Source of the DNA: an uncultured Gemmatimonadales bacterium | GTDB lineage: Bacteria > Gemmatimonadota > Gemmatimonadetes > Longimicrobiales > Gaopeijiaceae | DNA length: 64,000 bases | Assembly: GCA_963809895.1 (NCBI GenBank) | Contig: CAWELD010000003.1 | Location: 160,001-224,000 of the forward strand | Reading direction: 5' to 3' | Part shown: positions 1 to 64,000 of the stretch, piece by piece | How the letters are laid out: each line of letters opens with the position of its first letter | Numbering within the stretch: the stretch's first letter is position 1 | Notes under the pieces: generated by a model | The model's database searches: none | What the model was told of the DNA's origin: nothing | The model's input: only the letters and a program-made list of their open reading frames with translations | Position numbers and translations under genes: made by a program

Positions 1-2
1 TG

Positions 3-599
3 GATATCGAAGATCTGTGGATCCCGTTCTTCTGTTGCTCGGCGAACCTGACGCGCTCGGAGCTGGTGGTGCACCGCTACGGCCGCCTCGCGTTCGGCGC
101 CCGCGCCACGGCCTCGATCCCGGGCGCCGCGCCGCCGGTCGTCACCGACGACGGAGAGCTGCTGGTGGACGGCGGCGTGCTCAGCAACCTGCCGGCCGAC
201 CTCATGCTCGAGCAGGGCGGGGGCCCGGTCATCGCCGTGGACGTGTCCCAGCAGCAGGACCTGTCGCTGGAGGCGTGGGACGGCGAGCTGCCGTCGCCCT
301 GGCGCGCCCTGGCGCGGCACCTGTGGCCGTTCTCCCGCAGTCGCCCCTACCCGAACATCCTCCACATCCTCATGCGCACCACCACCCTGAGCAGCCTGCG
401 GGTCGAGCAGCAGGTGCGCGAGCAGGTGGATCTCTACCTCCAGCCCCCGGTAGTCGCGTTCGACCTGTTCGGCTGGAATCAGATCGAGGCCATCGCCGAG
501 GTGGGATACCGTTACGCGCTGGAACGGCTCCAGGGCTCGAGCCTCCTCACTGCGGCCGCGCCTTCGCCCATCGAGGGGCCCGTCGCCGCCGGATCCTGA
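3..599 (+). CDS. Patatin-like phospholipase (NTE/RssA family), C-terminal part; 5' end outside window
   Basis: Frame open from base 3: DIEDLWIPFFCCSANLT...ATASIPG..PPV...LLVDGGVLSNLP (patatin DGG motif, NTE-family IEDLWIPFF signature). Confidence 0.85.
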   Translation, partial: DIEDLWIPFFCCSANLTRSELVVHRYGRLAFGARATASIPGAAPPVVTDDGELLVDGGVLSNLPADLMLEQGGGPVIAVDVSQQQDLSLEAWDGELPSPWRALARHLWPFSRSRPYPNILHILMRTTTLSSLRVEQQVREQVDLYLQPPVVAFDLFGWNQIEAIAEVGYRYALERLQGSSLLTAAAPSPIEGPVAAGS

Positions 600-603
600 C
601 GCT

Positions 604-3229
604 TCACTCCCCCTCGGCCAGGATGGCTTCTCTCGGATCCAGGGCTGCCACCCGGCGCGCGGGCAGCCACGCCGAGGCCAGCGCCAGCAGCAAGGCTCCG
701 GCGGTCACGGCGGCGAGTGTGGCCGGGTCTCGCGCATCCACCTGGTAGAGGAGCTCGTCGAGGTAGCCCGTGAGGAGGACGGCCAGGACCAGTCCCACGG
801 CGGTCGCCCAGCGATGCGAGGCGCAGGCCGCGCCCCACCACCGAGCGCACGAGTCGGGGGCCGTCGGCACCCAGAGCCAGGCGGATCCCCATCTCGCGGC
901 GGCGCACGGCCACGCCCCGCGCCAACAGGCCGTACAGCCCCAGAGCCGCCAGGAGCATGGAGGCGCCGCCGAAGAGCGCGGACAGGCGCGCCACCGCCGC
1001 GCGGGCAGCCACATGGGAGGATACCGCCGTTCGGGTGGTGCGCAGCTCGAAGGGCGGCACGCCTGGATCGACCTCCGCCAGCGCGGCGCGCACGGCGGGG
1101 GCCAGGCGTGCGGCGTCGCCGCCGGTGCGGAGCGCGAATCCCAGGAACGGCGATGCCTGGAGGGGCGCCCACAGCGTCGGCGTGTCCTGTTCCGGTCCGC
1201 GCAGCTTCATCTCCTCGGTCACGCCCACCACGGGGATGGGCGACCCCCATCCCTGGTATCCCCGCACGGCGATCATGCGCCCCACCGCGGCCTCGGTTCC
1301 GAACAACGTGCGTGCGGCGGAGGCCGAGATGACGGCGCCCTGGTCGCCCGTCTCTTCGCCTGGACCGCGACCCTGGATTACGCGTGTGCCCATGGCGCGA
1401 AGCCATCCCTCGGTGGCTTCGATGCGGATGAGAGCCAGGCCCTCGCCCTCTGCGTCGTCGGCCGCCCGGACCCGGCGTCCGGCGGACATGCCGGCAGCCA
1501 GTGGTAGCCGCGTGGACGCGCCCACGGCGGTGACTCCGGGTACCGCACCCAGCCTCGCCAGGACCCGGTTCAGGTAGGCCTCGGTGGTCGACGGATCGGG
1601 GTACTTCGCGTCCGGAAGCTGGACCTGGAAGGTGAGCACGCCGCCGGTGTCGAAGCCCAGGGGGACGTCGCGGAGCTTCCCGAGGCTCCGGGACAGGAGC
1701 AGCGCGCCGGCGGACAGCGTCAGCGCCAACGCCATCTGGCCCAGCACGAGCACGTCCTGGCCGCGCACGGCCCCGGGGCCGCGTCCCTGGCCCCGGGTGC
1801 TCGCCACGGAGGATGCCCGGCGGGCGGCCAGCGCCGGAAGCGCGCCCACCAGGATCCCGGCGGCGAGGGTCACCAGGAAGGCTCCGGCCAGCGCGGGCCC
1901 GCCCACGGTGGCCGCGGCCAGCCCGGGCGTCTCGGCCGGCAGCAGGGTTCGCAGCCAGTGGACGCCCCCGGCGGCGAGCAGCACGCCGAGGCCGCCCCCG
2001 CCGGCGGCCAGCAGCAGCGACTCCACCAGGAGCTGACGCAGGAGCTGCCCGCCGCTGGCGCCCAACGCCGCCCGCGTGCCGAGCTCCCGCTTCCGGTCCA
2101 CGACCCGGGCCAGGCCCATCCCGGCCAGGTTGAGGCACCCCAGCAGGAGGATCATGGCGCTGGCGCCCAGGAGCACCAGGAGGGGTGTGCGCACCCCACT
2201 GGAGAGCTCGCGCCGTAGCGGCGTCACCACCGTGGCGGGTGGCGGCCCGTACTCGGCGCCCACATCGGCGTACTGGGCCGCGGTGCGTTCGTCCAGATAG
2301 GTCCGCACGGGTGCGGCCGTCGCGCCCTGGCGGAGGCGCGCGACGACCGACGGACCGAAGGCGTTGCCGTAGAGCTCGGGCAGTTCCGGAAGGGGCAGCC
2401 AGGCTTCCGTGGCGTCGGGGAAGCCCACCTCCGGAGGCGCCACGCCGGCCACGCGGAAGTCCCGGCCGTTCAGACGGAGGCTCCGGCCGACGATGTCGGG
2501 ATCCCCGCCGGCGATCCGGAGCCACAGACCGTGGGACAGCACGATGGCGTCGGCCTGGTCGCTCTCGTCGGGCAGCCCGGCGCCCAGCGCCATGGACACG
2601 CCCAGGACCCGGAAGAAGTCCCCTGACACCTGCGCCACGCGGATGCGCGTCGCATCGACTCCGTCGGGCGTGAGATTCGCACCGCCGTCGGGCAGGTAGA
2701 GCGCGGCGGCCTCCACCTGTGGTACCTCGGCGAGCTCCGGATCCAGGGTGACACCGCGAGAGCTGAAGTAGGCCGGAGCCGGTGACAGGGCCAGCACGCG
2801 CTCCGGATGGGAGTAGGGCAGACTCCTCACCAGCACGGCCCAGGTCACCGAGCCGATGGCCACCACCGCGGCCAGTGTGAGAGCCATGGTGCCGACCACC
2901 ACTGCCCCGTGCAGCGGATGGCGGCGGACGTGTCGCAGGGCGAACCGTGCGTCGGCCACGAGCGATCCCATCGTCCACCCCTCCCGTTTCGAGTAGGTAC
3001 TGCCTTCTCGTCGCCCCGCACCGGGTCTCCAGGCCCGAGGCAGCGTCGCCAACGCGTCCAGCAGGACGCGCCGGCGGATGCGCGCGCGCTCCCTGTCGTC
3101 GTCGACGGACGCCAGCTCCTCACGTAGCGTCTCGGCGATACGCGCGGCGTGGCGGCGTCGGAAATCCCCCGGATAGAGCCGCAGGACCAGACGGAGCAGA
3201 CGGCCGCCATCCTCGACCCGACGGCTCAC
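604..3229 (-). CDS. ABC-type permease, ADOP/MacB-FtsX duplicated orphan permease; apparent +1 frameshift near 807
   Basis: ORF 512..3640 gives D.RFALR, VSGDFFRVLGV, LLLGCLNLA, RRREMGIRLALGA; the typical C-terminus (LYQVDARDP...WLPARRVAALDPREAI) is in the 604..1014 frame. GTG at 3229 overlaps the padR stop (GTGA). Confidence 0.85.
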
Positions 3230-3564
3230 GCACCCTCCGGCTTCATGCCCAGCCTCCGGGCCTCGTCCACCAGGGCCGACATCTGTGCCATCTCCTCCTG
3301 CAGCCGCGCCCGCCCCGGCCCGGTGAGACGGAAGTAGCGCCGCTGCTCCTCGTGCGGCTCCCCTTCGTCGGGTTCGTCGGTCTCCTCCACCAGGCCGTGG
3401 TCCTCGAGACGCCCCAACGCGTAGTACAGGGAGCTCGGCCCCAGGCGGAGCGCTCCCTCGGTGCGGGTCTCGATGGCCTGGAGCAACCCGTAGCCGTGAC
3501 TGGGAGCCGAGGCCAGCGTGAGGAGAATGTGGAGCTGGGACCGGGTGAGTCGAGGTTCGGCCAT
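3226..3564 (-). CDS. PadR-family transcriptional regulator
   Basis: ILLTLASAPSHGYGL...GPSSLYYALGRLEDHGLV...RRYFRLTGPGR. Confidence 0.92.
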   Translation of the reverse strand: MAEPRLTRSQLHILLTLASAPSHGYGLLQAIETRTEGALRLGPSSLYYALGRLEDHGLVEETDEPDEGEPHEEQRRYFRLTGPGRARLQEEMAQMSALVDEARRLGMKPEGA

Positions 3565-3614
3565 GGTCCCGTCCGTGGGCTGCGCATGGTTCGGCGCGTG
3601 GAGCGTCCAGGATT

Positions 3615-3639
3615 TGATATAACAAATATTGGAATATCA
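3615..3639. promoter_or_regulatory. AT-rich imperfect inverted repeat upstream of first padR, putative PadR operator
   Basis: TGATATAACAAATATTGGAATATCA in a high-GC context; shares TGGAATA half-site with the element upstream of the second padR. Confidence 0.5.
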
Positions 3640-3671
3640 TCGCAAGGGGCCAGGGCGACCCATCCGTCGCC

Positions 3672-6419
3672 TCACACCTCGCCGGCCACCGCCTCGGCCG
3701 GATCGATGGCCACGGCGCGGCGGGCGGGCAGGAGCGCCGCCACCAGGGCGGTGGTGCTGAGCACCGCGATGGCCGCCGCGAACGACGTCGGATCCAGGGG
3801 GGTCACGCCGAAGAGGTACTCGCCCACGTAGCGGGTGAGGACCATGGCCAGCCCCGCACCCACGGCGACCCCTCCGACTACCGCCAGGGCCGCGCGCGCC
3901 ACCACGGCAGCGGCGACCCGGGCCGGACCTGCGCCCAGCGCCATGCGGATTCCGATTTCCCGTGTGCGGCGGCGCACGCCGAAGGTCACCATGGCGAAGA
4001 CGCCCACGGCGCACACCACCAGCGTGACGAGGCCGAGGAGGCCCAGGAGCAGCGCCCCGAACCGCTGTGGCATGAGCACGCGGTCCATCTGGTCCGCCAC
4101 CAGCCTGGCGTCCTGGAGCGGCAGTCCGGGATCGAACTCCCGGAGCCGGTCCCGCAGCACGTTCAGCGCATCGCGGGCGTCGCCGGTGGCGCGGGCGACC
4201 AGGCTGACACGACTGGCGGCCAGCTGCGGGCTCTGGGTCAAGGACAGGTAGATGTAGGGAACGGCCTCGTCGGTCACACCGTGGACCTTGTGGTCCCGGA
4301 CGATCCCCACGACCTCGACGGGATCGAGGCCTCGCATCAGCACCAGGCGTCGTCCCAGCGCCCTACGGTCCGGCCAGAGGCGGTGGGCGGCGGCCTCGTT
4401 GATCACCGCGACCTCGGGTGCGTCGCGTGTGTCGGCGGGCCCGAACGTACGTCCTTCCAGGAACGGCACGCCCAGGGTTTCGAAGTACCGGGAGCTGACC
4501 ACGTTGATGGCGGTGGCCTGGCCGGCTTCGTCGTCCGGGGCGTCCTCGGCCAGCGGTCGCAGGCGGATGGCGGCGGGCGACAGGGGCACCTGCACGGCGA
4601 AGGCCGCCGAGGCCACGGCCGGCGAAGCCTCTACGCTCGCCAGGACGCGGCTCACCGCGTCGGGGACCTCGTCGTCCTGGTAGCCCTGACCACGGAACCC
4701 CATGGCCACGGCGGCCAGCCCCTCGGGCTCGAAGCCCAGGTCCGTATTGAGCGCCGACTCGAGGGTGCGCACGAAGAGGAGCGCTCCCACCACCAGGACC
4801 AGCGAGAGCCCGATCTGCCCGCCCACGAGGATGGACAACCCGCGGGCTCCGCCCGACGAGGTGCGTCCGCCACGGCGCAAGCGTTCTCCGACGTCCCGGC
4901 GGCTCTGGACCAGCGCCGGGATCAGCCCGAAGGCCACCGCGGACAGCGTGCTGAGCCCCAGGGCGACGCCCACCAGACGTCCGTCGAGGGAGAGGTCGAC
5001 GCGACTGAGGGGGATGCCCCCGGGGAGCGCGAAGCGCTGGAGGATGCGGGTCGCCAGTACCGCGAGACCGAGCCCCGCGGCGCCGCCGGCCGCCGCCAGC
5101 ACCAGGCTTTCGGAGAGGAGGTGACGGACCAGTCGGCCCCGGCGGGCGCCCAGAGCCTGGCGCACCCCCAGCTCCCGACTGCGGGTCCAGGCCCGGGCCG
5201 AGATCAGGTTGGCCGCGTTGAGACACGCCACCGCCAGCGTCATGAGGACCACGACGCCCAGGAGCCCGACGAAGCGGAGCAAGCCGTCGCGGCCGTCCAG
5301 GGCTGCCGCGGCGGCCAGGGGGCGCAGGTGCACGATCTCCGCCAGGTCGGGCAGCCCGCTGTCGTCACCCAGCTCCGCCACCAGCCCGTGCGCGGTCCGG
5401 TCGAGCACCCTCTCGGCAGAGGCCGGCTCGAGGTCGTCCGGCAGACGCGCCACCATGGAGATCCACGGAAAGGCCCGGGTCTCGAAGAGCCGCGGCACCG
5501 CGTAGAGCCCCTCGGCTGCCGCCTCCTGGATGCGAACCAGCGGCAGCCACAGCTCCGGGGACTCCTCCAGCGTCACCCCCCGGAAGCCCCGCGGTGCCAC
5601 CCCCACGACCTCGAAGGGCGTCCCGCTCACCGAGATCGTGCGCCCCACGACGCCCGGGTCTCCGCCGAAGACCCGCTGCCAGAGCGCGAAGCCCAGCACC
5701 GCGACCCGCGGCGCGTCCGGCGAGTCGTCGGCGGGCTGGAGCGTGCGACCCACGGCGGCGGACAGTCGCAGGACCTGGAAATAGTCGCCCGTGACCAGGC
5801 CCGCCGAGACGCGGTCGCTCACGTCGCCGGTCCGCAATCCCACGTCCAGCGCCACGAAGCCCGCCGGGCCTTCGAGGCCCGAGCCCGCAGTGCGATAGTC
5901 CTCGAGCGTCGGGTAGGCCGTGCCCTGGTCGGGTGACGCTTCGCTGGCGGCCTGAAAGACCCGCACGACCCGGGCCGCATCGGGCACGGGGATGGGATGG
6001 AGCAGCACGCCGTCCACCAGCGACACCACCGCCAGCGTGGCCCCGAGACCCACCGTCAGCGTGAGGATCACCGCTCCGGAGATGGCCGGACTCCGCCGGA
6101 TGGAGCGGGCGGCGTAGATCAGGTCCCTCACAACTCCCTCCATCATCGTCCCTCCCTCCCGTCTGATTCCCGTCGATGCCGATGCCACCCCGCGGTGCAT
6201 CGGGGTCCGGTCCCACCAGGCCGACGCCACGGCGGCGGCCGCCGCTCCGAGCTCCCGGGTCCAGAAGACCAGGGCCCGGCCTCTGGAAACGCGGCCCAGG
6301 GCGGCTCGCCTCCGTCGCGCGAGCTCGACGATCTCGGACCGGAATTCCCGTCGCGCCTCGCGAGGCAGCAGCGCCAGGAGCCAGCGCAGCCAGCGGAGCG
6401 GTCTCCCTTCAGCCGCCAT
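3672..6419 (-). CDS. ABC-type permease, ADOP/MacB-FtsX duplicated orphan permease
   Basis: RDLIYAARSIRRSP, VTGDYFQVL, ACLNAANL, RSRELGVRQALGA, RRTREIGIRMALGA, LPARRAVAIDP; ATG at 6419 overlaps the padR 3' end. Confidence 0.92.
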   Translation of the reverse strand: MAAEGRPLRWLRWLLALLPREARREFRSEIVELARRRRAALGRVSRGRALVFWTRELGAAAAAVASAWWDRTPMHRGVASASTGIRREGGTMMEGVVRDLIYAARSIRRSPAISGAVILTLTVGLGATLAVVSLVDGVLLHPIPVPDAARVVRVFQAASEASPDQGTAYPTLEDYRTAGSGLEGPAGFVALDVGLRTGDVSDRVSAGLVTGDYFQVLRLSAAVGRTLQPADDSPDAPRVAVLGFALWQRVFGGDPGVVGRTISVSGTPFEVVGVAPRGFRGVTLEESPELWLPLVRIQEAAAEGLYAVPRLFETRAFPWISMVARLPDDLEPASAERVLDRTAHGLVAELGDDSGLPDLAEIVHLRPLAAAAALDGRDGLLRFVGLLGVVVLMTLAVACLNAANLISARAWTRSRELGVRQALGARRGRLVRHLLSESLVLAAAGGAAGLGLAVLATRILQRFALPGGIPLSRVDLSLDGRLVGVALGLSTLSAVAFGLIPALVQSRRDVGERLRRGGRTSSGGARGLSILVGGQIGLSLVLVVGALLFVRTLESALNTDLGFEPEGLAAVAMGFRGQGYQDDEVPDAVSRVLASVEASPAVASAAFAVQVPLSPAAIRLRPLAEDAPDDEAGQATAINVVSSRYFETLGVPFLEGRTFGPADTRDAPEVAVINEAAAHRLWPDRRALGRRLVLMRGLDPVEVVGIVRDHKVHGVTDEAVPYIYLSLTQSPQLAASRVSLVARATGDARDALNVLRDRLREFDPGLPLQDARLVADQMDRVLMPQRFGALLLGLLGLVTLVVCAVGVFAMVTFGVRRRTREIGIRMALGAGPARVAAAVVARAALAVVGGVAVGAGLAMVLTRYVGEYLFGVTPLDPTSFAAAIAVLSTTALVAALLPARRAVAIDPAEAVAGEV

Positions 6420-6768
6420 GAGCCGGCGCCTCACCCCCCAGCACGTCGCGGCGCCGCGCCTCGGCCACGAGTCCGGCCAGTCGTTCGCTCTCCAGGTGGA
6501 GCACCTCACGTCCCAGGGCGGTGAGGGCGTAGCTGCGCCCGCGGCGTCCCTCGCCGGCGTCGGCGGCCGGCTCCAGAAGGCCGTCTCGCTTCAGGCGTCG
6601 GATCGCGGTGTAGAGCGTTCCCGATTCCGGCTCCAGGCGGCCCTCCGTGCGGGCGGCGATGGTCTGGAGGATCGCGTAGCCGTGCAGCGGGTCACCGGTC
6701 AGCGCCAACAGGATCTGATAGGAGAGATCGGTGAGGGGCAGGAGGTGCCAGGGCGGGGTCGGCGGCAT
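6409..6768 (-). CDS. PadR-family transcriptional regulator
   Basis: QILLALTGDPLHGYAI...SGTLYTAIRRLKRDGLL...RSYALTALGR; start taken at ATG 6768. Confidence 0.92.
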   Translation of the reverse strand: MPPTPPWHLLPLTDLSYQILLALTGDPLHGYAILQTIAARTEGRLEPESGTLYTAIRRLKRDGLLEPAADAGEGRRGRSYALTALGREVLHLESERLAGLVAEARRRDVLGGEAPAHGG

Positions 6769-6812
6769 GGGATGGCCTCGCACGGGTCTGGAGTCGTGGC
6801 GGGGTATACTAG

Positions 6813-6845
6813 GTGGATAATCCACATATGGAATAGCCACATATT
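6813..6845. promoter_or_regulatory. Palindromic AT-rich element upstream of second padR, putative PadR operator
   Basis: GTGGATAATCCAC palindrome overlapping TAATCCA-CATA-TGGAATA; CCACATAT occurs twice. Confidence 0.5.
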
Positions 6846-6876
6846 AAGGCAAACCGCCGGGCGCGGCAAGGGACCG

Positions 6877-7668
6877 TCAGCCGCCCATGGGCAAGCGGCG
6901 CTGATCCTCGGGGGGATTGATCTCGGCCTGCTCGACCACCAATGAGGCCGTGTGCGTCCCGGACGCGAAGCTCTCCTCCAGGTACGGCACCAGGATCCCG
7001 TCCACCTCGCGGAAGTCTCCGTAGTCGGTGGCGAAGACCATGCTCATGCCGCCCGTGGACATCTCCGACTCGGTTCGGAGCACGTGGTGGCTGGCGCCCT
7101 CGATGAAGAAGCGCAGACGGAGGCCGTCCTTCAGGTCACCGGCGAGTACCGTGAGGTCGGGATCGCTCCGCTCCACCTCCAGGCGGTCCTCCATGGCGTC
7201 CAGGATCCAGGGGACCCAGGAGCGGGCCGCCTGGAGCTGCATGGCGGCGAGCATGGGGCCCGAGGCGGGGCTGAGCGACTGGGGCGTGGACCCGTTGTAG
7301 CCGTCGTCGCCGTCCACGATCCGGATCTCCACCCGCTGCGGGTAGTGGAGCAGGACCTTGAGGCTGTCGCCGCCCTCCACGATGCGGATGAAGCTGCCGT
7401 GGGCCTCGGCGGGATGGGTGACGATGGTGCCGTCCAGGCGGAGGGCTTCCACCCCGGCCAGGGCGTCGCGGCCGCCGTACGCGTCCATGACCTGGGCCAC
7501 GATGGCCGCAGCAGCGGCCGTGGCGGCGGTTCCACGGGCGTCGGCCGTTCCAGCAGCGTCGGCGGTGTCGGCATCGGCATCGCCCACCGGTGCGCACGCC
7601 GAGGGAACCAGCACGAGGACGGCCACGAGGAGGAAGGGCAGGGGAGTGGTCGCGGTCCGCACGGTCAT
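6877..7668 (-). CDS. Hypothetical lipoprotein, LolA-like/lipoprotein-sorting fold likely
   Basis: ATG overlaps the S10 stop (ATGA); hydrophobic signal ending PSAC; AYGGRDALAGVEALRLDG and TDYGDFREVDGILVPY motifs. Confidence 0.65.
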   Translation of the reverse strand: MTVRTATTPLPFLLVAVLVLVPSACAPVGDADADTADAAGTADARGTAATAAAAAIVAQVMDAYGGRDALAGVEALRLDGTIVTHPAEAHGSFIRIVEGGDSLKVLLHYPQRVEIRIVDGDDGYNGSTPQSLSPASGPMLAAMQLQAARSWVPWILDAMEDRLEVERSDPDLTVLAGDLKDGLRLRFFIEGASHHVLRTESEMSTGGMSMVFATDYGDFREVDGILVPYLEESFASGTHTASLVVEQAEINPPEDQRRLPMGG

Positions 7669-9189
7669 CCTCCCGCCACCGATGCGATGAAGTCGTGGAT
7701 GTCGCCCGCGAGCTTCTCGAAGGAGGGCCGGTGCAGGTACATCATGTGGCCCGCCTCGTAATAGGTGGTCTCCACGCGGCTCATGTCGATCCCGTAGCGT
7801 CCGAAGATGTACTCGCCGTCGAAGAACGGGGTGGCGTAGTCGTAGTAGCCCGAGGCCAGCAGGACCCGGAGCGCCGGGTTGTAGCTCTGGGCCCACGCCA
7901 GATCCGCGCTCGTGTCCACGTACGACGGCTCGCCGTACCCGTTGGACGAGCGCCCGGTCCCACACCCACCCTCGCCCGACATCCGGGCCCGACACGTAGT
8001 AGGGCCGGTCCAGCGTCACGCCCAGCTCGTTGGCGAGATAGCCGTGGAAGTCCGTGCTGAAGGCCGCCGATACCGCGGCGCTGGCGGCGTCGAAGGCGGG
8101 GCGCTCGGCCACGTCGTCGACCTCGTTCGCCTCGTAGCGGCCGTCGAGGCGTCCGAGTGCAACGCCCTGGTCCCGGAGCAGCTCCTTCAGGAAGCGGCCC
8201 GCCTGCACCCGCAGGTCCGAGCGCAGCACGTAGTCCACGTCGAGCCCGGTGAAGGCCGCGTACTGGCGCGCTACGGCCTGCCTGGTGGCGTCGTCCAGCC
8301 GGCTTCCCTGGAAGAGCGCGGGCAGGTAGGTGTGCACGGCGAAGTCGCGCACCTCGTCGAGAAACGACTCCAGGGTCCGGCCGCTGTGGTCGACCTTGCC
8401 GTGGTACCAGGCCGTGGCGGCCATGGTGGGCAGGTAGGTGACGAAGGCGGTGAGATTGTCCGCCACCGGCGTGCTCCCCTGGTAGTTCAGCGCCTGGGAG
8501 ATGAGGATCACGCCGCTCACCTGGATCGGCTCGGCGCCATCGAGCAGCTCCGGCAGCAGCGCCGCCGCGCGCGTGGTACCGAAGCTCTCGCCGGCCAGGA
8601 AGACGGGCGAGGTCCAGCGGTCGTTCTTGCGGAGCCACTCGCGGATGAGCGACGCCACGCTGCGGGCGTCCTCCCGCAGCCCGTAGACGTCGTCGGGCGT
8701 GCCGTCTCCCACCAGGCGGCTGAAGCCCGTGCCCGCGGGGTCGATGAAGACCAGGTCCGTCAGGTCCAGCGGGCTCCGGGTGTTGTCCTCCATGGGGTAG
8801 GGGGGATTCCCGGCGGGCTCCGCGTCGCTGGGGACCACCACGCGCCGGGGGCCGAAGAGCCCCAGGTGCAGCCAGATGGAGGCCGAGCCCGGGCCACCGT
8901 TGAAGACGAAGGTCACCGGGCGCGTGGCCGGGTCCGACACGTCCGTCTTCAGGTAGGCCGTGGTGAACAGGTCGGCATAGGGCTCGCCCGAGTCCCGCCG
9001 CAGCCGGATGTCGCTCACCACGGCCCGGTAGCCCACGCGCTCCCCGTTGAACGTACCCATGTGCTCGGTCTCGAAGCGCACCGTGTCGGGCACGGGCAGG
9101 GTGTCGCGAGGGGCGCCGGCGCGTGCGGCCGTCGGCAGGCAGAGGAGGGCCACCATGGGCAGCAGGGTGAGGCGAGCGGTGGGTCGCAT
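7665..9189 (-). CDS. Serine carboxypeptidase, family S10; apparent +1 frameshift near 7954
   Basis: FVFNGGPGSAS, FIDPAGTGFS, AGESFG nucleophile motif in the 9189 frame; ASGYYDYATPF and YEAGHMMY (catalytic His) in the 7665..7982 frame; signal peptide. Confidence 0.9.
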
Positions 9190-9387
9190 GGGCGTGGCGT
9201 GTCGGGGGCTCGTGATGGACGACTACACCTTACGGCGCACGGACCCTCGGGGCCACGGGAGGGGCGTGGGCGGGCCGGATTGCACGCGAGGATTGCCTAC
9301 AAGGTGACAAGCGACCGGCCCCACTATCCCCGGTCGCCACGCAGGTGGTGGTGACGGCCGCGACGAGTTGCCGGACAGCCACCGACC

Positions 9388-11196
9388 TCAGTACCCCACC
9401 GCCGCCCCGCCCCGCCGCAGGTCCGACTGACCCTGCAGCGTGCCGTCCGGCGCCACCAGGATCGCCTGCACGTCACCGGATACGCTGCTCCGCTCCACCA
9501 TGGTGTAGCCCATGGCCTGGAGCGCCTGCACGGTGGGGGCGGACAGCCCCCCGGGCTCGTAGAAGACCTGATCCGGCAGGTGCTGGTGGTGGACGCGGGG
9601 CGCCAGGACCGCCTGGCTCACGTTCATGCCCAGGTCGAGCACGTTGGAGATGGTCTGGAAGACGGTGGTGATGATGGTGGAACCGCCGGGGGTGCCGGTG
9701 ACCATCAGGAGGCTGCCGTCGGGATTCAGGACGATGGACGGCGTCATGGCCGAGAGCATGCGCTTGCCGGGCTCGATGGCGTTGTTCTCGCCCTGGACGA
9801 GCCCGTACTGGTTCGGTGTCCCCGGCTTGGCCGCGAAGTCGTCCATCTCGTTGTTCAGGACGAAGCCCGCGCCGGTGACCGTCACCTTGCTCCCGTACCA
9901 GGAGTTCAGGGTGGTGGTGACCGCCACCGCGTCGCCATGGGCGTCGACGATGCTGTAGTGCGTGGTGTTCTGGCCCTCGCTCGATCCCCCGGCGGCACCG
10001 GAGGCCTGGTCGGTTTCGGCGAGAAAGGCGGCCACCGCGGGCTCCACCTGCGACGACGGCGTGGCCACGTCCGGCTGGATCGTGGACGCACGAAAGCGCG
10101 CGTACGCCTCGCTGGTGAGTACGTCCAGCGGCATGTCCACGAAGGCCGGATCCGCCAGGTAGTAGTTGCGGTCGGCGTAGGCACGTCGCCACGCCTCCAC
10201 CAGAAGGTGGATGCGCTCGGGGCTGTCCAGCCCGTATGCGGACAGGTCGTAGCCCTCCAGGATGTTGGCGCCCTCGGCCATGGTCACGCCCCCGGACGAG
10301 GACGGCGGCATGGAGAGCACCGGATGCTCCCGGTAGGTGAAGCGCACGGGCTCGCGCCACTTCGCCTGATAGGACGTCAGATCCTGATGCGTGATGAGGC
10401 CGCCGCCTTTCTCCATCTCCGCCACCAGCAGGTCGGCGGTCTCGCCCCGGTAGAACCCGTCGGCGCCATGGTCTCGGATCCGCTCCAGGGTGTGGGCGAG
10501 CAGGGGTTGGCGAAGCGTGTCCCCGATCTCTGGCGGCTGGCCGTTCCGTGGCAGGAACTGGGCTGCCGAGGCGGGAAAGGCCGACAGCGCTTCGACCATG
10601 CCCGCGTCGAGCGACCGGAGGAAGCGATCGCCGACCTCGAATCCCGTGGCCAGATCGATGGCGGGCTGGACGAGCCGCTCCCAGGGTAGGGTGCCGAAGC
10701 GGCGATGGGCTTCCCACATCCCCATGACCGTGCCGGGCACACCCACGGCCAGCGGCCCCACCAGAGAGCGGTCGGTGAGGTTGCCCCGCTCGTCGAGGTA
10801 CATGTCCCGCGTGGCAGCCAACGGCGCCTTCTCGCGGTAGTCCAGCGCGGCGTCGGTTCCGTCGGCCATGTGCACCACCATGAACCCGCCTCCGCCGATG
10901 TTGCCGGCCTCGGGGTTCACGACCGCCAGGGCGAAGGACACGGCGATGGCGGCGTCCACCGCGTTGCCGCCGCCGCGCAGCACGTCCACGCCCACCCGCG
11001 AGGCGTACTCGTCGGTGGTCACCACCATTCCGCTGTGGGCGGTGACGGGCCGGGTGGAAGGGTCGAAGCGCCAGGTGGAGGGCCAGGGTCCTGCCGCACG
11101 GCCGCCCTCGCCGGGAGCGCAGGCGGACAGGTGGCCGATGGTGAGCGCCGCGGCCGCGGCGAGCCGGGCCGAGGCGGGAAAGCGACGATCCTGCAT
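9388..11196 (-). CDS. ggt: Gamma-glutamyltransferase
   Basis: GGNAVDAAIA, NIGGGGFM, DYREKAP, NTTHYSIVD (catalytic Thr), LNNEMDDF, PGKRMLSAMTP. Confidence 0.96.
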   Translation of the reverse strand: MQDRRFPASARLAAAAALTIGHLSACAPGEGGRAAGPWPSTWRFDPSTRPVTAHSGMVVTTDEYASRVGVDVLRGGGNAVDAAIAVSFALAVVNPEAGNIGGGGFMVVHMADGTDAALDYREKAPLAATRDMYLDERGNLTDRSLVGPLAVGVPGTVMGMWEAHRRFGTLPWERLVQPAIDLATGFEVGDRFLRSLDAGMVEALSAFPASAAQFLPRNGQPPEIGDTLRQPLLAHTLERIRDHGADGFYRGETADLLVAEMEKGGGLITHQDLTSYQAKWREPVRFTYREHPVLSMPPSSSGGVTMAEGANILEGYDLSAYGLDSPERIHLLVEAWRRAYADRNYYLADPAFVDMPLDVLTSEAYARFRASTIQPDVATPSSQVEPAVAAFLAETDQASGAAGGSSEGQNTTHYSIVDAHGDAVAVTTTLNSWYGSKVTVTGAGFVLNNEMDDFAAKPGTPNQYGLVQGENNAIEPGKRMLSAMTPSIVLNPDGSLLMVTGTPGGSTIITTVFQTISNVLDLGMNVSQAVLAPRVHHQHLPDQVFYEPGGLSAPTVQALQAMGYTMVERSSVSGDVQAILVAPDGTLQGQSDLRRGGAAVGY

Positions 11197-11212
11197 GGCA
11201 TTCCTCGAGTGG

Positions 11213-12395
11213 TCAGTCGGCCAGCAGCAGCGCCGAGGCGGCGGCCGCAAGCGCGGCAGCGCCCCGGGGTAGCATGGCCTCGTCGATGTCGAAGCGCGGA
11301 TGATGGTGGGGATGGGGATCGGCGGGGGCGGCGCCCAGCCAGAAGAAGACTCCGGGCTTCTCCCGTGCGAAGAAGGCGAAGTCCTCCGCCGCCAGTACAG
11401 GGGGCTGTTTCACCACGCGCTCGTCACCCAACAGCTCCACCAGGGCGCCGCGGACGGTGGCGGTCGCCGTGGGGTCGTTCACCACCGGTGGGTAGCCCGG
11501 CCTGAACTCCACCGCGACCTCCGCGCCCTGGGGCACGAGTCCTTCGAACGCGGCCCGCACCGCTGCCTCCAGGGTCTCGCGCACGGGCTCCGTGAAGTAG
11601 CGGAGCGTACCGGTGAGTCGGACCTCGCCAGCCAGCACGTTGGGGGCCACTCCACCCTGGATCTGTCCGAAGGTGATGACGCCCGGTGCGGTGGGCGGGA
11701 TACGGCGGGCGACTCCGTTCTGAGCCGCGAGAATCCCCTGCGCCGCCAGGACCAGGGCATCCACCCCTTCATCGGGCATGGCGGCGTGGGCACTGCGCCC
11801 GCGCACCGTCACCCGGATCTCCTCGCCCCCTCCCATGACCGGACCCTCGGAGATGAGCGCGATGCCGGGTGTGATGTGGCCGCCCACGTGCAGACCGACG
11901 ATGGCGTCGACGCCGTCCAGCGCCCCGTCGTCGAGCATGCGCATGGCGCCGCTCTTGCCCTCCTCGTCCACACCCTCTTCGGACGGCTGGAAGAGGAATC
12001 GGACCGTCCCCCGCGGGCAGGCGTCCGGCATCCCGGTCCTGCACGAGAAGAGTGGCGGCCCCGATGAGCCCGGCGACGTGGGCGTCGTGTCCGCACGCGT
12101 GCATCGCTCCGGGCACCGTCGACACGTAGGCGTGCTCCGACTCCTCGGTCACCGGAAGCGCGTCCATGTCCGCACGGATCGCCACCGTCGGGCCCGGGCC
12201 GTTGCGGAGCTCGGCCACCACGCCCGTGATGCCCACGCCCGTGCGCACCTCCAGGCCGAGCTCTTCCATCGCTCGGGCCGCGATGCCGGCGGTCCGCGTC
12301 TCGTGGAAGCCCAGCTCGGGATGGCGATGAAGGTCTCGCCGCACCTCCACGAGAGAGGGGGCGAGGGCGTCGGCACGGTCCAGGAGATCGCTCAT
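11213..12395 (-). CDS. M20D amidohydrolase; apparent +1 frameshift in a G run near 12010
   Basis: RRDLHRHPELGFHE, IRADMDALP, MHACGHDAH in one frame; FLFQPSEEG, GRSAHAAMP, AEDFAFF, HHPRFDIDE in the next. Confidence 0.9.
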
Positions 12396-12535
12396 GGCCC
12401 GAACAATAGATGCCGCCGGCGCCCGGCGACAAGCGAGCGCCACGGCAACTCCGGGGCGCCGAGTAGATCGCGCCACCACGGGCTGCTAGGTTGAGCGGCG
12501 AGCCTGATGGCCCCCTCTACCGACCAGCCTCAGCC

Positions 12536-13459
12536 GTGACGGATCCTCGTCTCACCGAGCAGCGCAATCCCCGATCGAGCGACATCGACACCTTGTCGCC
12601 GCTGGAGATCGTGCGCCTGATCAATGCCGAGGATCGCCAGGTGGCGGACGCGGTGGGGGCCGAGGCCGAGGCCATCGCCCGTGCCGTCGAGCTGGTGGAG
12701 CAGACCTTCCGCTCCGGGGGGCGGCTGTTCTACGTGGGCGCCGGCACCTCGGGCCGGCTGGGGGTCCTGGACGCCGCCGAGATGCCGCCGACGTTCGGGA
12801 CCGATCCGGAGATGGTCCAGGGGATCATCGCCGGGGGATACGACGCGCTGGTGCGGGCGCAGGAAGGGGCGGAGGACCACCCCGAAGACGGCGCCGCCGC
12901 CGTGGACACGCGCGGTGTGCGCGCCGGCGACTTCGTTCTGGGGATCGCCACCTCCGGCACGACGCCCTTCGTGCACGGCGCCCTGGCCCGGGCCCGTGAG
13001 CTGGGCGCCGGCACCGGCTTCCTCCTGTGCACGCCCCCCTCCGATGCGCTGCGCCGGACCCACGACGTGGTCATCGCGCCACTGGTGGGCCCCGAGGTGA
13101 TCACCGGCTCCACCCGCATGAAGGCGGGCACGGCGACCAAGCTGGTCCTGAACACCATCACCACCGGAGTGATGGTGCGCCTGGGCAAGGTGTTCGGAAA
13201 CCTCATGGTCGACCTTCAGGTGACCTGCCAGAAGCTCCAGGATCGGGGGGAGCGCATCCTGGCCGAGACGCTCGCCATCGATGGCGAGGCCGCCCGGCGG
13301 CTCCTGGCCGACGCCGAGGGACACGTGAAGACGGCGTTGGTCATGCATCGCCTGGGCGTGGACCGGGCCGAGGCGCTCCGGCGCCTGCAGGACGCGGGCG
13401 GGGTGGTGGCCCGGGTGGTCGATCTGTCCCCGGGGACGGGCGGGCAGGCGTCGCCGTGA
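12536..13459 (+). CDS. murQ: N-acetylmuramic acid 6-phosphate etherase
   Basis: TEQRNPRS, YVGAGTSGRLGVLDAAE, GPEVITGSTRMKAGTATKLVLN; alternative start TTG 12491. Confidence 0.95.
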   Translation: MTDPRLTEQRNPRSSDIDTLSPLEIVRLINAEDRQVADAVGAEAEAIARAVELVEQTFRSGGRLFYVGAGTSGRLGVLDAAEMPPTFGTDPEMVQGIIAGGYDALVRAQEGAEDHPEDGAAAVDTRGVRAGDFVLGIATSGTTPFVHGALARARELGAGTGFLLCTPPSDALRRTHDVVIAPLVGPEVITGSTRMKAGTATKLVLNTITTGVMVRLGKVFGNLMVDLQVTCQKLQDRGERILAETLAIDGEAARRLLADAEGHVKTALVMHRLGVDRAEALRRLQDAGGVVARVVDLSPGTGGQASP

Positions 13460-14634
13460 GCCTGCTCCTGGGACTCATGTCCGGCACCTCGGCCGACGGC
13501 GTCGACGCAGCGCTGCTGGAGGTCGAGGGCACGCCTCCCGACGGCCTGGACTGGCGCCTGGTCGCTCACCGCACGACGCCGCATGGCGACGGGCTGCGCG
13601 AGCGGATCCTGGAGGCGACCCGTGCCGGAAGCGCCCAGGCGCTGTGCGCCCTCCACGTGGACCTGGGCGAAGCCTTCGCCCGCGCCGCGCAGGAGCTTCT
13701 CGCCGCGGCGGGCGTGGAGCCCGGCGCCCTGGAGGCCGTGGGCTGTCACGGGCAGACGGTCTGGCACCGGCCGCCCACGGCCGGAGTCCGGGGCGCCACC
13801 CTGCAGCTCGGCGATCCCGCCACGCTGGCGGCGCGACTCGGCGTGGAGGTGATCTCCGACTTCCGGGCCGCCGACATGGCGGCCGGGGGGCAGGGAGCGC
13901 CGTTGGTGCCCTGGGCCGACCGGGCGCTGCTGGCGCGAGACGACGGCCCGCGCGTGGTCCTGAACGTGGGCGGGATGGCCAACCTCACCTGGCTCCCGGC
14001 CCGGGGATCCACGGAGGTGCCGGTGGCCTTCGATACCGGCCCCGGCAACGTCCTGCTGGATCACGCGGCGGCCCTGGCCAGCGGCGGCCGTCTCCGTTGC
14101 GACCGGGACGGCGAGCTGGCCGCAGCAGGCTCGGTGGACGAGGCGCTCCTGGCGCGCCTTCTGGACGATCCCTTCTTCCAGCAGGCTCCACCGCGCTCGA
14201 CGGGCCGCGAGCGCTTCGGGCCCGACCTGGTGGAGATCCTGGCCCGCCAGCGCGGGCTCGAGCCGGGAGGCGCAGCGGCGGGGTGGGCGGATCTCCTGGC
14301 CGCGCTCACGGCGCTCACGGCCCGGAGCGTCGCCGACGCCGTCGCGCGCTGGGTGCGGCCTCGGGACCCCGGTGAGGTGATCGTCACCGGCGGCGGCGCC
14401 CACAATCCGGTGCTGGTGGGTGCCCTCGCCGAGGTGCTGGCGCCTCTGTCCGTGCGTCCCGGACCGGAGGTGCTGGGCGCCATGGCCGACGCCCGCGAAG
14501 CCGCTGCCTTCGCGCTGCTGGCGTGGGCGCACCGGCGGGGTATCGCCGGCAACGTGCCCGCCGTCACCGGCGCGTCCGGTCCCCGGGTCCTGGGCAGCCG
14601 CACCCCGGCGCCTCGGCCGAGCGCAGGCCCATGA
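13456..14634 (+). CDS. anmK: Anhydro-N-acetylmuramic acid kinase
   Basis: GLMSGTSADGVD, HGQTVWH, DFRAADMAAGGQGAPLVP, FDTGPGN, STGRERF; GTGA overlap with murQ. Confidence 0.95.
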   Translation: MSLLLGLMSGTSADGVDAALLEVEGTPPDGLDWRLVAHRTTPHGDGLRERILEATRAGSAQALCALHVDLGEAFARAAQELLAAAGVEPGALEAVGCHGQTVWHRPPTAGVRGATLQLGDPATLAARLGVEVISDFRAADMAAGGQGAPLVPWADRALLARDDGPRVVLNVGGMANLTWLPARGSTEVPVAFDTGPGNVLLDHAAALASGGRLRCDRDGELAAAGSVDEALLARLLDDPFFQQAPPRSTGRERFGPDLVEILARQRGLEPGGAAAGWADLLAALTALTARSVADAVARWVRPRDPGEVIVTGGGAHNPVLVGALAEVLAPLSVRPGPEVLGAMADAREAAAFALLAWAHRRGIAGNVPAVTGASGPRVLGSRTPAPRPSAGP

Positions 14635-16382
14635 AGTCCAGAAGCCTCTGGATCGCCCTGGCGGTGGCAGCGTCGTTGGTCGTGGTGGAGGCGCTGGTCT
14701 TCCGCGCGGTCTGGCTTCCGGTGCCCCATGCCGGGGGCGACAACGCCGGGTACGTGGCCCTGGCCCACAGCCTCCTCAGCGGCCAGGGCTACACGGAGCT
14801 GTGGGATCCGGCGCGGCCGCCCCACACCAAGTATCCTCCCCTCTTTCCCTTGCTGCTGGCCGTCCGCATGGCGCTGGGCGGCGTCACCTGGGGAGCGCTC
14901 AAGGCCGTCACGCTCCTGGCCGGACTCGCCACGGTTCTGGCCGCCTTTCTGTGGGCTCGCGGTCGGTCGGGCCTCGCCGTGGGCGCCGGCGCGGCGCTGC
15001 TCACGGGACTGACCGCCTCGGTGGTGGACTACAGCCGCTGGCTCCTCTCCGACGTGCCCTTCCTGGCGCTCACGCTGCTGGCGCTGTGGGCCGCGGACCG
15101 GGCCGACGGCCAACCTCCGGACGGCGGCGAAGCAGGTGCCGAGGCCGATGCGGCAGGCGGAGGCGGCGAGCCCACGCCGGCGCACGCCACGGCGTGGTGG
15201 ACCGTGGCGCTGGCGCTCACGGGCCTGGCCTATTTCACGCGGTCGGCGGGCCTGCCGCTGGTGGTGGCGGTCCTGGGCGTGTTGGCGCTCCGGCGGCGGT
15301 GGCGCACGTTGGCCGCGGGCGGCGTGGCGCTCGGGGGCGCCGCGCTGTGGTGGTTCCTGCGTGCCCGGGCCGTGGCGGTGTCGCAGGGTGCCTACGGGAG
15401 CGAGTTCTGGCTGGTGGACCCCTACCGTCCCGAGCTCGGTCGGGTGGGGGTGGGGGGGCTCCTGGGTCGCGTGGCGGCCAACGTCGTGGGCTACCTGACC
15501 GCCCACGTGCCCACCGGTCTGGTGGGGAACGCCCAGGGTCCGGCCACGGCGCTCGGTATCCTGGTGGCGCTTCTGGGGTTGGTGGGCTGGGGGCTGGCGC
15601 TGCGGCGCCGGCTCCGGGCAGCGGAGCTCTTCCTGCCGCTCTACACGGGGCTGATCCTCCTCTGGCCAGAGGTGTGGTCCGGGGACCGGTTCGCGCTCCC
15701 GCTCCTCCCCATCCTGCTCCTCTACGCCGCCACCGCCCTGCGCACGGGACTCCGTCGGCTGGGACCCGTCGCGGTGACCGGCGGTCTGGCCGGCTTCGGG
15801 GGGCTCGTGCTGCTGGCGCAGGGAGCCGGGATCGTGCGCACGGCGGGAGACGCCGCGGCGTGTCGGGGAGCGGCCGCCACCGCCGGCCCCTACGCGTGCT
15901 ACGGCGCGCCCATGCTGGAGTTCACCCAGGCGGCGCGCTGGGCAGGCCTCAACCTCCCGCCCGGCAGTGCCGCCCTCACCCGCAAGCCTCGCATCTGGTA
16001 CGTCCTGAGCGGCCAGCCCAGCCGGACGTATCCGTTCGTGGCGGACACCGATTCGCTGCTGGCGGCGGCGGACGATGCCGGCGCCCGCTGGATGGTGCTG
16101 GACTTCGTGGGCGCCCAGGGGATGCGCTATCTGGGTCGGGCGGTGGCGGCGCGTCCGGGCGATTTCTGCATCACGGCGGGCTTCGGAGGCGACAGCCGAC
16201 GGCCCGGAACCCAGCTCATCGGGGTTCTGCCGCCGGAGGCCAGGGGCGAGAGCTCCACCGATCCCGAGGCGGAGCGGGTGACGATTCGGGGATGCGCGGG
16301 CGAGCTGGCCGGCGGCGAGGCGCCGCTGTCGCCCTATTCGGTGTCCTCGCCGATTCCGATCCTGAGCTCGTCGTCGCCGTAG
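14631..16382 (+). CDS. Polytopic membrane protein, GT-C (ArnT/PMT-like) glycosyltransferase
   Basis: GDNAGYVALAHSLLSGQGY, KYPPLFPLLLA, LLSDVPFL, many hydrophobic helices, soluble C-terminal domain; ATGA overlap with anmK. Confidence 0.7.
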   Translation: MKSRSLWIALAVAASLVVVEALVFRAVWLPVPHAGGDNAGYVALAHSLLSGQGYTELWDPARPPHTKYPPLFPLLLAVRMALGGVTWGALKAVTLLAGLATVLAAFLWARGRSGLAVGAGAALLTGLTASVVDYSRWLLSDVPFLALTLLALWAADRADGQPPDGGEAGAEADAAGGGGEPTPAHATAWWTVALALTGLAYFTRSAGLPLVVAVLGVLALRRRWRTLAAGGVALGGAALWWFLRARAVAVSQGAYGSEFWLVDPYRPELGRVGVGGLLGRVAANVVGYLTAHVPTGLVGNAQGPATALGILVALLGLVGWGLALRRRLRAAELFLPLYTGLILLWPEVWSGDRFALPLLPILLLYAATALRTGLRRLGPVAVTGGLAGFGGLVLLAQGAGIVRTAGDAAACRGAAATAGPYACYGAPMLEFTQAARWAGLNLPPGSAALTRKPRIWYVLSGQPSRTYPFVADTDSLLAAADDAGARWMVLDFVGAQGMRYLGRAVAARPGDFCITAGFGGDSRRPGTQLIGVLPPEARGESSTDPEAERVTIRGCAGELAGGEAPLSPYSVSSPIPILSSSSP

Positions 16383-17023
16383 AGGAGCGCCAGCGCCACG
16401 CCGAAGGTGACGTGGTCCAGGAGCGTATCCTCTCCCCCCTCGGAGCCGGCCAGGAGGCCGCTGATCACGGGGAGCCGCCGATAGGGGGCGAAGCGTCCCA
16501 GCAGACCCCGCATTCCGCCCCAGGGTGACAGCGCGTACTCGGCGGTGCCGTAGAGGAGTCCCCGGATCACCGGAGCGCCGGGCACCCTGGGCTCCACCAC
16601 CGCGCCGTAGAGGAGGCCCCGGGCCGTGCCTGCCACCAGACGTTCCGGGAGATCGCCGTCGAGCGCCGGCAGCCGTGGCTCTCCCCGGAGGAGGGGCGCC
16701 AGGACCTCGCGGGCCAGCGCCGCCGCGCCACCGGCGAGACCAGCGCGCAGAAGGCGCTCCACCGGAGGACGACCGCGTCCGGGCCACACCCGCAGCACGC
16801 GGGCCAGAAGTGTGCCCGCTCCGGCCGCCAGCGCGAGCTCCAGACCCCCGCCCTCGTCATCCCCTGGCCCCTTCCGCTCGGGTTGGGCATCCTTGTGCCT
16901 CCGGCGGGGGGATTCCTCCCGGCGCCGGGACGCCAGGGAGCGCAACGGAGCTGCCGGGCCCCGGATCCTGGCGGATTCGAGCGCGTATCCCAGGCGATAC
17001 CAGATGTCGGTCGATGAGGCCAT
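16334..17023 (-). CDS. Hypothetical membrane protein
   Basis: MASSTDIWYRLGYALE...GLLYGAVVEPRVPG...GLLYG...DHVTFGVALALLY; protein-like with hydrophobic segments. Confidence 0.65.
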   Translation of the reverse strand: MASSTDIWYRLGYALESARIRGPAAPLRSLASRRREESPRRRHKDAQPERKGPGDDEGGGLELALAAGAGTLLARVLRVWPGRGRPPVERLLRAGLAGGAAALAREVLAPLLRGEPRLPALDGDLPERLVAGTARGLLYGAVVEPRVPGAPVIRGLLYGTAEYALSPWGGMRGLLGRFAPYRRLPVISGLLAGSEGGEDTLLDHVTFGVALALLYGDDELRIGIGEDTE

Positions 17024-17075
17024 GACCCTCGCGCCGGGTGGGCGTGGCAGGGAAGGAGTGTCTACGGTGGCGTGC

Positions 17076-20000
17076 ATGCGGTTCGTTGACAAGGCGTGCC
17101 GGACGGCGGTGCGCTGCGCCCCGGGGTGCAGCGGGACCCTCGCCCTGATCGCGTTGATCCTCGTGGTGTCGGTGCGCCCCCTCTCCGCGCAGGTGCCTCC
17201 CGACGAGGATTGGCGATCGCTGGAGACCCCGCACTTTCGCGTCACCTTCCCGGCGCGGCTGGAGGGGCTGGCCCGGCGTGCCGGGGCCGTGGCCGAGGAC
17301 GCCCGAGTCAGGCTGGCCCAGGCCTTTCTCGGGTTCCCCGACGACCGGGTGGAGCTCCTGCTCACCGACCACGTGGACGCTTCCAACGGCTTCGCCAACG
17401 TGGCGCCGTACCGCAGGGTCACCATCTACGCCCGTCCTCCCGTAGACGGCTTCGCCCTGTCCTATTTCGACGACTGGGTGGATCTGGTGGTGACCCACGA
17501 GTTGGCGCACATCGTGCACCTCGACGTGACCGGGGGGCTGGGACGTATCCTGCGGTCCGTCTTCGGACGGGTTCCGTCGCCGTGGCCCTTCTTTCCCGAG
17601 CTGGCGAGCCCGCGCTGGGTGGTCGAGGGCCTGGCGGTCTGGTACGAGTCCGACCTCACGTCGGCAGGACGCCTCCACGGCACCTACTTCGACATGATGG
17701 TGCGCACGGCGGCGCTCGAGGGCCGCCTGGAGAGCATCGACCAGGCCTCCGGGGAGTCCCCGGTCTGGCCTTCGGGAGAGCGCCCCTACGTCTACGGCTC
17801 CGAGTTCTTCCGGTGGCTCCTGGATCGCTACGGGGCCGATCGCATGGCGGACTTCGTCGAGGCGGTGGGGTCGCAGTGGATTCCCTACCGCATGAACGCC
17901 GCGGCCCGCACGGCGTTCGGCGTGAGCTTCAGCGAGGCCTGGAACGTCTGGCGCGAGGAGACCACGACCCGGGCGCTGGCGCTGGCGAAGCAGGTGGATG
18001 AGCACGCCCCCAACCCACCTCCGGAAGCCCTCACCACGCATGCCCGCCAGGCGCTCTACGCCAAGGTGGGGCCCCGGGGACAGGTGGCCTATGCCCGCGC
18101 CGACGGCCACGGGGATCCCGAGATCCGCGTGCGGTCGTCGCAGGCCGGCGCCGGCGCCGGGGCAGGGGCTGCCGAGCGTCGCATCCGCACCAACGGGCTG
18201 GCGCATTTCGACTGGATCCCCGACGGCTCGCTGGTGGTGAGCCAGTACGAGCTCGAGGATCCGTATCGCACCTACAAGGACCTCTACCGGATCTATCCCG
18301 GTGGGGCCAGCGAGCGCCTCACGCGTGGGGCGCGTCTGGACCAGCCCGCCGTCTTTCCGGGAGGGGAAGAGGCGTGGGCCGTCCAGACCGTGGGCGGCGG
18401 CACGCGACTCGTGTCCGTCGATCTCGTGACGGGCGAGGTCCGGCAGCTTCCGGCCCTCCCGGAGGGCGCCAACTGGTCGTTCCCTGCGCCCTCGCCCGAC
18501 GGCCGCCTGGTCGCGGCCATCCGGTGGCGGCTCGGACAGTGGCCCGACCTGGTGCTCCTGGACGGCGACGACGGCCATCTGGTGGAGGCCGTGACCCGCG
18601 ATGCGGCGCTGGAGCTCGCGCCCACCTGGTCGCCCGACGGCACGCTGCTCTGGATCTCGGACCGCTCGGGGGTGCCCGACGTGTACGCCAGGGATCCGGC
18701 GTCGGCATCCGGGAGCCTCCGCCAGGTGACCGCGGTGGCCACCGGGCTCGGGTTCCCCACGGTGGATCCCGACGGCCGTTGGATCTACGCGTCGCAATAC
18801 CACGCCGACGGTTGGGACCTGGTGCGGCTGCCGTACGATCCCGATTCGTGGATCGCACCCGGCGCGCCGGCCTCCCGCTACGCACGGGCCGGGGGCGCGC
18901 CGCAGGGGCGGTCGATACCCGCCTTCAGCGGCGGGGAGGTGACGCCGTATCACCCCTGGTCCACGTTGCGCCCCCGGTACTGGGAGCCGCTCGTCCTGCC
19001 GGCCATCCATGCCACCAACCGAGAGGTCCTGGGCCCGTTCATCGGAGCCACCACCACGGCCGAGGACCTGGTGGGGCGCCACGCCTTCGCCGCCAGCGCG
19101 GCCCTCTCTACCACGGACGCCGCCTTCGACGGCCGCCTCTCGTACGTGTATCGCGGCCTGGGGTCTCCGCTGGTCACGCTGTCGGTGGACCAGGAATGGG
19201 ATGCCTCGGGTCCTCTCCGGGCGCGACAGTCCGAAGACGCCCCGGTCGATCTCCTCTACATCCGGGAACGACAGCGACGCGCCTCACTGGACCTGACCTT
19301 CCTGCGCTCGACCTGGCGGCGGGCATCGGCACTGGCGGTGGGTGGAGGGATGGTATGGGAGGACCGCACCCTCCTGGACGAGACCCTGCAGCGCAGCCCG
19401 GACTACGCGCTGTCCCGTCCGTCGGCCCGCCTCGCCGACGTGCGCGCCACGCTGAGCACGAGCACCGTGCGGTCGCACGCCCTCTCCATCAGCCCCGAGG
19501 ACGGGGTGAGCGCCTTCGTGCGGCTGCGCGCCCGCAAGGAGGTCGGGGTCGCCGATTCGCTGGTGGGCAGGGAGGGGTGGGACCGGAGCTACCATGAAGC
19601 CCGCGGCCGGATGCGCTGGTACACCTCCTTCGCGGGACCGGGCTTCGCCGATCACGTGCTGGCCATCCAGCTGGCGGCCGGTGCGGCCCGGGGGCCGGGC
19701 GCCGATGCCTTCCACTTCGAGGTCGGAGGGGCGGCGGGTGCCCCGGAGCCCCTCACGGGCTTCTCGCTCTTCGGCGGGGAGTCGCTCCTCTTTCCGGTGC
19801 GAGGCTACGCCCGCGGCGACCGCTTCGGACGAAACGCCTGGGCGGCCAGTGCCGAGTGGCGCTTTCCCATCGCCCTGGTGAACCGGGGCCCGGGCCTCTT
19901 CCCCCTGCATCTCGACCGGTTGCACGGCGCCGCTTTCGTGGATGCCGGTGATGCCTGGGGGCCCGATCTACAGCTTCCGGGGTACCAATCACCGAGGCAA

Positions 20001-20147
20001 TCCACCCTGGTCGGGGTGGGGGGCGAGCTTCGGGCCGAGCTTCTGGCCTTCTTCACCGTGCCGGTCACCCTGCGGATCGGCGTGGGCGCACCTCTGGTCG
20101 AGCGGACGCGCCCCACGGCCTACCTGCGGTTCGGCGCGGCGTTCTGA
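17076..20147 (+). CDS. Outer-membrane protein: HExxH zinc-peptidase-like domain + TolB/PD40-like beta-propeller + Omp85-type beta-barrel
   Basis: Signal peptide ending LSAQ; THELAH and EGLA; PAPSPDGR and PTWSPDG repeats; VRGY, SAEWRFPI, AFVDAGDAW; C-terminal YLRFGAAF; start approximate. Confidence 0.8.
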   Translation: MRFVDKACRTAVRCAPGCSGTLALIALILVVSVRPLSAQVPPDEDWRSLETPHFRVTFPARLEGLARRAGAVAEDARVRLAQAFLGFPDDRVELLLTDHVDASNGFANVAPYRRVTIYARPPVDGFALSYFDDWVDLVVTHELAHIVHLDVTGGLGRILRSVFGRVPSPWPFFPELASPRWVVEGLAVWYESDLTSAGRLHGTYFDMMVRTAALEGRLESIDQASGESPVWPSGERPYVYGSEFFRWLLDRYGADRMADFVEAVGSQWIPYRMNAAARTAFGVSFSEAWNVWREETTTRALALAKQVDEHAPNPPPEALTTHARQALYAKVGPRGQVAYARADGHGDPEIRVRSSQAGAGAGAGAAERRIRTNGLAHFDWIPDGSLVVSQYELEDPYRTYKDLYRIYPGGASERLTRGARLDQPAVFPGGEEAWAVQTVGGGTRLVSVDLVTGEVRQLPALPEGANWSFPAPSPDGRLVAAIRWRLGQWPDLVLLDGDDGHLVEAVTRDAALELAPTWSPDGTLLWISDRSGVPDVYARDPASASGSLRQVTAVATGLGFPTVDPDGRWIYASQYHADGWDLVRLPYDPDSWIAPGAPASRYARAGGAPQGRSIPAFSGGEVTPYHPWSTLRPRYWEPLVLPAIHATNREVLGPFIGATTTAEDLVGRHAFAASAALSTTDAAFDGRLSYVYRGLGSPLVTLSVDQEWDASGPLRARQSEDAPVDLLYIRERQRRASLDLTFLRSTWRRASALAVGGGMVWEDRTLLDETLQRSPDYALSRPSARLADVRATLSTSTVRSHALSISPEDGVSAFVRLRARKEVGVADSLVGREGWDRSYHEARGRMRWYTSFAGPGFADHVLAIQLAAGAARGPGADAFHFEVGGAAGAPEPLTGFSLFGGESLLFPVRGYARGDRFGRNAWAASAEWRFPIALVNRGPGLFPLHLDRLHGAAFVDAGDAWGPDLQLPGYQSPRQSTLVGVGGELRAELLAFFTVPVTLRIGVGAPLVERTRPTAYLRFGAAF

Positions 20148-20316
20148 GACGATCCTTGCCCGTGCCCCATGGGCGTGACGATATTACCGAACAAAGCCCG
20201 AATCGTCGGCGCCGGATCGAGTCGCCTCGAGGCTCCGACGACGGGAAAATGGAAGCGCCACAAGGGGTTGGGTCACGGGGTGCCCGGCGACGCTCCTGAT
20301 CCCGGGCATTTCATGC

Positions 20317-20345
20317 TTGACCACAAGATCTAGTGCCCCTATTAT
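20317..20345 (+). promoter_or_regulatory. Sigma70-type promoter of nrdJ
   Basis: TTGACC (20317-20322), 17 bp spacer, TATTAT (20340-20345). Confidence 0.8.
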
Positions 20346-20368
20346 GGTCCCGCCCCAAGAACTTGTGG
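20321..20368 (+). promoter_or_regulatory. Tandem NrdR boxes
   Basis: CCACAAGATCTAGTGC (20321) and CCCCAAGAACTTGTGG (20353) fit acaCwAtATaTwGtgt, 32 bp apart, overlapping the promoter of an RNR gene. Confidence 0.85.
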
Positions 20369-20482
20369 TGCCCTCGAGGACTTTCCACAGGACTTTCCGC
20401 GGCGGAAGCTGTCTTCCGCCGCTTTTCAACGGAGTGTCCCCAGCCTTTCCACCGGGTTTTCCACATTGCCGGAGTGTCTCTG

Positions 20483-23041
20483 ATGCCGTCTGAGTCCCGC
20501 TCGCTGCCGCCGTTCCCCCCCGAGCCCTTCCTGTTCGATGATCGCATTCCCGACGACCTGCCAGACGCGGGTCTGACGGAGAACGCCCGCATCGTCCTGG
20601 CGAAGCGCTACCTCAAGAAGGACGAGGAGGGGAATCCGGTGGAGGAACCGGAGGTGATGTTCTGGCGGGTGGCCAGGGTCATCGCCGATGCGGATCGGGC
20701 CTACGGGGCGTCGGAGGCCGCCGTGGAAGAGGTGGCGCGTCAGTTCTACGGGCTCATGACGTCGGGCACCTTCGAACCCAACTCGCCGACCCTCATGAAC
20801 GCGGGGCGGCCGCTGGGTCAGCTGTCGGCGTGCTTCGTCCTGCCGGTGGACGACGCCCTCTCCAACGGTCGCTCGGGAATCTACGACACCCTCAAGGCCA
20901 TGGCGCTGGTGCATCAGTCCGGCGGCGGCACGGGCTTCTCCTTCTCCCGGCTGCGTCCCGAGGGCGACACGGTGCGCTCCACCATGGGTGTGGCGTCGGG
21001 ACCGGTGTCGTTCATGAGGCTCTACGACGCCTCCACCGAGGTGGTGAAGCAGGGCGGTACCCGCCGGGGCGCCAACATGGGCATCCTGCGGGTGGACCAT
21101 CCGGACATCCGGCGCTTCATCACCTGCAAGGACGACACCTCGCAGGTGACGAACTTCAACATCTCGGTGGCCATGACCGACCGCTTCATGCAGGCGGTCC
21201 AGGACGGGACCGACTACGACCTGCTGAGCCCGCGCAGCGGTGAGGTCGTCGGCCAGGAGAACGCCCGGGAGATCTTCGACCTCATCGTCCACGGAGCCTG
21301 GAAGACCGGCGAGCCCGGCACCTTCTTCATCGACCGGGCCAACGAGTACAACCCGGTCCCGGCGCTGGGAAGCTACGAGGCCACCAATCCCTGTGGCGAA
21401 CAGCCGCTCCTGGCCTACGACGTGTGCAATCTGGGCAGCGTCAACGTGGGGCGTTTCGTGAAGCTGGACGCCCCGTCCGACCTGCCCGCCGAAGAGCGCA
21501 TCGACTGGGAGGAGCTGCGCCGCGTGGTGCACCTGGCGACGCATTTCCTGGACAACGTCATCGACGCCAACCGCTATCCGCTGGAGGAGATCCACCAGCT
21601 CGCCCACACGATCCGCCGGATCGGCCTGGGCATCATGGGCTGGGCCGACATGCTCGTCCGCCTGGGCATCTCCTACAGCAGCGAAGAAGGCGTCGACATG
21701 GGCCGCAAGGTCATGGCCTTCATCAACGAGGAGTCCCGCATCGCCAGCGAGAAGCTGGCCGAGACGCGCGGGGTCTTCCCGGCGTGGGAGGCCTCGATCT
21801 GGGGGCCCGACGACACCTGCGCCCGTCGGTCCGACGGCACTCGGGTGCGCCCGATGCGTCGCATGAGGAACTGCAACCTCACTACCGTGGCACCCACCGG
21901 CACCATCTCCATCTTCGCCGGCTGCTCCGGAGGGATCGAGCCGCTCTTCGCCGTGGCGTTCATGCGCAACCAGGCGGGCTCGCTCATGCCCGACGTCAAT
22001 CCGGACTTCGTGCGCATGGCCAAGGAGCAGGGCTGGTACTCGGAGGCGCTCATGGAGCGTATCGCCGAGGAGGGCCACATCCACTTCGACGCGGTGCCCG
22101 AGGAAGTGCAGCGGGTCTTCGTCACCGCGCACGACATCACGCCCGAGTGGCACGTGCGCATGCAAGCGGCTTTCCAGGAGCACGTGGACTCGGCCATCTC
22201 CAAGACGACGAACTTCGCGCAGGAAGCCACCGAAGACGACGTCCGGGCCATCTACGAGCTCGCGTTCGAGCTGGGCTGCAAGGGCGTGACGGTCTACCGC
22301 GACGGCTCCCGGCCCATGCAGGTGCTCTCCACGGGCAAGACCGGAAAGTCCGAGGTTACCGCCGAGGCGCAGGCCGAAGCCGCCGAGCTCAGCGGCAAGC
22401 TGGCCGAGGTGGAGCAGCTTCTGGCCGATTCCCGCGAGGAGGCGCACCGCCTGCGCGTCGAGCTGTCCGAGATGAGCGCCACGCTCGAAGACCGCGACGT
22501 CACCGCCGGCGCGGGCCGCCACAAGCGGCAGCGCCCGTCCATGCTCCGCGGGCGCACGGTCAAGATGAACTCGCCGCTGGGCGACCTCTACGTCACGGTC
22601 AACGAAGACGAGAACGGCCGGCCCTTCGAGGTGTTCTGCACGCTGGGCAAGGCGGGCGGCGCGGCCATGGCCGACGCCGAGGCCATCGGCCGACTGGTGT
22701 CGCTGGGACTGCGGTCCGGGATCCCCATCATCTCCATCAAGGACCAGCTCCGGGGCATCTCCTGCGACCGCGCGGTGGGCGTGGGCCCCAACAAGGTCCT
22801 GTCGGCCCCCGACGCCATCGGCCAGGCGCTGGAGCGCTATCTGGAGGAGAAGGAAGGCGTCCAGGAAGCGCTGCCCCTGACCGCGCCTCTCGCCAGTGGC
22901 GGGGCCCAGGCTCAGGCCAGCGCTGCTACCTCGCGGCCCGAGAGCTTCTTCGGCTCGTGCCCCGACTGCGGCGCCGGTCAGCTCTCGTACGAAGAGGGCT
23001 GCGTGAAGTGCCACGTGTGCGGCTACAGCGAGTGCGGCTGA
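20483..23041 (+). CDS. nrdJ: Class II (adenosylcobalamin-dependent) ribonucleotide reductase with C-terminal TSCPD-type domain and Zn ribbon
   Basis: PNSPTLMNAG, QLSACFV, QGGTRRGANMG, ATNPCGEQPL, CNLGS, VAPTGTIS, KGVTVYRDGSR, C-terminal CPDCG...EGCVKCHVCGYSEC; no nrdB adjacent. Confidence 0.95.
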   Translation: MPSESRSLPPFPPEPFLFDDRIPDDLPDAGLTENARIVLAKRYLKKDEEGNPVEEPEVMFWRVARVIADADRAYGASEAAVEEVARQFYGLMTSGTFEPNSPTLMNAGRPLGQLSACFVLPVDDALSNGRSGIYDTLKAMALVHQSGGGTGFSFSRLRPEGDTVRSTMGVASGPVSFMRLYDASTEVVKQGGTRRGANMGILRVDHPDIRRFITCKDDTSQVTNFNISVAMTDRFMQAVQDGTDYDLLSPRSGEVVGQENAREIFDLIVHGAWKTGEPGTFFIDRANEYNPVPALGSYEATNPCGEQPLLAYDVCNLGSVNVGRFVKLDAPSDLPAEERIDWEELRRVVHLATHFLDNVIDANRYPLEEIHQLAHTIRRIGLGIMGWADMLVRLGISYSSEEGVDMGRKVMAFINEESRIASEKLAETRGVFPAWEASIWGPDDTCARRSDGTRVRPMRRMRNCNLTTVAPTGTISIFAGCSGGIEPLFAVAFMRNQAGSLMPDVNPDFVRMAKEQGWYSEALMERIAEEGHIHFDAVPEEVQRVFVTAHDITPEWHVRMQAAFQEHVDSAISKTTNFAQEATEDDVRAIYELAFELGCKGVTVYRDGSRPMQVLSTGKTGKSEVTAEAQAEAAELSGKLAEVEQLLADSREEAHRLRVELSEMSATLEDRDVTAGAGRHKRQRPSMLRGRTVKMNSPLGDLYVTVNEDENGRPFEVFCTLGKAGGAAMADAEAIGRLVSLGLRSGIPIISIKDQLRGISCDRAVGVGPNKVLSAPDAIGQALERYLEEKEGVQEALPLTAPLASGGAQAQASAATSRPESFFGSCPDCGAGQLSYEEGCVKCHVCGYSECG

Positions 23042-23069
23042 GGTCGATCCGCCGCACAGCCTGAGCGAC

Positions 23070-23103
23070 GCCCGTCCCGGAGCTGGACTTCGGGGCGGGC
23101 TTC
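23070..23103 (+). terminator. GC-rich hairpin after nrdJ
   Basis: GCCCGTCCCGGAG / CTTCGGGGCGGGC stem with G-U pairs; weak U tail. Confidence 0.5.
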
Positions 23104-23260
23104 GCGCGTTTCAGCTGAAACGCCCGCGCTGTCGGGGGTGGGCGTTTCCGGGAACCCCGTGTCGCGCATGGCGCGCGCGCCGCGGACCTCGTAAGGTTTT
23201 CGGGACCGTCCTCGCCCGAGGTCGGTGCAGCCCGGATGTCCCTGACCGGTGGGTCCCCGC

Positions 23261-24493
23261 ATGACGAGTCGCGCCGACCTCGAACCCGCCGATGTGGTGC
23301 GCGGACTCTTCCAGTGCATCGAGGAGCGTCGCTGGGACGACGCCTACCGATACATGGACCCCGAGGGCCTCGAGCGGCACTACCTGCAGCGGGCGCGAGA
23401 GGCCGAGACGACCTGGGGCGTTCCGGTCGACACCCCGGAGGACTTTCTCCGCAACGACCCCGGCATGCCGGAGGAGGTCGCGCGATCACTGGCCGAGTCG
23501 TCACGAAGGCGCCGGGAGCGTCTGGAGCACCAACGGCGGCTGCACGGATGGCCCCCGACTCTGGCGGAGCTCGAGGCCATGACCCCGGCGCAGGTGCTGG
23601 GCCTCGCCCTGAAGGCGGCAGACCGTCACGAGCACGTGGGAGCGGGCGAGAGCCCTCCCGAGCCTGACCCGTTCGATGACGACGAGGCCAGGCCCCACCA
23701 TCGGAGGGACGTGGTCGGCGAGGTCGTGCGGGAGCGCAGGGCGTGGGTGGTGTACCTGTCCTACTGGTTGGGGCCGCGCCTCGTCAGCCTGCGTCGTTCC
23801 GATGCTGGATGGGGGGTGCTCCCCTTCGGTGAGGTCTTCGGGCAGAGCTTCTCAGCGAGGCCGGCGGTAGTCGGCGAAGGTATGCATCGCGTGCCTCTGC
23901 CGGTGAGCCAGCCGCCCTGGTCCAGCCGTCGCTTCGAGCAGCAGCTTTCCGTGGAGTTGTTTCCGGCCGTGCTGGAGCGTTTCCGTGGCGCACCCGACCG
24001 TGCGCGTCTCGTGATCCAGGAGACGCTGCCCTGGCTCCGGACCGTGCGGCCCGACGGTCAGTGGTCGATCCAGGAGCATCTCGGGCACCTCCTGGATCTC
24101 GAGGAGTTGGGGGTTCGCAGGCTGGCCAGCTACGAGGAAGGGGCCGACGTGCTGGAGGCCGCCGACAAGACGAACCGCCGCACCCACGAGGCGGATCACA
24201 ACCGGTCCGACCCCAGGGAGCTGTTGGCTCGTTTTCGCCAGGTCCGGATGGAGCTGGTCGCGGCGCTGGCGCGGCTACCGCGGGCTACGCTGGCGCACGC
24301 CGCCCTCCATCCGCGCCTCCAGCGCCGCATGAACGTCGTGGAGTGGGTTCACTTCATGTGTGAGCACGACGACCATCACCTGGCGCGCATGCGGGAGATC
24401 GCCGTCGAGCTCATGGCCCGATGGCGAGCGACACGCCTCTCCGCGGGAGACCGCTCGAACGCCGGACGGGAGGGCGCCCCCGACATCGGTTGA
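23261..24493 (+). CDS. Unknown N-terminal domain fused to a DinB/YfiT-family domain
   Basis: C-terminal half WSIQEHLGHLLDLEEL...HPRL...HFMCEHDDHHLARMREI. Confidence 0.8.
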   Translation: MTSRADLEPADVVRGLFQCIEERRWDDAYRYMDPEGLERHYLQRAREAETTWGVPVDTPEDFLRNDPGMPEEVARSLAESSRRRRERLEHQRRLHGWPPTLAELEAMTPAQVLGLALKAADRHEHVGAGESPPEPDPFDDDEARPHHRRDVVGEVVRERRAWVVYLSYWLGPRLVSLRRSDAGWGVLPFGEVFGQSFSARPAVVGEGMHRVPLPVSQPPWSSRRFEQQLSVELFPAVLERFRGAPDRARLVIQETLPWLRTVRPDGQWSIQEHLGHLLDLEELGVRRLASYEEGADVLEAADKTNRRTHEADHNRSDPRELLARFRQVRMELVAALARLPRATLAHAALHPRLQRRMNVVEWVHFMCEHDDHHLARMREIAVELMARWRATRLSAGDRSNAGREGAPDIG

Positions 24494-24520
24494 CCGCCGG
24501 ACCTCCGCGGTCCCCGCTGG

Positions 24521-25264
24521 CTATGGCAGCAGGGTCAGATCCGAGCGCAGCAGCCACAGCTCACTGTGGGCCCGCACGTCCGACGAGCCCGCGAGGGCCC
24601 GGCGAATCGCTCGCGCCGGATCCGTCGCCGGGTCGTCGAGGCTGGCCAGGCTCGGTCTCCACACCATCACCGTCACCTGGCCGTCGGCCGTGCCCACGGA
24701 GCTGGTGTACACCGTGTAGGGCAGGAGGCCGGCGCCCGGGGCGTCTCGTTTCACCGTGGCAAGCGCTGCTTTGAAGTCGGCCTCGGCCTCGGGGGCCACG
24801 GTGTAGGTGACCACCTGCGCCAAGGGCGGTGGTACCTCCCGCGCCTCCAGCGGTCCTGCGGTGCTCAGGTCGAGCCGGGCCCGCACTGCCCAGCGTCCGG
24901 TGGCTCGCGCATGGTCCGCGAACGAGCGGGCGGCGTGGGCTGCATCCGCGGCCGGGTCCACGCGGCGGTCCAACGCCTCGAACGAAATGCCGAAGGTGCC
25001 GTCCACGAACTCGCCCAGTCTCTGCCCGGCGATGACGTCCCACCCGTACCAGGGCAGCGAATCCCGTCTCGCTCGGTGCCATTGGAGGTGGGCACGATAC
25101 CCCTCGTCGAAGCTCGGCCGTTCACCCTGGTGGGGCCGGTAGGAGAAGAACATGCCGCCAACACCCTGGCCGTGGATCGGGGCGGGCGTGAGCACTACCA
25201 GGACGGCCAGGCAGAGCCCGGCGGGGGTGAGGCCGGTCCGACGCTCTGGCAATGATCGTCGCAT
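24521..25264 (-). CDS. Hypothetical secreted protein, possible NIPSNAP-like alpha+beta barrel
   Basis: Signal peptide then FDEGYRAHLQWH...WYGWDVIAG; two ferredoxin-like repeats each ending R.DL; divergent from LysR. Confidence 0.65.
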   Translation of the reverse strand: MRRSLPERRTGLTPAGLCLAVLVVLTPAPIHGQGVGGMFFSYRPHQGERPSFDEGYRAHLQWHRARRDSLPWYGWDVIAGQRLGEFVDGTFGISFEALDRRVDPAADAAHAARSFADHARATGRWAVRARLDLSTAGPLEAREVPPPLAQVVTYTVAPEAEADFKAALATVKRDAPGAGLLPYTVYTSSVGTADGQVTVMVWRPSLASLDDPATDPARAIRRALAGSSDVRAHSELWLLRSDLTLLP

Positions 25265-25336
25265 GGAGGGATTCTCGGGTTTGGAGGGCAGGCTTGCGGA
25301 GGTGTCAGGACCGCCAGATAATGGGCGTATATAGAA

Positions 25337-25368
25337 ATAAGTTGGCCAATTTATCAATTCCATAAATG
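25337..25368. promoter_or_regulatory. LysR-type binding region in the divergent promoter
   Basis: Near-perfect palindrome ATAAGTTGGCCAATTTAT then ATCAATTCCATAAAT, in an AT-rich patch abutting the LysR start. Confidence 0.6.
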
Positions 25369-26292
25369 GATCCTATGGAAACCGCGGGCCCGGAACTCCC
25401 CTACCTCGAAGTCTTCCGGGCCGTGTGCCACGAGGGAGGATTCACCGCCGCGGCCCGGCGTCTGGGATGTAGCCAGCCGGCGGTGTCGTACCAGATCCGC
25501 AAGCTGGAGGAGATCGTGGGCCTCGAGCTGGTGGAACGGGACGGTCGCCGCCTGGTGCTGACACCGGCCGGACGGCGATTCCGGGTGCTGGCCGACGACG
25601 TCTTCGCCGAGCTCGCCAGGGTGCGGCGTGAGTGCGTTGCGGGACGACGCCTGGAACCGCTCCGCTTGGGCTCGGTGAGCGGGTTCGGGCGGTATGTGGT
25701 GATGCCGGCACTCCATCGACTTCGAGCCGAGGAGGAGGGCGATGGGCCCGAGGTCCGCCTGCAGTACGAGGCCGCCGACGTCCTCCTCGAGCGTCTGGAA
25801 GAAGGCGCGTACGAAGGCGCATTCGTCTACAAGCGAAGGATCACCAGCGGCGTGAGCTTCCGGCGCGTGTACGACGAGGAACTGGTCCTCGTCGCCAGTC
25901 GGGAACGAGCGGTGGAGGTCCGAGCGGGCGGTCTCGACCGCGTGGCGACGTTCGAGGCGGCGCCCTTCGTCACCTACGAGGAGTGCGACTACGTGTTCGG
26001 CCGCTGGTTCGACGAGACCTTCGGCGTCCAGCCGTCGCGGATCCTGAGCCGCTCCCACTTCACCGAGTTGGAGGAAGTCCTGGACTTCGTGTCCGCGGGC
26101 GCCGGGCTGTCGGTGGTGCCGAGGGATTCTGCCGAGGCCTGGTGTGCGCGGGACGAGGTCGAGATCCTCTACGCGGGTTCCGGGAATCCCTGCCTCAACC
26201 GGGTCTTTCTCGCCACGCGGCCGGGCTCCGAGGTGCGGCCGCTGCTCCGCCGTCTCGTGGAGTTGCTCGGAAGCGGACCGCGTCCAGGCTGA
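25366..26292 (+). CDS. LysR-family transcriptional regulator
   Basis: FRAVCHEGGFTAAARRLGCSQPAVSYQIRKLEE..G..LVER.GRRLVLTPAG. Confidence 0.95.
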   Translation: MDPMETAGPELPYLEVFRAVCHEGGFTAAARRLGCSQPAVSYQIRKLEEIVGLELVERDGRRLVLTPAGRRFRVLADDVFAELARVRRECVAGRRLEPLRLGSVSGFGRYVVMPALHRLRAEEEGDGPEVRLQYEAADVLLERLEEGAYEGAFVYKRRITSGVSFRRVYDEELVLVASRERAVEVRAGGLDRVATFEAAPFVTYEECDYVFGRWFDETFGVQPSRILSRSHFTELEEVLDFVSAGAGLSVVPRDSAEAWCARDEVEILYAGSGNPCLNRVFLATRPGSEVRPLLRRLVELLGSGPRPG

Positions 26293-26370
26293 ACCCGGCT
26301 GGGCCGTCACCCAACCCGATCCGCGCCTCTCCAGGGGACGCGCCTTTCCACTGCTTCCAGGAACGCCATC

Positions 26371-27798
26371 GTGCCCGCAGCCCCGATCCTGCCTCGTCGC
26401 GAAGAGCTGACTCCCGTGCTGGAACGGGTGATGGCGGACGCGCTCCGGTATCTTTCGGACCTCGACGAGCGGCCCGTCCTCGACCCCGCCGCCGGCGAGG
26501 TCATGCGGACTTTCCGTCGTCCGTTGCCCGCAGACGGCGTGGGCGCGGCCGAGGCGCTGCGGGAGCTCCTCGAGAGAGGCCTCGACGCCACCGCCGCCAC
26601 CTCCGGGCCGCGCTTCTTCCACTGGGTCACGGGGGGCACGACTCCCGCGGCGTTGGGCGCGGATTGGGTCACCGGCGTTCTGGATCAGCAGGGCTATGCC
26701 TGGTACGGGTCACCCCTGGCCGTGGAGCTGGAGGTGTTGTCGCTGGATTGGCTCAAGGAGCTGTTCGGCCTCCCCGCGGCCTGGACGGGCATCACCACGA
26801 CCGGTGCCAGCATGGCGAACTTCGTGGGCCTGGGAGCCGCTCGGCAGTGGTGGGGGCACCGACAAGGGAGTGACGTGGCGCAGGATGGACTCACCGGCCT
26901 GCCTGCCATGCCCGTGTTCTGTGGTGGCTACATCCACGCCAGTGCGGTGAAGGTGCTGGCGCTGCTGGGCACCGGCCGGTCCGGGGTGCGGCGACTCGTG
27001 CGCGACGACGTCGGGAGGATCGATCTCGCCGCCGTCGAGGCCGAGTTGAAGGCCCTGGACGGCTCGCCGGCCATCCTCGTCGCGGGGGCCGGCGAGGTCA
27101 ACGCCGGCGAGTTCGATCCCATCGACGCCATGGCCGACCTCGCCGAGGAGTACGGCGCGTGGTTGCACGTGGACGGCGCCTTCGGACTCTTCGCCGCCCT
27201 CTCGCCGCGTACCGCCCACCTCGTGAAGGGAGTCGAGCGAGCGCACTCCGTCACGGTCGACGGCCACAAGTGGTTGAACGTGCCCTACGATTGCGGGTTC
27301 GCCTTCGTGCACCACCGGCGCTGGATGGCCGAGACGTTCGCCTACGACGCCGAGTACCTCTTCGATCCCTCCGACCCGCATCCCGTCATGGGAGGGCTGG
27401 GGCCCGAAAGCTCACGCAGGGCTCGGTCGCTGGCGGTGTGGGCGACCCTGCGAGCCTACGGGCGCGAAGGCTACCGGAGCATGGTGGAGGATCACCTGGA
27501 TCTGGCCCGGGACCTCGCGGAGCTGGTCGATGCGGCGCCGGAGCTCGAGCGCCTGGCCGACGTCCCCCTCAACATCGTGTGCTTCCGCTTCAACCCCGGC
27601 ACCGTGCCCGACGACGAGCTGGATGCGCTGAACCGCGCGCTGGGGCAGCGGATCCTCGACGATGGTCGGGTCTTCGCCGGAACCACCCGCTACGCCGGGC
27701 GGGTGGCGCTGCGCCCCTGCATCGTGAATTGGCGGACGCGAGCGGACGACGTGGCCTTCTTCGTCGAGGTCGTGCGGGAGCTCGCCGCCGGGCTGTAA
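26371..27798 (+). CDS. PLP-dependent group II amino-acid decarboxylase
   Basis: PRFFHWVTGG, TTGASMANF, AWLHVDGAFG, VDGHKWLNVPYDCG (PLP Lys), NIVCFR. Confidence 0.93.
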   Translation: MPAAPILPRREELTPVLERVMADALRYLSDLDERPVLDPAAGEVMRTFRRPLPADGVGAAEALRELLERGLDATAATSGPRFFHWVTGGTTPAALGADWVTGVLDQQGYAWYGSPLAVELEVLSLDWLKELFGLPAAWTGITTTGASMANFVGLGAARQWWGHRQGSDVAQDGLTGLPAMPVFCGGYIHASAVKVLALLGTGRSGVRRLVRDDVGRIDLAAVEAELKALDGSPAILVAGAGEVNAGEFDPIDAMADLAEEYGAWLHVDGAFGLFAALSPRTAHLVKGVERAHSVTVDGHKWLNVPYDCGFAFVHHRRWMAETFAYDAEYLFDPSDPHPVMGGLGPESSRRARSLAVWATLRAYGREGYRSMVEDHLDLARDLAELVDAAPELERLADVPLNIVCFRFNPGTVPDDELDALNRALGQRILDDGRVFAGTTRYAGRVALRPCIVNWRTRADDVAFFVEVVRELAAGL

Positions 27799-27819
27799 TC
27801 CCCTACCCGAGAAGGGTGC

Positions 27820-27863
27820 TGCGACGCCTCTGAGATGTTCGTGAGACGTCGTGCGCGAATCCT
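27820..27863 (+). promoter_or_regulatory. SARP-type direct repeats (11-bp period) with a -10-like hexamer upstream of 27902
   Basis: TGCGACG (27820), TGAGATG (27831), TGAGACG (27842), 9 nt, AATCCT (27858); GGAGG RBS at 27892. Confidence 0.75.
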
Positions 27864-27901
27864 GTCAGGCCCTGGAACCCTCACCCTGACCGGAGGCAGC
27901 C

Positions 27902-29230
27902 ATGCCCGACGACCACGACATCGCGACGCTTCAGGACCTGGAGTGCTGCCCGAAGCTCGCCAAGGTGCCCACCTGCGACGTCCTCGACTTCCGCTACCGG
28001 CTTCCGTGGCGGCGGCAGGAGGGCCGTGTGGACGTGATCCTCCACTTCCGCCTGGAGCGATGCTCGGGACCCCTGGCGCTGGGGGACCTGGCGTACAGCA
28101 CCACGCTGTTCCCGGGCGAGCGCGTGCGCCTGTTCACCAGCGACCGGCACACGCGTTGGACCTACGATTCCGAGACGGAGCTGGCGTACCGCCACGAGAC
28201 CACCTCGGAGGAATCCTTCTACACCTTCGGCATGGCCCGCGCCATGAGCGACCTCTCCATCAGCGAGTCGGGGAGCTCGTCGAGCAGCCACGACGAGGAC
28301 TGGGCCTCGGGTGGCGGAGGCGCGTCGTTCAGCTTCCTCGGCATCATCAACATCGGTGGCGGAGGTGGAGGCGGAAGCTACGACGCCGATTCCAGCAGCC
28401 AGTTCGCCCGCAACCTGTCGCGCCACGCCGAGTCCTCGTCGAGCTACGTGGCCGCGGGCGTCCGCGCTCAGAGCACCACGTCGGTGGGCGAGGTTCAGCA
28501 ACGCAGCCACGCGGAAGGCGAATCGGAGTCCCACCTGGAGTCCGCGTCGCGGGTCTTCAGCAATCCCAACCGCTGCCACGCCGTCACCTACCTGTTCTAC
28601 AAGCTCATCAAGCAGCAGACCATCCGCTTCAGACTGGTGGCCATCGAGCGCGTGTTGGCCGATCCCTCCGCTCCCACGGCGCCGGATCGCACGCTCAAGC
28701 CCGACGTCGCAGGTGCCGTGGCGGTCCGTCCCCAGGCCGTGCTCGCCACCGCCAAGGATCGCGTGGAGGTGGAGCGGGTGGCCCGGGTGGCCGCGGCCGA
28801 GCGTCGCCAGGCGAGCCTGGGCCTGACCAGCGATGCCGTCGCGTTCGCCGGGGCGTCGCTGCGAGCCAACGCCTTTGCCGGTGAGCCGGCATCGGCGGCC
28901 GCGCGGGCCAAGGCCCTCGAGGCGGTGGACAAGGAGCTCGCCAAGGCCGGCCTGATCGACCGCGAAACCGGCGAGCCCACCGAGAAGATCATCGCCGACC
29001 TGTCGTGGGAGCGGGAGGAATGGCTCCCCACGCCGGGGCTCCTGGTAAAGGGGTGTCTGGACGCGTGCGGCACGTGCGAGCCGGCGCTGAAGAAGCAGAT
29101 CGAGCAGGAGCTGGAGCATCAGCGGCTCGAGAACGAGCTGCTCAAGCGCCAGATCGAGCTGCTGGACCAGGCCCAGGAGTATCGTTGCTGCCCCTCCGAC
29201 GAGGAGGAGGACACCGACGGCGATCACTGA
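27902..29230 (+). CDS. Hypothetical 442-aa protein, candidate beta-pore-forming protein
   Basis: Good RBS; Ser-rich segment with Gly-flanked hydrophobic tip; 10 Cys; C-terminal coiled coil. CDS is solid, function is inference. Confidence 0.85.
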   Translation: MPDDHDIATLQDLECCPKLAKVPTCDVLDFRYRLPWRRQEGRVDVILHFRLERCSGPLALGDLAYSTTLFPGERVRLFTSDRHTRWTYDSETELAYRHETTSEESFYTFGMARAMSDLSISESGSSSSSHDEDWASGGGGASFSFLGIINIGGGGGGGSYDADSSSQFARNLSRHAESSSSYVAAGVRAQSTTSVGEVQQRSHAEGESESHLESASRVFSNPNRCHAVTYLFYKLIKQQTIRFRLVAIERVLADPSAPTAPDRTLKPDVAGAVAVRPQAVLATAKDRVEVERVARVAAAERRQASLGLTSDAVAFAGASLRANAFAGEPASAAARAKALEAVDKELAKAGLIDRETGEPTEKIIADLSWEREEWLPTPGLLVKGCLDACGTCEPALKKQIEQELEHQRLENELLKRQIELLDQAQEYRCCPSDEEEDTDGDH

Positions 29231-29245
29231 TCCTCCGTCTCGAAC

Positions 29246-29314
29246 CGGGCGGTCTTCGAGGGCCGCCCGTGCACCGAGCCCCCGGCAGCCGCGTCCGGCC
29301 GCCGGGGGCTCGGT
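29246..29314. terminator. Two hairpins between convergent genes, probable bidirectional terminator
   Basis: CGGGCGGTC/GGCCGCCCG (29246-29269) and ACCGAGCCCCCGGC/GCCGGGGGCTCGGT (29273-29314). Confidence 0.65.
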
Positions 29315-29340
29315 CTTCCCGCCCGGGCTGGTGCGCCGGG

Positions 29341-31560
29341 TCAGGCACCACCTCCGCCACCGCCGCGCCCGCGCCCCGGCGCTCCGGGACAGGGTCGGGT
29401 CAGCATGAACGCTGCCACGTCCGAGGCGTCCAATCCCGACAGGCGGTTGTAGCCGTCCACGGTCAACGCGCGCACGTGCAGGCGCTCGGAGAAGGCCCCC
29501 TGGTCACACCCGCCCAGCAACGTCAGGGGGTCGAGGCCCGCTTTGGTGAAGGTGCAGGTCGAGCTCCGCGTGAAGCCGTTCGCGGCGGCGGTCGTGACCG
29601 GCCCGTCCGCGTTGCCCGACGGAACCGGTGTCGACACTCCCCGCTCGGTGCGGAAGCGGAAGTGCGCCAGGCCTCCGGGACGGCCCGCGTCGAAGGCCAG
29701 GGCCACCGTGGGTGCCGGCCCGGTGAGCGTGACCACACCGCACGCCGGATCCACACCGATCCCGGTGCCCGAAACCGGCTGGACCTCGCCGCCGCAGCGG
29801 GCGTTGTCCACGTGCAGGACCATGCGGAACGCCACCGTCTTTCCGGCCTCGGTGATCCGGTGATAGGGATCGGCCACCGCGGTCAGCACCGGGTCGGTGC
29901 CGAAGGGGGCCTCGTTGGTGGCGTACCGCAACGTGATCCCCTCGTCCTCCCACGCCACGCGGGCTCCGGAATCGTCGAAGAGCTCGAGTTTGAGCTCGTA
30001 CTTCCCGGCCCTGGGATCGGCCAGCCCACACGAGGGGCGGGGTCCGTCGGGCCACGGCGGCGCCGAGGTCTCCAGGTGCGCGCTGGCCAGATCCTCGCGC
30101 TCGTCGGCCACCAGCCACTCGATGCCCCCGGTGGGGGGCTCCTTGGGACGGATCTGGAAGCGCCCGGCGTTGGCGCCCGCCGGCTCCGGGCCCATGACCG
30201 CCACCGGTGCCGTGCCGTCGGGCATGGTGTAGTGACGGATGACCTGCCGGCTCAGGGGCGTCCAGTCGGATTCGGTGCTCCCCAGGGGGCGCACGGACCA
30301 CAGGTAATGGTGGATCCCGTCGGCCGCCAACGCGGTGCGCCCGAACCAGACCCGCGGCTCCAGCTTGCCGCCGAAGGCGAAGCGCGCACTGCCCGATGCG
30401 GCGTAGGCGAATCCCTCTTCCGCCTTACCTTCGTCGGCTCCCGCGGCGCTCGTCAGGATCTCCCCGACGCTCACCGTGCGGCCCACCGACAGCACCCAGA
30501 CCTGCTTGCCGTCGAGATCCGGCTCGTCGCTGCAGCCGGGCACCCGGCTGTCGGAGACCCTCAGCACCACCTCCGAGCCGCATTCGTAGTCCCAGTGCGT
30601 CCAGCAGGGAAGCGGAGGCGCGTACACGGTCTCCCATCCGGCGCCGAAATCGTACTCGACACGGAAGTAGAGGTCCGGCTTGTCGCCGTCGCAGTCGTAG
30701 GGGAGGAGGAGCTGGAAGCGCCCGTTGGCGTCGGTGGTGACCACCGCCACCTCGTCGCACCGGTAGCGCCACCAACTGGGCCAGAAGCACAGATAGGGCA
30801 GCAGGAGGCGCCAGTTGTCCACCAGCGCGCGGCGAACGGCCGGCGTCGCGGAGGTGCGCAACACCGTCTGGAACTCCATGGGCAGCGCCGTGGACGCCAT
30901 CTGCGAGCGGCGCTCGAGGTCGAAACGGAAGAGCGGTCGATCGAAGGGCGCGGGATCCGGACCAGGCCCTGGAGGCAGGGGCGGCTCGGGAGGAAGCGGG
31001 CCGATGGGGGCGGGATCCGGCCGCGGTTCCGGCGGGAAGGGAAGGGGGATGGGCCGCAGCAGATCGTCGCGCAGCTTGAGGATGTCGCGGTCGGGAAGCT
31101 CCAGGATCCAGCGCGGGACTCGATCCACCTCGCAGATGCGGACCCGCGCTCCGCACACCCCGCGCTGGTCCGACGCGCGGATCACGCGGCCCTGCACGAG
31201 ACACAGGCAGAACGGCCAACCGTCGAGGATGCTCCCCGGAATCTCCACCTTCGTCGTGAGATCGCCCGCGATGCCTCCGCGGAGAACGGGCTCGAAGGCT
31301 CCCAGCGCCTGCAGTCGCGACGGTGCGGGCGCATCGTCCACGTCGGTGAGCCCCTTCGAGGCGGGGACCAGAAACACCCGGCTTCTGGCGACGTCGCCGG
31401 GCGACATCGACAGCGTCAGCTTTCCCGACTTGACGTCCCCGCGCTCGACGAGGTTCCCCTGTTTGTCGTAGACGAAGGCATGCAGGGACTCGTCGAAGTG
31501 GGGTCTGGCCTTGGTGGTGACCTCCAGGGTCACGTTGTCGCCGGTCTTTCGTCTGGCCAT
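29341..31560 (-). CDS. Hypothetical 739-aa Cys-rich multidomain protein (split transthyretin/carboxypeptidase-regulatory-like domain, Pro-rich insert, beta-sandwich domains)
   Basis: ATG 31560 preceded by GGAGG; VQGRV...GARVRICEVD and TTDANGRF...DKPDLYFRV; 16 Cys; no signal peptide. Confidence 0.85.
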   Translation of the reverse strand: MARRKTGDNVTLEVTTKARPHFDESLHAFVYDKQGNLVERGDVKSGKLTLSMSPGDVARSRVFLVPASKGLTDVDDAPAPSRLQALGAFEPVLRGGIAGDLTTKVEIPGSILDGWPFCLCLVQGRVIRASDQRGVCGARVRICEVDRVPRWILELPDRDILKLRDDLLRPIPLPFPPEPRPDPAPIGPLPPEPPLPPGPGPDPAPFDRPLFRFDLERRSQMASTALPMEFQTVLRTSATPAVRRALVDNWRLLLPYLCFWPSWWRYRCDEVAVVTTDANGRFQLLLPYDCDGDKPDLYFRVEYDFGAGWETVYAPPLPCWTHWDYECGSEVVLRVSDSRVPGCSDEPDLDGKQVWVLSVGRTVSVGEILTSAAGADEGKAEEGFAYAASGSARFAFGGKLEPRVWFGRTALAADGIHHYLWSVRPLGSTESDWTPLSRQVIRHYTMPDGTAPVAVMGPEPAGANAGRFQIRPKEPPTGGIEWLVADEREDLASAHLETSAPPWPDGPRPSCGLADPRAGKYELKLELFDDSGARVAWEDEGITLRYATNEAPFGTDPVLTAVADPYHRITEAGKTVAFRMVLHVDNARCGGEVQPVSGTGIGVDPACGVVTLTGPAPTVALAFDAGRPGGLAHFRFRTERGVSTPVPSGNADGPVTTAAANGFTRSSTCTFTKAGLDPLTLLGGCDQGAFSERLHVRALTVDGYNRLSGLDASDVAAFMLTRPCPGAPGRGRGGGGGGA

Positions 31561-31621
31561 GCGCGCCTCCGCTGTGCAGCCGCCTGCCGTAGGCGGTCGG
31601 AAAAGAAAACTCGGGGTGCGG

Positions 31622-31676
31622 AGAATGTCCGACGGGCGTCCCAGGGCCATCTCGTTCCCGTCACGCAGACGTCCCG
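31622..31676 (-). promoter_or_regulatory. SARP-type direct repeats (four heptamers, 11-bp period) with a -10-like hexamer upstream of 31560
   Basis: Minus strand reads CGGGACG-tctg-CGTGACG-ggaa-CGAGATG-gccc-TGGGACG, 9 nt, CATTCT. Confidence 0.8.
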
Positions 31677-31879
31677 ACCGCAGGTTGAAGATCTCTTGTG
31701 TTTTCGTCGACGACCGCCTAGACATTGGGGGCCGGGACGGCTCCCCACCGTCTCCGGCGCGTCCGGAGGCGCATGGACCGGACGCCGGCCGGTTCGCTCC
31801 CCGGGTTCGAGGTCGGGCGAGGTCGCGTAGGAGAGGGGCCCTCTCCAACCGGTCGCCACAGGGCAGCACGGGGTCGCAC

Positions 31880-32755
31880 ATGACCTCCCTCGCCATTCAC
31901 CTGTTCGGGGGCGTCCGGGTCCTGCTCGACGGTGAGCCGCTCGGACCGTTTCCCACTCGTTGGTCCGCAGGGCTCCTGGGCTACCTGGCCCTTCACCGCC
32001 AACGGCTCTTCCACCGCGACATCCTGGCCGCGCTCTTCTGGCCCGAGGAGCCCGACGCCCGGGCCCGCAAGGCGCTTCGCAACGCACTGTGGCGCATGCG
32101 GGCGATGATCGAGCCGTCACAGGTGGAGCCGGAGCGCTTTCTCGTCGTCGAAGGTCAATCCGTGGGCCTTCGCTCTGGTCCCGACATCTGGGTCGACGTG
32201 GAGGAATTCGAGGAGCATACGCGCCCAGCCGACGCTGGACCCGTCGACCAGCGAGGCGCTGGACGTCTCGAACGCGCGCTGGATCTGTGGCGCGGCGAGC
32301 TCATGGACGGACACGACCACGAGTGGTGCGTCTACGAGCGCCAACGCCTCCGCCTGAGGGTGCTGGCTGCGCAGGAGCGTTTACTGGAGTTCCACATGTG
32401 TCGCGGGGCGTGGCAGGCCGCGCTCCGGCAGGGCGACGCGATCCTGCATCTGGACCCGTTCCGGGAGCACGTGTACCGGAATCTCATGCTCTGCCACCAT
32501 TCCATGGGCGATCGTCCGCTGGCGGTTCGCCGGTTCCAGCGCTGCAGAGAGCTGCTGGCCGACGAGCTCGGCATCGCTCCCATGGAGGAGACCCGGACGC
32601 TGTACGAGCAGATCCGCGCCGGCGACGTGCCCCACGGCGACGTCGCGATCCGCTCCGTGGACTCCAGGGTGGGACGCGCATTGCGGCGGGCCGAAGCCGC
32701 ACTCACCGAGATCCGCGCGCTCACCGCCATGGACGGCGCCATGGAGCACACCTGA
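31880..32755 (+). CDS. AfsR/SARP-family transcriptional activator (winged HTH + BTAD), stand-alone
   Basis: IHLFGG, LLGYLAL, RDILAALFWPE, LRNALWRMR, WVDVEEFE, ALDLWRGELMDG, LDPFREHVYRNLM, LADELGIAPMEETRTLY. Confidence 0.92.
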   Translation: MTSLAIHLFGGVRVLLDGEPLGPFPTRWSAGLLGYLALHRQRLFHRDILAALFWPEEPDARARKALRNALWRMRAMIEPSQVEPERFLVVEGQSVGLRSGPDIWVDVEEFEEHTRPADAGPVDQRGAGRLERALDLWRGELMDGHDHEWCVYERQRLRLRVLAAQERLLEFHMCRGAWQAALRQGDAILHLDPFREHVYRNLMLCHHSMGDRPLAVRRFQRCRELLADELGIAPMEETRTLYEQIRAGDVPHGDVAIRSVDSRVGRALRRAEAALTEIRALTAMDGAMEHT

Positions 32756-32820
32756 CGCATGCGCCGGCCTCTCCGCCGTGGTAGCTTGCCACCGTCGCGG
32801 GATTCCGTAGGGAGGAGTGC

Positions 32821-33090
32821 GTGCGCTTCTGGGAAGGTCTGGTCCTGTTCGGGACGGTCGTCTTCATCCTCATCGCGGTGGTGGGCTTGATCCAGGTCCA
32901 GCGGAGGCTGAAGGCGCGCGAACGCCTGCGACTGGAACTGGCGCGGGTGGTGGCCGAGCTCGGAGACGGAGGCGTCGGCGAGGGTGCGCGAGCCCGGGAC
33001 GCCGGACCCCGGGGCACGGCGTCCGCCGATGCCGACGCCGCCGGTTCATCCCCCGACGAGCCGCCCCGGGGCGAGGCACCAACGCCGTGA
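32821..33090 (+). CDS. Small hypothetical membrane-anchored protein
   Basis: GGAGG RBS upstream; one N-terminal TM helix and a low-complexity tail. Confidence 0.5.
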   Translation: MRFWEGLVLFGTVVFILIAVVGLIQVQRRLKARERLRLELARVVAELGDGGVGEGARARDAGPRGTASADADAAGSSPDEPPRGEAPTP

Positions 33091-33197
33091 GCCGTGTAGC
33101 GAGGGTTCAGCTCGATGGGGCGGGCCACCTGAGCAACCTGGAATCCCCCCAGGCCTTCTCGGATACCCTCCTGGGGTTCCTGCGCGGAGTGCGCTAG
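33087..33197 (+). pseudogene. C-terminal remnant of an alpha/beta hydrolase
   Basis: VSRVARVQLDGAGHLSNLESPQAFSDTLLGFLRGVR*, the catalytic-His tail only; no GxSxG part upstream. Confidence 0.65.
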
Positions 33198-33207
33198 ACT
33201 CCCTGGC

Positions 33208-34155
33208 ATGAGATACGTGCCACTTCTTCTGGGGATGGCCCTGGCGTTGGGCGCCTGTCGGGAAGCCCCCGACGAGATGCCGGCGCCGCAGCCGGTGCTG
33301 GCGGCCGACCGGCCCCCGTTCGACGGCCGGGCGGCCATGGCGCTGGTGGACACCCAGGTGGCGTTCGGACCGCGGGTGCCGGGACGCGCCGGGCACGCCG
33401 CGCAGCTCGCCTGGATGCTGGACGAGCTCACGCCGCTCGCCGACACCGTGGTGGCCGACACCTTCGACTACACCCACAGCGACACGGGCGAGCGGCTCCA
33501 GCTCACCAACGTGTTGGCCCGCTTTCGCCCCGAGGCCCCGCAACGGCTGCTCTTTCTCACGCACTGGGACACCCGCCCCACCTCCGACGCGGCCTCCGAG
33601 CCCGAGGAGCGCGCGCTCCCGGTGCCCGGCGCCAACGATGGGGCCTCGGGAACCGCGATCCTGCTGGAGGTCGCGCGCATCCTCGCCTCCCAGGATCTCC
33701 CGGTGGGCGTGGACCTGCTCTTCGTGGACGGCGAGGACTACGGTCCCACGGTGAACGACATGTTCATGGGATCCGAGCACTTCGCCGCGAACCTGCCCGA
33801 CGGGTACGACCCCCGGTACGGGGTGTTGCTGGACATGGTGGGCGACGCCGAGCCGCGCTTTCCCATCGAAGGCAACTCGGCCGAGCGGGCGCCCGACGTG
33901 GCGCAGCGGGTCTGGAGCGTGGCGGCTCGTCTGGGCTACGGGCAGGCGTTTCCCATGCAGGTGGGGATCGCGCTGTCCGACGATCATCTGCCGCTGAACG
34001 ACGCGGGCATCCCGACCATCGACGTGATCGACTTCGACTACGGGCCCGGCAACGCCTACTGGCACACGCCCGACGACACCCCGGACCAGGTGCGCCCGGC
34101 CACCCTCGACATGGTGGGCGAGGTTGTGCTGGAGCTGATCTTCATGGGAGGCTGA
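33208..34155 (+). CDS. M28-family peptidase / glutaminyl-cyclase-like lipoprotein
   Basis: Lipobox LGAC; FGPRVPG, HWDTRP, GANDGASG, DGEDYG, LLDMVG, DDHLPL, WHTPDDT. Confidence 0.92.
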   Translation: MRYVPLLLGMALALGACREAPDEMPAPQPVLAADRPPFDGRAAMALVDTQVAFGPRVPGRAGHAAQLAWMLDELTPLADTVVADTFDYTHSDTGERLQLTNVLARFRPEAPQRLLFLTHWDTRPTSDAASEPEERALPVPGANDGASGTAILLEVARILASQDLPVGVDLLFVDGEDYGPTVNDMFMGSEHFAANLPDGYDPRYGVLLDMVGDAEPRFPIEGNSAERAPDVAQRVWSVAARLGYGQAFPMQVGIALSDDHLPLNDAGIPTIDVIDFDYGPGNAYWHTPDDTPDQVRPATLDMVGEVVLELIFMGG

Positions 34156-34157
34156 CG

Positions 34158-35129
34158 ATGGACTCCGACGGTACGGTGCGGGTGGCGGCGGTGCAGGCCG
34201 CACCCACCCCCTTCGACACTCCCGCCGCCGTGGATCGCGTGGTGGAGCGCACGCTGGAGGTGGGCCGCGACGGCGCCGACCTGGTGGTCTTTCCCGAAGC
34301 CTGGGTCGGGGGATACCCGTGGGGACTGGCGTTCGGCACGGCCGTGGGGGGGCGCAGCCCCGCCGGCCGCCGCACCTGGGAGCGTTACTGGCGCGGGGGC
34401 GTCGACGTGCCGGGTCCGGAGACCGCGCGCATGGGAGAGGGTGCCCGGGAAGCCGGTGTCCATCTCGCGGTGGGGGTGGTGGAGCGCGACGCCACCTTCT
34501 CCGGGGGCACGCTCTTCTGCACACTCCTCTACTTCGGTCCCGACGGCTCGCTGCTGGCCAGGCATCGCAAGCTCAAGCCCACGGCCGCCGAGCGGCTCAT
34601 CTGGGGCGAGGGCGACGGCAGCACGCTGCCGGTCCTCGAAACACCGCTGGGGCGTGTGGGGGGCCTGATCTGCTGGGAGAACTACATGCCCCTCGCCCGC
34701 ATGGCGCTCTACGGCAAGGGCGTGGAGATCTACCTGGCCCCCACCGCCGACGCCCGACCGCGCTGGCAGGCCACGCTCCAGCACATCGCCCTGGAAGGCC
34801 GCTGCTTCGTGGTGGGATGCAACCAGTACGTGACGCGCGCCATGTATCCCGACGACCTGGAGATCGCCGGCGAGCTCGAGGCCTGGCCCGAGGTTCTGTG
34901 CCGGGGCGGGACGGCGATCTACGATCCGGCGGGCGAGTGCCTCGCGGGCCCGCTCTTCGACCAGGAGGGCGTGGTGGTGGCGGAGCTCGACCGGGGTGCC
35001 ATCGCCCGTGGCAAGTTCGACTTCGACGTGACGGGCCATTACGCGCGGCCCGACGTCTTCCGCTTCCAGGTCGACGAGCGCCCCCGGGGCGCCGTGGACT
35101 TCATCCCGCCCGACGCGCCGGCTTCTTGA
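34158..35129 (+). CDS. Nitrilase (carbon-nitrogen hydrolase family)
   Basis: VFPEAWVGGYP, HRKLKPTAAER, LICWENYMPLAR (Glu-Lys-Cys triad), DVTGHYARPDVF. Confidence 0.93.
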   Translation: MDSDGTVRVAAVQAAPTPFDTPAAVDRVVERTLEVGRDGADLVVFPEAWVGGYPWGLAFGTAVGGRSPAGRRTWERYWRGGVDVPGPETARMGEGAREAGVHLAVGVVERDATFSGGTLFCTLLYFGPDGSLLARHRKLKPTAAERLIWGEGDGSTLPVLETPLGRVGGLICWENYMPLARMALYGKGVEIYLAPTADARPRWQATLQHIALEGRCFVVGCNQYVTRAMYPDDLEIAGELEAWPEVLCRGGTAIYDPAGECLAGPLFDQEGVVVAELDRGAIARGKFDFDVTGHYARPDVFRFQVDERPRGAVDFIPPDAPAS

Positions 35130-35214
35130 TCGGCCCAACCCCTTCGGGTTAGCCTCCCACACCCGGAAGGCCCTCCCGCTGTCAGCCGCCCCGCCACCCC
35201 ACGCGAGTCCATCC

Positions 35215-36432
35215 ATGAGCCCGACCGCCACCACCCCGACGCAGACTTTCCTCGACGAAGCCGATCGCTTCAGCGCCCACAACTACAAGCCGCTGCCCGT
35301 GGTGCTTCAGCGCGGTGAGGGCGTCTGGGTCTGGGACGTGGAAGGCACGAAATACCTGGACATGCTGGCGGCCTATTCGGCGGTCAACCAGGGCCACCGC
35401 CACCCTCGGATCCTGGAGGCGGCGCGGGCGCAGATGGACCGGCTCACCCTCACCTCGCGGGCCTTCCACAATGATCAGATGGGCCCCTTCCTCCACGAGC
35501 TCTGCCAGGTGACCGGCTACGACAGGGCGCTGCCCATGAACACCGGCGCCGAGGCCGTGGAGACGGCCATCAAGATGGTGCGCAAGTGGGGCTACCAGGT
35601 GAAGGGCGTGCCCGCTGGCCAGGCCGAGATCATCGTGTGCGCCAACAATTTCCACGGACGCACCACGACCATCGTCGGGTTCTCGTCCGAGGAGCAGTAC
35701 CGCGACGGATTCGGACCCTTCACCCCGGGCTTCAAGCTGGTGCCCTACGGTGACGTGGAGGCCTTCGAGGAGGCGCTCACCGATCACACCGTGGGATTCC
35801 TGGTCGAGCCCCTGCAGGGGGAGGGCGGGGTGGTGGTGCCGCCCGAGGGCTACCTGGCGCGCACCCGGGAGCTGTGCCGCGAGCGCAACGTGGCCTTCAT
35901 GGCCGACGAGATCCAGACGGGACTCGGCCGTACCGGCCGCATGTTCTGCTGCGACTGGGAAGACGTGCGGCCCGACATCCTCATCGTGGGCAAGGCGCTC
36001 GGCGGCGGGGTGTACCCCGTGTCCGCGGCCATCGCCGACGACGAGTTCATGGAGGTCTTCCACCCGGGCGATCACGGCTCGACCTTCGGCGGCAATCCGC
36101 TGGGTGCCGCGGTGGGACGTGCCTCGCTCGCCGTGATTGTGGACGAGCGACTTCCGGAGCGCTCCGCCGAGCTGGGTGCCTGGTTCATGGACCGACTCCG
36201 CGCCATCGATTCGCCCCACGTGAAGGAGGTGCGCGGCAAGGGCCTCATGATCGGCGTGGAGATCGAGGAGTCCTCGGGCACCGCCAGACCCTTCTGCGAA
36301 GCGCTGCAGGCCCGGGGGATCCTGGCCAAGGAGACCCACCACCAGGTCATCCGCTTCGCGCCCCCCCTGGTCATCGACGAGGACACGCTGGCCGACGCCC
36401 TGGAGCACGTGCGCGAGATCCTGAGCGCGTGA
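35215..36432 (+). CDS. rocD: Ornithine aminotransferase
   Basis: AHNYKPLPVV, AYSAVNQGHRHP, LTLTSRAF, MNTGAEAVETAIK, DEIQTGLGRTG, GKALGGG. Confidence 0.95.
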   Translation: MSPTATTPTQTFLDEADRFSAHNYKPLPVVLQRGEGVWVWDVEGTKYLDMLAAYSAVNQGHRHPRILEAARAQMDRLTLTSRAFHNDQMGPFLHELCQVTGYDRALPMNTGAEAVETAIKMVRKWGYQVKGVPAGQAEIIVCANNFHGRTTTIVGFSSEEQYRDGFGPFTPGFKLVPYGDVEAFEEALTDHTVGFLVEPLQGEGGVVVPPEGYLARTRELCRERNVAFMADEIQTGLGRTGRMFCCDWEDVRPDILIVGKALGGGVYPVSAAIADDEFMEVFHPGDHGSTFGGNPLGAAVGRASLAVIVDERLPERSAELGAWFMDRLRAIDSPHVKEVRGKGLMIGVEIEESSGTARPFCEALQARGILAKETHHQVIRFAPPLVIDEDTLADALEHVREILSA

Positions 36433-38030
36433 AGCGGCTCCAGGAGGCGCTCCGGGGGCCCAGGCTCCCCCTGGCCGTCGGGCTGGTCCTGGCCCTTGTG
36501 GGCCTGCTGGCCTGGCGGCCTTCGCCAGTGGGGATCTGGCACGACGACGGCGTCTACGCACTCCTGGGCCGCGCCCTGGCTCATGGCGGCGGGCTCCACT
36601 ACGTGGGCGTGCCCGGCGCGCCGCCGGCGGTGAAGTTCCCGCCGCTCTATCCGGCGCTGCTGTCGGGGATCTGGCTCCTCACCGACGACGTGGACGTCTT
36701 CAACCGCGTCGCCGTGGGGCTGAACCTGCTCTTCCTGGTCGTCGCCGGCGGTGCCTTCGCGCTCTACCTGCGCGATCGACTGAAGCTCTCCTCGCCCGTC
36801 GCCTTCGTGGGCGCCGTCTTCGGCTGGGCCTTCCTGGAGTTGTGGTGGACGGCCTTCGTGCCGCTCTCCGAGCCGCTGTTCCTCATGCTCCTGGTCTTCC
36901 TGTTGGCGCGGGTCGCCCGGGCGGAAGGCGAGGAATCCGCGCCCGCATCGCACGTCGGCGCGGGAGAGCTGATGGCGCTGGTGGCGATCGGGTTGCTGCT
37001 GGTCTACGCCCGTACCGCCGGCGTGGCGATGGTGGGGGGTGCGGTCGTCGGGTTGGCGTGGCGACGCCGTTGGAGGTCGGCCGGCGTGCTGGCCGCGGGG
37101 GTGGGCGTCGGACTTCTGCCCTGGGTGATCTGGACCGCTCGCGCCGCGGCGCGCGTGCCCGCACCCATGCGCGACATTCTCGGGGGATATTCGGGCTGGC
37201 TACGAGGCCAGATCGCCGGAGACCCGCTGGCGTTCCTGGCGGGGCTGCCGTCGGCGTTCCTGCTTCTGGCGCAGGGCTTCGCCCGGGGTCTCGCTCCCGG
37301 CGTGGGGGGCTGGGCGTTCACGGTGCTGGGCACGGCCGTGGTGCTGGTGGCGCTCCTGGGCCTGACCCGCTTGTGGCGGCGGTCGCCCGCTGCAGCGGCC
37401 GCGCTCGTGCTCTACCTGGGGATGATCGCGATCTGGCCGTTCCGCGATCCCCGTCTCATCGCCCCCGTGTTTCCCCTGGTGGTCGCCTGCACGCTGCTGG
37501 GGGGCCGCGTCCTCTGGCGCCTCGAAGCGCCACCGGCGCGGGCCGTGACCCGCGGCATCGCCGTCCTCTGGCTGCTCGGCTTCGCGGTGGGTGCCGGGAT
37601 GCGGCTCTTCGACGAGGGCGCCACGCGGCCCCAGGCCATCCGGTCGCGTCAGCTGGCGGGGACGATCACGGCCGTGGAGGAGATGACACCCCCCGACGCC
37701 GTGGTGGGCGCGCCCGAGCTGTGGGCCGCCATTCCCCTCTACACCGGTCGGCAGGGTGTGCCCAGCGCTCCTTTCCGACCGGGCGCCACCGACGGCCCCG
37801 TGTGGGGACGGCCCGTGGATCAGTACCGCATCTGGCAGAGCGCGGGACTCCAGTACGTGGTCACGGAGGCCGGTGGAAAGGTGCACGGAGCGGCGCTGGA
37901 CCGGATCCAGGAGCGATGCCCCGGGGCGCTTCGGGTGGCCGCCTCCTGGGAGGGGCAGTCCCTGGTCGAGGTGAAGTGGGACGACGCCTGCCGCGCCCGT
38001 GTCATGCGGGACGACGACGGCTCCCGCTGA
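36429..38030 (+). CDS. Polytopic membrane protein, GT-C-like glycosyltransferase
   Basis: HDDGVYALLGRALAHGGG, KFPPLYPALL, PLSEPLFL, RTAG; GTGA overlap with rocD. Confidence 0.7.
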   Translation: MKRLQEALRGPRLPLAVGLVLALVGLLAWRPSPVGIWHDDGVYALLGRALAHGGGLHYVGVPGAPPAVKFPPLYPALLSGIWLLTDDVDVFNRVAVGLNLLFLVVAGGAFALYLRDRLKLSSPVAFVGAVFGWAFLELWWTAFVPLSEPLFLMLLVFLLARVARAEGEESAPASHVGAGELMALVAIGLLLVYARTAGVAMVGGAVVGLAWRRRWRSAGVLAAGVGVGLLPWVIWTARAAARVPAPMRDILGGYSGWLRGQIAGDPLAFLAGLPSAFLLLAQGFARGLAPGVGGWAFTVLGTAVVLVALLGLTRLWRRSPAAAAALVLYLGMIAIWPFRDPRLIAPVFPLVVACTLLGGRVLWRLEAPPARAVTRGIAVLWLLGFAVGAGMRLFDEGATRPQAIRSRQLAGTITAVEEMTPPDAVVGAPELWAAIPLYTGRQGVPSAPFRPGATDGPVWGRPVDQYRIWQSAGLQYVVTEAGGKVHGAALDRIQERCPGALRVAASWEGQSLVEVKWDDACRARVMRDDDGSR

Positions 38031-38036
38031 GCGTCG

Positions 38037-38312
38037 TCACCACTCGACCGAGCCCTGCTTGCTGGTGTCGACCTGCTCGGCGTCGCCCTCGCCCAGAAGC
38101 ACCTCCTCCACCTGCTTGTAGAGGAACTCCCGGGCCTTGGCCTCCCGCGGATCCAGGCCGTAGTGGTTGATGAGCAGGGTCTGATGCTGAAGCCAGTCCT
38201 TCCAGCAATTCTGGCAGATCTCCGCGAGGATCCGCTCTCCCAGCTCGTTGCGGAACGGAGGACGGGCGAGCGGAGGCCCCTCGCCACAACGCCTGCACTG
38301 GATCGTTTCCAC
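38037..38312 (-). CDS. yggX: Fe(II)-trafficking / oxidative damage protection protein, YggX family
   Basis: PPFRNELGERILAEICQNCWKDWLQHQTLLINHYGL...AREFL. Confidence 0.85.
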   Translation of the reverse strand: METIQCRRCGEGPPLARPPFRNELGERILAEICQNCWKDWLQHQTLLINHYGLDPREAKAREFLYKQVEEVLLGEGDAEQVDTSKQGSVEW

Positions 38313-38380
38313 GGCCACCTCGATATACTGAAGATCTGCGGTGAGAGGCACCGTACCCTGTCCCCGTCGCGCGAGGTCCC

Positions 38381-39376
38381 TTGGTATCGACTGCCATTCT
38401 GGGCACGGGCTATGACGTTCCCGACCGGGTCGTGGGCAACCAGGAGCTCACCCGCTACATGGACACCTCCGACGCGTGGATCCGGGAGCGCACCGGCATC
38501 GAAGAGCGGCGCTGGGTGCAGGAGGGGACCACCGGTGCGTCCATGGCGCGTCGGGCCAGCATCATGGCGTTGGAAGCCGCCGGTCTGGAGCCCGAAGACC
38601 TGGATGCCATCGTTCTGGCCACGCTGAGCCCGGACCACTTCTTTCCCGGCACGGGGGTGTTCCTGCAGCGGGAGCTGGGGCTGGCGGGCATCCCCGCGTT
38701 GGACGTGCGCGCCCAGTGCACCGGCTTCATCTACGGCCTGTCGGTGGCCGACGCCTGGATCCGGGCCGGCCAGTATCGCACGATCCTGCTCGTGGGGGTG
38801 GAGATCCAGTCCACGGGGCTCGATCTCACGACCCGCGGCCGCGACATGGCGGTGCTGTTCGGCGACGGCGCCGGGGCCGCCGTCCTCCAGGCCACCGACG
38901 AGCCCGATCGGGGCGTCCTGTCTACGCACCTGCACGCCGACGGAAGCCAGGCGGAGATCCTGTGGTGCGATGCCTCGTCTTCGGCCCGTCATCCCCGGAT
39001 CGGGCCGCGTGATCTGGAGGAGGGCCGGCACTATCCGCGCATGGACGGACGCGAAGTGTTCAAGCACGCCGTCACCCGCATGCCCGAGGTGGTGCGAGAG
39101 GCCCTGGACCGGCACGGGCTCGGCACGGAAGACATCGGGTTGCTGATCCCGCATCAGGCGAATCTCCGCATCTCGCAGATGGTGCAGCGCCGTCTGGGGC
39201 TCCCCGACGAGCGCGTCTTCAACAACATCCAGCGCTACGGCAACACCACGGCGGCGACGCTTCCCATCGCGCTGGCCGAGGCCGTGCGCGACGATCGTCT
39301 GGCTCCCGGCGATCTCCTCTGTCTCGTGGCTTTCGGGTCCGGCCTCACCTGGGGGAGCGCGCTGATACGGTGGTGA
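38381..39376 (+). CDS. fabH: 3-oxoacyl-ACP synthase III
   Basis: DTSDAWIRERTGIEERR, AQCTGF, LFGDGAGA, PHQANLRI, YGNTTAA, FGSGLTWG. Confidence 0.95.
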   Translation: MVSTAILGTGYDVPDRVVGNQELTRYMDTSDAWIRERTGIEERRWVQEGTTGASMARRASIMALEAAGLEPEDLDAIVLATLSPDHFFPGTGVFLQRELGLAGIPALDVRAQCTGFIYGLSVADAWIRAGQYRTILLVGVEIQSTGLDLTTRGRDMAVLFGDGAGAAVLQATDEPDRGVLSTHLHADGSQAEILWCDASSSARHPRIGPRDLEEGRHYPRMDGREVFKHAVTRMPEVVREALDRHGLGTEDIGLLIPHQANLRISQMVQRRLGLPDERVFNNIQRYGNTTAATLPIALAEAVRDDRLAPGDLLCLVAFGSGLTWGSALIRW

Positions 39377-39507
39377 TGCGGCATACGGCCGGAGACGCGA
39401 CCGAAACGCCCTTTCCCGGCGGTGGTATACCGCTGGACCTGGATTCCGCCCGTAGTTAATTTTCCAATCTGTTCTCAGTCATGTTCCTTCCCGCGTGAGG
39501 GGTCGGG

Positions 39508-39888
39508 ATGCTCAACAAGAAGCAACTCGCGCACATAGAGAAGCGACTCCTCCAGGAGAGGGGCCGGGCCCTTCGCTCCCTGGGGCTCTTCGACGAGATG
39601 GCCAAGGCCGATCGCGAGTCGGGAGACTCCGACCTGTCGGTCTACACGGATCACATGGCCGACCAGGGCACCGAAGCCATGGAGCGCGAGAAGGCCGCGC
39701 TCTTCGCCACGAAGGAGGGGCGGTACCTCTATCGTATCGAGGAGGCGCTCCGGCGCCTCTACAACGATCCGAAAGCGTTCGGCTCCTGCCACACCTGCGG
39801 CGCCGACGTCGGGTTCGAGCGCCTGGATGCGCTGCCCCATGCCCGCTACTGCATCGACTGCAAGCTGAAGGAAGAGGAAGCGGCCTGA
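39508..39888 (+). CDS. dksA: TraR/DksA C4-type zinc finger protein
   Basis: DHMADQGT, IEEALRRL, FGSCHTCG...ERLDALPHARYCIDCK. Confidence 0.9.
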   Translation: MLNKKQLAHIEKRLLQERGRALRSLGLFDEMAKADRESGDSDLSVYTDHMADQGTEAMEREKAALFATKEGRYLYRIEEALRRLYNDPKAFGSCHTCGADVGFERLDALPHARYCIDCKLKEEEAA

Positions 39889-39917
39889 GCGCCCACCCTG
39901 CTTCGGCGTTGGAATGA

Positions 39918-39954
39918 GAAGGGCCCGGCCGGGATCGGCCGGGCCCTTCCTTTC
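39918..39954. terminator. Intrinsic terminator between convergent genes
   Basis: Perfect 14-bp stem GAAGGGCCCGGCCG/CGGCCGGGCCCTTC followed by CTTTC. Confidence 0.75.
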
Positions 39955-39974
39955 GTCCTGGCGGAGACGGGCCG

Positions 39975-40367
39975 TCAGACGGTGGCCTCTTCCTCGGAGT
40001 CTTCCTCCTCTTCCGCCTCTTCCTCGTGCAGCGGGCTCGTGTCCTGCCAGAGCTGCTCGATCTCACCTCGCAGCCGGCGCACCTGCTCCTCCATGGGCCC
40101 GTCCTGCAGATGGTAGCGGGCGGCGCTCAAGGCCCGATAGGCCCGCCACAGAGCCGAAGACGCGGGCGTCTGCTCGTGGCTCCGCCTCTTCTCGCCCCGG
40201 AGGCGCGCGACGACCCACTCGGTCATCTCGTCGTCCAGGAGCATCGTGTCACCCGAGGACTTGCTCTCCGAGTCGACGAACTTCTGCAGCTTCTTCTTGA
40301 AGCTCTTGGGTACGCCTGCCACCACGTACACGGACAGGTCGTCGCGCTGTAGCATCTCCGAAGCCAT
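39975..40367 (-). CDS. Hypothetical protein
   Basis: Strong RBS AAAGGAGG; 130-aa protein-like ORF with acidic tail. Confidence 0.75.
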   Translation of the reverse strand: MASEMLQRDDLSVYVVAGVPKSFKKKLQKFVDSESKSSGDTMLLDDEMTEWVVARLRGEKRRSHEQTPASSALWRAYRALSAARYHLQDGPMEEQVRRLRGEIEQLWQDTSPLHEEEAEEEEDSEEEATV

Positions 40368-40418
40368 TCATCCTCCTTTCGTGCGTCCGGGACCGGCGTG
40401 CTGCGCCGGTCGTCGCAG

Positions 40419-41554
40419 CTAACTCTTCAGTACGGCGAGTAGCTCGCTTCCCACCGCTTCCACCTGCCAGTGCTTCATTCCAGGCACCTCTTCCAGGGCC
40501 GACGCGTCAGTCGGACCTCGCCGCGCGATCTCCAGGAGCATCGCGTTCGAGAGGAGGTTGCCGCGGTCGATGCCCAGCGCCGCGGCCCGGGCGTTGCGCA
40601 CTCCCTTGAGCCGGTCGGCCAGCTCTTCGACCTCGGGGGAGGGCGTCCGGGCCCGTTGCGTGGGGGGCGGGGATACGCCACCAACTCGTCGCGCGACAGG
40701 CGGTCCACCCGGGACAGCCGCTCGAGCAGTCCCGCTCCCCGCTCGCGGGCGAGCCGGCCGTTCATGCCCTTGAGCGAGGCCAGGTCGTTCACCGATGACG
40801 GGCGCCGCTCCGCGATCTCCATGAGCACCTGGTCCTGGGCCACCCGGAAGGCGGCCCGGTCCTGGTCCCGGGCGATCCCGTCGCGCCACGCCAGGGCCTC
40901 GCGCAGGGCGGTGACCTCGCGGGGTGCCAGATCGCGTGCACCCTTCACCCGGGTCACGGGATCTTCGTCCGGATCTTCCTCCCAGCGGATCTTCTCCAAC
41001 TCCTGGAACTCCTCGTGGGCCCACTCCATGCGGCCGGCGTCCTCCAACCGCTGCGTGAGGATCTCCACCAGCCGGTGGAGATAGCGCGTGTCGGAGGCCG
41101 CGTAGTCCAGCATCTCGTCCGGGAGCGGGCGGCGTGCCCAGTCGGCCCTCTGGTACTTCTTGGCGAGCCGTACGTCCAGGTGCCGTTCCAGGAGAGCCGC
41201 CAGGCCCAGGCCCGGCTCGCCGAGCAACGCTGCCGCGGCCTGGGTGTCGAACAGGCCCTTCAGATTGGTGTCCAGGTCCCGATCCAGCAGGCGCAGGTCG
41301 TAGTCGGCCCCGTGCATGAGGACGCGTACATCGGGATCCTCCAGGGTGTCGCGCAGGATCTCTGCGATGTCGAGCGCCAACGGATCCAGGATGTAGTCCG
41401 TGCCGTCCGTCGTGGTGAGTTGGACCAGGCAGAGGCGGTCGGTGTAGCGATGGAAGCCGGCGGCTTCGCAATCCAGCGCGATAGGATCACGCCGGGAGAG
41501 GGCTCGAGACAGGGGATCGACCTGCCTCGGGTCATCGATGAGAACGAACGACAT
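40419..41554 (-). CDS. rnd: Ribonuclease D (exonuclease + HRDC domains); apparent -1 frameshift in a C run near 40642
   Basis: IALDCEAAGFHRY, LCLVQL, MHGADYDL, LFDTQAAA, QRADWARRPL, YAASDT; second HRDC (RLKGVRNARA...VPGMKHWQ) in the shifted frame. Confidence 0.9.
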
Positions 41555-41688
41555 GCAGGGGGGAACTCCGGGATCGTCTGGATTGGTCGCGGGCCCGGCT
41601 CGGGGGGGCGTAGATCCACGACCGCCTGGGCCTTCTACGTGTGAAATGAAGAAAAGTTCCGAACCACAGTCCATTCGTCCGCACAATC

Positions 41689-43110
41689 ATGCTGCGAACC
41701 AAGATCGTCTGTACGCTCGGTCCCGCCAGCGCGTCTCAGGACGTGATCGACGGTCTCGTCCGGGGCGGGCTCAACATGGCCCGGATCAACATGTCCCACG
41801 GCAACGTCGAGCAGCATCGCTCGGTGGTGGAGCGGGTGCGCGACGCGTCACGGCGCGAGGGACGACCCGTTCCGATCCTCGTGGACCTGGCCGGGCCCAA
41901 GATCAGGGTGGGAGTGCTCAGCCAGGACGTGCCCCTGACCCGGGGGCAGGAGGTCGTGTTCGCGCCGGAAGGTCGCACTGGTCCGGATGAGATCCCCACG
42001 GCGTACGCCGGGCTCGCCGGAGATCTCCATCCCGGTGACCAGGTGCTGCTGGACGACGGGCTCATCGAGCTCCGCTGCACCGACACCGACGGCGAACGTG
42101 CCCGCTTCGAGGTGGTCCGCGGTGGCCTGCTGAAGAGCCGCAAGGGGATGAATCTGCCGGGCCTGGAGCTCAGCACGCCCTCCATGACGGAAAAGGACGA
42201 GCAGGATCTGGAGTTCGCGCTGGACATCGGCGCCGAATACGTGGGGCTCTCCTTCGTGCGGCGCCCGTCGGACGTCACGGGCCTGAAGTCCATGGTCCAA
42301 CGACGCGCACTGATCGTCGCAAAGATCGAGAAGGCCCAGGCGTTGGGGAGCATCGAAGCGATCCTCGCCGAGACCGACGCGGTCATGGTGGCCCGGGGAG
42401 ATCTCGGTGTGGAGCTGCCCTTCGAGCGGGTCCCTATGGCGCAGAAGCGGATCATCCATCTGGCCAACCGTTACGGCCGGCCGGTCATCACCGCTACCCA
42501 GATGCTGGAGTCCATGATCGAGCACTCGCGGCCCACGCGGGCGGAGGCCTCGGACGTGGCCAACGCCATTCTCGACGGGACGGACGCGGTCATGCTCTCC
42601 GGTGAGACGGCGGTGGGGAAGTACCCGCTGCAGGCGTTGGACGCCATCGTGCGCATCACCCGGGAGATCGAGGCCAGCGGCGTTCTGGAGAGTGGGCCGC
42701 GGGACGCCATCGATCACGTGGCGACGGACGAGCGTGGTGGCGCCACCATGCGGGAGCACGCGGTGGCCGCGGCGACCGTGGCGGCGTCCAGGGAGTTGAA
42801 GGCCCCTGCGCTCATCGTCATCACCCGCAGCGGCTTCTCCGCGCGCCTGGTCTCGAGCTATCGTCCTCCGGTGCCCATCTTCGCGGTCTGCACCGATCCC
42901 GCGACCTTCAGCCAACTGGCCGCGGTGTGGGGCGTGCGGCCGCTGCTGGCCCAGGAGGAGGAGGTCAGCTACGAGGCGCTGACGGAGTTCGGCAAGCGGG
43001 CCGTGCTCGAGACCGGGGTCGGCCGGTCGGGAGAGTCGGTGGTCGTGACCGCGGGATATCCCTTCCACACCTCGGGCACCACCAATACCATGCGGGTGGA
43101 GCAGTTGTGA
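41689..43110 (+). CDS. pyk: Pyruvate kinase
   Basis: RTKIVCTLGPAS, DLAGPKIR, MVARGDLGVE, ATQMLESM, DAVMLSGETA. Confidence 0.97.
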   Translation: MLRTKIVCTLGPASASQDVIDGLVRGGLNMARINMSHGNVEQHRSVVERVRDASRREGRPVPILVDLAGPKIRVGVLSQDVPLTRGQEVVFAPEGRTGPDEIPTAYAGLAGDLHPGDQVLLDDGLIELRCTDTDGERARFEVVRGGLLKSRKGMNLPGLELSTPSMTEKDEQDLEFALDIGAEYVGLSFVRRPSDVTGLKSMVQRRALIVAKIEKAQALGSIEAILAETDAVMVARGDLGVELPFERVPMAQKRIIHLANRYGRPVITATQMLESMIEHSRPTRAEASDVANAILDGTDAVMLSGETAVGKYPLQALDAIVRITREIEASGVLESGPRDAIDHVATDERGGATMREHAVAAATVAASRELKAPALIVITRSGFSARLVSSYRPPVPIFAVCTDPATFSQLAAVWGVRPLLAQEEEVSYEALTEFGKRAVLETGVGRSGESVVVTAGYPFHTSGTTNTMRVEQL

Positions 43111-43132
43111 GAACGGTCCCGGGAGCCACCGC

Positions 43133-43909
43133 GTGCGTCTGACCTTTCTGGGCACCGGAACCTCGTTCGGGGTACCGGTCATCGGGTGCGATTGCCCGAC
43201 CTGCACTTCGTCGGATCCGCGAGATCGGCGGACCCGCAACGGCGCGCTGTTGGACCTTCCGGAGGGACGGCTGCTCGTCGACGCTCCCCCGGAGCTCCGG
43301 CTTCAGCTCCTGGACGCCGGTGTCGGGCGGGTGGATGCGGTGTGGATCACGCATCCGCATGCCGATCACGTGCACGGCCTCGACGATCTGCGCGTGTTCT
43401 CCTTACGGGGACGCGCACCGCTGCCCACCTACCTGGGCGAAGAGCACGTCGACGACATGGCGCGGCGCTTCCCGTACGTCTTCGATCCCACGACCCACGT
43501 GCCGCCCGGGACGAGCCGCCCGCAGCTCGACGTGCGCCCCTTCGACGGGACCGCCCCCGTCGAGGTGCTGGGCGCGTCGCTCACCCCGCTTGCCGTCCCC
43601 CACGGCCCCATGACGGTCTACGGGTTCCGCGTGGGCGGGCTGGGGTACGTTACCGACGGCAAGCGGCTGCCGCCCGAGGCGCTGGAGAGACTCGAGGGTG
43701 TGGAGGTGTTGGTGCTGAACGCGCTGTGGTGGGGTAGGCCTCATCCGACGCACTTCAATGTCGAAGAAGCCGTCGAGGCGGCGGAGCAGGTCGGTGCTCG
43801 CCAGACCTATCTGATCCACCTGACCCACCGGGTGCGGCACGCGGAGCTGGAAGCGCGCCTGCCCGCCGGGATTCGCCCGGCCTACGACGGCCTGAGCCTG
43901 GAGGTATAG
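43133..43909 (+). CDS. MBL-fold metallo-hydrolase (PhnP-like)
   Basis: FLGTGTSFGVPVIGCDCPTC, THPHADHVHGLDDLR, AYDGL. Confidence 0.93.
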   Translation: MRLTFLGTGTSFGVPVIGCDCPTCTSSDPRDRRTRNGALLDLPEGRLLVDAPPELRLQLLDAGVGRVDAVWITHPHADHVHGLDDLRVFSLRGRAPLPTYLGEEHVDDMARRFPYVFDPTTHVPPGTSRPQLDVRPFDGTAPVEVLGASLTPLAVPHGPMTVYGFRVGGLGYVTDGKRLPPEALERLEGVEVLVLNALWWGRPHPTHFNVEEAVEAAEQVGARQTYLIHLTHRVRHAELEARLPAGIRPAYDGLSLEV

Positions 43910-45298
43910 ATGTCCGAACGGCTTCCACTGCTGGACGTGAACGGAGCGCTGTCGCCGACGTTGGGCGGTGGGCTGGATCCCGAGCGCCTGGCCCCCGGGG
44001 GCGACCTCGCCGGGCGCTTCCGGGACGCGCTCGACCAGTTCGAGCGCCTGCGCGAGGCCGGCGACCTGGGCTTTCTCGATCTCCCCTTCGCCCGCGAGAC
44101 CAGCGGGCGCGTCCAGGAACTGGCCGACGGCTTCGGTCAGTGGTTCGAGGACGTGGTGGTCCTGGGCATCGGTGGGTCGGGTCTGGGGGCGGTCATGCTC
44201 CGCGACGCCCTGGCGGGGCCCGACTGGAACGTCCGCTCCGACGAGGATCGCGGGTATTTCCCGCGTCTCCACATCCTGGACAACCCGGACCCCGACACGG
44301 TCAACGGACTGCTGGGACGGCTGGACGCCCGCCGCACGCTCTTCAACGTCGTGAGCAAGTCCGGCTCGACGGCGGAGACGGTCGCGCTGTATCAGGTGGC
44401 GCGTGGACGGGTGGCCGAGGCCGTGGAGCCGGACAAGGTGCGCGGCCATTTCCTGTTCACGACGGACCCCGACCGGGGGCCGCTGCGGGAGCTCGCCAAC
44501 GCCGAGGACATTCCCACGCTGCCGGTGCCGGCCAACGTCGGAGGCCGGTATTCGGTGCTGTCGCCGGTGGGGCTGCTGCCAGCGGCGGTGGCGGGCCTCG
44601 ACATCGAGTCGCTCCTCGATGGCGCCGCGGCCATGGAGCCCCGCTGTCGCGAGGCGGAGCTGCGCCGCAATCCGGCCGGGCTCCTGGCGATCATCCTTCA
44701 CGAGCTTCACACGGGCTCGGGAAAGGGGATCCACGTGCTCATGCCCTACTCGGATCGCCTGCGCACGTTGGGCTTCTGGTTCCAGCAGCTGTGGGCCGAG
44801 TCGCTGGGCAAGCGGCGGGGCGAGGCCTTCGTGGGCCCGACGCCGCTCCCGGCCGTGGGCGCATCGGACCAGCACGCCCAGGTCCAGCTCTTCATGGAGG
44901 GACCGCCGGACAAGGTCGTGGTTTTCGTCCGCGCCGAGCTCGGCGGCGATCCGGTGGCGATTCCGCGTGTCCACCCCGAGGTGGAGGCCCTGGACTACCT
45001 CGCCGGCCACACCCTGGCCGAGCTCCTCGAGGCAGAACGGCGGGCGACGGCGGAGGCGCTACGTCAGGCGGAGCGCCCCACCATGACCATCGACATGGGC
45101 CCCCTGGACGCGCGCTCTCTGGGGGCCGTGGTCATGCTGCTCGAGACCGCCACCGTGCTGGCGGGGGCGCTCTACGGAGTGGACCCTCTGAACCAGCCCG
45201 GGGTCGAACTCGGCAAGCGCCTGACCTACGGACTCATGGGCCGGAAGGGACACGACGCGCCCGAGCTGGTGGAGGGTGACGCCCGCTGGCGCGTATGA
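43910..45298 (+). CDS. pgi: Glucose-6-phosphate isomerase
   Basis: LGIGGSGLG, VSKSGSTAET, VGGRYSVLS, QLWAESLGK, DQHAQVQL, NQPGVELGK. Confidence 0.95.
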   Translation: MSERLPLLDVNGALSPTLGGGLDPERLAPGGDLAGRFRDALDQFERLREAGDLGFLDLPFARETSGRVQELADGFGQWFEDVVVLGIGGSGLGAVMLRDALAGPDWNVRSDEDRGYFPRLHILDNPDPDTVNGLLGRLDARRTLFNVVSKSGSTAETVALYQVARGRVAEAVEPDKVRGHFLFTTDPDRGPLRELANAEDIPTLPVPANVGGRYSVLSPVGLLPAAVAGLDIESLLDGAAAMEPRCREAELRRNPAGLLAIILHELHTGSGKGIHVLMPYSDRLRTLGFWFQQLWAESLGKRRGEAFVGPTPLPAVGASDQHAQVQLFMEGPPDKVVVFVRAELGGDPVAIPRVHPEVEALDYLAGHTLAELLEAERRATAEALRQAERPTMTIDMGPLDARSLGAVVMLLETATVLAGALYGVDPLNQPGVELGKRLTYGLMGRKGHDAPELVEGDARWRV

Positions 45299-45383
45299 GC
45301 GACAAACCGATATTTTTCGTGCACCAGGACGCAAGCTCGGCGGAAGGTTCGCCAGACCCTTCCGCCCTACGCCAGGAGGATCC

Positions 45384-45827
45384 ATGCGGGATCACGACGA
45401 CGTACCCTACATCGTCATCGAGAAGGACCGAGGCAGTGGCCTGGGATCATTCGTTCTGGGAGCGCTGGTGGGCGCCGGATTGGCCCTCCTGTTCGCGCCC
45501 CAGACCGGCGAGGAGACCCAGCAGGAGATCCGTGACCGCGCCCGGAAGATCCGCGATGCGGCCGAAGATCGTGTGCGAGACGCACAGCGCCAACTCGAAG
45601 CGCGCCTCGACCAGGCTCGCGAGGGCGTGCAGTCGCGTGTGACCCACGTGAAGGACGCGGTGGAGGCGGGCCGCCAGGCCGCTCGGGACGCGCGCGACGA
45701 CCTCGAGACCAGACTCGATCGGTCCAAGGCCGCCTATCGCGCCGGCATCGAAGCCGCCCGCGAGGCGGCGAAGGAAGCCAAGGAGGCCGAGGTCGAGGTG
45801 GAGGTCGAGGAAGAGGCCTCGGACTGA
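45384..45827 (+). CDS. YtxH domain-containing protein
   Basis: FVLGALVGAGLALLFAPQTGEETQQEI followed by coiled coil; AGGAGG RBS. Confidence 0.88.
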   Translation: MRDHDDVPYIVIEKDRGSGLGSFVLGALVGAGLALLFAPQTGEETQQEIRDRARKIRDAAEDRVRDAQRQLEARLDQAREGVQSRVTHVKDAVEAGRQAARDARDDLETRLDRSKAAYRAGIEAAREAAKEAKEAEVEVEVEEEASD

Positions 45828-45846
45828 CGCCGACGCCACCGCTCCG

Positions 45847-46821
45847 GTGGAAGTCGACACCTCTCCCCCGAAACCCCAGACTCCCCGTCGGTCCGCCGGG
45901 GAGGCCGCGCCCGTGCGGGCCGGCTCCCGGCGTCATCGTGCCTTGGAGTTCCTGCGGCGCGTGTTCGCCAAGGCCGAAGAGGACTCCATCTTCTTCATGG
46001 CCGGGGCGATCTCGTTCAACGTCCTGGTCGCGTTCGTACCCCTGCTGCTCTTCGCCGTCGGCGTGTCGGGCATGGTCCTGTCGGCCCGCTTCGGCGATCC
46101 CAGCGCCGCGATCCTGGACCTGCTGCAGCGGGCCCTTCCGGCCATCCGCGGTGAGGTGGACCTCGCGGACACCGTGCGACAGCAGATCTCGGGCCTCCTG
46201 GATCAACGCAGGGGCTTCACCCTGGTGGGTGCGTTCCTGCTGGTGTGGTTCTCCACCCGCCTGGTCGGCACGCTACGCACCGCCCTGAAAGAGGTGTTCG
46301 ACATCTCGCAGGACCGGGGAATCGTGCGGGGCAAGGTCTTCGACATCCAGGTCGTGCTCGTCGGCGGTGTGCTCTTCCTGCTCAACCTGGGGGTGACGGC
46401 GGTGGTGCGGGGCGCCCAGGAGTTCGGCGTCCAGGCGCTGGGCCTCGAGGGTCGAGCCCTGGGCTTCGTGCAGACCGCCTCGGCCCAGGCGCTGGCATTC
46501 CTCTCCATCTGGGTGCTGTTCCTGGGGATCTACCGGTATCTGCCGGCGCGGCGCCTGCCCTGGAAGCCGGCGCTGATCGCGGCCACCTTCACCTCCGTGC
46601 TGCACGAGCTCCTGAAGGAGGGGTTCGGCTGGTACGTGAGCGACGTGGCGAACTACCGGACCACGTACGGGAATCTCATCACGTTGGCCATCCTGTTTTT
46701 TTGGATCTATTACGAGGCGATCGGGTTTATCTTGGGAGGAGAGGTGGCACAGGTCTGGTCCATGCGACGGGCGCGGCGCCGGCACACGCGCGACGCCCTC
46801 TTCGGAGGCGATGGAGGCTGA
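45847..46821 (+). CDS. YihY/BrkB family membrane protein
   Basis: AGAISFNVLVAFVPLLL, IYRYLP, YGNL..LAILFFWIYY...ILGGE. Confidence 0.9.
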   Translation: MEVDTSPPKPQTPRRSAGEAAPVRAGSRRHRALEFLRRVFAKAEEDSIFFMAGAISFNVLVAFVPLLLFAVGVSGMVLSARFGDPSAAILDLLQRALPAIRGEVDLADTVRQQISGLLDQRRGFTLVGAFLLVWFSTRLVGTLRTALKEVFDISQDRGIVRGKVFDIQVVLVGGVLFLLNLGVTAVVRGAQEFGVQALGLEGRALGFVQTASAQALAFLSIWVLFLGIYRYLPARRLPWKPALIAATFTSVLHELLKEGFGWYVSDVANYRTTYGNLITLAILFFWIYYEAIGFILGGEVAQVWSMRRARRRHTRDALFGGDGG

Positions 46822-47462
46822 TGGCGATTCCCGAAATGCGACGTGCGCCCGGCGTTTCAGCCGTGGGCGCGGCCCTGCTTCTGGCAGCGCTCGCGCCCGG
46901 GTCTCTGCATGCGCAGGGCGTGATGGAGCTCAACGGTACCGAGACGGTCTATCAGGACCGCATCATGGAGCGCGAGGTCTCGGCCGACGCGCCCCTGGTT
47001 CGCGAGAGCGGCCGCTACGTGGTGGTGCACCTGGCGGAGAACCGGGTCTTCGTCTTCGACGGCGAGGACGCCGTGTGGTCCGCTCCGGCCGGCACCGGCA
47101 ACGGCTTCCGTCTGGAGCGCGGGCAGCATCGCTGGAAGTTCACCACCCCCCGTGGCCTCTTCAAGATCAAGCGCATGGAGAAGGACCCGGTGTGGGAGGC
47201 TCCCGACTGGCACTACGTCGAGAAGGGGCTGCCGGTGCCTCCCTACGACAGCCCTTCGCGACGCATCCGTGGAGCCATGGGAACGAGCGCCATCTATCTG
47301 GGCGACGGCATCGCGATCCACGGGACCGAGCTCCCTCAGCTCATCCTGAACCCCGATCCCGAGGCTCGCCGGGTCTCTCACGGGTGCATTCGCCTCACCA
47401 ACGAAGCCGCCCGGGAGCTCATGCATCTGGTGGACGTGGGCACGCCCGTCCTGATCTACTGA
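46821..47462 (+). CDS. L,D-transpeptidase (YkuD family)
   Basis: Signal peptide; TPRGLF, IAIHGT, SHGCIRL. Confidence 0.9.
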   Translation: MAIPEMRRAPGVSAVGAALLLAALAPGSLHAQGVMELNGTETVYQDRIMEREVSADAPLVRESGRYVVVHLAENRVFVFDGEDAVWSAPAGTGNGFRLERGQHRWKFTTPRGLFKIKRMEKDPVWEAPDWHYVEKGLPVPPYDSPSRRIRGAMGTSAIYLGDGIAIHGTELPQLILNPDPEARRVSHGCIRLTNEAARELMHLVDVGTPVLIY

Positions 47463-47466
47463 GCCG

Positions 47467-47931
47467 ATGGCCGAGTCCAGCGGACGTCGCGTTGTGGCGA
47501 CCAACCGCAAGGCCCGACACGAATACGAGGTCCTCGAGACCCTGGAGGCGGGCATCGTCCTCAGAGGGCCCGAGGTCAAGTCGGTGCGCGACGGGAAGAT
47601 CGGGTTCCAGGACGCCTTCGCCCGGGTGGACGGCGGCGAGGTGTGGCTGCACAGCCTCCACATCAATCCCTACGAGCAGGCCAATCGCTACAACCAGGAT
47701 CCCCTGAGGACGCGAAAGCTGCTCCTGCACAGCCACGAGATTCGGCGTCTGGTGGGCAAGGTGGAGGAGAAGGGACTCACGCTCATCCCCCTGGAGATCT
47801 ACTTCGTGCGTGGCCACGCCAAGGTCCTGCTGGGGCTGGCTCGAGGCCGCAAGCTCCACGACAAGCGAGAGAAGCTCAAGCGGCAGACCCAGGAACGGGA
47901 GGCGCGGCGAGCCATGGAACGGCACGGATGA
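47467..47931 (+). CDS. smpB: SsrA-binding protein
   Basis: NRKARHEYEVLETLEAGIVLRGPEVKSVR, RTRKLLLH, RGRKLHDKRE. Confidence 0.97.
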   Translation: MAESSGRRVVATNRKARHEYEVLETLEAGIVLRGPEVKSVRDGKIGFQDAFARVDGGEVWLHSLHINPYEQANRYNQDPLRTRKLLLHSHEIRRLVGKVEEKGLTLIPLEIYFVRGHAKVLLGLARGRKLHDKREKLKRQTQEREARRAMERHG

Positions 47932-49094
47932 GACGGGGCCTGGTGCTGCTGCTGGCCACCTTGTTGGCCCCGACGGTTGCCCGGGCCCAGGAGTCGCTGA
48001 GCCTGGAGGTGGCCGGCGGGCAGCCGTCGCCGGTGTCGCTGTTCCGGGACCGGGGCTACGCGGCGTTCCCTGCCTCCGCCCTGACCCGGCTCGGCTGGAC
48101 CGTCTCCCGGGAAGACGACGGATGGTGGATCGAGTTGCCGGGTCACGCCCGCATCGTCGCCCGCCCCGGCTCGCCCTTCCTCCGCTGGGGCGACAGCACC
48201 CTGGTTCAGCTCACCCAGGCTCCCTACGTCGAAGACGATGAGCTGCGGGTGCCGTTGCAGCTCGCCACCGACGTGCTCCCCGATCGGCTCCCGGCGTTGT
48301 TCGTCGCGCCCGACGCGCTGCATCTGCGCCGGATCGGCGACATCCCGAGCTCGCTCCGTCCGGCGCCCATGCGGCGGGTGGTCGTGATCGATCCGGGGCA
48401 CGGCGGCGAGGACCCGGGCGCCATGGGACCCCGCGGCACGCGCGAGAAGGACGTGGCGCTCGCGCTGGGCACGGCACTCGCCGAAGAGCTGAAGAAGCAC
48501 CCCGAGCTCGAGGTCCATCTCACCAGGGATTCCGACGTGCTGGTCCCTCTCTGGCAGCGCGGTGAGATGGCCACGCGCTGGAAGGGCGACGGCGCCGGCA
48601 TCTTCATCTCCATCCACGCGAACGCGCTGCCGTCCAGATCCGTCCGCGGCGTGGAGACCTATTTCCTCTCGGAGGCGCGCACCGATCACGAACGTCGGGT
48701 CGCGGCCCTCGAGAACGCACCGCTGGCCCTGGAGAGGGGACCCTCAGGCCCGGCCGCAGGGGATCCGGATCTCGACTTCATCATCAACGAGCTCCGTAAC
48801 AGCGACAGCCAGCACTGGTCGGCGGAGTTGGCCGAGCTGGTGCAGACGGACCTCGCCCGGGTACACCCGGGGCCGGACCGGGGAGTCAAACAAGCTCCGT
48901 TCGCCGTGATCACCAACGCCATCATGCCTGCCGTCCTCGTGGAGACGGGCTTCATCACCAATCCGCAGGAAGAGCGCGCCCTGGGCGACACCACCTTCCA
49001 GAAGAAGGCGGCCGGCGCCATCGCTCGGGCGGTGGTGGAGTTCTTCGAGCGCTATCCCCCGGGGCAGGCCGAGACCTCCCGGGGGGGACGGTGA
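47928..49094 (+). CDS. N-acetylmuramoyl-L-alanine amidase (Amidase_3)
   Basis: VVIDPGHGGEDPGA, EKDVAL, FISIHANA, PAVLVETGFITN; signal peptide. Confidence 0.93.
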   Translation: MRRGLVLLLATLLAPTVARAQESLSLEVAGGQPSPVSLFRDRGYAAFPASALTRLGWTVSREDDGWWIELPGHARIVARPGSPFLRWGDSTLVQLTQAPYVEDDELRVPLQLATDVLPDRLPALFVAPDALHLRRIGDIPSSLRPAPMRRVVVIDPGHGGEDPGAMGPRGTREKDVALALGTALAEELKKHPELEVHLTRDSDVLVPLWQRGEMATRWKGDGAGIFISIHANALPSRSVRGVETYFLSEARTDHERRVAALENAPLALERGPSGPAAGDPDLDFIINELRNSDSQHWSAELAELVQTDLARVHPGPDRGVKQAPFAVITNAIMPAVLVETGFITNPQEERALGDTTFQKKAAGAIARAVVEFFERYPPGQAETSRGGR

Positions 49095-50500
49095 CGAGGC
49101 GGGCGCGAACCCTCCTCCTGTGCGTGCCGCTGCTGGCGGGATGCGTCTACTTCAACGCGCTCTACAACGCACGCGAGCGCCTCGCGGACGGTGAGCGGGC
49201 CCGCCAGGCGGGTCGCGCGGACGAAGCCCGGGCCGCCTACGACGATGCGGTGCGCAAGGCCGCGCGCAGCTACCGCAAGGAACCCGACGGGCGCTGGGCG
49301 GACGACGCACTCTACGTGCTCGGTCGCGCGTATCTGCGACAGGGCCGCCTGGTGGAGGCGCGGGACGCCCTGGCCGAGGCCGTGCGCATCACGGACGACG
49401 ACAACGTGCGCGAAGGCGCGTCGCTCTACCTGGGCGCGGCCCTCTCACTCACCGGCGAGCCGGCTCGGGGCCTGCGGCTTCTGAACGAGGCCATCCGGAA
49501 CCTTCCCGCGGGGCCGCTCCGGGCGGAGGGACACTACTGGCGGGCCCGCTTGCTCCTGACCCAGGGGATGGCCGATCAGGGCTGGTGGGACCTGGACCGC
49601 GCCGCCGAAGAGGATCCTTCGCTGGGCGTGCCCGCCCACCTGGAGCGGCTCCAGTGGGGCGTTCTGCGCGACGATCCCGTGCGTGCCGCCGAGGGGGCCG
49701 CGGCGCTGTTGGCGCTCCCCCAGGGTGCGGCACGGGTCGATTCCCTGGGGGCGCTGGTGCGTCAGGCGGAACGTCGCTGGGGCCCCGGTCCCGCCGCCGA
49801 GCTGTTGGCGCCGGCCCGGGGTGGGAGCTGGCCGCCGGTCCCGCGGGGCGAGGTGCTGTTCCTGCGGGCCCGGCTGCTGGCCGAGGCCGGCGACACGCTG
49901 GCGGCGGAATCCGAGGCCGGATGGGTCGCGGGAGGCGTGGGAGACGCGGCGGTGGACGCCCGCCTGCTGCTGGCGCGCATCCGGATTCGACGAGCCGCGG
50001 TGGTGGGGGACCTCGGCTCTGCCAGAACCGTTCTCCTTCCCGCCGCCGGTCAGGCCGAGGTGCGGGCCCTGGCCGAGGAGATCCGGACCGTGGAGCTACT
50101 GTGCGAGTGGGCCGTCGAGACACCGGAGGCGTATTTCGCCGCCGCCGAGCTGGCGCGGGACGCCCTGGGTGCGCCGGTCCTGGCGCGGCACCTGTTCCTG
50201 GCCTATGCCGACGCGGCGCCCCGCGGGCCGTGGACCGGCAAGGCGTTGCTCGCGGCACTGGCGCTGCAGGGCCCGTCCGACGAGGATGTTGCGATCCGGG
50301 GTCGGCTGGCGCGCGTGCCCGGCGATCCCTACGTCCGCGAATCCAGGAACGGATTCTCCGCCGCCGGCGGGTCCTCGCCGCTGGGACGTCTCGAGCGGGA
50401 CCTGGCGGCCCGGGTCGAGACGCTGGTGGGGCGCGCGCGAGCGGAGGCCCGCCGCAGAGACGTGCAGCTACGGGGTGACACCGTTCCAGGCCGTCGGTGA
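49091..50500 (+). CDS. TPR-containing lipoprotein
   Basis: Lipobox LAGC then VYFNALYNA; WADDALYVLGRAY TPR-like helices. Confidence 0.8.
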   Translation: MTRRARTLLLCVPLLAGCVYFNALYNARERLADGERARQAGRADEARAAYDDAVRKAARSYRKEPDGRWADDALYVLGRAYLRQGRLVEARDALAEAVRITDDDNVREGASLYLGAALSLTGEPARGLRLLNEAIRNLPAGPLRAEGHYWRARLLLTQGMADQGWWDLDRAAEEDPSLGVPAHLERLQWGVLRDDPVRAAEGAAALLALPQGAARVDSLGALVRQAERRWGPGPAAELLAPARGGSWPPVPRGEVLFLRARLLAEAGDTLAAESEAGWVAGGVGDAAVDARLLLARIRIRRAAVVGDLGSARTVLLPAAGQAEVRALAEEIRTVELLCEWAVETPEAYFAAAELARDALGAPVLARHLFLAYADAAPRGPWTGKALLAALALQGPSDEDVAIRGRLARVPGDPYVRESRNGFSAAGGSSPLGRLERDLAARVETLVGRARAEARRRDVQLRGDTVPGRR

Positions 50501-51405
50501 ACCCAGGGGAGCATGACGTGGAGCTATTCGGCACGACGTTCCAGAATCCCGTGCTCCTGGCCGCCGGGACCTGCGGCTTCGGACGCGAGGTGGCGTCGGT
50601 CATCGACCTCGAGGCCCTCGGCGGGCTGGTCACCAAGTCCGTGACGCTGGAGCCGCGCTGGGGGAATCCTGCGCCTCGGGTCGCCGAGTTCGGCGCAGGA
50701 ATGCTCAACTCCATCGGACTGGCCAATCCCGGCGTCGACGCGGTCCGCAAGAGCAAGCTTCCGTGGTTGGCGTCGTCGTTGACCCGCGCCCGCGTCTTCG
50801 TGAGCCTGGCCGGCCACACGCCCGACGAGTATCCGGAGCTCGTGTCGAAGCTGGACGACGCCCAGGGCTTCGTGGGCTTCGAGCTCAACCTCTCCTGTCC
50901 CAACGATACGCGCCGCGGGGGTCTGCCGTTCGCCCTCGATCACGAGGCTCTGGCCGCCGTGATCGCGGCCTGCCGGGCCCGTACCGAACGACCTCTGCTG
51001 GCGAAGCTGGCGCCCAACGACCCGGACCTTCCGGCCGCGGCCCGCGCCGCCGAAGACGCTGGCGCCGACGGCCTCACGCTGGTGAACACCCTTCCGGGCC
51101 GCATCCTCGATCCCGACACCGGACGCCCCGCGCTCGGCGCGGGGCAGGGTGGGGTCAGCGGGCCGGCGCTGCGCCCCGTGGGCGTGCAGGCCGTGGCCGC
51201 CGTGCGCGTGGCATGCCAGTTGCCCCTGATCGGGGTGGGTGGCATCGGCCGTGCAGACCATGCTCGGGAGTACCTGCGGGCGGGAGCTTCCCTGGTGCAG
51301 ATGGGTACAGCCGTAATGGCCAATCCTCGCGCGCCGGAGCGCGTCGCGGCGCGTCTCGCCGTGCGAGAACCGACCTGGACCAAGGAGGCGAAGTGGCCGA
51401 AGTGA
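50497..51405 (+). CDS. pyrD: Dihydroorotate dehydrogenase, family 1
   Basis: NPVLLAAGT, GNPAPRVAE, MLNSIGLANPG, ELNLSCPN, GGVSGPALRP. Confidence 0.93.
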   Translation: MNPGEHDVELFGTTFQNPVLLAAGTCGFGREVASVIDLEALGGLVTKSVTLEPRWGNPAPRVAEFGAGMLNSIGLANPGVDAVRKSKLPWLASSLTRARVFVSLAGHTPDEYPELVSKLDDAQGFVGFELNLSCPNDTRRGGLPFALDHEALAAVIAACRARTERPLLAKLAPNDPDLPAAARAAEDAGADGLTLVNTLPGRILDPDTGRPALGAGQGGVSGPALRPVGVQAVAAVRVACQLPLIGVGGIGRADHAREYLRAGASLVQMGTAVMANPRAPERVAARLAVREPTWTKEAKWPK

Positions 51406-52088
51406 TCGTGGCCCTGGATGTGTCGTCGCAGGACGAAGCGCTCGACCTCGTCGACCGCCTCGGCGACGCCGGGCGCTTCTACAAGGTCGGCCTGGAGCTC
51501 TTCTGCCGTGAGGGCCCGCCCGTCCTGAGGGCACTGCGCGAGCGAGACAAGCAGGTGTTCCTGGACCTCAAGCTCCTGGACATCCCCAACACCGTGGCGG
51601 GGGCCGTCCGCGCCGCCGTCGACCACGAGGTCGACCTCCTGACCGTGCACACCACCGGGGGCACGGAGATGATGGAAGCGGCGGTGGAAGCCGCGGCCGG
51701 TGAGGTGCGGCTCCTGGGTGTCACGCTACTGACGTCGCTGGGCCCCAACCAGGTGGAGAGCATCTGGGGTCGTGAGCTCCTCTCCCTGCGCGACGAGGTC
51801 GTGCGCCTCGCCGAGCTGGCCGTGGACGCGGGCATCCAGGGACTGGTGTCGTCCGCGCTGGAGGTCGAGACCCTCCGGCGTCGTCTGGGAGACGAGCCCT
51901 ACCTGGTGACCCCGGGGATCCGGCTGGCCGGCGGTGCCACCCACGACCAGACGCGCGTGGCGACGCCGGCGGCGGCGGTGGAGGCCGGAGCGGATGCGCT
52001 GGTCGTGGGCCGGGCCGTGACCCGCGCCCCCGATCCGGAGGCCGCCCTTGCGGAGATTCTCAGAGCGTGCGCCGGGGTGCCTTCGTGA
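51393..52088 (+). CDS. pyrF: Orotidine-5'-phosphate decarboxylase
   Basis: IVALD, YKVGLELF, FLDLKLLDIPNTV, VTPGIR, VVGRAVT. Confidence 0.95.
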   Translation: MAEVIVALDVSSQDEALDLVDRLGDAGRFYKVGLELFCREGPPVLRALRERDKQVFLDLKLLDIPNTVAGAVRAAVDHEVDLLTVHTTGGTEMMEAAVEAAAGEVRLLGVTLLTSLGPNQVESIWGRELLSLRDEVVRLAELAVDAGIQGLVSSALEVETLRRRLGDEPYLVTPGIRLAGGATHDQTRVATPAAAVEAGADALVVGRAVTRAPDPEAALAEILRACAGVPS

Positions 52089-52534
52089 GAGCCATGCCCT
52101 GGAGGCCGGCGCCCTGGGCGCTCGCCTGTGTCCTGGCGGTGCTGGCCCTTCCGGCTGGCGCCGCCGCCCAGGGTGACGCCGCCTCTCTCGCCAGGACCGT
52201 GGCGCAGGCGTGGGCCCGCAGAGACGTGGGCACCATCGGATCACTCATGCAGCCCTCCGGCCTGCGCGTGCAGCTCGACGGCGAAGGGCACACCGGTGTG
52301 AGCCCCCGTCAGGCACGTGCCTCACTGGCCTCCTTCCTGGACCGCCACGAGGTCGGTGAGGTTCGCGTGCGCCGGACCGAAGTGCTCGGCGGCGTGCCCG
52401 CCAAGGGCTTCGCGGAGCTCGATTGGGTCGTTCAACCCAGAGGAGCCCGTGAGTCGGTCGCCTACGTTATCTTCCTCGGCCTCGAGCGCTCGGACGACCA
52501 ATGGCGGATCGACGAGATCCGCATCGTCCGATAG
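52085..52534 (+). CDS. Hypothetical secreted protein, NTF2-like fold likely
   Basis: Signal peptide ending AAAQ; C-terminal W.I.EIR typical of NTF2-like domains; start uncertain. Confidence 0.65.
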   Translation: MRAMPWRPAPWALACVLAVLALPAGAAAQGDAASLARTVAQAWARRDVGTIGSLMQPSGLRVQLDGEGHTGVSPRQARASLASFLDRHEVGEVRVRRTEVLGGVPAKGFAELDWVVQPRGARESVAYVIFLGLERSDDQWRIDEIRIVR

Positions 52535-52588
52535 CGTGACACCGCCGGGCTCGCGCGAGCCCACGCCGTCCACCGATCCCCTGGACCC

Positions 52589-54037
52589 ATGCCGCTGAAG
52601 CTCTACAACTCGTTGACGCGATCCCTGGACGTCTTCGAGCCCGCGGATCCGCCCACGGTGCGCGTCTACGGATGCGGACCCACCATCTACGGTGCCGCGC
52701 ACATCGGTAACTTCAGGACCTTCATGGTCTACGACCTCCTGCACCGGTACCTGCGTTGGAAGGGATGGGAGCCGCGCTTCGTGGTGAACTTCACCGACGT
52801 GGACGACAAGACCATCGAGGGTGCCGAACGGGAGGGGAAGCAGCTCGGCGAGTACACCGAGCCCTTCGGCGAGGCGTTCCTGGCGGATGCCGCGACGCTC
52901 GGGATCCAGACCTTCGACGTCATGCCCCGTGCCACCGAGCACGTGGACGACATGATCGCGTGGATCGAGCGGCTGGAGGCCAGGGGTCTGGCCTACCGGG
53001 CCGACGACGGGTCCGTGTATTTCCGCATCTCCGCCTTCGACGGCTACGGGCGCCTGTCCGGCAATCGTCCCGGCGACGACACGTCGCACTCGCGCATCGA
53101 CGCCGACGAGTACGACAAGGACGACGTACGGGACTTCGTGCTCTGGAAGGCGGCGAAACCCCAGGACAGGACCGTGGGCGCGGCCTGGCCGTCTCCCTGG
53201 GGCGAGGGCCGTCCCGGGTGGCACCTGGAGTGCTCCGTCCTGAGCATCGGAGCGCTGGGTGAGACGCTGGACATCCACCTGGGGGGCGAGGATCTCCTCT
53301 TCCCCCACCACGAGAACGAGATCGCCCAGTCCGAGGGCGCGACCGGTCACACCTTCGCGCGCTTCTGGATCCACACGAAGCACCTGCGGGTCGAGGGCCA
53401 GAAGATGTCCAAGTCGCTGGGGAACACCTACACGGTGCCGCAGCTCGTGGACATGGGCCACGCTCCCGCGGCGGTGCGGCACCTCCTCATCTCGGCGCAG
53501 TACCGCAAGGAGCTCAACTTCACCTTCGATGGGCTGGAGGGGTCCGCCCGGGCCGTGCAGCGGCTGGTCGCCCTCCACCGCCGGCTGGACCGTGAGACCG
53601 AGGCACGCGCCGACGCCGGCGAGGCCGGGATCGGCCAGGCGGCCTCGCGCGCCCTGACGTCGTTCGAGGCGGCGTTGGACGACGACCTGAACTCGTCGGA
53701 AGCCCTGGCCGCCCTCTTCACCTTCCTGCGGGACGTGAACAGCGCCCTGGACACCAGCGGAGGCGTGGCGCGGCCCGAGGAGTTGGCCGAGGCGCGGGAG
53801 GCCCTGGCGTCCATGGACCGCGTGTTCGGACTGCTGGAAGCCGCGCTCCGGGCGCGGTACGTCGACGACGACCTGGCCCGGTGGGTGGAAGAGCGGATCG
53901 CGCAGCGCGAAGAGGCCCGGCGCGAGAAGGATTGGGCCCGTGCCGACGCCCTGCGCGACGAACTGACCGCCCGCGGGGTCGTGCTGGAGGACACGCCTCA
54001 GGGCACACGTTGGTCGCTGGAGGGATCGGCGACCTGA
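52589..54037 (+). CDS. cysS: Cysteine--tRNA ligase
   Basis: YGCGPTIY, HIGN, FTDVDDK, GRPGWHLECS, FPHHENE, KMSKSLGN. Confidence 0.97.
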   Translation: MPLKLYNSLTRSLDVFEPADPPTVRVYGCGPTIYGAAHIGNFRTFMVYDLLHRYLRWKGWEPRFVVNFTDVDDKTIEGAEREGKQLGEYTEPFGEAFLADAATLGIQTFDVMPRATEHVDDMIAWIERLEARGLAYRADDGSVYFRISAFDGYGRLSGNRPGDDTSHSRIDADEYDKDDVRDFVLWKAAKPQDRTVGAAWPSPWGEGRPGWHLECSVLSIGALGETLDIHLGGEDLLFPHHENEIAQSEGATGHTFARFWIHTKHLRVEGQKMSKSLGNTYTVPQLVDMGHAPAAVRHLLISAQYRKELNFTFDGLEGSARAVQRLVALHRRLDRETEARADAGEAGIGQAASRALTSFEAALDDDLNSSEALAALFTFLRDVNSALDTSGGVARPEELAEAREALASMDRVFGLLEAALRARYVDDDLARWVEERIAQREEARREKDWARADALRDELTARGVVLEDTPQGTRWSLEGSAT

Positions 54038-54162
54038 GGCTGACGGGCCGATTTTCCTGGCGCTGCCGGTCAGGTCGGTACATCGTAGGCCCGGCCCCCC
54101 TCGGGCCCGGGCCGGTGAACGACCGCCCCGATCTGCTCCAGGCTCGATTCGAGGAGGTTCCG

Positions 54163-54690
54163 ATGAACGAGCTCCCCAGGAAGATCCTCCCACTGCTCCT
54201 CGTGCCCCTCGCCGTCCTCGGCTGCCAGCCCGCGGGCCAGGCCGGAGGGGGCATGGACGACATGGCCCAGCAGCCCGCCATGAGCGCCGCGGAGGTGCGC
54301 GGCGCGGTGGATCAGGTGCGTGCCGCGTGGGTGGAGGCCGCGCAGGCCGGCGATGCGGCGGCCGTGTCGGCGCTCTACACCGACGACGCGGTCATGGTGG
54401 GTGCCGATGGCAACGAGGCCAGAGGGCGCGCGGCCATCCAGGATGCCCTGGCGGCGCAGTTCGGCATGCTGTCGGACCTGAGCATCCAGGTGGCCGACTT
54501 CGGGACCGAGGACGGCGTGGCCTACGAGACGGGCACCTTCAGCCAGACGATGACGCCCGCAGGGGGCGAGGCCGCCAGCATGTCCGGCCGATACATGGTG
54601 GTCCTGCTCCACCAGGACGACGGGTCCTGGAAGATCCGGCAACACCTGACCATGGTGCCGGAGGAGCCGGACATGGGTGACGGCATGTGA
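54163..54690 (+). CDS. YybH/DUF4440 NTF2-like lipoprotein
   Basis: Lipobox VLGC; GDAAAVSALYTDDA, GRAAI, GRYMVV...DGSWKI. Confidence 0.82.
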   Translation: MNELPRKILPLLLVPLAVLGCQPAGQAGGGMDDMAQQPAMSAAEVRGAVDQVRAAWVEAAQAGDAAAVSALYTDDAVMVGADGNEARGRAAIQDALAAQFGMLSDLSIQVADFGTEDGVAYETGTFSQTMTPAGGEAASMSGRYMVVLLHQDDGSWKIRQHLTMVPEEPDMGDGM

Positions 54691-54737
54691 CGCTTCTGGG
54701 CGGGGGTCGGTGCGGACCGGCTCCCGCCGCTGCCGCG

Positions 54738-54766
54738 TTCACCTTCGCCGCGGCGCGCGCTACATT
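54738..54766 (+). promoter_or_regulatory. Sigma70-like promoter for tRNA-Thr(TGT)
   Basis: TTCACC, 17 bp, TACATT, 10 nt before the tRNA. Confidence 0.55.
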
Positions 54767-54776
54767 TCGCCGGTTC

Positions 54777-54849
54777 GCTGGCGTAGCTCAACTGGTAGAG
54801 CAGCTGCCTTGTAAGCAGCAGGTTGCAGGTTCGAGTCCTGTCGCCAGCT
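54777..54849 (+). tRNA. tRNA-Thr (TGT)
   Basis: GCTGGCG/CGCCAGC acceptor stem, GCTGC-CT-TGT-AA-GCAGC, TTCGAGT loop; CCA not encoded. Confidence 0.97.
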
Positions 54850-54903
54850 CTGGCAGCCCGTGGTAGTAACCTGGCGCCCGGGCTGTCAGGGGCAATTGTC
54901 CCC

Positions 54904-54932
54904 TTGATGCCCTCGCGCGACCCGTTTACCTT
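54904..54932 (+). promoter_or_regulatory. Sigma70-like promoter for tRNA-Tyr/Gly/Thr-tuf
   Basis: TTGATG, 17 bp, TACCTT. Confidence 0.55.
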
Positions 54933-55037
54933 TCAAAGCTCATTTTGAGAAGCCACCTCCGAGCCGCGGGTGGCTCTTTCCTTGCCCGAACCGGGGGGAA
55001 GGGGAGAGGGCCACGCGCCCGCATGCCGGCTCGATGC

Positions 55038-55120
55038 GGTGGGGTACCGAAGCGGTCAAACGGGGCAGACTGTAAATCTGCTGGCTCATGCCTTCGAAGG
55101 TTCGAATCCTTCCCCCACCA
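55038..55120 (+). tRNA. tRNA-Tyr (GTA)
   Basis: GGTGGGG/CCCCACC acceptor stem, GCAGA-CT-GTA-AA-TCTGC, long variable arm. Confidence 0.97.
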
Positions 55121-55162
55121 CTGGACCGGTGGACGGCTCGGGCCGAAAGCCGTGAGCGATAC

Positions 55163-55236
55163 GCGGGAGTAGCTCAGTTGGCTAGAGCATCAGCCTTCCA
55201 AGCTGAGGGTCGCGGGTTCGAGTCCCGTCTCCCGCT
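55163..55236 (+). tRNA. tRNA-Gly (TCC)
   Basis: GCGGGAG/CTCCCGC acceptor stem, TCAGC-CT-TCC-AA-GCTGA. Confidence 0.97.
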
Positions 55237-55268
55237 CTCCGGCCAGGACGACATACGCCGGGATCGCC

Positions 55269-55340
55269 GCTCCGATAGCTCAGTGGTAGAGCGCTTCCTT
55301 GGTAAGGAAGAGGTCCCGGGTTCAAGTCCCGGTCGGAGCT
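55269..55340 (+). tRNA. tRNA-Thr (GGT)
   Basis: GCTCCGA/TCGGAGC acceptor stem, CTTCC-TT-GGT-AA-GGAAG. Confidence 0.97.
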
Positions 55341-55429
55341 TCCCTCCGGGGAAGTGAAGAAGTCGAACGAGTCAACCTACAGCTCCAACCCGCGTAGCGG
55401 AGCCGAACGACAACCGTAGAGGAAGCACG

Positions 55430-56623
<1,194 letters not shown>

Positions 56624-56632
56624 GAGATCCTC

Positions 56633-56782
56633 ATGCGGGACAAGATCACGCTCGCGTGCACCGAGTGCGAGGAGCGGAATTACTCCACGACCAAGAACAA
56701 GCGTCTCCATCCCGAGCGGGTGGAGCGCAAGAAGTACTGTCCCCGGTGCCGGACGCACAGGCCGCACAAGGAGACGAAGTAG
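56633..56782 (+). CDS. rpmG: 50S ribosomal protein L33, Zn-ribbon form
   Basis: Manual translation [49 protein letters not shown] (below ORF-track cutoff). Confidence 0.96.
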
Positions 56783-56785
56783 ACC

Positions 56786-56998
56786 ATGGGCGTCGTCGAC
56801 AAGGTCGGAGAGACGCGGGACTTCATCGAGGAATCCTACGATGAACTCCGCAAGGTCACCTGGCCGGACTACGAGCAGCTCAAGAACGCCACGCTCGTCG
56901 TGATCGTCTTCTGCGTGCTGATCTCAGCCATGATCTGGCTGATGGACCTCACGGTGCGGACCATCATCAACATGATCATGGGGATCTCCGGGGCCTGA
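56786..56998 (+). CDS. secE: Preprotein translocase subunit SecE
   Basis: ELRKVTWP motif plus one TM helix. Confidence 0.95.
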   Translation: MGVVDKVGETRDFIEESYDELRKVTWPDYEQLKNATLVVIVFCVLISAMIWLMDLTVRTIINMIMGISGA

Positions 56999-57549
56999 TG
57001 TCCGAAGCGAAGCGGTGGTACGCGATCCAGACCTATTCCGGGCACGAGAACAAGGTCCAGAAGCTCATCCAGAGAAAGATCGAGGATGAGGCTGGCGACG
57101 AGCTCGAGGACAAGGAGATCTCCGAGGTGCTGGTCCCCACGCAGGACGTCGTGGAGATCCGCAACGGCAAGAGGGTCACGGTCACCAAGCGGCTGTATCC
57201 GGGCTACGTGCTCGTCCACATGCTCCTGAACGAGCGGACCATGCACGTGGTCAACAACATCCAGGGTGTGATCAAGTTCGTGGGCAGCGGCAAGTCGCCG
57301 CAGCCCCTCCGCGAGGAGGAGATCAACAAGATCCTGGGTGTGGAGGTGCCGGGCGAGGAAGAGGAGTCCCAGGAGGACATCCCCTTCCACGTGGGCCAGG
57401 CGGTCGAGGTCACGCAGGGTCCCTTCACGGACTTCTCGGGCACGGTGCAGGAGGTCTACGCCGACAAGGGCAAGGTGAAGGTGGAGGTCTCGCTCTTCGG
57501 TCGGCCCACGTCGGTGGAGTTGGACTACACACAGTTGAAGGGCTACTGA
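56998..57549 (+). CDS. nusG: Transcription antitermination factor NusG
   Basis: WYAIQTYSGHENKV, LYPGYVLV, GPFTDFSG, FGRPTSVEL. Confidence 0.98.
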   Translation: MSEAKRWYAIQTYSGHENKVQKLIQRKIEDEAGDELEDKEISEVLVPTQDVVEIRNGKRVTVTKRLYPGYVLVHMLLNERTMHVVNNIQGVIKFVGSGKSPQPLREEEINKILGVEVPGEEEESQEDIPFHVGQAVEVTQGPFTDFSGTVQEVYADKGKVKVEVSLFGRPTSVELDYTQLKGY

Positions 57550-57603
57550 CCGGCACCGAGCGCGCGGCGCTCCGTCCGGACATTTTCTCGAGGCAGGCGA
57601 GTC

Positions 57604-58029
57604 ATGGCGAAGAAGGTCGTGGGCTTCATCAAGCTCCATGTGCCCGGTGGTCAAGCGAATCCGGCGCCCCCCGTGGGCCCCGCGCTGGGCCAGCACGGCG
57701 TCAACATCATGGAGTTCTGCAAGCAGTTCAATTCGCGCACGCAGGACAAGCAGGGGCTGACGATCCCGGTGGAGATCACCGTCTACGCCGATCGCTCCTT
57801 CACCTTCATCACCAAGACACCGCCGGCGGCGGTGCTCCTGCTGAAGGCCCTGAACATCCCCAAGGGATCCGGGGTCCCGAACCGGGAAAAGGTGGCGAAG
57901 GTGTCGAGCGCCAAGCTCCGTGAGATCGCCCAGGAGAAGATGCCGGATCTGAACACCACCGACATCGAGTCCGCCATGAGGCAGATCGCCGGAACGGCGC
58001 GCTCCATGGGCATCGAGGTGGAAGGGTAG
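57604..58029 (+). CDS. rplK: 50S ribosomal protein L11
   Basis: [26 protein letters not shown]. Confidence 0.99.
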
Positions 58030-58188
58030 GCGAGGAACCCGAAACGCAGGCGGAGCGGATCGCCCGCTCGCCTTCATACGGCCACGAAGTCGGCGGCGCC
58101 CAGGCGCCGCCCCTCGTCGGCCGATCCGAGAACCACCGCTGAGAGCCGCCAGCGGTGGGAGGATGATACGAGACGGCTCGAGATTGAC

Positions 58189-58887
58189 ATGCCGAAGCAC
58201 GGGAAGCAGTACCGCCAGGCCCGGGAGTCCGTCCCGGCCGGGGTCAGCTTCGCTCCTTCTGAGGCTCTGCAACTGGTCAAGGACCTGGCGTTCGCCAAGT
58301 TCGACGAGTCCGTGGAGGTCGCCACGCGCCTTAGCGTCGACCCCCGGAAGGCGGACCAGATCGTGCGTGGCACCGTGGTCCTCCCGCACGGGACGGGCAA
58401 GACGGTGCGCGTGCTGGTCGCCGCGCAGGGCGAGAAGGAGCGAGAGGCCGAAGAGGCGGGCGCGGACTACGTCGGGCTCGAATACGTCGAGAAGATCCAG
58501 CAGGGCTGGCTCGACTTCGACGTCATGGTGGCCACTCCGGACGTCATGGGAAAGGTGGGACCGCTGGGCCGGATCCTCGGCCCGCGCGGGCTCATGCCGA
58601 CGCCCAAGGCCGGCACGGTCACCTTCGACGTGGGCAAGGCCGTCCGCGACATCAAGGCCGGTAAGATCGAGTTCCGGGTAGACAAGACCGGGAACGTGCA
58701 CGCGCCCATCGGGCGGGTGTCCTTCGACACCGATGCGCTTTCGGAGAATCTGGGTGCGTTCATGGACCAGATCGTCCGCGCCAGGCCGGCGGCGGCCAAG
58801 GGCGCCTACGTGCGCAGCGTCACGGTGTCCAGCACCATGGGGCCCGGCGTGAGCATCGACGCGAACCTCTATCGCCGGAGCTTGTGA
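58189..58887 (+). CDS. rplA: 50S ribosomal protein L1
   Basis: [42 protein letters not shown]. Confidence 0.99.
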
Positions 58888-59417
58888 TGAAGCGCAGTGC
58901 CAAGGAGGGCTTCGTCGAGGAGCTCCGCGAGCGCCTGGAGCGGGCTCCGGTGCTCTATCTCACCGACTTCACCGGCCTGAACGTGAAGTCGATGACCATC
59001 CTGCGGCAGAAGCTCAAGGAAAGCGGGGCCGAGTATCTGGTGGGCAAGAACCGCCTGATGCTCAGGGCCTTTCAGGAGACCGAGCTCCCGGATCTCGCCG
59101 AGGCTCTGACGGGACCCACCGGTATCGTCTTCGGTTACGAGGACGCGGTGGGGCCCGCCAAGGCGCTCTCCGAGTTCGCCAAGGAGCACGGCGATCGCCC
59201 GGTGTTCAAGCTGGGTGTGCTCGAGAACGAAGTGCTCGAGCCGGCGCAGATCGACCGGTTGGCCAAGCTGCCTCCCAAGGAGCAGCTCCTGGCCGAACTG
59301 GCCGGCGCCATGCAGGCGCCTCTGGCCGCCCTCGCGGGTGCGTTGGAGGCCAAGCTCCAGGAGATGGCCGGCCTTCTGGATGCCTACAAGGCGAAGAAGC
59401 AGGAAGCTGGCGAGTAG
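58887..59417 (+). CDS. rplJ: 50S ribosomal protein L10
   Basis: TDFTGLNV...[33 protein letters not shown] overlap with rplA. Confidence 0.97.
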
Positions 59418-59476
59418 CACTCGCAGATTCACCCAACGCCGGCTCGAGGCCGGGACGTAAGGAGGAATTAGGAACC

Positions 59477-59854
59477 ATGGCGACCAAGCACGAAGAGCTT
59501 CTTGACACCATCGGGAACATGACGGTGCTGGAGCTGTCCGAGTTCGTGGAGGCCTTCAAGGACAAGTTCAACGTCCAGGCGATGGCAGCCCCCGTGGCTG
59601 CCATGCCGGGCGCTGGCGCCGCCGCCGAGGCGGCCGAGGAGAAGGACGAGTTCGACGTCGTTCTCGAGGGCATCGGCGACAAGAAGATCCAGGTCATCAA
59701 GGTGGTGCGTGAGATCACCGGCCTGGGCCTGAAGGAGGCCAAGGAGGCGGTGGACAACGCCCCGACGACCCTGAAGGAGGCCGCCTCGAAGGAGGAGGCC
59801 GAGCAGATGAAGGCGAAGCTGGAGGAGCAGGGCGCCACGGTCGCTCTGAAGTAG
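59477..59854 (+). CDS. rplL: 50S ribosomal protein L7/L12
   Basis: [38 protein letters not shown]. Confidence 0.99.
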
Positions 59855-59909
59855 GTCCCGACCGGGCTCCGGCCCCCCGTGAGGGGCGGCCGGAGCCGGC
59901 GGTCGGACC
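59854..59909 (+). terminator. Long GC-rich hairpin between rplL and rpoB (terminator/attenuator or processing site)
   Basis: GGCTCCGGCC-CCCC-GTGA-GGGG-C-GGCCGGAGCC extended by CCGACCG/CGGTCGG; no U tract. Confidence 0.45.
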
Positions 59910-60094
59910 CACCCGACAGCACGGGCCGCGGGTTCAGAGAACCCGGACGGTCCGCGTGGGTCCCCGCCGTGGGAGCCGCCCCCGAGTGGGCGGTCCGACG
60001 GGCCGGGGATTTCCGCGCTTGACGGAAGTCGCACACGACACATCCGATACGCTCGCCCATGCGGCGGACGATATCGGCTAAGGGGGGAATCCCG

Positions 60095-64000
<3,906 letters not shown>

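Follow-up and report, generated by a model that had tools for sequence, protein, structure and literature searches.

What might two cysteine-rich proteins (10 cysteines in P0001, 16 in P0002), encoded convergently beside a small regulator, P0003, do, and do they act together? The following locus in the 64,000-nucleotide stretch of DNA analysed here (the window) raises this question.

27902..29230, + strand: P0001, 442-aa open reading frame, predicted to be an aerolysin-like pore-forming subunit whose stem is extra long
29246-29269 and 29273-29314, strand not given: two GC-rich hairpins with no T-tract, between the convergent P0001 and P0002
29341..31560, - strand: P0002, 739-aa open reading frame, about four predicted beta-sandwich domains; optional partner
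31880..32755, + strand: P0003, 291-aa open reading frame, small SARP-type activator with winged-helix and BTAD domains

An earlier, sequence-only reading had described a BTAD regulator, two cysteine-rich genes, a hairpin between them and heptamer arrays before both, and this architecture was borne out. Its view that the locus is no described system also stood, as P0001 and P0002 had zero matches in Pfam, NCBIfam, PHROGs and PADLOC. The same is true of the absence of signal peptides it had noted: no hydrophobic stretch is present in the first 40 residues of either protein, where the top 10-residue hydropathy is 1.06 for P0001 and 0.31 for P0002, compared with 2.37 for the neighbouring M28 peptidase, and it exceeds 2.0 in 1 of 119 homologues of each family, this measure being a crude proxy rather than the output of a signal-peptide predictor. 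The folding of the intergenic region (29225-29345) beats 200 of 200 shuffles on both strands (z -4.6 and -6.0); no canonical terminator was called there, a T-tract is absent, and an Rfam search of 26000-34000 gave zero matches. GC3 of P0001, P0002 and P0003 (0.90, 0.88 and 0.83) is similar to that of the flanking genes, and we rejected a recent island, as GC and GC3 equal those of the flanks and the closest tRNAs are 22 kb off. The surroundings of the three genes are housekeeping genes, with no defence island.

The regulator and its predicted operators

P0003 matches BTAD (PF03704, E 2e-28) and, weakly and below the family cut-off, Trans_reg_C (E 0.001); with an N-terminal winged-helix domain followed by BTAD in ~300 residues and no ATPase, it fits a small SARP, and it scores far under the NCBIfam cut-offs for AfsR and BagI/FevR. 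The sites on which it is predicted to act are as follows.

27820..27848, + strand: three heptamers repeating every 11 bp, predicted SARP operator of P0001
27858..27863, + strand: predicted -10 hexamer of P0001, 9 bp past the last heptamer
31637..31676, - strand: four heptamers repeating every 11 bp, predicted SARP operator of P0002
31622..31627, - strand: predicted -10 hexamer of P0002, found by eye, 9 bp past the fourth heptamer

The heptamer arrays are not chance: where 0.07 copies of the triple-heptamer pattern would be expected, the 5.3-Mb genome has 4, distributed over 3 sites, and at six other spacings it has 0. The two window arrays themselves supplied this pattern, which leaves the third site as the one independent occurrence in this genome. 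By an automatic rule, 6 of 8 arrays have a hexamer with A at position 2 and T at position 6 placed 9 bp past their last heptamer; the spacing of the P0001 promoter is shared by L002 (twice), L003, L087 and L088. The promoter of P0002 conforms if the array before it is taken to stop at the fourth heptamer, but not when, as under the automatic rule, it is run on to a degenerate fifth, and the hexamer at the third genomic array is without the T. A sigma-70 scan found no promoter, as expected of activator-dependent promoters.

Comparison between loci adds to this picture. Array scores of at least 16.8 were found in 5 of 79 upstream regions, the next best being 7.8, and in three of the five array-bearing loci an adjacent BTAD gene product is 40-51% identical to P0003; a BTAD that close was found at no other locus compared. 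The three loci sharing arrays and a close BTAD relative differ in gene order (in L002, arrays precede both genes and the BTAD gene lies between them), while L003 and L069 carry arrays with no BTAD within their 3-4 kb contigs. One of the BTAD genes, at L088, was missed by gene calling, and our counts rest on matches to P0003. BTAD calls at L054 and L057 were rejected, neither matching P0003, and the L054 regulator is MerR-TPR. The co-regulation proposed in the earlier reading is therefore supported at the level of sequence, the arrays tracking close relatives of the BTAD regulator through three other, differently ordered loci.

An excerpt of one published account (PMC10972967) describes the operators of small SARPs as heptamers that overlie the -35 region with a classical pitch of 11 bp. 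P0003 shares with ActII-ORF4, RedD and DnrI its ~300-residue size and the combination of a DNA-binding domain with BTAD, and the window arrays share the 11-bp heptamer pitch of their operators. Unlike the classical small SARPs, P0003 occurs outside actinomycetes, its closest genome match (L001) being titled Gemmatimonadota, and its predicted targets encode proteins other than biosynthetic enzymes. No cluster-situated control of biosynthesis was seen, the arrays preceding P0001, P0002 and an operon for a repeat protein, an M12-like zinc metalloprotease and a HEAT protein. The position of this third array elsewhere in the genome suggests a regulon wider than three genes; a search of 5 other genomes showed no copy of the operon's first gene. 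A literature search, with subscription journals thinly covered, found no such SARP regulons for the phylum. This regulatory part is independent of any pore reading of P0001: it offers a clean SARP operator-promoter architecture kept across rearranged loci, and a predicted regulon that would control protein products rather than antibiotic enzymes.

P0001 and its predicted long hairpin

P0001 heads a large unnamed protein family, with at least 1937 close homologues and with 784 clusters at 50% identity, which among the named matches listed are called 'hypothetical' only; a literature search that covered subscription journals thinly found no paper on it. Its ten cysteines are conserved in at least 99% of the alignment of the window's own clade (A1). 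Sequence searches of the PDB with P0001 and P0002, including a diverse profile, gave chance rows or nothing, and 0 of 36 diverse members of the P0001 family matched the Pfam pore-former families (PF01117, PF03318 and kin) at E up to 1. No homologues were found in phage, plasmid collections or viral contigs, and from viruses came a single match, to a predicted Yasminevirus protein (28% identity, E 1e-16). Remote paralogues lie within proteins of 1077-1311 aa; a search for longer fused forms gave 3 weak matches.

Two features within the gene concern us most.

28121..28561, + strand: codons 74-220, Ser/Thr-rich fixed-length hairpin between PGE and NxN turns, predicted stem
28301..28384, + strand: codons 134-161, amphipathic hairpin rich in Gly, its hydrophobic tip at 143-151; predicted to insert into the membrane

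Serine and threonine make up 27% of residues 82-219 compared with 10-12% elsewhere. Of the 227 homologues in which both the PGE and the NxN motif were found (from 347 sequences, many of them fragments), 211 have 149-150 residues from turn to turn, and in three remote 1077-1311-aa paralogues the count is ~150-153. Mean-field coevolution analysis of 272 sequences gave one antiparallel register over residues 45-250, centred on the amphipathic tip. The strongest coupled pair is E122-R170, and this pair, E52-R242, R74-S220, L77-A215, T108-G186 and S144-N150 all lie at i+j = 292 or 294; 7 of the top-40 coupled pairs fall at sums 290-296, to which 2.8% of all pairs belong. Sum 292 scored 8.7, against a scatter of other sums with sd 1.04 and a column-shuffled control of ~0, and the peak persisted when 223 full-length sequences were aligned de novo and when other parameters were used. 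Coupling is weak in residues 82-102 and in the tip, and its ~4-residue periodicity in 103-133 suggests that this stretch may pair as helices, not strands. A constant register alone is no proof of a beta-barrel or a pore. Together with the fixed turn-to-turn distance, it does predict a stem of 160-200 Å, with ~72 residues per arm (168-199 Å if all beta, ~158 Å if 103-133 are helical). The mean hydropathy alternates around the hydrophobic tip in a diverse alignment (A4), while the tip in the clade of P0001 itself (A1) is rich in glycine, without strong alternation. C25 and C54 are conserved in a disulfide-compatible register on the i+j = 79-81 hairpin, which points to an oxidising setting.

As an excerpt of one structural account describes it (PMC5654971), the pore-forming region of aerolysin has five strands, in which the stem loop links strands 2 and 3 and a variable loop links 4 and 5. 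The P0001 model (pTM 0.68) has strands at 41-69, 74-81, 215-220, 226-253 and 369-390, a predicted order that matches this arrangement, and a C-terminal helix; it places helices at 103-116 and 162-190, and its confidence is low at 120-157. Alignments over the core (12-396) are almost all to aerolysin-family proteins, though with weak scores (structural Z 2.3-4.1, Foldseek E 0.21): Tpp80Aa1 (Z 4.1), Cry78Aa (Z 3.8), parasporin-2 (Z 3.6; 162 aligned, rmsd 6.1) and epsilon toxin (Z 3.6; 166, 6.3). The first Foldseek row at that E value is an aerolysin prepore, with TM ~0.1, and the closest named Atlas clusters are aerolysin/ETX at 0.77-0.79, below 0.9 and hence a lead only. In a wide fold search, T-fold enzymes (dihydroneopterin aldolase, Z 5.2) and coiled coils outrank any aerolysin; we set the matches to T-fold enzymes and to the C-terminal helix (Z ~5) aside as a common curved-sheet arrangement.

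Compared with the aerolysin/ETX-MTX2 group (aerolysin, epsilon toxin, parasporin-2, Tpp/Bin, monalysin), P0001 would share the five-strand order and a C-terminal peptide, and it has a Ser/Thr-rich predicted stem with an amphipathic hairpin and hydrophobic tip, and a weak whole-core alignment, but it is without sequence similarity, an evident receptor-binding domain or a signal peptide. It differs from aerolysin also in its 10 near-invariant cysteines and in having helices in part of its modelled stem. Its predicted stem exceeds an aerolysin-size inner barrel (~87-100 Å) and would be about twice the 87 Å given for aerolysin in an excerpted source (PMC4947156). Taken together, the fold comparison with its weak scores, the coevolution and the fixed length lend support to the pore-former-like nature earlier ascribed to P0001, which is probably a new, long-stemmed variant of aerolysin-like proteins.

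The partner, a possible mechanism and its rivals

P0002 is predicted to fold into about four beta-sandwich domains, transthyretin-like at 117-339, with a Pro-rich insertion, and Ig-like at 589-723. Its top fold matches are adhesins, pilins, the S-layer protein SlaB and transthyretin-like domains, and no catalytic domain was seen by Pfam and fold search. Cysteines are near-invariant in both the P0001 and P0002 families. That the two genes co-occur, as the earlier reading proposed to check, was found in unrelated loci: a partner adjoins the P0001 homologue in 4 of 4 searched genomes with a full-length copy (G000, G003, G012, G123) and in 8 of 80 metagenome loci, or 4 of the 17 whose flanks extend at least 3 kb each way. 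The pairs stand in convergent, tandem or regulator-split order and involve several divergent partner subfamilies, and P0301 is a 442-aa homologue fused to an N-terminal domain that by eye resembles that of one subfamily. Since only 8 of the 80 metagenome loci have the partner, the pairing appears optional; members of the partner family, for their part, often stand alone, and 4 of 401 genomes have one but no full-length 442-aa gene. A small SARP lies near the P0001 homologue in 4 of the 80 loci, and an AraC-receiver regulator takes its place in L008 and L076. The three-gene system that had been suggested is thus unsupported if meant as obligate, most P0001 homologues being without either neighbour. 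Two Cys-rich proteins among the rows of alignment A3, L038 (804 aa) and L070 (667 aa), were rejected as partners because their match to a left-out profile reached only E 4e-4 to 5e-4. A lectin-like identity for the N-terminal domain of the L087 partner was unsupported by PDB search.

In two-component pore-formers such as Cry34/Cry35 and PlyA/PlyB, a beta-sandwich partner recruits the pore subunit. Here too a predicted pore subunit would be co-expressed with a beta-rich partner, but this partner is a 700-aa multi-domain transthyretin-like/Ig-like chain rather than an aegerolysin, and its presence is optional.

We propose, judging it somewhat better than an even bet, that the locus encodes a SARP-switched pair in which P0001 is a long-stemmed aerolysin-like pore-former and P0002 an optional accessory. 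As motif, geometry and comparative tracking suggest, the small SARP would bind the heptamers at 11-bp pitch and switch on two cytoplasmically made proteins. P0001, a divergent aerolysin-like pore-forming subunit, would run from strand 1 through the PGE turn, the long hairpin, the NxN turn, strand 4, a helical insertion and strand 5 to the C-terminal helix. On oligomerising, residues 74-220 might extend, one hairpin per subunit, into a fixed-length stem of ~160-200 Å with tip 134-161 as its sole bilayer-crossing part, so that the cap would stand well off the target membrane, as if reaching across a wall, S-layer or glycan coat. P0002, in the weakest step of the model, would serve most likely in targeting, spacing or packaging. 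With conserved cysteines and no signal peptides, the two proteins might leave the cell through lysis or by a non-Sec route and then be stabilised by disulfides or metal, and the patchy distribution makes a role against another cell likelier than housekeeping. If this is true, a family called no more than 'hypothetical' among the named matches listed becomes a testable class of pore-formers with a stem about twice that of aerolysin, which raises the question of which fixed 15-20 nm barrier gets crossed and offers a new long nanopore scaffold. A bolder version, which we hold only tentatively and think doubtful as a whole, is that P0001 founds an unrecognised, widespread class of stand-off pores, whose ~20 nm channel, twice that of aerolysin, would be formed from a length-locked 150-residue hairpin so as to get to a membrane behind a cell wall, S-layer or coat, and would be targeted by an interchangeable multi-Ig partner of similar reach, under a SARP regulon outside actinomycete secondary metabolism; the 1000-1300-aa relatives would keep the ruler, and a giant-virus protein is a match in structure.

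Could the hairpins instead build a disulfide-stabilised tube, fibre, coat or inclusion without any pore, scaffolded or decorated by the Ig-rich partner? Any elongated polymer would be consistent with the register and the constant length, and the adhesin, pilin, SlaB and transthyretin-like fold matches, the near-invariant cysteines of both families and the Gly-rich, not strongly alternating tip in A1 are all in keeping with it. We nevertheless consider such an assembly unlikely, as the amphipathic hairpin and hydrophobic tip lie exactly at the symmetry centre and stand out more in homologues that are diverse or remote, the core can be aligned with members of the aerolysin family, and no sorting or export signal was found. 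In binary toxins of the anthrax type a long stem is the channel for cargo, and the hydrophilic stem of P0001 might likewise serve a translocon, or the protein might be cargo loaded into a contractile injection system: homologues in L040 adjoin injection-system sheath or tube genes, one in L113 lies near a tube-like gene identified by its likeness to that of L040, the remote paralogues sit inside 1077-1311-aa proteins, and P0001 has no signal peptide. The tube gene (PF06841) was found in G038, but not in G000 (95% complete), G003 or G012; a sheath gene is adjacent in 1 of 80 metagenome loci among the neighbours examined, and the partner is without a catalytic domain, all of which makes this quite improbable.

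Self-lysis or abortive defence, in which a SARP-induced pore would act on the producer's envelope in the manner of gasdermin and its protease, with the co-regulated metalloprotease as activator, would account for the missing export signal and for the third array before the M12-like zinc metalloprotease operon. It seems to us very improbable, however, given the 0 PADLOC matches (2023 library) for P0001-P0003, the housekeeping neighbours with no defence island, the failure to find the first gene of that operon in 5 other genomes and the oxidising setting to which C25/C54 point. A more serious contender, though still short of even chances, is that P0001 and P0002 share only a regulator and act independently, each family occurring without the other; against this stand the adjacency in 4 of the 4 searched genomes that carry the 442-aa gene at full length, in varied orders and with varied partner subfamilies, and the partner-like N-terminal domain fused to the 442-aa homologue in P0301. 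Such independent action would be compatible with our best explanation of P0001 itself.

Three genes, two of them preceded by shared repeat arrays

The sequence-only reading had described a SARP regulator divergent from one Cys-rich protein gene that converges on another, and all three open reading frames were indeed found in place.

27902-29230, +: P0001, 442 aa, 10 cysteines
31560-29341, -: P0002, the partner, 739 aa, 16 cysteines
31880-32755, +: P0003, 291 aa, small SARP (BTAD E 2e-28)

In the respective homologue alignments, all 10 cysteines of P0001 are conserved in at least 99% of sequences and 13 of the 16 in P0002 in at least 91%. Neither protein has a match in Pfam, NCBIfam, PHROGs or PADLOC, or an N-terminal hydrophobic stretch. 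The intergenic stretch where these two genes converge folds more stably than 200/200 shuffles and contains no T-tract. The locus has the composition of its flanks, and the flanking genes encode a PLP decarboxylase and an M28 peptidase. An 89-aa ORF with a single membrane span (32821-33090, +) lies 3' of the SARP gene, and four tRNA genes (Thr, Tyr, Gly, Thr; 54777-55340) lie 22 kb from the locus.

YGNGAYG heptamers at an 11-bp pitch, which is that of the classical SARP site (PMC10972967), stand upstream of both the P0001 and P0002 genes, and we infer that the SARP binds these arrays. The heptamer triple has four occurrences at three sites in the whole genome (0.07 expected), and none genome-wide at six other spacings. 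Since the pattern was derived from the two window arrays, the third genomic site and the other genomes constitute the independent test. A matrix trained on this genome only was run on every locus (79 of 82) in which 150 bases or more precede the P0001 homologue; it gave five scores of at least 16.8, the next best being 7.8. Three of the five loci (L002, L087 and L088; L001 is the same stretch as L087 and was counted once) have an adjacent BTAD protein sharing 40-51% identity with P0003, a closeness reached at none of the other loci; the remaining two, L003 and L069, are contigs of 3-4 kb, nearly identical to each other, that carry no BTAD. At L002 the order is partner, BTAD, P0001 homologue, with arrays upstream of both partner and P0001 homologue. 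Three further loci (L047, L055, L063) have a small SARP less closely related to P0003 (30-43% identity) and, by eye, a variant repeat also at 11-bp pitch. By script, a hexamer with A2/T6 follows the last heptamer by 9 bp in 6/8 arrays; the P0002 promoter fits this rule by eye, provided its array stops at four copies, and the third genomic array departs from it. This third array precedes an operon that probably also belongs to the regulon; a search of 5 other genomes gave no copy of its 460-aa gene.

L086:7043-10271 (G000:C3:2965042 onward, in the window's own genome): 460-aa repeat protein, 229-aa M12-like zinc metalloprotease, 342-aa HEAT-repeat protein

A predicted length-locked hairpin in P0001

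Residues 82-219 of P0001 are 27% Ser/Thr, with hydropathy alternating around a hydrophobic tip at 143-151. In mean-field coupling (272 of 346 distinct rows used), the top pair, E122-R170, lies on i+j=292/294, as do E52-R242, R74-S220, L77-A215, T108-G186 and S144-N150; sum 292 scores 8.7, compared with a scatter of other sums of sd 1.04 and a shuffled control of ~0, and the peak is retained in a de novo alignment (n=223 full-length sequences). These pairs predict a single hairpin spanning residues 45-250 and symmetric about the tip, with the PGE turn opposite the NxN turn. The aerolysin layout (PMC5654971) places strands 2-3 with the stem inside and strands 1-4-5 outside, and a hairpin so centred is what that layout would predict. 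The PGE-to-NxN distance is 149 or 150 residues in 211 of the 227 homologues with both motifs found; in three remote paralogues, 1077-1311 aa long, it is ~150-153. These paralogues (L037:4482-8414, L089:5952-9182, L118:1016-4867) have a clear amphipathic tip, and that of L037 adjoins a standard 442-aa-type gene.

With 72 residues per arm, the predicted stem would measure 193-199 Å at a tilt of 35.5 degrees, that of the aerolysin inner barrel (length 87 Å; PMC4947156), and 168-173 Å at 45 degrees. Coupling at 103-133 repeats about every 4 residues and the model is helical in the same stretch, so this part may be a helical hairpin, making the whole ~158 Å; against this, the side peaks are higher at 290 and 294 than at 3-4 off. 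Coupling is weak at 82-102 and in the tip.

This sequence evidence, from which the hairpin is predicted, is independent of, and stronger than, the fold searches. The monomer model (pLDDT 76, pTM 0.68) has the following elements.

41-69, 226-253, 369-390: long strands
74-81, 215-220: short strands
103-116, 162-190: helices
C-terminus: helix
120-157: low confidence

With this model, the top Foldseek row was aerolysin prepore at a weak E of 0.21, and a wide fold search ranked T-fold enzymes and coiled coils first. Closer comparison with 770 chains gave whole-core alignments almost exclusively to the aerolysin family, again weak (Z 2.3-4.1), and the nearest named Atlas clusters were aerolysin/ETX (0.77-0.79), a lead only. 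P0001 is predicted to work like aerolysins, yet it has no sequence match to them and a predicted stem of ~158-199 Å versus 87 Å, so that we do not class it as a plain aerolysin-family member. The giant virus Yasminevirus encodes an uncharacterised 642-aa protein (BFVD A0A5K0U6Q4) that matches the model at E 1e-16 with 28% identity.

The partner and its optional pairing

The P0002 model is confident (pLDDT 88).

N-terminus: beta domain
117-339: transthyretin-like, split by an insertion that is Pro-rich and helical; best match Z 10.4 (82 residues aligned, rmsd 2.2)
Middle: probable beta domain
589-723: Ig-like (Z 7.6)

Its fold matches are adhesins, pilins, S-layer and complement-type domains, a likeness that is no evidence of function. 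Partner subfamilies diverge at the N-terminus; by eye, one P0001 homologue (P0301) is fused at its N-terminus to a domain like the start of the L027/L087 subfamily.

Of 7998 candidates scored, at least 1937 are homologous to P0001, whose family has 784 representatives at the 50% identity level; for P0002 the figure is 121 of 8000. These homologues come from many phyla and, where named, are 'hypothetical' or 'uncharacterized'; the closest genome match is titled Gemmatimonadota. Full-length P0001 occurs in 3/101 relatives and 3/401 phylum genomes, giving four distinct genomes including the window's own. A partner gene adjoins it in 4/4, that of G123 having been missed by the genome search, yet matching the partner-family profile at E 2e-12, but in only 8/80 metagenome loci is a partner beside a P0001 homologue; the pairing is therefore recurrent but optional. 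Among 17 metagenome loci with 3 kb on either side, four have a partner, two of them near-identical, and 4/401 phylum genomes have the partner family without full-length P0001. By eye, the two homologue lists have six contig sizes in common, of which ~1 could match by chance, and one pair has consecutive locus tags. The regulator is exchangeable, as an AraC-receiver protein takes the place of the SARP at L008/L076.

A DUF1360-like small membrane protein repeatedly adjoins a partner or P0001 homologue (L004, L022, L027, L038, L055, L063, L115, L117). Very Cys-rich proteins with helical repeat N-termini (L038:1350-3764, 37 Cys; L070:5359-7362, 34 Cys) lie near P0001 homologues, and their likeness to the partner family is weak.

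Proposed mechanism and its alternatives

We lean, by a modest degree, toward a scenario in which the SARP induces P0001 as a pro-pore made in the cytoplasm, which, once released and activated, would oligomerise and extend a stem of locked length, so that the tip alone would enter the bilayer and the cap would be held 12-17 nm off the membrane. Since P0001 has no evident binding domain, targeting or spacing may fall to the partner. The hairpin register shows elongation, not a pore; that P0001 is instead a non-pore structural polymer seems to us rather unlikely. A role as translocon or injected cargo would suit L040, where a P0001 homologue stands beside sheath and tube genes, but no tube gene was found in the window's genome or in two others compared (G003, G012), and we consider this role improbable; self-lysis or defence appears more doubtful still. 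Independently of these readings, it is a serious possibility, though not the one we would expect, that P0001 and P0002 share a regulator only. Our literature search, which covered mainly papers outside subscription journals, found no description of this protein family.

The contractile-injection genes at L040:1512-8036 adjoin the P0001 homologue, and at L113:9285-14918 another homologue lies near a tube-like gene, with a partner and a LuxR-type regulator. At L078:7947-9328 and L079:4473-5854, the P0001 homologue is split across two reading frames.

Follow-up and report, generated by a model that had tools for sequence, protein, structure and literature searches.

The open reading frame at positions 27902..29230 (+) of the window, the 64,000-nucleotide stretch of DNA that was analyzed, encodes a 442-amino acid protein, P0001. 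The questions raised by this locus are whether P0001 is a pore-forming protein and, if so, how much of it would build the pore. The features established by computation are family conservation, the hairpin registers, the constraints on length and the order of strands in the predicted monomer. We propose that P0001 is probably a beta-pore former, leaderless and under the control of a regulator, whose stem is of double length (about twice the aerolysin barrel). The tip alone of this stem would cross the membrane, and the C-terminal helix would hold the protein inactive. An unusually long membrane pore is likely because the co-variation in the family is that of a single hairpin of 150 residues whose greasy tip is the size of a membrane.

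The 442-residue protein and its family

The motifs named in the initial annotation are all present in this open reading frame. The sequence LGDLAYSTTLFPGE corresponds to residues 60-73 and NPNRCHAVTYLFY to residues 221-233, nucleotides 28310-28378 encode the Gly-hydrophobic-Gly tip (G137-S159), and LPTPG...CLDACGTCE occupies residues 375-393. The CCP motifs that had been assigned to the termini were found as well, but ECCP (residues 14-17, 27941..27952, +, conserved among homologs) and RCCP (residues 428-431) sit 13 and 11 residues inside the ends. Strand beta1 (residues 41-69) and the hairpin-opening GDLxYSTTLxPGE turn (28022..28120, +) also occur in longer relatives. The stem hairpin is followed by the NxNxCHAVTY closing turn with strand beta4 (residues 226-253; 28562..28660, +), a variable Ala-rich helical insert that the predicted model places between beta4 and beta5 (28661..29005, +), strand beta5 with LPTPG and CLDxCxxCE (29006..29080, +), and a C-terminal 35-residue helix with RCCP (29081..29194, +). 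The insert and the N-terminal strands are predicted to form a head domain. The helix (residues 394-428) has a pLDDT of about 97 in the predicted structure, and its position, the same as that of aerolysin's C-terminal propeptide and of the tails of the long relatives, may hint at its role.

These motifs are not due to chance, since CCP (119/119 close homologs), EYRCC (115/119), LxPGE (116/119) and the ten Cys residues, each retained in 211-222 of 217-223 sequences, are conserved across homologs. The proposed lack of a signal peptide was borne out by a simple hydropathy test, as opposed to a dedicated signal-peptide predictor: a hydrophobic N-terminal 10-mer was found in one of the 119 close homologs, and a 19-residue hydropathy window above 1.6, indicative of a transmembrane helix, in none of them. 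The GC content of the region, 0.706, equals that of the window.

A word-indexed search retrieved 1,937 proteins at E<=0.001 from 7,998 scored. The best 119 of the 1,937, excluding the window's own, are 58-75% identical and all 'hypothetical', and their named sources include Acidobacteria, Gamma- and Deltaproteobacteria, Anaerolineae and Planctomycetota. An exhaustive search yielded 800 representatives at 50% clustering, and the closest genome record found was a Gemmatimonadota bin with a protein 70% identical. The family had no match in Pfam, NCBIfam, PADLOC, PHROGs or PDB sequences; P0001 matched 0 Pfam families, and neither Aerolysin (PF01117) nor ETX_MTX2 (PF03318) was matched by 35 members at E<=1. 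Likewise, P0001 and the 35 members gave no Pfam match to PA14, calcium-binding or Binary_toxB domains, nor was there a match among PDB sequences. The gene is single-copy in its own genome and present in 2/19 congeners. The core was detected in some form in 13/300 genomes of the phylum: one has the full short form, eight have longer proteins matched in the core only, and four gave weak matches. The family was absent from the viral contigs, phages and plasmids searched; a predicted structure from Yasminevirus (BFVD A0A5K0U6Q4, 642 aa) is a structural homolog (E 7e-17). No description of the family was found in the literature.

The stem hairpin, its tip and the predicted fold

The stem hairpin (residues 74-220; 28121..28561, +) comprises 147 residues, is Ser/Gly/Thr-rich and nearly Pro-free (0.27 Pro per sequence in 74-220 vs 8.8 in 255-390). 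Mean-field DCA was carried out on 266 sequences (Neff 125), and the anti-diagonals i+j=292 (11.3) and 294 (6.2) led 82 diagonals whose median was -0.1; their neighbors 293 (4.1) and 290 (3.9) came next. On diagonal 292, 17/69 pairs had z>2 vs a background of 3.8%, and the top pair was E122-R170, in which E122 is disordered and R170 helical in the monomer model. Both registers ranked first and second in the close as well as the distant half of the sequences, and they also led within each of the two length classes and in three blocks out of four. Since the ranking persists inside each length class, the second register is not an indel artefact. Permuted pairings reached at most 0.59 vs the observed 1.35 and 0.80. 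This is the anti-diagonal coevolution expected of a pore-state inner barrel, for which the accessible text of PMC5654971 offers a precedent: the anti-diagonal of aerolysin, over about 80 residues, is treated there as a pore-state signature and matched to an 87 Å barrel.

Residues 74-220 are likely to pair as one hairpin of about 150 residues, and the stem would not be limited to the tip. Two registers of the same parity and two apart would fit one hairpin per subunit and a shear number equal to the strand number, as in aerolysin, whose pore, in the portion of PMC4947156 available to us, has 14 strands, a shear number of 14, a length of 87 Å and aromatic rings 32 Å apart. A 147-residue barrel would measure about 160 Å by proportion or 188-196 Å by geometry.

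The signal was strongest in block 119-135 (10.8), moderate in block 102-118 (4.5, with top pairs helically spaced) and weak in block 74-101 (3.3, next diagonal 2.5), and for this reason the full-length hairpin is likely rather than established. The concentration in block 119-135 and the helix at residues 162-190, which AlphaFold predicts with confidence, speak for a pore of ordinary size, in which only residues ~119-173 would be the inserted hairpin (60-75 Å) and the outer pairings would reflect the monomer. We regard such a pore as quite unlikely, because the strands, the helix pair and the tip of a monomer need not share one register or a fixed span of 150-151 residues, as is found between P71 and N221 in 109 of 126 cases. 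Moreover, residues 74-118 alone still give 292 and 294 as first and second of 80 diagonals, and the Pro-to-Asn symmetry recurs in long relatives. In 111 of these, diagonals 199 (9.2) and 201 (6.6) led 165 and were centered on the hydrophobic tip; the positions of the Pro and the Asn add up to 199, as P71+N221=292 in the short family, so that the hairpin runs from the same Pro to the same Asn.

The part of this double-length stem predicted to span the membrane is the tip, W134-Y160 (28301..28381, +). W134 is invariant and position 160 always aromatic in the 119 close homologs. In a diverse alignment (n=135), the segment 134-160 has 26 or 27 residues in 117/132 homologs despite wide sequence divergence, position 134 is aromatic in 93/132, and position 160 is aromatic or His in 124/132. 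Both arms alternate polar and non-polar residues, a pattern matched by 0/1,000 shuffles for each arm (128 distinct segments, with relatedness uncontrolled). By geometry, 12 residues at aerolysin's tilt cover 32 Å, which is the aromatic-ring distance given in the consulted part of PMC4947156. The tip is an alternating polar/non-polar insertion hairpin of bilayer length.

An aerolysin-like core has been defined, in the sections of PMC3110756 and PMC5654971 available to us, by five strands, with beta2 and beta3 separated by an insertion loop and beta4 and beta5 by a variable loop. P0001 has this five-strand core in the predicted model and in the couplings, as distinct from a solved structure: the predicted strand order is beta1-beta2-loop-beta3-beta4-insert-beta5, and antiparallel beta1-beta4 and beta4-beta5 couplings were seen. 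The beta1-beta5 diagonals, analyzed as a test for a concentric double barrel in which beta5 runs parallel to beta1 of the adjacent subunit, were not prominent (best 2.7). C392 in beta5 co-varies with C225, a coupling that would place the C-terminus at the mouth of the predicted barrel.

Comparison with known folds gave mixed results. Aerolysin-type chains made up 14/25 and 14/16 rows of second-look fold alignments, and a language-model search returned Aerolysin and ETX_MTX2 as the nearest Pfam-named Atlas clusters (0.77-0.83). The expected likeness to aerolysin and ETX/MTX2 thus held at the level of weak neighbors, but no significant structural match was found in the fold searches. The likeness to protective antigen held for the tip and not beyond it: no binary-toxin-B chain or family was among the matches listed, an absence that does not exclude a fold match. 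No gasdermin was among the fold matches listed, and MACPF chains appeared as non-significant rows only. T-fold and SPFH chains topped the wide fold search, which, with the long C-terminal helix after the core and the lack of a signal peptide, agrees with a non-membrane tube, cage or filament (an SPFH/vault-like or T-fold-like ring) whose hydrophobic tip packs on protein. We consider an assembly of this kind very improbable. The proposal that P0001 oligomerises into a long beta-barrel is supported by the two-register coevolution, the length-conserved amphipathic tip, the predicted aerolysin-type strand order and the weak aerolysin/ETX-type neighbors.

Long relatives, partner gene and regulator

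A search for longer forms found four proteins of 1,261-2,456 aa, and a search from one long form found 865 proteins, of which 120 were listed; amoeba-associated genera are among the matches listed. Long and short families align at the profile level only (hhalign probability 99.1, 208 columns, 22% identity). The long relatives carry the opening motif, the tip, a closing motif, NxNxxHA, and, further along, LPTxG. Of their N-terminal parts, 107/110 cluster together, which is partly an effect of using one query, while their last 260 residues form 28 clusters among 119 (largest 64). A conserved trunk is thus joined to variable C-terminal domains, which come after beta5. Two of 25 long relatives reached Pfam cut-offs (DUF2272, Beta-lactamase2), most tips being unnamed, and P0273 ends in a papain-like C70 peptidase. 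In L103 (5708-8608, -), an N-terminal subtilase (Peptidase_S8) is fused to the core, possibly as a self-activating form. A hydrophobic N-terminus was found in 4/124, so that the long relatives mostly are without a signal peptide. No recurring immunity gene was found beside the seven long or fused forms examined, where several neighbors are unannotated. The tips may be delivered through the pore.

Other arrangements of the core were observed. A third clade has 600-640 aa (L108 1217-3142, +; L109 5491-7287, -), with an unannotated 260-290-aa gene after each. The pore core in P0186 carries an N-terminal module with an acidic DxDFxDL motif at its end, and elsewhere this module is fused to the partner protein described below (L001 9299-11434; L100 5827-7941; L027 6228-8402). 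The module has no Pfam match and is reminiscent of calcium-binding lectin domains. P0097 (749 aa) joins a partner-type N half to the core and is either a real fusion or an assembly artefact.

The P0001 gene converges on a gene for a 739-aa Cys/Pro-rich orphan with no family match, an optional partner (29341..31560, -). A 19-bp inverted repeat without a T tail lies between them (29273..29314), and a 291-aa BTAD (SARP-type) transcriptional regulator is encoded at 31880..32755 (+). GAYG repeats with an 11-bp period precede the P0001 gene (three, 27823..27848, +) and the partner gene (four, 31637..31673, -). SARP-type regulators bind 11-bp-period repeats, and the repeats upstream of the P0001 gene are a likely binding site for the BTAD regulator. 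The pattern has four matches in the window, three of them at the P0001 and partner genes, vs 0.25 expected. It occurs upstream of the family gene in 7/75 loci, three of which helped define it, vs 4/4,296 background tiles, and five of the seven are BTAD loci.

Gene neighborhoods differ across 80 metagenome loci. The window and both congeners have the gene, the partner and the BTAD regulator, in differing order and chromosomal setting. BTAD regulators were present in 7/83 loci, and DUF1360-type small proteins and NtrC-type regulators in nine loci each. Partners of similar size form at least five groups, to one of which the 739-aa partner belongs; this protein is 28% identical to the family-gene neighbor in L008/L076 and, used as a query, was not found in 40 relatives. 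In one genome, the family gene, a partner and a LuxR-type regulator adjoin a contractile-injection-system tube gene (L102 8285-13918). Neighbors seen at single loci are papain and chagasin inhibitor, A4 peptidase, aspartyl protease and H-type lectin genes (L004 6494-7834; L055 3814-4734; L057 6368-7699; L075 7391-7729). A downstream protein in L024 (9462-10190) has repeated GPxPEP and VALNPQPLPP motifs, without a match in Pfam or in the literature. In the window, an open reading frame without a Pfam match (24521-25363, -) is divergent from a LysR regulator.

In another reading, the same barrel conducts protein and is not lytic: as an export channel or the B part of an A-B system, it would pass separate cargo such as the Cys/Pro-rich partner. 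The upstream repeat common to gene and partner, the varied C-terminal domains attached to the same core, the C-terminus set at the barrel mouth by the C225-C392 coupling, and P0097 are in its favor. However, of 23 loci that extend at least 2.5 kb to either side, only nine have a large Cys/Pro-rich neighbor, and two of these are near-duplicates. The partners form five groups that do not match one another, they yielded no enzyme domain, and P0097 may be an assembly artefact. A conduit is, in our judgment, unlikely.

Proposed mechanism and known systems

In the pore-forming mechanism that we favor, the soluble monomer would keep the hairpin as two helices (103-116 and 162-190) with a loose tip, the head domain (N-terminal strands and beta4-beta5 insert) would dock on a surface, and the C-terminal helix would be anchored at the mouth of the barrel and serve as a safety catch, as the propeptide does in aerolysin. 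A ring of monomers could then assemble, each contributing one hairpin with a two-residue offset to the next, with an outer sheet built by beta1, beta4 and beta5. Residues 74-220 would refold into the barrel, and the W134-Y160 tip, the only part to cross the membrane, would insert and open a channel, acidic and lined with Ser/Thr, through which the target cell is depolarised or lysed. The neighboring BTAD regulator likely switches on the P0001 gene together with its partner. P0001 may serve in defence or as an accessory weapon, and its release would involve no signal peptide.

More tentatively, the core could be the trunk of an undescribed protein-delivery superfamily, spread over many bacterial phyla and an amoeba-infecting giant virus. 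A self-assembling 160-190 Å beta-barrel, able to bridge a cell wall or periplasm, would thread an enzyme that is swappable and tethered at the C-terminus (papain-like peptidase, DUF2272, serine hydrolase or one of many unknown tips) into target cells, and the 442-aa protein would be its cargo-free minimal form. We hold this wider reading to be possible but doubtful. If the long relatives do deliver tips through the barrel, they would represent a leaderless polymorphic delivery route that we did not find described in the literature. The pore-forming mechanism itself is testable and would apply to hypothetical proteins numbering in the thousands, which are missed by profile and fold searches. 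A one-hairpin barrel of about twice aerolysin's length, if true, would represent a new architecture for pores and a candidate scaffold for nanopores.

P0001 resembles aerolysin/ETX-MTX2-type toxins (aerolysin, epsilon toxin, parasporin-2, Tpp80/Bin, monalysin) in its predicted five-strand order, beta2-beta3 insertion and variable beta4-beta5 insert, Ser/Thr-rich amphipathic hairpin, anti-diagonal coevolution, two-residue offset and extension after beta5. It differs from them in that no sequence or significant structural match was found, the hairpin has about 150 rather than about 80 residues and is predicted to be partly stored as helices, and the family has ten conserved Cys and no signal peptide, with relatives whose C-terminal tips are polymorphic. 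Binary toxin B components form a long barrel from one hairpin per subunit; the hairpin tip is Gly/hydrophobic, and protein cargo passes through an acidic lumen. These properties of anthrax protective antigen, CDTb and iota Ib are shared by the predicted barrel, although P0001 lacks a PA14, calcium-binding or Binary_toxB match and no such chain was among the matches listed; protective antigen is placed outside the aerolysin superfamily in the text of PMC3110756 that was accessible. The long relatives, with a conserved trunk and variable C-terminal tips, mostly without a signal peptide, are like polymorphic toxin systems as portrayed in the available part of PMC3482391, but here the trunk is a predicted beta-pore and the 442-aa protein of the window has no tip domain. 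Broken-hairpin toxins differ in that their broken-hairpin domain, in the sections of 10.1101/2025.01.14.632903 consulted, is short and C-terminal. Bacterial gasdermins and MACPF/CDC proteins are, as predicted for P0001, cytoplasmic or leaderless pore formers with helix-to-strand refolding, and proteases are found at some loci. Those proteins contribute two hairpins per subunit, whereas P0001 has one symmetrical hairpin.
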